A stretch of DNA of 31,205 nucleotides from positions 1 to 31,205 of the IMG/VR virus record IMGVR_UViG_3300032247_000312. One strand, written 5' to 3'. Each line of letters begins with the position of its first letter. The first letter of the stretch is position 1. Shown here one piece after another: positions 1 to 31,205 of this stretch. Below the pieces are notes generated by a model. It did no database searches and was not told the origin of the DNA. It was given only the letters and a program-made list of their open reading frames with translations. This stretch comes from a virus. Its lineage: Duplodnaviria; Caudoviricetes. The translations under genes were made by a program, and so were the position numbers.

Positions 1-12
1 ATGAGGCGCAAC
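1..12. repeat. Left copy of 12-bp terminal direct repeat ATGAGGCGCAAC (candidate cos)
   Basis: Identical to 31194-31205. Confidence 0.85.
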
Positions 13-66
13 TCCGATGAATTTGACAGGATATAGGGTTCCCATAGGGGGTTAGGTGCTGATGCC

Positions 67-576
67 TCACTGCTGACCGCTGAGCCTCTCGTAGATCTCG
101 ACCAGTGGCTTGAGTTGATTGGCTACCTCGTGCCGCTCCTCGGGCGTCCAGCGCTCAATGGGACGCTGCGCAGTTTCCTTATTGAACCACGCACATATGT
201 TTCCCTTCCATCCCATCCACTTCGGTGAGTCGATCTTCGTTGGTGCCACCTCAGACGGATTACTGATCTTCTGGTCGATGACGCCGAGCAAGAGCAGTTG
301 CCTATGGTCAATGACCATCTCGGATCTAGCCTCTGACGTTCGGAAAATCGATAGATACGCCTTTGCGCGTTCAATCGTAATGCCCGGGACATTGTCTCGC
401 AGCCAGGCGAGCATCTTGCCGCGCGATAATTGCTCGGCCTGGGCGATGAAGTTGCCGGCATTCACTGCACAAAACATTGCATCTGATGCGCTGGTCTTGG
501 CGTTATTGGCAAATTCTTCTGCCCGGACATGCCAATGCTTAATTTGCTCCGCGACTGCTGATTCTAATTCGTTCAT
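67..576 (-). CDS. DUF3102-like phage protein (169 aa, start re-assigned to MNELES)
   Basis: AVNAGNFIAQAEQLSRGKMLAWLRDNVPGITIERAKAYL resembles the DUF3102 pattern. The longer ORF's N-terminal extension overlaps the upstream gene. Confidence 0.55.
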   Translation of the reverse strand: MNELESAVAEQIKHWHVRAEEFANNAKTSASDAMFCAVNAGNFIAQAEQLSRGKMLAWLRDNVPGITIERAKAYLSIFRTSEARSEMVIDHRQLLLLGVIDQKISNPSEVAPTKIDSPKWMGWKGNICAWFNKETAQRPIERWTPEERHEVANQLKPLVEIYERLSGQQ

Positions 577-916
577 TTGTTTTTTGGATAATGTGACGTT
601 TGCGAGATTGTCGTGATGCCTCCGAGGTTGCCTCGGATCGCATGTAGCGTGATGGCGGTAGTCCATGCTCGGTACAAAAGCGCCGCGCCTCGTAGGACAG
701 CGATGCCTTGGAACATCCAAGCATAGACGCGATCTCGGCCATGCTACGGTTTGAACAGATTGGATTATTGGTGGCGAATGCGATGCCCCACTTTTGGACG
801 CTGTCCACTTGCCGCTCGATTGCTCCATGCAGCACACGCATCAAGCAGTCAGCCGCTTCTCGGTAGAGATTTGGCGCTTGCTCATGTATTGAGATCAGAT
901 CGTGTTCCGGGTGCAT
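539..916 (-). CDS. HTH DNA-binding protein, sigma-region-4-like (125 aa, start MHPEHD); candidate late regulator
   Basis: SMAEIASMLGCSKASLSYEARRF helix-turn-helix. Lies at the distal end of the early operon. Confidence 0.55.
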   Translation of the reverse strand: MHPEHDLISIHEQAPNLYREAADCLMRVLHGAIERQVDSVQKWGIAFATNNPICSNRSMAEIASMLGCSKASLSYEARRFCTEHGLPPSRYMRSEATSEASRQSRKRHIIQKTNERIRISSRGAN

Positions 917-1085
917 GATCGTTTGACTTGCTACATTCCGTTTTCTCACGGCCCATAACTTCGTCAACCGATTCGTAATTTTTCCCGAGATCCTTCCCAC
1001 CGAAGATAGCGTCCCACCCCGATCTAAATCGCTCACCACCCACCGGACGCGGCGCGTCACCCTTGCCGTTTTGTGTTGTATTCAT
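882..1085 (-). CDS. Small hypothetical phage protein (67 aa)
   Basis: GKGDAPRP...W-D-x-I-F motif typical of a small phage protein family. ATGA overlap with the upstream gene. Confidence 0.55.
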   Translation of the reverse strand: MNTTQNGKGDAPRPVGGERFRSGWDAIFGGKDLGKNYESVDEVMGREKTECSKSNDHAPGTRSDLNT

Positions 1086-1732
1086 GCTGATAAGTCTAGT
1101 TCGTCATGAGGTAAAATTTTCCCATCAAGCCAGGCTCCAAGCGCTCTTGCTTGTCGGCCATTCTCTGTTCCTTGCATCCACCCAGTGCCATCGACTGATT
1201 CAACTCCGAGACGTTCGCAGATATGCAGGCGCTCAACCTCATTCACTCGACCTACATGCACCCTGCGTCCAGTAGCGCACCACATTGGTAGCGAGCGCCA
1301 TTTCCACTCAGTCGTGCCTCCGACAAATACAATGCAATCTGGTGGTAGATCCCTTGGTGTCATCCCATCTTGCACTGCAATGGCAAGCGGCCATTGATAT
1401 CGAGCTGCAACTGGAGCGTACATTTCCCACTTAGCTAGTGTCGCCTCTCGGTCTGCCACCACGTCTGGAACAAGAACCCACTTTGGTGACATTCCCGACA
1501 ATTTCACGCGGTCGAGCATTGCAATCCATGCAGCCTCATCCCACTCCCTGCTCTTTGTCCAGGCACTGAAAGCATCGTTGTCGAGAGCAAATGGCATCCA
1601 CGGTCTGAGCTTTGTCTTGGGAAGTGCTGTGGGACCAATGAGCCAGCCGATTTTGCCAGGATGTTTACCGCTCCAATAGTGCACGATTGCCGAGGAGTGG
1701 TTGGCAGGCATTACCATGAGTGGAGTATTCAT
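1082..1732 (-). CDS. TGT/DpdA-like (queuine tRNA-ribosyltransferase superfamily) TIM-barrel protein
   Basis: Motifs ALDNDAF, PDVVAD, AVQDG, FVGG, HVGRVN and ESVDGTGW parallel the TGT/DpdA motifs DSGxF, LDxxxD, QG, GG, HxLG and SxDS. Confidence 0.6.
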   Translation of the reverse strand: MNTPLMVMPANHSSAIVHYWSGKHPGKIGWLIGPTALPKTKLRPWMPFALDNDAFSAWTKSREWDEAAWIAMLDRVKLSGMSPKWVLVPDVVADREATLAKWEMYAPVAARYQWPLAIAVQDGMTPRDLPPDCIVFVGGTTEWKWRSLPMWCATGRRVHVGRVNEVERLHICERLGVESVDGTGWMQGTENGRQARALGAWLDGKILPHDELDLSA

Positions 1733-2628
1733 CCGAAAATCGCCTTTAACGAATCTCGATCAATGATGTCCCGCGCCTGCACCTGTTCCGGCTGCTTGAC
1801 CACGCTCGGCTTATCCTTGCTGGCCCATCGTTGCGCGTGGCCGTAGACATCACCGAAGTTCACCACGAATTGACCTCGGCTCTTCGGTTGCCAGAATCCC
1901 GCGCCTGTTTGCGTCCTAGCGGCCATGTAGCGCCGCAGGAGGCTCCAGTCGCTGTCGTCCATCTCAGACACCTGTCCAAGAGCGCTGTGGAGGTCGTGTA
2001 GCTCCATTGCCGACCATGCCGCAGGTTTCTGCCACTCAGGCTTGATCGAATTGATCTTTGCAATGATCTCTGAGCGATCCAGAGCAGAGCGAGAGCGAGC
2101 GGACGGAGCCTCTTCCTCTCTCTCTCTCTTAGTCTTATCTGTATCTGCTTCTGTATCTGCTTCTGCTATGTGCAGGTTTTTTGGGACATTCTGGGACATC
2201 GTGGGACATGTCCGGGACATGTCCGGGACATTTTGGGACATTTCTGGGACATTTTTGGCGTTTCTCTCCCTTTGCTCCCGATATCGACGCTTACGGTCAG
2301 CCTCGGCCTCCCTCTGCTCGTCCCGGCTTGCCATTTCCCGATACTTGGCATGGTTGAGTAAATACCAGCCTCCGTCGATCGCCTCGATGCGTCGGCCTTC
2401 GTCGTCCGGCGTCCGGCTGTATTCATCTGGCGAAAGGAATTTTCCGATGGCGATCTCAGCATCAGCGATGGAGACGCCAGCCACGCGAGCGAGTCCTGGT
2501 ATCGACGCTTGCACCTCGCCGTTCTTGTCGGCCAGTGCCAGCATCGTGATCCAGACGATCCGCGTCTTGTCGTCCTCGGTCCAGATGGTCGAGGTGATGA
2601 TTGAGTTGAATAGTTTCGTGTAGTTCAT
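1729..2628 (-). CDS. Replication initiator / replisome organizer (299 aa, start MNYTKLF)
   Basis: N-terminal YTKLFNSIITSTIW...LARVAG HTH-type domain, an RKRRYRE basic segment, an internal iteron array and an ATGA overlap at the start. Confidence 0.75.
   Translation of the reverse strand: MNYTKLFNSIITSTIWTEDDKTRIVWITMLALADKNGEVQASIPGLARVAGVSIADAEIAIGKFLSPDEYSRTPDDEGRRIEAIDGGWYLLNHAKYREMASRDEQREAEADRKRRYREQRERNAKNVPEMSQNVPDMSRTCPTMSQNVPKNLHIAEADTEADTDKTKREREEEAPSARSRSALDRSEIIAKINSIKPEWQKPAAWSAMELHDLHSALGQVSEMDDSDWSLLRRYMAARTQTGAGFWQPKSRGQFVVNFGDVYGHAQRWASKDKPSVVKQPEQVQARDIIDRDSLKAIFG
2183..2252. repeat. Seven GGGACAT iterons inside the initiator gene (probable origin of replication)
   Basis: Copies start at 2183, 2193, 2203, 2214, 2225, 2235 and 2246 (spacing 10-11 bp). 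An adjacent pyrimidine-rich TC/TCTG tract spans about 2111-2168. Confidence 0.75.
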
Positions 2629-3020
2629 TTTGTCTTGGTCTTGTTTCTCACTCTCTCCAGCACCCTCGCGATCGTGTCCCCATTCGCCTCGAGATCCTCG
2701 CCATGCTCCTTGATTAAGATCCGCAGCGCCTTCCGCGCGATGTTCCACTCTTCCGGCGTACCGATCTTGCCGTGATAGACTGGCTCCGAGCATCGCAGCA
2801 TAGCATGCGGCCCTGGACCGACGAGGTAGAGGCGTACACTTCCAACGTGGATCTCCCAAGGTGGCTTGATCTCGATCTTCTGGCGAATCTTGTCTAAGCA
2901 CGCAAGGCACGTTCTGCCATGGCACCGGGCATGTTCGTTATATCGGTAGGCATCAAGAGTCTTGAGTTCATCGCACCTGCGGCAGCGTCTCATCTCGACA
3001 GCTTCAGAATGGGATATCAT
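2625..3020 (-). CDS. Zn-finger hypothetical protein (CxxC...CxxC)
   Basis: CRRC...CLAC. The start is uncertain (3020 or 2993). Confidence 0.55.
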   Translation of the reverse strand: MISHSEAVEMRRCRRCDELKTLDAYRYNEHARCHGRTCLACLDKIRQKIEIKPPWEIHVGSVRLYLVGPGPHAMLRCSEPVYHGKIGTPEEWNIARKALRILIKEHGEDLEANGDTIARVLERVRNKTKTK

Positions 3021-3357
3021 CGTCTTCGTCTTCGATCGCGGGTGATGCTTTGGCGGTAGGCTTGAATGAGTTCTGCGTCTGTGCCGGCTGTCTCGGTTGC
3101 AGCAGCTTGCCATTTCCAAGGATATTGCCTTTCTCCCCGGCTTTCCTTCGCTCGGCCCCGACGTCCTGGCGGATCATTCCGCATTGACCGTATTGGTCGT
3201 CTTCGATGAGGTCAGCAAGATTCTTGGTTGGAATATTAGCGACAATATCAGTCAGCCAAAAGTCTAGATCGGCATAGACCGCGCCAGACTTGGCTTTGAA
3301 GAATAGATTCTTGTCGAGTTTTGTTACGTCGATTTTCAGTTTAATTAGTGTTGCCAT
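3004..3357 (-). CDS. ssb: Single-stranded DNA-binding protein-like
   Basis: Acidic C-terminal tail EDEDDDIPF after a Q/P/A linker. Lies in the recombination/replication module. Confidence 0.65.
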   Translation of the reverse strand: MATLIKLKIDVTKLDKNLFFKAKSGAVYADLDFWLTDIVANIPTKNLADLIEDDQYGQCGMIRQDVGAERRKAGEKGNILGNGKLLQPRQPAQTQNSFKPTAKASPAIEDEDDDIPF

Positions 3358-3411
3358 CGTTTTGTGTTGTTTGTTTTTCTGAGATTGTTTTCCAGTGTTC
3401 TACTTCAGTTA

Positions 3412-3675
3412 TCATATTTCCCATGTTTGAGTTAGTCCATTGTGACCGCACTGCTCACAATCATCCTTATCATATTCTTGCTTGCTGCATTGGAGTATTT
3501 GCAGCAGGTCGTGCAAATCAATGCTCCAATCTGTTAATCCCTTTAATAGTTTGGCGCAAAGTGCGCTATTAAAAGCGAGAAGCTCGTCGTGTTCTAAATC
3601 ATAAATGTTCTCGTCGTTCACGATTACATAAGTACCCATGCAACCGTTGTATAGTTCTACTTGGTACTTGCTCAT
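3412..3675 (-). CDS. Hypothetical protein (87 aa) with C-terminal CxxC
   Basis: ORF in the AT-rich accessory block, with CEQCG. Confidence 0.55.
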   Translation of the reverse strand: MSKYQVELYNGCMGTYVIVNDENIYDLEHDELLAFNSALCAKLLKGLTDWSIDLHDLLQILQCSKQEYDKDDCEQCGHNGLTQTWEI

Positions 3676-3743
3676 AGTATTTTGATTGCGATTACAATGA
3701 CGATGATTGCGGCGATTGCGAGTTGGATTGTTTCGTTAGTCAT
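3672..3743 (-). CDS. 23-aa hydrophobic micro-peptide MTNETIQLAIAAIIVIVIAIKIL
   Basis: Translated by hand. A/C-rich leader, ATGA overlap with the next gene and a single TM-like helix. Confidence 0.5.
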   Translation of the reverse strand: MTNETIQLAIAAIIVIVIAIKIL

Positions 3744-3755
3744 TTTGGTTGGTTA

Positions 3756-4031
3756 TCATTTCAGCACCTCCTGCACTTCGATGCGTTCCCAATTTGAATC
3801 GATTCGATTTTGATGGCAAATTTGATGGGTATGTTTGTTGATGTATATCACAAACGTGCGCGGTTCTGGTTTGATGCGGTACCTTTCTGGATCATCGCCA
3901 AATGAGATTTCTTCATCTTTTTCAAAATCCTCCCAATATGAGGTATCATCGTATTCTCGATATTGTAGGTTCTTGCCATCAACCCACGCTTGGATAAGCG
4001 GCAAAAATAAGTGTGCGTTCTCTTTATTCAT
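3756..4031 (-). CDS. Hypothetical phage protein (91 aa)
   Basis: LPLIQAWVDGKNLQY...YRIKPEP pattern common in phage accessory proteins. Confidence 0.6.
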   Translation of the reverse strand: MNKENAHLFLPLIQAWVDGKNLQYREYDDTSYWEDFEKDEEISFGDDPERYRIKPEPRTFVIYINKHTHQICHQNRIDSNWERIEVQEVLK

Positions 4032-4222
4032 AGTTCATCTTGGTATGCTATTTCTTCGATATCCATCAGCTTGTTCACAATTCTGTGGGCAACTGGCAAT
4101 GTCATAAGCGAGTTTTTCCCTTCTGGGAATTCTTCGCCATTGAGTTTCATTACCCATAGGCTTGAATTTATTTCATCCGTAAGATCACATTGATCATCGT
4201 GTAGTTCTAAGGTGATTTTCAT
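4028..4222 (-). CDS. Hypothetical acidic protein (64 aa)
   Basis: ORF with an ATGA overlap to the next gene. Confidence 0.5.
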   Translation of the reverse strand: MKITLELHDDQCDLTDEINSSLWVMKLNGEEFPEGKNSLMTLPVAHRIVNKLMDIEEIAYQDEL

Positions 4223-4232
4223 GGTTTAAGAA

Positions 4233-4308
4233 TGGTCAGCGAGCAGGGTTAGCGACCTGCGTTTCCCAGTTTATCGGTCTGGGCGACTTCGATCAAGTCC
4301 ATCGCTGG
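4233..4308 (-). ncRNA. tRNA-like cloverleaf RNA ending in CCA (non-canonical)
   Basis: The - strand reads CCAGCGA-TG-GACTT/GATCG/AAGTC-G-CCCAG/ACCGATAAA/CTGGG-AAAC-GCAGG/TCGCTAAC/CCTGC-TCGCTG-A-CCA. It is 76 nt long and intergenic. Confidence 0.7.
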
Positions 4309-4313
4309 TTGGG

Positions 4314-4469
4314 TTATGGTTTTTCGTCGTACCTCTCGTCGTCATGCGAATCGTGGTCTGGATCATTATCTGGATCTGGTCCAGGTTCAGCAGGCCCATC
4401 GCACAGAGGACAGAGTGATTCTGGATCGGGCCAGTTGGTCGATCCGCATAGGGAGCATGAATGTTTCAT
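4314..4469 (-). CDS. 51-aa Zn-ribbon protein with acidic tail (start MKHSCSLC)
   Basis: CSLC...CPLC followed by a D/P-rich tail. ATGA overlap with the upstream gene. Confidence 0.55.
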   Translation of the reverse strand: MKHSCSLCGSTNWPDPESLCPLCDGPAEPGPDPDNDPDHDSHDDERYDEKP

Positions 4470-4825
4470 TGTTTGACGGCTTTCATGGCCTTGTTGAGTA
4501 GTTTCTTGAATTCCGGTTCGTCCTCGTAAAGTTCGCCTGCACGTTTGATGTGATGCGGGACGATGCTGTGATCTGATCGTCCGATTGATATCGCAGTGCG
4601 CTGCAAGGACCAGTGTGGGTAGATGCCACGGATGACGTTTGTGTAAATGATCCGCGCCCAGGCAACCTCTTTGATCCGACTGTGACCCAAAATACTGAGA
4701 GATGATACGCCACACACATCGGCGATCTTGTTAAGGACATCGAGGTCGCGGCTGATTAATCCATCCTTGGTTCTTCTTTCGAGTTCCCGCATGAGATCCT
4801 TCGAGCTATACCTTTCAAGGCTCAT
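4466..4825 (-). CDS. DnaA C-terminal (domain IV) HTH-like protein
   Basis: ILGHSRIKEVAWARII...SLQRTAISIGRSDHSIVPH matches the DnaA domain IV consensus (SR..V..ARQ..SL..IG.RDHTTV.H). Confidence 0.8.
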   Translation of the reverse strand: MSLERYSSKDLMRELERRTKDGLISRDLDVLNKIADVCGVSSLSILGHSRIKEVAWARIIYTNVIRGIYPHWSLQRTAISIGRSDHSIVPHHIKRAGELYEDEPEFKKLLNKAMKAVKQ

Positions 4826-5253
4826 TTCAGTCTCCTTCCGTATTCCGCGATCAGCAGCGCGTCTGCCGTCGAGTGGGTGATCTTCAGCGTCGGAAAGAGC
4901 TCCTGCGCTCGGCGTTTGCTGACATTTTTATCTCCCTTGGTCATGCAGCCGAGAGCTTTCTGCCACGCTTGTGGTCGAATGCGCTCGAAAGGTATACCGC
5001 AGGCCGTCAGAGCCATCTCCAGATGACCAAAGCCATTGCCAAAAGTAAAAGCACTTTTAACACCCATTTGGGGGCTTGAATGCACCTGCTCAATGTAAGC
5101 TCGGCAATTTCCATCGTAACCCATGCTGTAAGAATTGAGCAATTCAAACAAGTCCTGCAAAGTCTCTGGCATTTTGTCAGCATAGGCGTCTCCTTTTTGG
5201 TCGATTACGGCGATTCCGCCATTTTTTCCCGGGTCGATTCCGATGGTGATCAT
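4822..5253 (-). CDS. RuvC-like Holliday junction resolvase
   Basis: IGIDPG, YIEQV, SAFTFG, PQAWQK and ADALLIA motifs. Confidence 0.85.
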   Translation of the reverse strand: MITIGIDPGKNGGIAVIDQKGDAYADKMPETLQDLFELLNSYSMGYDGNCRAYIEQVHSSPQMGVKSAFTFGNGFGHLEMALTACGIPFERIRPQAWQKALGCMTKGDKNVSKRRAQELFPTLKITHSTADALLIAEYGRRLK

Positions 5254-5882
5254 GCTTCCAAAATGGTTGGCAGCACGACCTTGCGGCGCTCTGCATAGAA
5301 TATTAGAAACCGATCCAACGCATCCGATAGTTGCTTGGTATACTCATCGCGATCCACCCGGATGATGAATGGATTCATACCTGGACAGTAGGACATGAAA
5401 TACCAGTGTTTCAGTCCAGTGACTGCCATCGAGCCATGCACCTGTGCGCGGTATGCATCCGGCACCTTATTCTCGACATGATACTTGATGTGGTTTTTCG
5501 CGAGCGGACATTTGATCTCCAGCCCGGCGATCCACTTCGATGAATTAGGATTGGTCACAAGTCCATCCGGCGAGCATCCGATGACGCCATCGTCCCTGGT
5601 GATAAATCCAACCTCGCTGACTTCGAGATCCATCATCTCAGCGAATAGATCACGAGCTTCTGGCTCCAGCTCGTTGCCGCGATCGGTATGCCGGTTACCC
5701 TCGAAACTGATCTCATCTGGCCGAACGCATTGGGCGATCAGTTCGATTGCGAAATCCTCCCACTGTGATGAGTCCTTGCCAGTAGCCGTCAAGATCCGCG
5801 AGAATTGCGATGCTGTGGGCCTGCCTGAGCGAGCGCGAAACCACTCTTCGGACTGCTGGATCATGTGAGGGTGGATAATCAT
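5250..5882 (-). CDS. YqaJ/lambda-exonuclease family recombination exonuclease
   Basis: QQSEEWFRARSGRPTAS, GNELEP, GCSPDGL, LEIKCP and AQVHGSM. Start set at the ATGA overlap. Confidence 0.9.
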   Translation of the reverse strand: MIIHPHMIQQSEEWFRARSGRPTASQFSRILTATGKDSSQWEDFAIELIAQCVRPDEISFEGNRHTDRGNELEPEARDLFAEMMDLEVSEVGFITRDDGVIGCSPDGLVTNPNSSKWIAGLEIKCPLAKNHIKYHVENKVPDAYRAQVHGSMAVTGLKHWYFMSYCPGMNPFIIRVDRDEYTKQLSDALDRFLIFYAERRKVVLPTILEA

Positions 5883-6097
5883 AACCAGTCCTCCCATGCT
5901 CGTTTCGCCGCAGCCGTGAATCCATTAGCCTTGGAGATGTTAACTTGAAAGCGTAGACTCTGCCTTGCATCCTTGAGTTGTCCAAAGATCTGCCTTCCGA
6001 TGTCACGGAATGCCGCGAGTTCCTCGGCTGCATTCTCCGGCGGTGGAGTTGCCGCGATCAGGTCGATCGCTCGATGTGCTTGTTCCTCGGCGGTCAT
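5879..6097 (-). CDS. Hypothetical protein (72 aa)
   Basis: ATGA overlaps on both sides. Confidence 0.55.
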   Translation of the reverse strand: MTAEEQAHRAIDLIAATPPPENAAEELAAFRDIGRQIFGQLKDARQSLRFQVNISKANGFTAAAKRAWEDWL

Positions 6098-6762
6098 AGT
6101 AGTTCTGGTTCAATGGCGTCAGCGTCAAATCCGGCGCTTGGCTGTTCTTGGATTTCTTCCTTCACAACTTCCAACTTCGCAAAAGGATTGATTGGAGCGT
6201 CAAGCTTGACCACTTTCGGCGTCACGTTTCGCATTCCGCCGATGTCACGCGCTTCGTCCTCGTCGTGAATGCCGCCAATGCCGAATGCCACGCGGATCGC
6301 CTGGATCATCGCCTTGTTGCGAAGCATGCGCCTCGGCATTGTGCGCCACGGATCAGTCTCGCGTTTGCATTCCTCGAAATACTCGGTGATCACTACCGGG
6401 TGAGCGCGATCCTTGAGGTGGATTGTGCAGGTTGCGTGGGTTGGATTTTTATCGTCGCCGAATGTTGCGACATCCATGCCATCGAAGTTAGGCTGGCGAT
6501 TGGCGATCTTTAGCCAGCCATCGATACCCACCATCGGAGTGATGCCGCCACCCTTTTTCGGGAATGCATATAGCTCCTTGAGTAGTGGATTGAGCTGATA
6601 GGTATTTGCCGTGACGACAAGCGCTAGCAATTCCTCGTCGGTCGCGCCCTTAAATACAGTGGCTTTCAATGTAGCCAGCAGCTTGGCAGGCTCGACGCTG
6701 ATGTTCTCGGCCATGACGGCCAATGCGGATGGTTTATGTGGTGTGATTTCAGTTGTGCTCAT
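6094..6762 (-). CDS. recT: RecT/Bet family single-strand annealing recombinase
   Basis: LNPLLKELYAFP, VGIDGW, PWRTMPRRMLRNKAMIQAIRVAFG and DEDEA. Adjacent to the exonuclease. Confidence 0.9.
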   Translation of the reverse strand: MSTTEITPHKPSALAVMAENISVEPAKLLATLKATVFKGATDEELLALVVTANTYQLNPLLKELYAFPKKGGGITPMVGIDGWLKIANRQPNFDGMDVATFGDDKNPTHATCTIHLKDRAHPVVITEYFEECKRETDPWRTMPRRMLRNKAMIQAIRVAFGIGGIHDEDEARDIGGMRNVTPKVVKLDAPINPFAKLEVVKEEIQEQPSAGFDADAIEPELL

Positions 6763-7004
6763 TTTAGGTATTGGGTGATTATTGGATGGAGAAAATATCC
6801 GATGGTGACCAGTGATGCGCAGATGACCGCGAGGCAGATTGTGAGGATCATGGATTCAATGTGATTCGCATCCTCTTGTAGGTAGTCAAAGAGCGCCTCG
6901 CGCCGGCGATCGGCCTCGGCTGTTTTCTTAATTAGCTCAATGTCGGCCTGCGGCTGATTACCAAAGCACGGCACCTTTTCGCGGTAGTTGATCTTGTCTG
7001 TCAT
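6759..7004 (-). CDS. Hypothetical membrane protein (81 aa)
   Basis: C-terminal hydrophobic helix and ATGA overlaps. Confidence 0.55.
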   Translation of the reverse strand: MTDKINYREKVPCFGNQPQADIELIKKTAEADRRREALFDYLQEDANHIESMILTICLAVICASLVTIGYFLHPIITQYLK

Positions 7005-7201
7005 AACATTGAGTATTGGGCAAATCGCTTGCCGTTTTTCTTGGCGATCTTGGTGGTGATATGATGGCCGTCAGCGCGGAGATCCGAGATCCGTGCCGCG
7101 AGCCGCAGGCATCCGAATTTTTCTAGAGCGTCGATGGGAGTTATGGGTTTGCCTTTTGCAAGACAGTTGAGGATTTTGATGGTTTGCGATCGTGTTTTCA
7201 T
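7001..7201 (-). CDS. Small winged-HTH protein (HTH_39-like)
   Basis: ITPIDALEKFGCLRLAARISDLRADGHHITT is the typical family signature. Confidence 0.8.
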   Translation of the reverse strand: MKTRSQTIKILNCLAKGKPITPIDALEKFGCLRLAARISDLRADGHHITTKIAKKNGKRFAQYSML

Positions 7202-7207
7202 TGGTTT

Positions 7208-7459
7208 TTATTGGTCGAATTTCGCTACGATTTCCTTGGTGAGAATGATGCCGTTGCCATTGGCAGGAGCGAATTTGTCCTCGCGGTGACTCATCATTGA
7301 GACTGCGAAGATGTCCTTTGGTCCGAATGGAAGAATCCGGTAGAATTCACCTTTCAGACGCTCGATGCAGAACTGGTAGCCGTGGCTTGATTCCTTGCGG
7401 ACGATAACGAATGGATCTCGTTCCGTGCTTCTAAGTTTAAAGTATTTTCGAGTTATCAT
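7208..7459 (-). CDS. Hypothetical protein (83 aa, start MITRKY)
   Basis: Start re-assigned to the ATGA overlap with the upstream peptide. Confidence 0.5.
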   Translation of the reverse strand: MITRKYFKLRSTERDPFVIVRKESSHGYQFCIERLKGEFYRILPFGPKDIFAVSMMSHREDKFAPANGNGIILTKEIVAKFDQ

Positions 7460-7617
7460 GGTTTCACAAAATGAACGAGAATAGCCAGTCCGTAACAAGC
7501 TGCAATGGAGATGATGATTGCCGCCCACGAAAGAGTGGCCTTGGCCCATGATTGGCCGATGATTCGGAATGCTGGTATTACCAGGAGGCTGGCGATGATG
7601 ACTGGTATGTAGATCAT
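7456..7617 (-). CDS. 53-aa two-TM membrane peptide (not in ORF track)
   Basis: MIYIPVIIASLLVIPAFRIIGQSWAKATLSWAAIIISIAACYGLAILVHFVKP. First gene of the early operon, with an ATGA overlap. Confidence 0.55.
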   Translation of the reverse strand: MIYIPVIIASLLVIPAFRIIGQSWAKATLSWAAIIISIAACYGLAILVHFVKP

Positions 7618-7679
7618 ATTAGTTTGGCGTTGCGTCGTGCAAATGCCGCCACAATGACTCTCAGAAACCAGATCGCAAC

Positions 7680-7731
7680 AAAAATCGTCTTTCAGAGTGA
7701 ATTTTTATTTTCACCCCAAAAGACGATTTTT
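7680..7731 (-). terminator. 22-bp hairpin downstream of the HTH gene (terminator and/or operator)
   Basis: AAAAATCGTCTTTTGGGGTGAA / TTCACTCTGAAAGACGATTTTT. The three mismatches are G-U pairs on the - strand, and the stem ends in a U run. Confidence 0.65.
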
Positions 7732-7738
7732 CTTGACG

Positions 7739-8092
7739 TTAAATTTTTACGCTACACTGACCGAGTGTACTCTCAGCAATGGCGTAGGCGCTCTTTATTG
7801 GCAATGGCGCCTTGCCGGATCGCCACGCCTCAACGGTGCGCGGAGATATGGCCAGCCGCTCTGCAACTGCGGCTGCGGTGCCGCCAAGTAGTTTGATAAT
7901 AACCTCCATGACTGCTCTCTGAGTCTCCGGAGGGCGTGATTGGATCACGCCACCAAGCCACATGATCCAGCGACCAGACGGCATAAGACAAATAATCCCA
8001 AAAGTCTCGGCGGCAAGTGGGACCGCGCCAGCAGGTAGCGGAGCGGTCCCCTGAATCCAACGGTCAAAATTGCTGATTGGCTTGAGTGTCAT
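7739..8092 (-). CDS. XRE-type HTH regulator (117 aa)
   Basis: C-terminal GGTAAAVAERLAISPRTVEAWRSGK HTH. Confidence 0.75.
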   Translation of the reverse strand: MTLKPISNFDRWIQGTAPLPAGAVPLAAETFGIICLMPSGRWIMWLGGVIQSRPPETQRAVMEVIIKLLGGTAAAVAERLAISPRTVEAWRSGKAPLPIKSAYAIAESTLGQCSVKI

Positions 8093-8101
8093 GGTCTTGG
8101 A

Positions 8102-8422
8102 TTATTTGGAGGATTTGCAGGCTGCTTGCAGTTCGGCGAGCGAATAACCGCGCTTGAGACAAGCGGCATTAGCGGCGGCAAGATCCTTGCCAGTAAAGCC
8201 CTGGCCGTTAAACCAAGCCTTCTCGGCGTCTAGGTCAAGAGTCAGCGGGGAGGATGCCTTGCGAGCATCGGCAAGCTCGGCGCTGAGTGCCTCGATCTCG
8301 GACTCGTCAAAGTAGCCGCCTTGGCCCTCGTTGATGAGTCGGCGGAAGTTGTCGCGCTTGATGCCAGCGGTGCAGAGGTCGGCTTCGATTTCGGAAACGG
8401 TGCGGTGTTTGGTGTTGGACAT
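8102..8422 (-). CDS. Hypothetical helical protein (106 aa), probably leaderless
   Basis: The ATG at 8422 lies 6 nt after the predicted -10 box. Confidence 0.6.
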   Translation of the reverse strand: MSNTKHRTVSEIEADLCTAGIKRDNFRRLINEGQGGYFDESEIEALSAELADARKASSPLTLDLDAEKAWFNGQGFTGKDLAAANAACLKRGYSLAELQAACKSSK

Positions 8423-8428
8423 GCGCAA

Positions 8429-8482
8429 ACACTACGATTAAAATTCGTAAGTGTCCACATTAATTTACGATTATTTTTCGTA
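8429..8482 (-). promoter_or_regulatory. Sigma70-like promoter (TGGACA-N17-TAGTGT) overlapped by two TACGA-N7-TCGTA operators
   Basis: -35 at 8452-8457 and -10 at 8429-8434. Palindromes at 8433-8449 and 8466-8482. Confidence 0.7.
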
Positions 8483-8496
8483 GGTCCAAATCAAGC

Positions 8497-8970
8497 TCAC
8501 ACCACAAAGCGAATCACCGACCGAATCTTGCTCGCATGTCGGCGCTTCCGGTAGACGCCATCACCTTCCCTGGCTCCGTCCGAATTCGTGTTCCCCTCGA
8601 CCGTCTGCACGATCCCATCCTTGCCAATGTCACCGACCGCGATGCCAATGTGGGAGAACGTGAAGATCACGATGTCGCCGCGCCGGATGTCGTCCTTGTG
8701 TGGCTTGTGGAGTTTGGCCGAGTTGTCCACGCTCCGACACCAGTTCTCGAAATCCCATGCGCCAGCAGTCTCTGGCCTTGGGAACGTATACTTCTCGCCA
8801 CCCATCGCCTCGCGGACGCACCAGCAAACGAATGCAGCGCACCAAGCCCACGGCCCGACTGGTAGCCATGTGGCGCGTTGGTATTCCTCGATCTTCTGGC
8901 CGCCGTTGGTCTTCGTCTCCCGGACACCGACTTGCGACTCTGCTGCTTTGGCAAGGCGCTCGGCAATCAT
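8497..8970 (-). CDS. Endolysin, CHAP/NlpC-P60-type peptidase
   Basis: WAWCAAFVCW (Cys), RRGDIVIF, SHIGI (His) and TVEGNT. Confidence 0.85.
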   Translation of the reverse strand: MIAERLAKAAESQVGVRETKTNGGQKIEEYQRATWLPVGPWAWCAAFVCWCVREAMGGEKYTFPRPETAGAWDFENWCRSVDNSAKLHKPHKDDIRRGDIVIFTFSHIGIAVGDIGKDGIVQTVEGNTNSDGAREGDGVYRKRRHASKIRSVIRFVV

Positions 8971-9197
8971 GGCTTTCGGTAAAGGTTGGTGAGGCGACTA
9001 TCGATCGCGATCTTTCGCTTGGTGAGCAGTCCTTGTCCGACTAATCGGTCAAGCTGCTGCTGTGCGGTGCTGCGATTGATCCGAGTCTTTACGACATACT
9101 CAGCAAGCGTAAACTCATCATCCATCCTTTCATGGGTGGCGCACTGAGCGATTGCAAATTCAAGTGCCGATAATGCTTTTTGCGTTTTTGTTATCAT
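8967..9197 (-). CDS. Small winged-HTH protein (76 aa, start MITKTQ)
   Basis: FTLAEYVVKTRINRSTAQQQLDRLVGQGLLTKRKI. Confidence 0.6.
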   Translation of the reverse strand: MITKTQKALSALEFAIAQCATHERMDDEFTLAEYVVKTRINRSTAQQQLDRLVGQGLLTKRKIAIDSRLTNLYRKP

Positions 9198-9259
9198 ATG
9201 AGTGCTAATGTATAAAAAATCGGACGAAAAGTTGGTATATTCGTGTAATGCATCACACA

Positions 9260-9991
9260 TTACAGGATGCCCATCGGCGAGATCCACTGCCCACCCTCCT
9301 CGATGACATGCCAGGCGTTCCACGCTCCGGTCTTGCTGTGGATCATTCCGTAGAGCCACCCTTGCCGCCATGCAAGTTTGGCAGGAGTCCTATCAGCGTA
9401 GGTCATCAGATTGATGTCGGCAAGGCATCCAACTGAGTAAGATGCCTGGGCGTCGATGTGCCTCGCAACATAGGTGTCCGGCTTGTGGACATGACCACAG
9501 ATGCTTGGTCCCCAGTTCTCAAAATGCGCCTTTGCAGGGTAAATTGTTGCGCGGAACCCATGGATCAGCTTTGGACCACCTTCCGGCATCTGGAGATAAC
9601 GCGTGACGTGATACGGAACCCACTGGATCTTGCGCTTCTTAAATTCAGTCTCGGACGCCTCGGCAAGCTGCGAGCATCGTTCGCGCATGATGCCATCCGC
9701 GCAGTGCGTCGAGTGCATCCAGATCCGGTCGTCGTGATTGCCAAGCGTCAAGAAATGCGGCTTGTACTCGTCAAGAAACTCGATGCCTGCCACATAGTCA
9801 TCCGCGATGCCATCGGCTTTTTCCTCCTGCGAGGCGCCTTTGCGGAGCGGTGAAAAATCCCAGAGATCACCGAGGTGGATGCGGTGATGTGGTTTCCAGT
9901 CATCGACAAAGTCCAAGAATTTTTTCTTCGACTTTTCGCAGACAAGCGAGCCGTGAGAATCCCCGCAGACAACGAATTTTTTCCAGCTCAT
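9260..9991 (-). CDS. Calcineurin-like metallophosphoesterase
   Basis: GDSHG, HLGD, GNHD, IHG and GHVH metal-binding motifs. Confidence 0.88.
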   Translation of the reverse strand: MSWKKFVVCGDSHGSLVCEKSKKKFLDFVDDWKPHHRIHLGDLWDFSPLRKGASQEEKADGIADDYVAGIEFLDEYKPHFLTLGNHDDRIWMHSTHCADGIMRERCSQLAEASETEFKKRKIQWVPYHVTRYLQMPEGGPKLIHGFRATIYPAKAHFENWGPSICGHVHKPDTYVARHIDAQASYSVGCLADINLMTYADRTPAKLAWRQGWLYGMIHSKTGAWNAWHVIEEGGQWISPMGIL

Positions 9992-10293
9992 AGCTTGTTG
10001 AGTTTTGCCATCAGTGCATCGACCGCTGGCAGAAAGATGTGTTCAATGGCTCTGACGATTGGCTCTTCCTCAATCTTCTTTGCCCAGGAGTGGCCGGCAA
10101 TGGACAGGGTGGCGTGCAGCATCTCATGGCGGATGGTATCAATCAGGATCACTCTGTTTTTCAATGCATGTTCCGAGATCCAGATTTCCCGATCGTCGAA
10201 GTGCATCATTCCCCAGTTCTCCATTTTCTTGATGACGATGCGGAATCTCATTCCGCCGATCATCACCGAAGATGGAACTGAGCGTCTTGGCAT
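9988..10293 (-). CDS. Small HExxH zinc metallopeptidase-like protein
   Basis: DTIRHEMLHA followed by EEPIV. Confidence 0.7.
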   Translation of the reverse strand: MPRRSVPSSVMIGGMRFRIVIKKMENWGMMHFDDREIWISEHALKNRVILIDTIRHEMLHATLSIAGHSWAKKIEEEPIVRAIEHIFLPAVDALMAKLNKL

Positions 10294-10455
10294 CTAGCTT
10301 CGTTTGAAAGCGTTTATTAGCCCGACAAGTGCTGTGCCACCAGCGATGATCGCAGCGGCCTGTGCAGGTTGCAGGATGATGCCGAACGCAGTGGCAATTT
10401 GGATGATGCCACGCCAAGTGGATTCCATTTTGAGATATTCGGTGACGGTATTCAT
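10294..10455 (-). CDS. Holin-like 53-aa membrane protein (not in ORF track)
   Basis: MNTVTEYLKMESTWRGIIQIATAFGIILQPAQAAAIIAGGTALVGLINAFKRS, with an STWRG motif, two hydrophobic helices and a basic C-terminus. Confidence 0.65.
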   Translation of the reverse strand: MNTVTEYLKMESTWRGIIQIATAFGIILQPAQAAAIIAGGTALVGLINAFKRS

Positions 10456-10521
10456 TATTTCGGATTCTTGAGGATTATGAGCGCCTTGATCATATCGTTG
10501 ATCTCAACGAAATGGTCATAG

Positions 10522-10707
10522 TCACTTGAGATTTTTGCGGATGATGGATGCCGCGGAGAGAACTGAGACGATGATGCCTGAGAGTAGAGCTATGGTTTGC
10601 AGCCATGGATTTAGATCACCCGGAAGCGTGGCGACAATGCTGGCAAGTGGCGCAGTCACGCCGACTATGCCTTTGCCTGCAAGTGGTAGTTGATCAAATG
10701 GATTCAT
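10522..10707 (-). CDS. Holin-like membrane protein (61 aa)
   Basis: Two hydrophobic segments and an RKNLK C-terminus. Sits after the tail fibre genes. Confidence 0.55.
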   Translation of the reverse strand: MNPFDQLPLAGKGIVGVTAPLASIVATLPGDLNPWLQTIALLSGIIVSVLSAASIIRKNLK

Positions 10708-11014
10708 CAGCAGGTTGATCGAGTTCTGCTACCGGCGCAATGTATTTCACGCTACCATCCGGTTGCGGTTGGTAGATGCTGATATCGAACTCGGGAGCAG
10801 TATGCTTAAAATTCGCCACGGTAAGCGCAGAGTGAAATGCACGATAAGCAGTAAGCGCAGGCACTGCATTCTTGCCAAACACGTCAAGCACTGCGGGATC
10901 AGCAGCGAGTTCGTGTAGTTGCTTGAGGCGAGCTTCGACGAATGAGATTGTGTCGGCAGTGATCTGCTCGATTTCGGCGGCAGCGCGGAAGGCGGGAGTG
11001 ATTGAGGTGTACAT
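10694..11014 (-). CDS. Hypothetical protein after tail fibre (possible fibre chaperone)
   Basis: Position only. Confidence 0.5.
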   Translation of the reverse strand: MYTSITPAFRAAAEIEQITADTISFVEARLKQLHELAADPAVLDVFGKNAVPALTAYRAFHSALTVANFKHTAPEFDISIYQPQPDGSVKYIAPVAELDQPADESI

Positions 11015-11016
11015 GG

Positions 11017-12810
11017 TTAACGCTTGATAAATCGTAGGTAACTTCCAGATAGAAATCTTGCTGCGTTGGCAGCATCAGTTGTTGTTCTCTGTTTCACTTG
11101 AGGAGTTAATATAGTTGATGCCGATAACGTGAATGTTCCTTTGACTAGAACTGCACATGCCTTATTCGCAGCATCAGCATGAGTAACGAAGCAAACAGAT
11201 AAAACAGAAGATCCATTTCTTAGCGTCGTCTGAGTCGCTGCCTGTGATCCATTCGCTGAAATGTTTGCAGTCTTCATTACTTGAATTGAAACAGCAGTAT
11301 CATTATTAGCTGATAACTTAACATTCAATTCAACACCACCAGTTGCACTAGCAGTTAATCCAAACAAAGATGCATCGACTTCGTATGTTCCCGCAGGAAG
11401 AGTGATTGTCTGAGATCCATCAACATAGGTGGTACTGCTAGATGAAATATCAGATGTAAGAAAAAGATTGTATGGTGTGCCGTAACGAGTATCTGCATCA
11501 TCTCGCGTAATCAAACTTGTTGCCGCTGGTGTTCCTGTGCCACTCGATGTAGGGCGAGTAGTACTGGTAAAATTTACTGATCCAGAGAATGTCTGGGTAT
11601 TTGAAAATGTCTGAGACTGATTACTTAAAGCAACTGTTCCATTTGTTACTTCTGGAAATGTATGACTAAATGTTCCAAATGTATTGATGAATTGGAGAAT
11701 TCTTTGAGATGGTTGAACAGAGAAAGTTAAACCAGCGGAAGTACAATCATATGTGAGTAATCCACCAGCAGATGAAATTACTGACTCACTATCTAGTGCT
11801 ATATCATAAAGATATAAATCACTTAAATGTGCATCTCCAGCATAGAAATTCCCATTAACATCTCTTTTTACAAGAGTATTACCAACATTTGAAGAAGTCG
11901 CATCCGTAATGTCAGCACTGACAAGGTTACGATTCTCCCAAAGTGTTGCACCTCGCATCAATGCTTGTCCTTCAGCAGGACTTGTAATGTCTACATCGGA
12001 AAGCTCAGTAAGCTCAAATCCATTCTGAACATGGACGTTAAGCTCTACAATCGTATTACCATTGATCCGAGTAATAACTCCGAGGTAAACTTGGTGGTAT
12101 GGGGCCGATGGTTTGTTTGCCATTCCAAACAAAAGTCCACCAGCAGTAGATGGAGAGAGCCATATTGGATCTCCCTCGACAATGCCTGTTGGTTTGGAAA
12201 TGCTAACCGTCAATCTGCCCTCGGTCACAACATATCCAAACGCATTGTTTGCAAGAGTTGAGACGCAGATGCCAATCGTCTTGCTCGATGTCGCCTCAAC
12301 ATCTGCTTTAGCAAGACCGATGATCACATTGGCTCCAGACGCTCCTGTGACGTAGACAGCTTGTCCAGCAGCGATTGCTTGCCCCGCCTTCGCATAAAGC
12401 TCAAGACCAGTTGCCTTTCCTTCTACATGAGGTGCTGTGACGATGCCAGTAAAGGTAGGATCTGCAAGTGGAGCCTTTGTGTTGAGTTGCGTCTGGATTG
12501 CTGATGTCACTCCATCGACATATCCAAGCTCGGTTGCTGATACGTTACCAATCGATGTAGTCGATGGTAGCGTGACAGTGCCTGTGAATGTGGGGCTTGC
12601 AAGGTTAGCCTTGAGTGCGAGCGCAGCAGAGAGATCAGTCTGCGCAGCCAGTGACCCGGTAATAGTTCCCCAGACGTTATCTGCAGATGTGCCAGCAGGT
12701 CCACGCGCAGCCACATTTATAGCTGCGGTCATTTGCTCTGATCCGCTTGTCAGCGTGGCGGTGATGATCTCAGAGTTTGCCTGGACTGATGCGGTGACTA
12801 TTTCGGCCAT
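11017..12810 (-). CDS. Tail fibre / receptor-binding protein (597 aa)
   Basis: Repeated KANLASPTFTGT / KAPLADPTFTG fibre motifs, LTELSDV motif, S/T/G/A-rich composition. Confidence 0.75.
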   Translation of the reverse strand: MAEIVTASVQANSEIITATLTSGSEQMTAAINVAARGPAGTSADNVWGTITGSLAAQTDLSAALALKANLASPTFTGTVTLPSTTSIGNVSATELGYVDGVTSAIQTQLNTKAPLADPTFTGIVTAPHVEGKATGLELYAKAGQAIAAGQAVYVTGASGANVIIGLAKADVEATSSKTIGICVSTLANNAFGYVVTEGRLTVSISKPTGIVEGDPIWLSPSTAGGLLFGMANKPSAPYHQVYLGVITRINGNTIVELNVHVQNGFELTELSDVDITSPAEGQALMRGATLWENRNLVSADITDATSSNVGNTLVKRDVNGNFYAGDAHLSDLYLYDIALDSESVISSAGGLLTYDCTSAGLTFSVQPSQRILQFINTFGTFSHTFPEVTNGTVALSNQSQTFSNTQTFSGSVNFTSTTRPTSSGTGTPAATSLITRDDADTRYGTPYNLFLTSDISSSSTTYVDGSQTITLPAGTYEVDASLFGLTASATGGVELNVKLSANNDTAVSIQVMKTANISANGSQAATQTTLRNGSSVLSVCFVTHADAANKACAVLVKGTFTLSASTILTPQVKQRTTTDAANAARFLSGSYLRFIKR

Positions 12811-12813
12811 GTA

Positions 12814-13155
12814 TTAATCGTTTAGAATTTGAATCGTTCCAACCATGTATGTCTTGATCGACCCGCCAGAATCCGTTGTCTCGATGTTCCAGTATTGAGT
12901 GCCAGGATCGAGTGGAAATGGTGTGATTGGATTGACGGTGAATTGCCAGTTGGCCGCAGAGGTGATCAAGATGTTTCCGCCTGTGCTGGTTAGTGTGAGC
13001 GTGTCGGTGTCTCCCGCAGCATCGTGGAAAATCATGCGGACGCTCGTTAGTGAATCCGCGAGAGCAGTTCCGCTCGATGATAGACTCACCGAGATGCCGT
13101 CCCATGTATCACCACGGACAATCGGTGGCAGCGTGATCTGTGCAGGTCGTGCCAT
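12814..13155 (-). CDS. BppU-like baseplate/adaptor protein
   Basis: IVRGDT...GTQYWNIETTDSGGSIKTYMVGTIQI beta-sandwich pattern. Directly precedes the fibre gene. Confidence 0.55.
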   Translation of the reverse strand: MARPAQITLPPIVRGDTWDGISVSLSSSGTALADSLTSVRMIFHDAAGDTDTLTLTSTGGNILITSAANWQFTVNPITPFPLDPGTQYWNIETTDSGGSIKTYMVGTIQILND

Positions 13156-14024
13156 TATACTATGCCGAGAACGGTAAATGTTAAAACGGTTGCATTTGGT
13201 GCAATTGCAGGATCTGAAAACACAAAATTTCCACTAGCAGTATATCCATCATCATAAGATTTAAGAAACTTTCCCGGAAGAAGATCGTTTGTTGAAGCGG
13301 TATATGGATCTTGAAAAGTCACATCACCAGATGAAAGCACAATCAATTGTGCATAAATTTCTGAGATAAGCGGAAGCGTATTGCCCTCAAAATCCTTTCC
13401 GTCTCCATCATAAAGCGTTACTCCTGATGTAGCCACGCCTGCTGTCGTATTTGCTGAAGTTGGAGCTGCGGTGATGCCTGTGCATGTTCCATTGGCAAGC
13501 GCAATGTTGAGAGTCGCATCATTTGCAGAGCGAATTGGAAGGCCGCCAACTGTTGATGATAGGCGAGTGAGTGAGATCGCAGTTGTTGTTCCACCAATCG
13601 TGAATCGAGCAGCGATAGTTGCATTTGCTGCAAGTGCAGTCCTTACCTTGCCGGCCCATACCGATGCTGTGTCACCAAGGACAACCGACACCGAAATCGT
13701 CAATGGAGATCCAGTCATCCCTGCGGATGTAATTGTCACACTTGCGTTGCCGGACGCCGTAATTGTGCCTGCAGCCGTCGCGGTTTCGACTTGGGCAGTT
13801 CCTGCCACCCATGCGGTTGCTGTGCAAACGCCTGTATCCTGTGCGATTGTAAGCGTCGATGCAGATCCAGCCATGACAGCTCGGAGCGAGTAAATGACAT
13901 CGGCATCAGTAAAGCGCTCTTGCGTCTGAGCTACGCCGATCTCGACGTCATTAAAAACGTTAGTGCTGGTTGGCGTGGCCGTTGATCGCAGGCCGTAGGA
14001 GAGAATTGACTGCGTGAGATCCAT
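13155..14024 (-). CDS. Virion structural protein (T/A/G-rich)
   Basis: Composition, position, and a TTGACATC box upstream. Confidence 0.6.
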   Translation of the reverse strand: MDLTQSILSYGLRSTATPTSTNVFNDVEIGVAQTQERFTDADVIYSLRAVMAGSASTLTIAQDTGVCTATAWVAGTAQVETATAAGTITASGNASVTITSAGMTGSPLTISVSVVLGDTASVWAGKVRTALAANATIAARFTIGGTTTAISLTRLSSTVGGLPIRSANDATLNIALANGTCTGITAAPTSANTTAGVATSGVTLYDGDGKDFEGNTLPLISEIYAQLIVLSSGDVTFQDPYTASTNDLLPGKFLKSYDDGYTASGNFVFSDPAIAPNATVLTFTVLGIV

Positions 14025-14040
14025 CAAGGATCACGAGATG

Positions 14041-14796
14041 TCAAAAGATCGTCCATTGAGTGGTATGCACCACTGAATTGCTGGTCCATGATGGATCAAT
14101 ATCAGAATCGTTCTTGGTTAGCGTGTAGGTTCCGCGGAGATCTCGCCACTTGGTTGCCGAGTAGCCTGTGACATCAATGCCGAAGACCGATGTTTCTGGA
14201 TCAACTCCGATCAAGCAGTTCCACTGGTCGTATTCATTCGGTAGCGTTGAGAATGGATCTGCGTAATCGAAAAATGGACAGCTTATCGTAAATCCCTTGA
14301 TCAAATCAGTCGGTGGATTTGCATTGATCACCTGAGTGCCATATTTGAATCCAGTGAATCCTTTCGATCCCGTCAGATACAAGTAATGTCGTTTTGGATC
14401 TGAGAGGAACCTTTCAGTTCGATTGATGCCGAAAACGTAATGCTTAAAAAGTGACTCATCATCAGCCAGCGATGCTGTTGGGAATGTCTCATCGTAAGAT
14501 CCATCCGAGAATTGCGTCGCACTGTCGAAATCAAGAGCAAGATCAGTAAATAAAACACGATCAAACGTGTGGCTTTGAGAATAGCTAATTACCTGGGTCG
14601 TTGTCATTCCCCCGCTGGTCAATACTCTCGTCCCAGCTCCGGACCGCGCAATCGTGATTCCGGTATAGATCGGCGATGCTTCTGCACCGGTCGTCGTGAA
14701 TGCATTTCTAAATTCAAGGAATCCACGTAATCCAAATGTACGGCTCAAATATCCTTCATAGTCTCCATGCGGAATGAATATCGTTGGCGTTCTCAT
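14041..14796 (-). CDS. Tail-region hypothetical structural protein
   Basis: Position. Start set at the ATGA overlap (MRTPT). Confidence 0.55.
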   Translation of the reverse strand: MRTPTIFIPHGDYEGYLSRTFGLRGFLEFRNAFTTTGAEASPIYTGITIARSGAGTRVLTSGGMTTTQVISYSQSHTFDRVLFTDLALDFDSATQFSDGSYDETFPTASLADDESLFKHYVFGINRTERFLSDPKRHYLYLTGSKGFTGFKYGTQVINANPPTDLIKGFTISCPFFDYADPFSTLPNEYDQWNCLIGVDPETSVFGIDVTGYSATKWRDLRGTYTLTKNDSDIDPSWTSNSVVHTTQWTIF

Positions 14797-15338
14797 GTTG
14801 CCCACCACATGTTCGTCGATCCAAATGACTCAACGCCGAGATTACCTCCGGAGAAAATGTTTGTGATTCCTGTGATGACGCCACCAGCAAAATTGACTGT
14901 ACCAATCAAAAAGCATGAAGTGAATCCAGTTGCTGTAATTGCAGATCCAGAAGGAGGTAGAGACGATGTGGTCTTCTCGATCGTCACAACATAGGTATCT
15001 GGCGATCCGAATGTTCCAACGCATTTGATCCAGATCCAAGAATTTGCGCTGATAGTAAGCAGTGGTCGTGGATCATTGTTGATCGCAACTCCAGAGATTG
15101 TTGGGTAGTAAGTGTAATTAACCAGCCCGACCGTGATGTAGATTTGCGTGTTTGTCGCCTTTGTAATTTGTAGCGGCAACACCTTGGCTGCATTGTTGAC
15201 GCGGCCAGTGATTGTCACCTGCCTATCACGCAGCGCGGCAATCGACTTGCGAACCTCGCGTGAGAACCTGCCGATCCACCGAGGATCGTCGGTGATTGTT
15301 GGCATTGGGATCTGGACCTGTCCGTAGTTTGCTTGCAT
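14793..15338 (-). CDS. Tail tip region protein
   Basis: Position and beta-rich composition. Confidence 0.55.
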   Translation of the reverse strand: MQANYGQVQIPMPTITDDPRWIGRFSREVRKSIAALRDRQVTITGRVNNAAKVLPLQITKATNTQIYITVGLVNYTYYPTISGVAINNDPRPLLTISANSWIWIKCVGTFGSPDTYVVTIEKTTSSLPPSGSAITATGFTSCFLIGTVNFAGGVITGITNIFSGGNLGVESFGSTNMWWAT

Positions 15339-16177
15339 TATTCGTAAAGGAATTCGTTCCAGCCACCGTCCTCAGACATCGTCCATTCAACTGTCGTCTG
15401 ATAGATCGCTCCATCCTCTGTGCCTTTTTGCTCTTGGCTTGCGCTTGTCAGCATCCAGTTGCGAGTGCCATCAGCTTCTGGCTTATTTCCTCTGGGATTT
15501 GAGACTTTGCCAAGAGACGAAATTTCTGCTGATATCATCGGCGAGCTTCCCTCGGATGTTTCTGTCCAAGTGATTGTTGGGAAAACGTAAGTCGTGATTC
15601 CACCGGCAATCATTTTTGCAAATGTCACTGAATCTCCAACAGCTAGTGCAATTGCATATTTTGTCGATGATCCATCTTCTTTTCTTGGATACCAGAGGTA
15701 ATATGTTCCCAAATTAAATGCATCTTCTGCATAAATGATATTGCCTGAAATCAATTCCTTTAGAGCGGTTTGCTGACCTTCATCAAGCGCCTTGAATTTT
15801 GGATGCTCTGTGAGTGATTTTTCTGACAGTCTACCCTCAAGTCGATAAGTTGGCTCATTCTGGGTTGCATTTGGAAATGTTGAGTCATACTGATTACCAG
15901 AAGGAGCAAGAAACTGGATCTTGATTGTTGCGAGTCCGCCTTCGTCGATTGATATATCGTGACTTGCCACCCGAAGATTGCCAGCCCATGTCGGAATGTT
16001 GTCGTCGATCGTCGTTGCATAGGCACCAGGATAGACCTTGGCCAAGATTGAATTCACCTGCTCCTTTGCAATAATGTATTCACCAGATCCCTCAATCTGA
16101 TTTTTGTCATTGATGCTGATCGTCAGCCCAGGCTGACGATAGAGTTCAGTGGTCGAAATTCCGAATGTTGTTGCCAT
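15338..16177 (-). CDS. Tail tip / distal tail-type protein
   Basis: First gene after the tape measure. Contains LTEHP and WMLTSASQEQ motifs. Confidence 0.55.
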   Translation of the reverse strand: MATTFGISTTELYRQPGLTISINDKNQIEGSGEYIIAKEQVNSILAKVYPGAYATTIDDNIPTWAGNLRVASHDISIDEGGLATIKIQFLAPSGNQYDSTFPNATQNEPTYRLEGRLSEKSLTEHPKFKALDEGQQTALKELISGNIIYAEDAFNLGTYYLWYPRKEDGSSTKYAIALAVGDSVTFAKMIAGGITTYVFPTITWTETSEGSSPMISAEISSLGKVSNPRGNKPEADGTRNWMLTSASQEQKGTEDGAIYQTTVEWTMSEDGGWNEFLYE

Positions 16178-16180
16178 ATC

Positions 16181-17437
16181 TTACCTTGCTGGAAATGGTG
16201 CTGGAGTTAATTTAGCCGATATTTCTTGAAGAATTGGAACTACCTTTTCGCCATTGAAGCTATAAATTGATGATTCTCCAGGCTTTGCTGGACGGAATTG
16301 ATCGCCTCCGGCAGCAGTCATTGTAGTTGTGCCTGCGCGTATAGTCTGAATTTTAGAGTTGAAATCATCAAGAGATCCTTTGATTTTTTCTTGTGGAGAT
16401 GCGCCAACTGATTTGAACAACATCGGCCCAAATTTCAGAGGATTGGCAGCAGCCAATTGAAGCGCAAACATAAAACCTTGAAATCTTTTATTAGCAAATG
16501 ACAGTGATGCTTGTAGTCCTATTAAAACAGAATCTCCAATTAACGTGCCAATTGCGCTTGCTGTTTCTGCAAGTTTTGAGCTGTCACCTTGAATTGCTAA
16601 AGCGATTGATGCGCCAACAACTTGACCAAGTTGCGTGGCCTTTGCTGACATTATAGGAAAGACCGCTTCCAGCGCAGCAGGTAATCCATTAAATCCTTCG
16701 GAGAATGGTTTTGCGAAGCTCTCGATTACCTGCCCGAGTGAAACTTTAATTTTCTCGGATGTCTTGGCAACCGCTTCTGATTGTCCGCTGACTTGGCGAT
16801 TGATCGCGCCGATGATTTCAGCGAATGCTTTTCCCTTGTCGCCTGTTCGAACGAATTCGCCGCCGATGCGCTCGATATCTGCACGAGTCAAGGCGCCAGT
16901 CTTCTTGAGTGCTGTCAGTCCTTTCTCTGGATCGCTGAGAGCCTTGCCGAGCTGCACTGCATAGCCTGTAGCATCGCCACCAAAAAGCACTGACATGTCC
17001 AGCGCAGCCTTGGTGACTTGATCGAATAGACCTCCGGTCTGATCGGCAGTTTTGCCAATGTCCTCGAACGACATGACGATTGCCTGCGTTGATGCAATCA
17101 GATCGTCATCGACTCCAATCTTGCGAGCGGTTGCGTCGGCCACATCGAGCAGACGGTTTGCGACGACATCAGCCTGGTTGCCGAACAGGCCCATCGTTTG
17201 CACCACGTTCTTCAGCTTGGCATCACTTGCCCGGCCTTCCTCGCCGATCGAGTTGAGGCGATATCCTGCATAGGCAACTGCGCCTGCTGCTGCGGTAAAT
17301 GCTGCACCAATTGCTGCGCCTGCTTTTGTAATCGCGCCGAGTGGACTCTTGATGCTATTTATCGTCCCCTTTACGCTCGACATCGTCTTGTCGAATTGCG
17401 AGGCATCACCTTTGATTTTGACGGTTAATCCGGCCAT
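16181..17437 (-). CDS. Tape measure protein (418 aa)
   Basis: LTVKIKGDASQF start, Ala/Gly-rich helices and QLGKALSDP motif. Follows the frameshifted chaperone. Confidence 0.85.
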   Translation of the reverse strand: MAGLTVKIKGDASQFDKTMSSVKGTINSIKSPLGAITKAGAAIGAAFTAAAGAVAYAGYRLNSIGEEGRASDAKLKNVVQTMGLFGNQADVVANRLLDVADATARKIGVDDDLIASTQAIVMSFEDIGKTADQTGGLFDQVTKAALDMSVLFGGDATGYAVQLGKALSDPEKGLTALKKTGALTRADIERIGGEFVRTGDKGKAFAEIIGAINRQVSGQSEAVAKTSEKIKVSLGQVIESFAKPFSEGFNGLPAALEAVFPIMSAKATQLGQVVGASIALAIQGDSSKLAETASAIGTLIGDSVLIGLQASLSFANKRFQGFMFALQLAAANPLKFGPMLFKSVGASPQEKIKGSLDDFNSKIQTIRAGTTTMTAAGGDQFRPAKPGESSIYSFNGEKVVPILQEISAKLTPAPFPAR

Positions 17438-17439
17438 AC

Positions 17440-17679
17440 TTATCCGATGATGTCAACGGAGTTCATGATTTTGGCGATTCGATCAGCAAGTGGTTCGATG
17501 TCAGTCTCGACCTCATAACGCTTGCGGAATACCTTAATGCCTCGACGATGCAGTAGAGCGTGGATCAGTTGAGTGGTTTGGTCGATCGGTATGCTAGCGA
17601 TGGTTTCGATGCTCCAGCCATATTCTGACGCCAGCATGTCGACCATGCATGACCAGTCTCCGGCTGGGTCTCCATTTAC
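17440..17679 (-). CDS. -1 frame extension of tail assembly chaperone (GT-like product, about 200 aa total)
   Basis: Open -1 frame after the slippery site: VNGDPAGDWSCMVDMLASEYGWSIETIASIP... Confidence 0.8.
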   Translation of the reverse strand, partial: VNGDPAGDWSCMVDMLASEYGWSIETIASIPIDQTTQLIHALLHRRGIKVFRKRYEVETDIEPLADRIAKIMNSVDIIG

Positions 17680-18041
17680 TTTCCCGGCTGACTTGCCACC
17701 TCAACGGCTGAGAGATTGCGGCGTTCGATGACTCGGTTGATGTAGTCCATGACCAGGACAAAGTCTCCCTCAGAGATAGCAAGGATCTCAGCTTCAAAGT
17801 GAGCTGATGCGTCTGGCGATTGCAAGATCTTCGCAGCCTCAAATGGCGGTCGTCCAGCAGCGATAAGATAGGCGCCAATGGCATAATGGTCCGGTGCATC
17901 GCCGCCAATGCGTTTGAGCGCGGTCGATACGGATGCCGAGATGCGTTCGGAGAATGGTTTGAGGTCTACCATCTTGCCATTAATCTCGATGGATGGTGGT
18001 GTGTCTGTCCACGCTTCTTCTGTGTCGATGTTATTTGTCAT
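17676..18041 (-). CDS. Tail assembly chaperone (G-like)
   Basis: Ends in G-GGA-AAG-TAA (PGK*), upstream of the tape measure gene. Confidence 0.8.
   Translation of the reverse strand: MTNNIDTEEAWTDTPPSIEINGKMVDLKPFSERISASVSTALKRIGGDAPDHYAIGAYLIAAGRPPFEAAKILQSPDASAHFEAEILAISEGDFVLVMDYINRVIERRNLSAVEVASQPGK
17679..17685 (-). other. Programmed -1 frameshift slippery heptamer GGGAAAG
   Basis: Same heptamer as the lambda G/T site, in the correct phase, immediately before the stop. Confidence 0.85.
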
Positions 18042-18727
18042 TTTCGGAAAAGGATGCGCTCGATTTGATCGAGCTGCTTCTTGGGAATGTGCTTGCCGAT
18101 CATAGCAACTCTGCCGCGATGCTCGACGCGAGCGAACTGGATGTCCTTCATGGCCACTGTCATCGCTTCATGGCCCAACAGAGCGCCTTTGAGATAGGCG
18201 ATGGATGAGTCTGGCAGACGCTCGTAGAGTTTCTCGTCGTCGTATAGCAGCGCGTCAGTTGCCGCAGCTTCTGGGAAGCACCATGTCGTCACCTTCTCAT
18301 TGCGTAGCCAACCGATGATCGGATGACCAAGCGCCTGCATGACCGCGGCCTTTCGCGTGTTCGTAATTCGGCAGGCTGCGCCGAAGTGCAGTGGGAATCC
18401 GCGGTTTTGTTTGATCGCCAGGACAAGGTGATCGAAGAGCGCAAATGCGCTTTTGCAGAGAGTCAGTGGGTGACTTGGGTTTGCCAGAATCCACTTCGGA
18501 TCGCTCCAGTATTTTGCAATCAGCTTCGGACTGTTCCCGCATGGCGACGATTGCTCGAAATGCCAAGTTACTCGGATGCCATCGATCCCATCGCCGACAG
18601 CAGTCGAGTATGGATTGCTCGCGTGCAGCGGCACATCAAACGCGTAAATGGTTGCTGCCAAGCGTGGGTTGTCCACCTCGGCAGAGCTTCCGTCAATTGA
18701 CGTGAAGCCGAATCTTGGAATGATCAT
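18038..18727 (-). CDS. Hypothetical protein with internal duplicated domain (229 aa)
   Basis: VDNPRLAATIYAFDVPL...RVTWHF versus ITNTRKAAVMQALGHPI...VTTWCF. Confidence 0.6.
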   Translation of the reverse strand: MIIPRFGFTSIDGSSAEVDNPRLAATIYAFDVPLHASNPYSTAVGDGIDGIRVTWHFEQSSPCGNSPKLIAKYWSDPKWILANPSHPLTLCKSAFALFDHLVLAIKQNRGFPLHFGAACRITNTRKAAVMQALGHPIIGWLRNEKVTTWCFPEAAATDALLYDDEKLYERLPDSSIAYLKGALLGHEAMTVAMKDIQFARVEHRGRVAMIGKHIPKKQLDQIERILFRK

Positions 18728-18742
18728 ATTGGAATAGTTTCA

Positions 18743-19120
18743 TCAGGCGGTGATGAGCGGATGATTCATCGCGGTGATGTCCAGTTTTTGGAAATCCTCG
18801 CTTGTATGGCTGCGAGTCACCGAGTCCACAATCGTGATGGTGCCGACAGTTCCCTTGAGATAGTCAGTTGGAGCAGTTACCAAAGTGATTGTTGCCGCTA
18901 GTGATCCAGAGTATGCGCTGGAATCTGGAACGAATCCAGACAAGGAAACCTCGATTCGCTCGTCGTAGAATGTCTTGCCGATTGTATCGCCGGTGACATT
19001 GCGAACTACTTTGGATTCTTGGCTATAAGCGTAGGTGGCAGTGTCTGCCAAGATGCCAGTTTCAGCAGCAGTGATGCCGAAAACTCCCTTTGATCCAGTC
19101 GCGCCAAATTGTGTAGCCAT
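18743..19120 (-). CDS. Major tail (tube) protein (125 aa, start MATQFG)
   Basis: Position after the tail terminator, T/S/G-rich beta composition and a TTGACATC box 15 nt upstream. Confidence 0.65.
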   Translation of the reverse strand: MATQFGATGSKGVFGITAAETGILADTATYAYSQESKVVRNVTGDTIGKTFYDERIEVSLSGFVPDSSAYSGSLAATITLVTAPTDYLKGTVGTITIVDSVTRSHTSEDFQKLDITAMNHPLITA

Positions 19121-19137
19121 ACGCTTGTGCTGAGATG

Positions 19138-19542
19138 TCAAATTCGCATGACGAGACACTCAGCGGTGTATTGAGTCTCCATGATCGAGTCATCCCAGCT
19201 TGTCGTTGCGCCTTGGAAATCCCAGAATTGAATCAAGATGCCATCAGTGCATGATTCCTTTATCACGCTTGGATCGTTGAGCAAAGTCTCGATCTGATCT
19301 TGCCATGATCCAACGTCTGAATCTCCTTCATCACCAGCATGGCAGCGCAGCGTGATATTGATGTTGACTTTCAGAACGCCTGGCAAAGCGACTGCATACC
19401 GCTCCGACGATGCAGCTCCGACACTCAGGCATGGCAATTCGATCTCAGCGCGTTGAGTTTCTCCAACGATTGAGATTTGATCCGATGGCGAAACATCGTT
19501 GAGATATGCAATGAGATTGTTTTCGAGTCGTTCAGTTGTCAT
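19138..19542 (-). CDS. Tail terminator-like protein
   Basis: Position, size and ELPCLSV motif. Confidence 0.55.
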   Translation of the reverse strand: MTTERLENNLIAYLNDVSPSDQISIVGETQRAEIELPCLSVGAASSERYAVALPGVLKVNINITLRCHAGDEGDSDVGSWQDQIETLLNDPSVIKESCTDGILIQFWDFQGATTSWDDSIMETQYTAECLVMRI

Positions 19543-20192
19543 TTTACCTTGTTGAGTGCGGTTTGCATGCGCTTGATGTTCTTTCGATATGCGGTTGTGA
19601 GCGCCTTGTTGATATCTGAATCCGACATGGCGCTGACGATGAATGTGATTTGATTGGTTAGGTAAATGACGATACCGGATGCCGTTTGATCAATTTTTGA
19701 TGATCCACGTTTAACATGCCGACGAATCCATTTTGGGATTCCAGAGATCTTCTTTCCGTCGAGACTTTCTCCTGCGTTGATCCACGCACCTTTGCTTAGT
19801 CCTGCATTGATTGACTTCTGCTTTGCCAATTCAAATCGATCAGCAAGCTCGATTGGTGATCGCTTAAATTGTCCTCCAGTTGTGAGTGCGCGAGATACTT
19901 GTCCTCTTGAGTTTCTGCGAGCTTGGTGCGCTTGTGATGCGTTTTGAGATCCACCGGAAATGTTCGCGTTCTTGATTGCCCGGTGAACCTGCGATTGAAT
20001 TGATGCTTCAAATTTCTTCCCAATCTTTGCCGATACTCCAAATGGTTGAACGCGAATGGCAAGTTCCTTAGATGATAGTTTGCCAAGATCAATCATAGCA
20101 TCGCGTTCAGTCTTGCCAATCTTGCGCTCGTATTCAGCGATCTGACGCTTAAACAAAGCAGCGGACTTGGGTGTGATCGTCGCCGAGATCAT
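19539..20192 (-). CDS. Neck / tail-completion protein (basic)
   Basis: Position between head closure and terminator genes, K/R-rich. Confidence 0.5.
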   Translation of the reverse strand: MISATITPKSAALFKRQIAEYERKIGKTERDAMIDLGKLSSKELAIRVQPFGVSAKIGKKFEASIQSQVHRAIKNANISGGSQNASQAHQARRNSRGQVSRALTTGGQFKRSPIELADRFELAKQKSINAGLSKGAWINAGESLDGKKISGIPKWIRRHVKRGSSKIDQTASGIVIYLTNQITFIVSAMSDSDINKALTTAYRKNIKRMQTALNKVK

Positions 20193-20506
20193 GTCGATTC
20201 ATTTGGATCTGCCAGAGTAAACGAGATCGCCACCTTGCCAGTTGAGACTTCCGCGATGCGATACGAGACTCCGTCGATCGTGCATCGTTTCTGAAGAAGC
20301 GATTTTGGATTGGTCACATCAGCAGGCTGTGCAATAGCCACACCTTCAACGTCAGATTCAAGACCACCGAGAGCACCCTTGTAGGATTTGCGCTCGTCAT
20401 TCATTACCACTTGGAATGTCTGACCTGCGCAGATCATGGTTGATGTTCCGAATGCGGAATCAACTTCATCATTCCCGGATAACAGGAAATCATCGACGAT
20501 GCTCAT
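20189..20506 (-). CDS. Head-tail joining (head closure, gpFII-like) protein
   Basis: Size, position and CTIDGVSYRI motif. Confidence 0.6.
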   Translation of the reverse strand: MSIVDDFLLSGNDEVDSAFGTSTMICAGQTFQVVMNDERKSYKGALGGLESDVEGVAIAQPADVTNPKSLLQKRCTIDGVSYRIAEVSTGKVAISFTLADPNEST

Positions 20507-20521
20507 GCACCTAGCATGATG

Positions 20522-21070
20522 TCAACCTTCTGGCGCCGCGGTAGTGCCGGCATCGTGCGTGTAGCGATGCAAGATCTTGGGAATGTGGATCTCGGATGAG
20601 ACTCGTCTCCTTGCCTGATTACACCAGACGAGATCTTCGCCATAGTTTGATTCGCCGAACATACAGGTATCGACTAAATCGCGCCTCCATGCGCAGACGT
20701 GCCACGCTCCACGCTCAGTGATGCCGCCCGGGTTGAAAACTCTGTCTTGATTTTTCAACCTAAAATGAACGGTTGAGATCAGTCCGTTGTAGATTGCTTT
20801 TTGCTGGAACGTGATGACATCCGGCCTTTGCTCGATCGCCTTCAGAAGCTGTGGAATGTATTCCGGCGTCACATCATCGTCATCATCCATGAATGCGATG
20901 TATTGGCCGCGAGCAATATCAACAAGCGCCTGCCGTTTTGCGCCGATCGACCGCTTTCGATTGTCGCAGAAAATTAAATGTTCGACGTCTGGATGATCAA
21001 ATTTCTCGGTGAGCTTTTCGGCCTGCGCCAACCGACTAGGAATCGATGGGGTAAGAATTGAGAGTTTCAT
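20522..21070 (-). CDS. GT2/GT-A glycosyltransferase (182 aa)
   Basis: LSILTPS, SIGAKRQ, ARGQYIAFMDDDD (DxD) and GED motifs. Confidence 0.85.
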   Translation of the reverse strand: MKLSILTPSIPSRLAQAEKLTEKFDHPDVEHLIFCDNRKRSIGAKRQALVDIARGQYIAFMDDDDDVTPEYIPQLLKAIEQRPDVITFQQKAIYNGLISTVHFRLKNQDRVFNPGGITERGAWHVCAWRRDLVDTCMFGESNYGEDLVWCNQARRRVSSEIHIPKILHRYTHDAGTTAAPEG

Positions 21071-23289
21071 TTGCTGATATTTTTGATCCAGACGCGACCG
21101 ATTTTATTGATTTTGCATCCATCCACGGCTGCGTATTCATCGACGGCTTTTTTAACGTCATCAAATGGGTAATCGTGGCCACTGAAAATGCCGTTTGGTT
21201 TCACCTTCGACTTCCATGCCGTGATGTCTTTGGCTACCGAGTCATAGTCGTGCGCTGCATCGATGAAGACCACATCGCATGATTCGTCTGGAAAGATTGA
21301 TGCTGATTCTGCGCTGTCGCCCTCGATGATCTCGATCATGTGATCGACCTTGGCATCGGCAATGTTGCGCTTGAATTCACCAAGGATCGACCCGCCGTGT
21401 GACTCGACGATTGCGATGTGTCCCTGCTGGTAGAGTTCGCCTTTAAATGTGTCGATGCAGGTGACCTTTACCGTCTTGCCGAGGTTTTGAATTTCTTGGC
21501 AGAAATGGATGATGCTTTGACCCATCCAAGATCCAATCTCGACGAAGGTGCCGCCATCTGGAATTGCCTTTGCGATCGCAGAGTAGAACGCCTTGTAGTC
21601 GCACCACCCAGGAACATCAGATGCGATCTTCACTTCATTCTTGAGTCGATCGAGAATCGCTTTGCCACGCTCGTAGTTCTCGTCGGAATTGGATCTAGCA
21701 TAGGTTTCATCCATCTCTCCGACACCGAATGCCGGGTGATGATGCGTGAATGTAATGAAATCGCTCGCGTCGATCACCACATTGTCGCGATAGGCGCAAT
21801 GCGTGAACCAGTTGTCGGAATACATGCTAAAGAATTCTGGGTGGAATAGATAGCCTTGGTCCTCGTATCGCTTGCGAGTCACGATCGCCATGCAGAGCAG
21901 CTTGTCTTTCCGGTGACCATCGCTGACTGCAAGAACCGACGAGATTTCTGTCTGCCCAATAGCATCGATAATCGCTTTGTCCCATCCGGGGAATGCCTCG
22001 AAATCATCCGACATTTGCACCAGCACCTTTCCTTTGGAAAATTTTGCTGCAAGATTCCATGCCGCGACAGGTCCAGCGGATTCGCCGACGATTACGCTCT
22101 TGGCCATGCATAGCATTGCCGATTCCTCATCATCTGCATCGACCGCAAAAATATGTTCAATGGAATCTGGATCGCTTGCCATGCGCAGCCAGTCCATGCG
22201 CTGACGCCATGCGAGTGCCGGCCTTCCGCGAGTGGCATGTAAGAGTGAAATCTTGGCGCCGCTTTGGATGAAATGGTTGTCTTGTAGCGCATCAGCCTCG
22301 GCATCGCGTCCATTGCGCCGTAGTGCCATGCTGCGTAGGCTTTTACCTAGGTGGCCGTAATATGTGCGCCTGAGATTCCAAGGCGCCTCCTGTGGCAGTT
22401 TGAACGCAAGCATGGCCTCAGTCCATCCCAGCGCAGCAGTAGGATCGTCTGGTACGGATGCCAGTCCGAGTTCGCCGTATGCTTCTGGCCGAGTTGGATC
22501 GGTGGCGAGCGCCTGGAGGAGCATCGACTTCTTGACCGCAGGATCGCTGGCGAGTCGTGCGAGTTGGAAAAATGCCTCGTATCGTTCATTTTTTCCAGTG
22601 TCTTGTAGCTGCGCAAATTCCAATGCTGCCGTGATCGCCTCGGCATTGCGATCGAGCGCAATCAGACTTTGGAAGATGTGGAATTTTTGGGAGATCGTTC
22701 GGTCTTCTGGCGCGATAGATTCCAAAATCCTCAAGTTGCGCTCGTCCCTAGCTGCGGATCTCTTCTCTGATTCGTGCGTAATCTTCGCCGAATCGAATCG
22801 AATGAGCTTTGATTCCTCAGAGAATTTCAGACATTCATGAATCGGATGTTCCCACTTGGCAGTTCCTCGACGCCAGATCCGTTCGCGCCAGTTGATGACG
22901 CCGTCCTCCGGTACAACGTATGGCATCAGAACGCCATCAATCTCCTTGCCATCCAGATTCTTGAGCAGCAAATGAATCTGCTGGATTGAATCGGCATCGA
23001 TCATGTCGTCGGTATCGGCCCACATGACCCACGGTTTTGTTGCCATTTGAGTCGCTTGATTCCGAGCTGCGCCGAAGTCATCGACGTGCGGCCAGTCGAT
23101 CTTGTTCGTGTATCGCTGGACATTGCAGCCGGCATCTAAGCAGATCTGCTCAGTCTGATCTGGCTCACGATTGCCTGGAGCAATCACCACGTTGATTTCG
23201 CTGGCGAGTGGCGAGAAGTAGGCCAGAAACCTACGGATCACGCTTTCCGAATTGCCTGCAATTATGCAGAGGCTGAGTTCATTTTGCAT
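21067..23289 (-). CDS. Multidomain GT2 - TPR - GT-A - SAM methyltransferase protein (740 aa, start MQNELS)
   Basis: GT2: LSLCII, DDFGAARN, WADTDD, RERIWR, HPIHE. TPR: DPTRPEAYGELG. Second GT: SLLHATRGRP, VDADD, AAWN, MSDD, YSDN, HHHP. Methyltransferase: VEIGSWMGQS, FIDAAHDY, GHDY. Confidence 0.85.
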   Translation of the reverse strand: MQNELSLCIIAGNSESVIRRFLAYFSPLASEINVVIAPGNREPDQTEQICLDAGCNVQRYTNKIDWPHVDDFGAARNQATQMATKPWVMWADTDDMIDADSIQQIHLLLKNLDGKEIDGVLMPYVVPEDGVINWRERIWRRGTAKWEHPIHECLKFSEESKLIRFDSAKITHESEKRSAARDERNLRILESIAPEDRTISQKFHIFQSLIALDRNAEAITAALEFAQLQDTGKNERYEAFFQLARLASDPAVKKSMLLQALATDPTRPEAYGELGLASVPDDPTAALGWTEAMLAFKLPQEAPWNLRRTYYGHLGKSLRSMALRRNGRDAEADALQDNHFIQSGAKISLLHATRGRPALAWRQRMDWLRMASDPDSIEHIFAVDADDEESAMLCMAKSVIVGESAGPVAAWNLAAKFSKGKVLVQMSDDFEAFPGWDKAIIDAIGQTEISSVLAVSDGHRKDKLLCMAIVTRKRYEDQGYLFHPEFFSMYSDNWFTHCAYRDNVVIDASDFITFTHHHPAFGVGEMDETYARSNSDENYERGKAILDRLKNEVKIASDVPGWCDYKAFYSAIAKAIPDGGTFVEIGSWMGQSIIHFCQEIQNLGKTVKVTCIDTFKGELYQQGHIAIVESHGGSILGEFKRNIADAKVDHMIEIIEGDSAESASIFPDESCDVVFIDAAHDYDSVAKDITAWKSKVKPNGIFSGHDYPFDDVKKAVDEYAAVDGCKINKIGRVWIKNISK

Positions 23290-23308
23290 CTGCCAATTCG
23301 CAGATGTC

Positions 23309-23343
23309 AAAAATCCCACCCCGGATTGCTCCGAGATGGGATT
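23309..23343 (-). terminator. Rho-independent terminator after the capsid gene
   Basis: AATCCCATCTCGGA-GCAA-TCCGGGGTGGGATT followed by TTT, with a GNRA loop and G-U pairs on the - strand. Confidence 0.8.
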
Positions 23344-23371
23344 GATGCCAGAACCAATACCAGGGAGAATC

Positions 23372-24259
23372 TTATGGCTTAGTGCCAAGGACCAAGCCGA
23401 GAGTCAAGCCAGTGGCGACACCGTAGAAGCACTCAAATGCTCCGTAGTGAATGCCCTTGGCTGGGTCGAAGCTGCGACGATAGCCCATCGTGATGCCGTT
23501 CGGCGCGCTGACCTGCTCGGCTGCGAGATACATCGAAGTATCTTGCGGAGCGAGATAGCGCATTGCCAAGTTGATCGAGTCAGGGTGAGCAGCGAACGAG
23601 ACAAGCGAGGTCGAAGCAGTTGGAAGGATGTTGGTTTCGTAAGTATCGAATCCAACGAGCTTGCCAAGCGAACCGGTGCGAACAGCAGTGTTGTCACCGA
23701 GTGCATAGGCTTGCAAGACGTTGGAAGATCCAAGAAGTGCAGCGCCTACCACTGGGTTGAAGAAGCAGCTCACCATGTCGAGAGGGACATTGTTGAGGGA
23801 AAGTTGCTTACGGAATGCGATGATCTGAGCAAGCGTGTAGTTTGCCTCAGAAGTGGTCACCGATGCAGCACCATAGTTGCTTGTGGTGATGACCTTCCAG
23901 ATGTTTTCAAGAACCTTTGCAGCAAGTGCGCGGCCTGCTTGAGCAGCAATTGCGTCGAAACGTGCGCCGGACGAGTTGGCAACTTGGATGTCAGTCAGGT
24001 CCATCGTAACGATGTTGTGCTGATTCAAGCTGACCGTGTTGCTAGTCACTGCGCCGCCGCCAGTTTGATAGTTGGCAGTAGTTGCGTTGAAGGTTGTCGC
24101 AGTGAGCGCCGAGATAAACGGAACAACGATTGCATCGCCTTTATTGCGAGCTTCGCTGCTGATGTTGCGCGAGAATGCGCTGATTGGTGACAATGCAGCA
24201 TTGAAAGCATTGAGTGCTTCTTGCGCAAAGATCGTATCGTTGAATGAAACTGTAGCCAT
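23372..24259 (-). CDS. Major capsid protein (295 aa)
   Basis: Position after the scaffold, KGDAIVVP and GSLGKLVGFDTYE HK97-fold motifs, followed by a terminator. Confidence 0.85.
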   Translation of the reverse strand: MATVSFNDTIFAQEALNAFNAALSPISAFSRNISSEARNKGDAIVVPFISALTATTFNATTANYQTGGGAVTSNTVSLNQHNIVTMDLTDIQVANSSGARFDAIAAQAGRALAAKVLENIWKVITTSNYGAASVTTSEANYTLAQIIAFRKQLSLNNVPLDMVSCFFNPVVGAALLGSSNVLQAYALGDNTAVRTGSLGKLVGFDTYETNILPTASTSLVSFAAHPDSINLAMRYLAPQDTSMYLAAEQVSAPNGITMGYRRSFDPAKGIHYGAFECFYGVATGLTLGLVLGTKP

Positions 24260-24271
24260 TGTATTTGTTAG

Positions 24272-24724
24272 TTAGAGACTGAGAATTTTTGAGCGGTTTT
24301 TGCTATAATAGTCCGAGCGATCCTCGGGTGAGAGCTTCGACATGATAGCGAAGTGATCCACTTCAGCGGTTGTCTCGGTTGCGATCTCCTCGATGTGAGT
24401 TGGGTGACCAGTTGCAGAGAGCAAACGAGATGCTTCTAGTGAAATTTTTTCAGTAGATGCTTCCGACTTTTCAGTCAGTTCGGTGATGCTGACTTCTTGC
24501 TCGGCGATTTTTTTCTCGGCTTCTTTCATAGCTTCAGTCTTTTCGTCGAGTTCAGCTTTTGCTGAAATGAGTTCAGTCACCGCATTTTGCAACTCGGTTT
24601 CAACCATCGCAAATTTTGCGGTGGCTTCGGAAATTGATGCTTCAAGCGATTTGATCTCGCTATCTTTTGCTTCAATCTTGGAAGCAAGTTCTGCGTTTGG
24701 CAAAAGTTTGTCGAGGATGCTCAT
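24272..24724 (-). CDS. Internal in-frame scaffolding protein (150 aa, MSILDK...), lambda Nu3-like
   Basis: Coiled-coil acidic C-terminal part of the protease ORF, with its own TTGACAT box 17 nt before the ATG. Confidence 0.7.
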   Translation of the reverse strand: MSILDKLLPNAELASKIEAKDSEIKSLEASISEATAKFAMVETELQNAVTELISAKAELDEKTEAMKEAEKKIAEQEVSITELTEKSEASTEKISLEASRLLSATGHPTHIEEIATETTAEVDHFAIMSKLSPEDRSDYYSKNRSKILSL

Positions 24725-26059
24725 ACTTGCCTTGGTTGGCATGTCAAATTTTGGACCGATCACCTTGTCGATCAGACCCATCGCAAATGCCTTGTCAGCA
24801 TTCAGCCAAGTTTCGCTTTTCATCATTTTGCGAATCACTTCTTTTCCAATGCCAGACTTGCCAGCGTAGATATCTGCGATCTCGTCAGAGATTCCATCCA
24901 AGAATTGTGATACCTGAAGATGATCGCTTGAATTCCCAGTAGAGTTCAGAGATGCGTCGTGGATCATCATCTGACCACCCTTGACCATGTGGATCTCATC
25001 GGCTGCCATAGCGATTACCGATGCCATAGAAGCTGCAAGTGAGTTGATGATCGCAGTGACCTTCACACCGCGATCGCGCATGGCAAGGATCGCGTAGTAT
25101 AGTCGGTATCCATCAAGCACAGATCCACCGCCAGAGTTGATCTCCATGATGACCTCCTCAAGAGCGCCATCTGCGCTTGCAGTTACGCCGGCGATCTCTG
25201 TGCCGATTGCGTTTTGTCCGTAGAGTCGACCCATCTCTTCAATGATCGTGTCGATTGAGTATGGAGTGACAGCTTCATTGAGCTTCACTTTTCCGACTTT
25301 GTTTTCGATTGAAAGATAGTTCATTGCTTTTGATTGTTTGGGTTGTGCATTGATTTGTTTGAGTCGAGTTTCGGCCCATGACTTGCCGGCATCTCCGCCC
25401 CATAGCGCCCAGGCGATTCTTCCTGCTGATGGGTAACCATCCTCGCCAGGCGAGAATCCAGATGCTTGCTTGTCGACTTCATGTCGTGCGAAGAAGCTGA
25501 CCATTCGGCCAATAGTTTCTTCAGAAAGATTGACTCTGTTTGAGATGTCGCGAGCGCGAGCAACTCCGATAGCAGTTCCACCTCGGTTAAATTCTTGCCT
25601 CCATTGTAATCCACGAGACGCTTCTGCTGCCATTGCATCGGTTGGTTTAAGATCGATAGCATCAATTGCATCTTCGATCGTCTGATATTCTTTGACGATC
25701 TCAGCCGGATCGATCACTTCCTCAATTCCCAAAGATGAGTATGCATCACGCGCACGAGCATCATTGTCGATTGCCTCGACAATATCATACCCTTCATCCA
25801 TCAGTTTCTTGGCCTTGTATTTTTTGAATTGAACCTCGGCGCCTTGTGGGAAATCGCTGAGATGAATCTGCGAATGCGGGACATCATGCGCATTGAGCAG
25901 ATCACGGGTCTCCTGCATCTGTGAATCTTGACGCCCACTTACGATGATGACGTCGTGATCCATCGATTCATCCTTGAGATAGTCGATGACTTCTTGAATC
26001 GGCGATTCTCCATTGAATAGAGTGCCGTCGATGTCGCAGATTATTGATGGATTAGGCAT
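24272..26059 (-). CDS. HAD phosphatase - linker domain - ClpP-type prohead protease - scaffold fusion (595 aa)
   Basis: HAD: CDIDGTL, IVSGR, FKK, AIDND. ClpP: INSGGGSV, SLAASMASVI, MMIHDAS, ETWLNADKA. Confidence 0.85.
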   Translation of the reverse strand: MPNPSIICDIDGTLFNGESPIQEVIDYLKDESMDHDVIIVSGRQDSQMQETRDLLNAHDVPHSQIHLSDFPQGAEVQFKKYKAKKLMDEGYDIVEAIDNDARARDAYSSLGIEEVIDPAEIVKEYQTIEDAIDAIDLKPTDAMAAEASRGLQWRQEFNRGGTAIGVARARDISNRVNLSEETIGRMVSFFARHEVDKQASGFSPGEDGYPSAGRIAWALWGGDAGKSWAETRLKQINAQPKQSKAMNYLSIENKVGKVKLNEAVTPYSIDTIIEEMGRLYGQNAIGTEIAGVTASADGALEEVIMEINSGGGSVLDGYRLYYAILAMRDRGVKVTAIINSLAASMASVIAMAADEIHMVKGGQMMIHDASLNSTGNSSDHLQVSQFLDGISDEIADIYAGKSGIGKEVIRKMMKSETWLNADKAFAMGLIDKVIGPKFDMPTKASMSILDKLLPNAELASKIEAKDSEIKSLEASISEATAKFAMVETELQNAVTELISAKAELDEKTEAMKEAEKKIAEQEVSITELTEKSEASTEKISLEASRLLSATGHPTHIEEIATETTAEVDHFAIMSKLSPEDRSDYYSKNRSKILSL

Positions 26060-27509
26060 TGAAGACTTCTGTTGGTGCAGTTTCGTTTGGCGTAAGCATT
26101 GACATTTCTCGATCCTCGATCACCACTCCGTATTTTTTTGCAGCCGTTTCTGCTGCAAGTTTCCGAAGCGCAACTTCTTCTGCGCGTTCCATCAAATGCT
26201 CCTCAAGGGATTTGCCCATCATGCCGACGATATCGCGCATGTTCCTGGCGCCAATCTTCCACATTGCTTCCAGCTCTTTGCTGACGCGGCCATCGTCGAT
26301 CGTGAGTTTCGCAGGATAAGTAAATTCCCATCTCCACCAGTCTTCCGACTGTGGTAGAATTCCTTGCTTTTGCGCCTTTGCAACTGCATAGCCAACCATT
26401 CGATTGGCTGCATATGCTAGAATATCTTGCCGATCCTCGACCGCGCGTTGAGCTTTGCCAATTTCACTGCGTTCCGCGGTTCCTTGTCCGGTTGGTTTCC
26501 AGACGAGTGAGTATGGCCAGTTGATTCCAGCGAGAGCACTGCGGATGATCCGATCATGGAACGATTCCCATACATCGCCAGGGCGATCCGATTTGATCGT
26601 CTCAAGTTTGCCGCCGGAGTTCGATTTGAAATAACGAATCGCGCCACCATCCATCGTCTGATAGCTTAGTCCTTCTCCGCTCGTTGTGTCACCGACAAGG
26701 ATATTGCCAGGATCATCAGGATCTGGTCCTCCATGCTCGTTGTATTCGATCAGTCCGATGCTCGAAAGCATCATCTGTGCGAGGCGTTCCCAGTCGTGGG
26801 ACTGGAGCATGTCGCGAAGATCATTGAGCGCGTGAGTAAATGCCGGCAGTCCGCGGCCTTGCTCTTGCCATGATGGATCGTAAAGGTGAATGACATTGGC
26901 AGCATCGAGATATTCGACTGCTTTGCCATCCTCGTCGATCACGATGTATTCCTTTGGTGCGCCACTGGAATAGTAGACGATTCCATCAATCAGAGTTCCT
27001 CCATGGAATTGAATGCTCGACTGAGATTGATTGAGATCCCTTGGATTCCCGATCCGATGTGATGGAATGTGTTGATACCGCGGGTATCCATCCGGCGTCT
27101 GAGTCAGCAGAACGAATGCCTCACCATCGCGGTCGATCGCGGTCGAGATCAGATAGAGCGAAGTCTTGAAATCATGCATGCCACCGCGAACATCTCCAAT
27201 GGCGTACCATTGGTTTCTGAGCCAATCGGCAGCGATCTTACCAAATTCGGTATCAGTGCCAGTAAATTTTGGCGCCCATGCTCGACCGACTGCATACATT
27301 GCCTTTTGCTCGATGGCGCCACGCGCCGGCCCGAGGTTGAGGAAGAGTCTGCGCGATGCTGACAGCAAAGTGTGCCGATCATTGTATGGAACCAGTTTGC
27401 CAATGTCCTTTAACTCGACTGGTTCCCAAGGACGATCCCTCGACCAACGGTTCGCGGAACGTGCCGCCTGCATCACCGCCGTGTTGCCCCATTGATCAAG
27501 AATTGCCAT
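26052..27509 (-). CDS. Portal protein, lambda family
   Basis: IDRDGEAF, DGIVY, VIHLYDP...QGRGLP motifs. Position. Confidence 0.88.
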   Translation of the reverse strand: MAILDQWGNTAVMQAARSANRWSRDRPWEPVELKDIGKLVPYNDRHTLLSASRRLFLNLGPARGAIEQKAMYAVGRAWAPKFTGTDTEFGKIAADWLRNQWYAIGDVRGGMHDFKTSLYLISTAIDRDGEAFVLLTQTPDGYPRYQHIPSHRIGNPRDLNQSQSSIQFHGGTLIDGIVYYSSGAPKEYIVIDEDGKAVEYLDAANVIHLYDPSWQEQGRGLPAFTHALNDLRDMLQSHDWERLAQMMLSSIGLIEYNEHGGPDPDDPGNILVGDTTSGEGLSYQTMDGGAIRYFKSNSGGKLETIKSDRPGDVWESFHDRIIRSALAGINWPYSLVWKPTGQGTAERSEIGKAQRAVEDRQDILAYAANRMVGYAVAKAQKQGILPQSEDWWRWEFTYPAKLTIDDGRVSKELEAMWKIGARNMRDIVGMMGKSLEEHLMERAEEVALRKLAAETAAKKYGVVIEDREMSMLTPNETAPTEVFNA

Positions 27510-27525
27510 CGCTCAATCGCGGATG

Positions 27526-27807
27526 TCAAAAGAGACCACGCGACCGAGTGCCAGGAGCAAATCCTTGATTGAGCCAAGCAAGCGCCAAGCGAAGTGCAGT
27601 CTGCCTAGATGACTCATCGAGTCCGATTACCTTTGCCATAGTCACGCCGTTTTTTCCTGCGCTGGTAATCGAATCCATGCCGCCCTTGGTTAATGCACCG
27701 CCAGAGATGGCAGCATCGAATGCAGCGCTGATATCTGCCACGCGCGATGCATCACCATAGGCCCACTGGAATAGGTTGTGCGCAGTGCTATATACGGTTG
27801 CCGCCAT
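27526..27807 (-). CDS. Head-tail adaptor (gpW position)
   Basis: Small gene between terL and portal, as in lambda. Confidence 0.55.
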   Translation of the reverse strand: MAATVYSTAHNLFQWAYGDASRVADISAAFDAAISGGALTKGGMDSITSAGKNGVTMAKVIGLDESSRQTALRLALAWLNQGFAPGTRSRGLF

Positions 27808-27824
27808 TCACATGGCGAGAGATG

Positions 27825-29546
27825 TCAAACATCGAAGCCAGGAATGATCTTGAGCATGAGCGCGGCCACGATCTGCATCGCCTCGACATCCCATCCGTGG
27901 TTATCACGTCTGACTTTAACCCACCGATATTCGACCTGCTTAGTCTTGCCATTGACGATCTCACGCTTTGCTTCCGAGTCGATCTGCTTCAGGTATTCTT
28001 CCGGTGCATCGTCTGGTATTTCCCATGACTGAGCCTGTCCAGTTCGATGAGCGTGCAGGATGTCCTTAATCCGATCGGATGCCCAGAATGCATAGCGTGC
28101 CTTGCGTCCATTGGTGGCAGATGCCTCCGAGAATTTTGAGAATGGTCGATGGATGATGTCGCCATTTTGCTTCTTGTAGGCAAATGATGCTTGTCCAGAT
28201 CCGTGCAGCGCGGTCCAGTCATTGGATGCAGTCGCGCAGTATACCTGGTCCGTGTTATACTGAGCATCCACGAATGTCATCTTGGGTGAAACCTTCATGT
28301 GCCGACGCAGCTCCTCGATCTGGTCGTAAGTTTCCATGCGCCCAAAAAACAGCAGGCGCGATGATCCATCCGATCGCCATGCTCGGCAGACAACCCAGAA
28401 GTGATCGCGTTGAACGTCCACTGTGATGAACCGATATGTTTCATTTTCGACGAGTTGGCCTTGAGAGAATTCGGCGAGTCTGTATCCATCGCCGACGAGT
28501 GCCTGGCGATTGTCTGTCAGATCCTCTTCCCAGCTCTCGGCGAGTCGCTTCTGAATGAATTGCCGCAGAGGATCAATGTTGCCAACCTTCATCGCGGCCT
28601 TTGCCTCCAAGTTCAGCAATGCAATTTCCCAGAGTGGTTTGCGCCAGTTGCAAAGGACGTTGTAGTGAAAGCCAACATGCCCGGGAAGACCGCTCGATGT
28701 CTGAACGTAAGATGCTGACTCTGCCAATGCTCGGCGCTGCTGCGTGTTGTCGGCACATGTCCAATCGCAGTCTGGGTTATCACATTTGAGCTTGGCGGTT
28801 TGCGCTCGATCGAGAAGCAATTTTTCCTCGTCGTCGTCGATCGCCACGTTGCACCATTTCCAAGGTTGGATCGTTGTGCATGTTGGGCAGGGAAATGAGA
28901 ATTCCCGCTGGTCAGTTTGCTGCCATGCTTTGTCGAGGTCATCTCCCTTGGTGCCGGCCTGCGAGAGAATGAAGAATTGACGATTCCAGCGATCGTGCAA
29001 TCGACCGCGAGATTCATTTAGCATGCCTGGCTTATATTGCCACGCCTCGTCATTGAAAACGCGGCGCATCGACTTGCTCTGAAGTCCTGAAAGATTCGCG
29101 CCTGTAAGGAACAGCGACATGTGCGGAAATAGGATCTGCATCTTCCGCTTCTTGTGGCGATCTTCCGGTAGGAGTGCTGCGGTTTCCGGCGTGTTACGGA
29201 TCGCGTAATCCATCCGAGTCTCTGCCCAGTCGCGCAGGTCGTCATCGGTTTGGCCGACGAGCAAGGTTGGCCCAGGATCTTCCGAGATGATGTATTGCAA
29301 CGCAGCCTCGATGAAGGTTGTCTTGCCAGTTCCGATCGGCGCGAGGAAGACAATCTCCTTGGCATCAGACTCGGCCAAGATGTCGAGTGGTTCCCGTTGC
29401 CACGGAGCATTCTCGATCTGGAATTTTGGCGTCAATCCATCTTGGATCGCGATGCGTCCCGAGGACCAGGCTGATGGAGATAGACGAGCAGGTGGACGAC
29501 AAGAACGGCGAAAGGAATTGATGATTGTTGGATCAGACTTAATCAT
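27825..29546 (-). CDS. terL: Terminase large subunit, GpA family
   Basis: PWQREP, Walker A APIGTGKTT, Walker B VFNDE, CPTC/C...C zinc motifs, TVDVQ and NHGWDVE nuclease motifs. Confidence 0.93.
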   Translation of the reverse strand: MIKSDPTIINSFRRSCRPPARLSPSAWSSGRIAIQDGLTPKFQIENAPWQREPLDILAESDAKEIVFLAPIGTGKTTFIEAALQYIISEDPGPTLLVGQTDDDLRDWAETRMDYAIRNTPETAALLPEDRHKKRKMQILFPHMSLFLTGANLSGLQSKSMRRVFNDEAWQYKPGMLNESRGRLHDRWNRQFFILSQAGTKGDDLDKAWQQTDQREFSFPCPTCTTIQPWKWCNVAIDDDEEKLLLDRAQTAKLKCDNPDCDWTCADNTQQRRALAESASYVQTSSGLPGHVGFHYNVLCNWRKPLWEIALLNLEAKAAMKVGNIDPLRQFIQKRLAESWEEDLTDNRQALVGDGYRLAEFSQGQLVENETYRFITVDVQRDHFWVVCRAWRSDGSSRLLFFGRMETYDQIEELRRHMKVSPKMTFVDAQYNTDQVYCATASNDWTALHGSGQASFAYKKQNGDIIHRPFSKFSEASATNGRKARYAFWASDRIKDILHAHRTGQAQSWEIPDDAPEEYLKQIDSEAKREIVNGKTKQVEYRWVKVRRDNHGWDVEAMQIVAALMLKIIPGFDV

Positions 29547-29736
29547 CTATTCCTTGATCCTTCCGTGTTTTGCTGGCGCGTTGCGTCGCCAACTCAATAG
29601 TCATTCCTTTGTTGATGAGGTTGCGAGCGTGCCTTGGTGATATTTTTAAAATCTCAGCGATTCGTTGTTTGACCTCGTTCTTCTTTCCTCGTCCTCCGTT
29701 CGGTTTGTATTGTTGATTTGGATAAATCATATTCAA
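29539..29736 (-). CDS. Small HTH protein (65 aa)
   Basis: QRIAEILKISPRHARNLINKG. Confidence 0.55.
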   Translation of the reverse strand: MNMIYPNQQYKPNGGRGKKNEVKQRIAEILKISPRHARNLINKGMTIELATQRASKTRKDQGIDD

Positions 29737-30581
29737 AACATTTCCATTTGAAGTATTCCGTCATCTAGTTTCATGCACCACCCTTGAAAGAAGACAAAGT
29801 TCCTCGCTCTATATGCTGGGTCTTTGAGTTTTTCATTCTCCTCTTTCCAGACGATCCATCCTGCTTTCCTGCCGTTGTTCCTTCGGTCAAAATAATGATC
29901 GACCGCAGCGATTGACCAATCGATCGAACCTTCGTTGTCTATTAGGACTTTGGAAGAAATCGGGCATTTGCCAGAATAGTGATTCCTAAGACAGCTCACG
30001 AATTCATCAACGATCTTTTTGGGAAATTCATTCCTAGGAATGATCGTGTTGATTTCGCCTTTGATTTCTTTGACGCCGACGAGAGTGGATTTCTCCAACC
30101 GTTCTAAACGACTGTTCATCTGAGATTGGTAATCTGCCAATCGCCGCAATTCCTGACCAGCGGCGATCATGGCACTAGAAATATCAACCATCGGTGCGGA
30201 CGAGTATCCTCCAGTCTTACGGACTGATGGTAGAACCTCGCTTGTGACCCATTTACGAAAGCGATGAGGGACACTTCCAACTTTCATCGCGTCTCGGCAT
30301 CTGAGGACTAAAGCGAAAAGACCACTCTCGGAGATGAGCATCAAATTTTGAGATCCACCTTCGCCAGACCGCCAGTGACTCGGGATTAAATCCCGAGTCA
30401 CTCGGACCTTCTCATCCTCATCCAACTTTCCAACGGCGTCAGAAATATCCTTGAGTCCGAGAGCGGCGCATACATCAATAGCTACGAACCAGGGTTGATT
30501 CTCTCTTGTGATGCTTCGGATTGGAGCGCCATCGAAATTGAAATTGGAAACGGAATTTGAAGTAGTGGTGATTTCGTCCAT
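29733..30581 (-). CDS. Bro-N antirepressor-family protein with HNH-like C-terminus
   Basis: PWFVAIDVCAALG, LISESGLFALV and FRKWVTSEVLPSVRKTGGY. C-terminal GKCP...VDH...N...EN. Confidence 0.85.
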   Translation of the reverse strand: MDEITTTSNSVSNFNFDGAPIRSITRENQPWFVAIDVCAALGLKDISDAVGKLDEDEKVRVTRDLIPSHWRSGEGGSQNLMLISESGLFALVLRCRDAMKVGSVPHRFRKWVTSEVLPSVRKTGGYSSAPMVDISSAMIAAGQELRRLADYQSQMNSRLERLEKSTLVGVKEIKGEINTIIPRNEFPKKIVDEFVSCLRNHYSGKCPISSKVLIDNEGSIDWSIAAVDHYFDRRNNGRKAGWIVWKEENEKLKDPAYRARNFVFFQGWCMKLDDGILQMEMF

Positions 30582-30619
30582 CACTATTTACGGGATGTCA
30601 AATCTTCCTGCTTTTCCTT

Positions 30620-31156
30620 CTATTCCTCGTTCCAGATTTTAGCGCTGGCATCGGATAAAGTGGAAAGAACCTCGTCCACTTTCTCCCGGATAACCTTCTG
30701 CATTCCAGCGGGTGTCATTCCCTCCAGCATAGGTGGCAAATCAGCTTCCATTCGCATGATCGCAGCCTTCACTGCTGCGCCGATCCGCAGCATTGATTCC
30801 TCTACCATTGCCCGGCTGACGTAAGATCCGGCAGCTTCTCGCAACTTGAACGCATTTACGAGTCCGTCGATCTGAGTCTTGATGCGCTGCGCGTCATGTT
30901 TATCGGTGCAATGCGCCAGTTCCGAGATCAGACGTTCGGTGTGATCGGATGATTCGATTGGATCGCTGGATGATGGTGTGGCCGGCACTGGTTTCCACTC
31001 GTCCTTGAGTGTCTTGGGAAGATTTCGGCATCGAGCGATCTTAGCTTTGACCTGTGCATCGTCCCAGACATCGACGCCACCGCGCTCCCAGTTCCCTAGG
31101 GTCTGGATGCTGATGCCGATCTGTGCCGAGCGTTGGTTTCTGGTCTGCTTTTTCAT
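30620..31156 (-). CDS. terS: Terminase small subunit (Nu1-like)
   Basis: N-terminal HTH (QIGISIQTLGNW), helical C-terminus, first gene after the terminal 12-mer and upstream of terL. Confidence 0.7.
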   Translation of the reverse strand: MKKQTRNQRSAQIGISIQTLGNWERGGVDVWDDAQVKAKIARCRNLPKTLKDEWKPVPATPSSSDPIESSDHTERLISELAHCTDKHDAQRIKTQIDGLVNAFKLREAAGSYVSRAMVEESMLRIGAAVKAAIMRMEADLPPMLEGMTPAGMQKVIREKVDEVLSTLSDASAKIWNEE

Positions 31157-31193
31157 GCCTCAGTCAAAAAATGACTCATGCGCTTTTATCGAG

Positions 31194-31205
31194 ATGAGGC
31201 GCAAC
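31194..31205. repeat. Right copy of 12-bp terminal direct repeat (candidate cos)
   Basis: Identical to 1-12. Confidence 0.85.

Follow-up and report, generated by a model that had tools for sequence, protein, structure and literature searches.

Covariation among homologues indicates that the tRNA-shaped element described here belongs to a real, selected family of phage RNA elements that is absent from Rfam. It was studied in the window, by which we mean the whole stretch of DNA analysed, a 31.2-kb linear virus record. Our preferred reading, to which we give a probability of about 45%, is that the element is a non-decoding mimic of tRNA-Ile that would be excised by host enzymes and act in trans as a decoy. 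To our knowledge, phages counter defences that attack tRNA with functional replacement tRNAs or with repair enzymes. If true, a conserved non-decoding mimic that keeps only the ends read by a synthetase would be a different, RNA-only strategy. Annotation tools miss the element, and even as a mere processing signal it would be an unlisted phage RNA family. With fixed ends and a free elbow, its 50 natural variants would allow a direct test of the tolerance of isoleucyl-tRNA synthetase (IleRS), RNase P and the CCA-adding enzyme, for an 11-bp branch among other things.

A covarying cloverleaf family in phages

An earlier note on this DNA, made from the letters alone, had described an intergenic 76-nt tRNA mimic. 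The intergenic position holds in the window, where the element lies 6 nt past the stop of a 51-aa ORF and 10 nt ahead of the next ATG, and the sequence contains the four stems, the loops and the ACCA end as claimed. The unit in the window is 75 nt long (4307 to 4233), and base 4308 is a variable leader (A in 47, C in 11 and T in 7 of 65 contexts). The parts of the element are:

4233..4307, minus strand: whole cloverleaf, with a 6-bp acceptor stem, 2-nt linker, 4-bp D stem, R26, 5-bp anticodon stem, 9-nt loop, 4-nt variable region, 5-bp T stem and ACCA
4302..4307, minus strand: 5' strand of the acceptor stem (C1 to A6), pairing with 4237-4242
4285..4299, minus strand: D arm, a 4-bp stem and a 7-nt loop without G18G19
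4265..4283, minus strand: anticodon arm, a 5-bp stem followed by an A.A mismatch that closes a 7-nt C-C-GAU-A-A loop resembling tRNA-Ile(GAU)
4243..4260, minus strand: T arm, a 5-bp stem whose outer G-C pairs are invariant and an 8-nt loop without TTC
4233..4236, minus strand: 3' tail, A73-C74-C75-A76

The cloverleaf is both the minimum free energy and the centroid fold (-28.1 kcal/mol, z = -3.9), its energy is matched by 0 of 200 shuffles, and the same fold is kept when 150 nt of flank are included. The acceptor stem has 6 bp, one fewer than in tRNA, so that the acceptor/T branch is 6/5 (11 bp) and not 7/5; the note had written the six pairs out but did not flag the shortfall. Its 5-bp D stem with a 5-nt loop gives way to a 4-bp stem with a loop of 5-7 nt, the form favoured by the homologues. 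ARAGORN called no genes in the window. For the element, Rfam 15 gave no covariance-model match to any family, even with the threshold relaxed to E = 5.

Family members were gathered from public viral and metagenome contigs. An initial exact scan returned a single chance match, and a RuvC query returned 80 loci, 7 of them with the element. Pattern scans, which overlap, found 14 members in 83 loci, 40 in 54, 39 in 51 (metagenome), 39 in 41 and 39 in 39; loci that failed the structure parse were excluded as non-members. The resulting set holds 50 distinct versions of the element, 70-76 nt long, in 65 distinct flank contexts. Model R1, whose training set included the window sequence, scores the window cloverleaf at 103 bits. 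It found no distant homologues in the remaining 73 of the 80 RuvC loci, none in 77 of 80 loci of a second RuvC type, none in 37 of 63 loci of a 70-aa upstream ORF, and none in 20 host-phylum genomes (150 candidates scored per genome), where the best score was 25.5 bits for a sequence without a cloverleaf. A relaxed cloverleaf finder revealed no further consistent family, and GenBank phages gave no match to the element.

In the alignment of the 50 sequences, 99.3% of 978 stem cells pair; these cells are not independent events, since the sequences are close relatives (86% mean column identity). Compensatory change is seen in 11 of the 20 pairs, spread over all four stems, and several pair positions take three pair types, which requires repeated substitution events. 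None of 500 shuffled alignments scored as high, in a shuffle that ignores relatedness, and slid controls gave 28-34%. The non-Watson-Crick cells comprise 10 G-U, 5 A-C and 3 others, and the excess of G-U over A-C lends weak support to this strand functioning as RNA. The compensatory changes in all four stems support the proposal that shape was selected rather than left to decay, and the covarying cloverleaf supports reading the element as a tRNA-like non-coding RNA.

The same data bear on whether the sequence is a DNA-level structure, such as a recombination hotspot or resolvase substrate, or else a decaying tRNA or attP remnant, both of which we regard as most improbable. Its place beside RuvC-like genes in most contexts, at a module-exchange junction, is what such a DNA structure would suggest; the surplus of G-U cells, the ACC overhang on the coding strand and the less distinct fold of the opposite strand (z of -1.9 versus -3.6) count against it. 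As for a remnant, no member was found among the 71 matches of a GTDB pattern scan, no tRNA of one genome examined for this purpose (G286) is closely alike, no integrase occurs among the 49 window ORFs, and the stems are maintained. An origin as an attachment-site or host-tRNA remnant was rejected on these grounds. The outcomes that the note had named as refuting, homologues lacking compensatory change or identity to a host tRNA or attP remnant, did not arise.

In the literature on phage structured RNAs and counter-defence tRNAs, covered mostly outside subscription journals, we found no description tied to the family. Fremin 2023 (PMC10690425) predicted more than 8,000 structured RNAs from IMG/VR, and its main text presents five candidates that overlap ARAGORN calls. 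Motif and id searches of the tables of that study, alignments aside, did not find the element, which may be one of its unnamed candidates.

Fixed ends, a free elbow and the likeness to tRNA-Ile

Some positions were forced by the search patterns, and the anticodon loop, acceptor and tail were therefore rechecked in scans that left each of them unforced. When the anticodon loop was left free, A-C-N-GAU-AAA was still present in 37 of 39 member loci, and the scan that freed the acceptor and tail still had both in 39 of 39. The pairs C1-G72 and C4-G69 occur in 50/50 members. The anticodon loop is the most conserved loop of the element, being identical in 44 members, different at position 33 alone in 4 and replaced by 5 nt in 2; it has 9 nt in 48/50, and position 33 is C in 44/50 and U in 3/50. 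There are 13 forms of the anticodon stem, 10 of the T stem, 11 of the D loop and 14 of the T loop, which is 5, 8 or 9 nt long (5 nt in 12/50). With the acceptor end and anticodon loop fixed and the D and T loops variable, the ends of the L are held and its elbow is free.

The conserved loop residues of tRNA had been described as lost. This is correct for TTC (0/50 T loops) and for G18G19 (GG in 1/50 D loops), but not for the Ile(GAU)-like anticodon loop, nor for U8, purine 26, C48, G49-C65, G53-C61 and the AAY end of the T loop (50/50), all of which are kept. The description of a CCA end was too strong: ACC is invariant (50/50), but the fourth base is A in 29, T in 16 and C in 5 members, and each of the 12 members whose T loop has 5 nt finishes in ACCT.

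Two members from different phage backgrounds (L288:1501-1571 and L300:1500-1570) have the 9-nt GAU loop replaced by the 5-nt loops CCAAT and CTTAT, respectively, with the rest kept. The cloverleaf persists there without the GAU loop, which is thus not needed by all members.

The bacterial Ile identity set, as given in PMC9976931, comprises A73, C4-G69, U12-A23, C29-G41, the anticodon, A37 and A38. Among the family, A73 and C4-G69 are present in 50/50 and G34-A35-U36-A37-A38 in 48/50; C29-G41 is found in 26 of 48 members, and U12-A23 is absent in the standard register. The tRNA-Ile copies fetched from the likely host phylum (n = 29) carry the loop CTGATAA (11) or TTGATAA (18). Taken as the 7 nt closed by the A.A mismatch, the loop of the element is one base off CTGATAA, a likeness to be set beside a chance level of about 4% of 7-mers within one change of any anticodon loop in one such genome. 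At an 80% threshold, which also yields many false calls, ARAGORN called 20 of the 50 members, all as Ile(GAT). The pair C1-G72 is a feature of tRNA-Pro and not of tRNA-Ile, and its combination with A73 is common to three tRNA-Pro of G286. A tRNA-Pro mimic was not adopted because the GG anticodon is absent; a pattern search found no tRNA among the 10 loci fetched.

With canonical tRNA-Ile(GAU) (RF00005) the element shares the order of the cloverleaf, the junction lengths, U8, R26, C48, G53-C61 and an A58-type base, in addition to A73, C4-G69 and GAU-A37-A38. More generally, a four-stem cloverleaf, U8, R26, Y48, G53-C61 and an unpaired 3' NCC(A) are all present. It differs from canonical tRNA in its 6/5 branch (50/50) in place of a 7-bp acceptor and 5-bp T stem, in the lack of the G18G19 and T54-Psi55-C56 elbow, in a 9-nt loop with C33 in place of 7 nt with U33, and in encoding A76 in 29/50 only. 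The element is not a standard tRNA, and lies outside the canonical tRNA, allo-tRNA, Y RNA and C4 classes.

Non-canonical cloverleaves missed by standard tools are known, some of them in phages, and include the 8/4 and 9/3 allo-tRNAs and tRNA-Pyl (PMC5389517, PMC7609411). According to PMC5389517, EF-Tu recognises a 12-bp branch, and the exceptional bacterial tRNAs described there have 12 or 13 bp. Allo-tRNAs and tRNA-Pyl keep the 12-bp branch, whereas the element has 11 bp (6/5), a 4-nt variable region without a long variable arm, no CUA and no G73. Like tRNA-Pyl, it is without G18G19 and TPsiC; tRNA-Pyl, which has a longer anticodon stem, nevertheless decodes (PMC7609411).

The tRNA-Pyl precedent, the presence of Ile identity elements and the nuclease-escape loop changes carried by phage tRNAs (PMC10264068) would all be compatible with a working, non-canonical tRNA-Ile(GAU) that decodes AUC/AUU while escaping a host anticodon nuclease. 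We consider this quite unlikely, given a 6/5 branch where the non-canonical bacterial tRNAs described so far in these sources have 12 or 13 bp, a 9-nt loop with C33, a 5-nt T loop in 12/50 and a missing A76 in 21/50.

The tRNA mimic YrlA, a Y RNA, is also found in phages (PMC4201824), and a near-match to its Ro60 motif, with one extra base, lies in the D arm of 39/50 members. Unlike YrlA as described there, the element has no conserved T arm and is not circularly permuted. A Y RNA was rejected: the exact motif GNCGAAN0-1G occurs in 0/50 members, and a TROVE/Ro60 gene in 0 of 44 sequence sets (24 phage records and 20 host-phylum genomes), with the control positive in 2/14.

A proposed non-decoding decoy and its predicted processing

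In the preferred reading, the element would be transcribed within a replication/accessory operon, and host RNase P together with 3' trimming is predicted to release it. It would be excluded from EF-Tu and the ribosome, and reading of codons is probably impossible, with the branch one base pair short and the elbow lost. Since tRNA-Pyl decodes without G18G19 and TPsiC, the arguments against decoding that carry weight here are the 11-bp branch, a 9-nt loop with C33, and an A76 that is often missing. The released RNA would most likely be a decoy that engages a host protein able to recognise both ends of tRNA-Ile(GAU). Putative targets are IleRS itself and defence or toxin enzymes directed at tRNA-Ile. 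With one A.A layer more in its anticodon arm, the element may make up for the missing acceptor pair, and would in that way keep the distance from tail to anticodon that a synthetase-like reader measures.

This reading fits the pattern of conservation, in which the ends read by IleRS and the ACC read by RNase P are kept and the elbow is free. It fits less well with an A76 that is not encoded in 21/50 members, the absent U12-A23, C33 in 44/50 and the Pro-like C1-G72. Moreover, CCA repair, RNase P and EF-Tu use a 12-bp branch (PMC5389517, PMC10731613) and may handle a top half of 11 bp poorly. A precedent in function is the non-proteogenic tRNA-Gly of Staphylococcus, which is charged by the synthetase yet kept from EF-Tu and the ribosome (PMC7826273); those tRNAs, however, are host genes with a known transferase partner, and no aminoacyl-transferase was found among the 33 common neighbours of the element that were scanned. 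In a bolder form, the family would be a new 6/5 tRNA architecture whose short branch is balanced by an anticodon arm one layer longer, charged with Ile by the host synthetase and invisible to the ribosome. It would be an RNA-only counter-defence against a system attacking tRNA-Ile, traded among unrelated Verrucomicrobiota phages, with the loop swaps of L288 and L300 aimed at other targets; this we think unlikely.

The main rival to the decoy, which we judge somewhat unlikely, is a cis-acting cut site for RNase P that would divide the operon and give the downstream accessory genes a fresh, structured and stable 5' end. RNase P pairs with a 3' RCC, and some of the substrates it cuts, the phage C4 RNA among them, have no TPsiC loop (PMC10731613). 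With C4 RNA and the other non-tRNA substrates in that source the element shares its nature as a small structured phage RNA within a transcript, a closing helix followed by RCC, and the lack of a TPsiC loop. Its helix is indeed followed by 3' RCC (ACC in 50/50), and the combination of an invariant ACC with a free A76 is what RNase P pairing requires. The 12-bp helix, the TPsiC loop and the U(-1)/G(+1) optimum are absent, features of which known substrates also lack some: the element has 11 bp, no TTC and C+1, and U at -1 in 7/65 contexts. The shortness of the helix and the rarity of U at that position count against a cut site, as does the anticodon loop, which RNase P does not read and which is nevertheless the most conserved loop, although it is lost in two members.

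Gene order adds arguments on both sides. The element is always co-directional with its tightly packed neighbours, with the first ATG 10-117 nt downstream in 60/65 contexts, and its position marks the boundary between replication/recombination genes and a variable array, all as a punctuating cut site would have it. The upstream ORF stops 5-10 nt before the cloverleaf in 32/65 contexts and inside it in 30/65 (3/65 unresolved); in those 30, a 5' cut would remove the stop codon and leave an mRNA without one, a difficulty both for cutting in cis and for release of a decoy. Close relatives, moreover, join the same neighbours without the element. The ORFs that run into the cloverleaf are often RuvC, and since related resolvases end a few residues past the conserved motif, this read-through represents a gained tail.

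Also acting in cis would be a protein-binding regulatory fold that serves antitermination or controls translation of the downstream array, its likeness to tRNA being incidental or only ancestral. The element heads a long run of small genes, its invariant unpaired core residues could form a binding surface, and translation of the upstream ORF into it could modulate folding. We rate this distinctly improbable, with no fixed downstream gene, no consensus terminator near the element on the minus strand, and the ACC overhang and tRNA-type junction lengths left unexplained.

Two further candidates were rejected. For an antisense RNA of the C4/CI type, the longest loop complement within 3 kb averages 6.7-7.0 nt against 6.5-6.6 nt in shuffled sequence, with no shared complement position (52 of 65 contexts were long enough to test). 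For a leader peptide within the element, the window has a 17-codon frame starting at the ATG of positions 6-8, but 19/50 variants have no such ATG. The note had also suggested a substrate for a TGT-like enzyme, which is not supported by the distribution of that gene (1/23 bearers and 1/13 non-bearers of the element); the TGT label is itself tentative, the gene of the window belonging to phrog_15826 (unknown function), with no Pfam match and no PDB sequence match.

Mobility, neighbours and probable host

The minus strand of the window encodes terminase, portal, capsid, tail, endolysin, RecT, a YqaJ exonuclease and a RuvC-like resolvase. Nearest to the element are:

4314..4469, minus strand: upstream 51-aa Cys-rich ORF, one of several unrelated upstream neighbours across the family
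4028..4222, minus strand: downstream 64-aa ORF, which starts 10 nt past the ACCA and opens a variable run of small accessory ORFs
4822..5253, minus strand: RuvC-like Holliday junction resolvase (phrog_1770), with the element about 0.5 kb downstream

Model R1 finds one copy of the element in each of 23 records selected as bearers, with two in one self-repeating (duplicated) assembly, and none in 13 RuvC relatives picked as non-bearers, 11 of which are at least 90% complete. The bearers include genomes of about 33-38 kb and of about 57-63 kb, and the capsid type of the window occurs in only 1/23. Upstream neighbours fall into at least six unrelated ORF families, and downstream neighbours into many more. 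What stays constant is the presence in the flank of a RuvC-like gene, of two types (38 and 12 of 65 contexts) and in most cases immediately upstream. For one upstream ORF, the element accompanies 26 of the 31 closest relatives and is missing from the site in 4, while 1 ends too early. Of the empty sites in close relatives, one joins the neighbours directly (L632) and another misses about 63 nt of the element (L538); five fragmentary records without the element at the site carry none elsewhere in those records. The element thus behaves as an accessory gene or cassette, gained and lost, and carried by several unrelated, uncultured phages whose capsids differ.

In 18/65 contexts the element is closely followed by a gene for an RNA ligase (PF09414), which is found in 11/23 bearers versus 0/13 non-bearers. 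The link is loose, as the ligase also occurs without the element (L643 and L646) and the non-bearers are more distant; the ligase is absent from the record of the window. The proteins concerned (L006:7455-8117 and relatives) form a family of about 220 aa (PF09414, phrog_548) in the accessory array, with no PDB sequence match.

Relatives of the window capsid (26-38% identity) were detected in 20 of 401 genomes from the phylum of G037, a Lentisphaerae bacterium, and in 0 of 251 genomes in each of three other phyla. We take G037 to fall within Verrucomicrobiota in GTDB. The host is probably a member of Verrucomicrobiota, as the capsid relatives are confined to this phylum among the four searched.

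Several other features were noted in these genomes. A second conserved structured element of about 85 nt lies 5-20 nt past the cloverleaf in some phages and kilobases off in others (L005:7041-7128, L006:7356-7443, L008, L012:1338-1424, L203, L215, L218 and L219, with diverged forms at L013 ~10060-10150 and L035 ~8060-8150). The loop of its hairpin could pair with a segment downstream to form a pseudoknot, and an inner hairpin is capped by TTCCAAA, which resembles a T loop. This second element is absent from the window, has no Rfam match and displays little covariation among 12 close copies. In a 58.6-kb bearer, a multi-hairpin stretch with a closing stem and a TTCGA hairpin (L499:250-380; G005:C1:~10150-10280) gives a weak R1 match on the other strand.

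A degenerate tRNA-Met(CAT)-like sequence with an intact T arm and a reduced D arm (L497:10138-10209; G286:C1:2236137-2236206) sits in a prophage, between its portal and head genes; the capsid of this prophage is a relative of the window capsid. A conserved A/T-rich long imperfect hairpin, intergenic and upstream of early/replication genes (window 7671-7743 and L005:3261-3338), has only a chance Rfam match and is possibly a promoter/operator or a terminator. The window also encodes, on the minus strand, a Clp-type head maturation protease with an N-terminal HAD-like fusion (24272-26059; PF08282 weak, PF24694). Directly past the capsid gene are two glycosyltransferase genes (20522-23388, minus strand), one of them with a fused methyltransferase domain.
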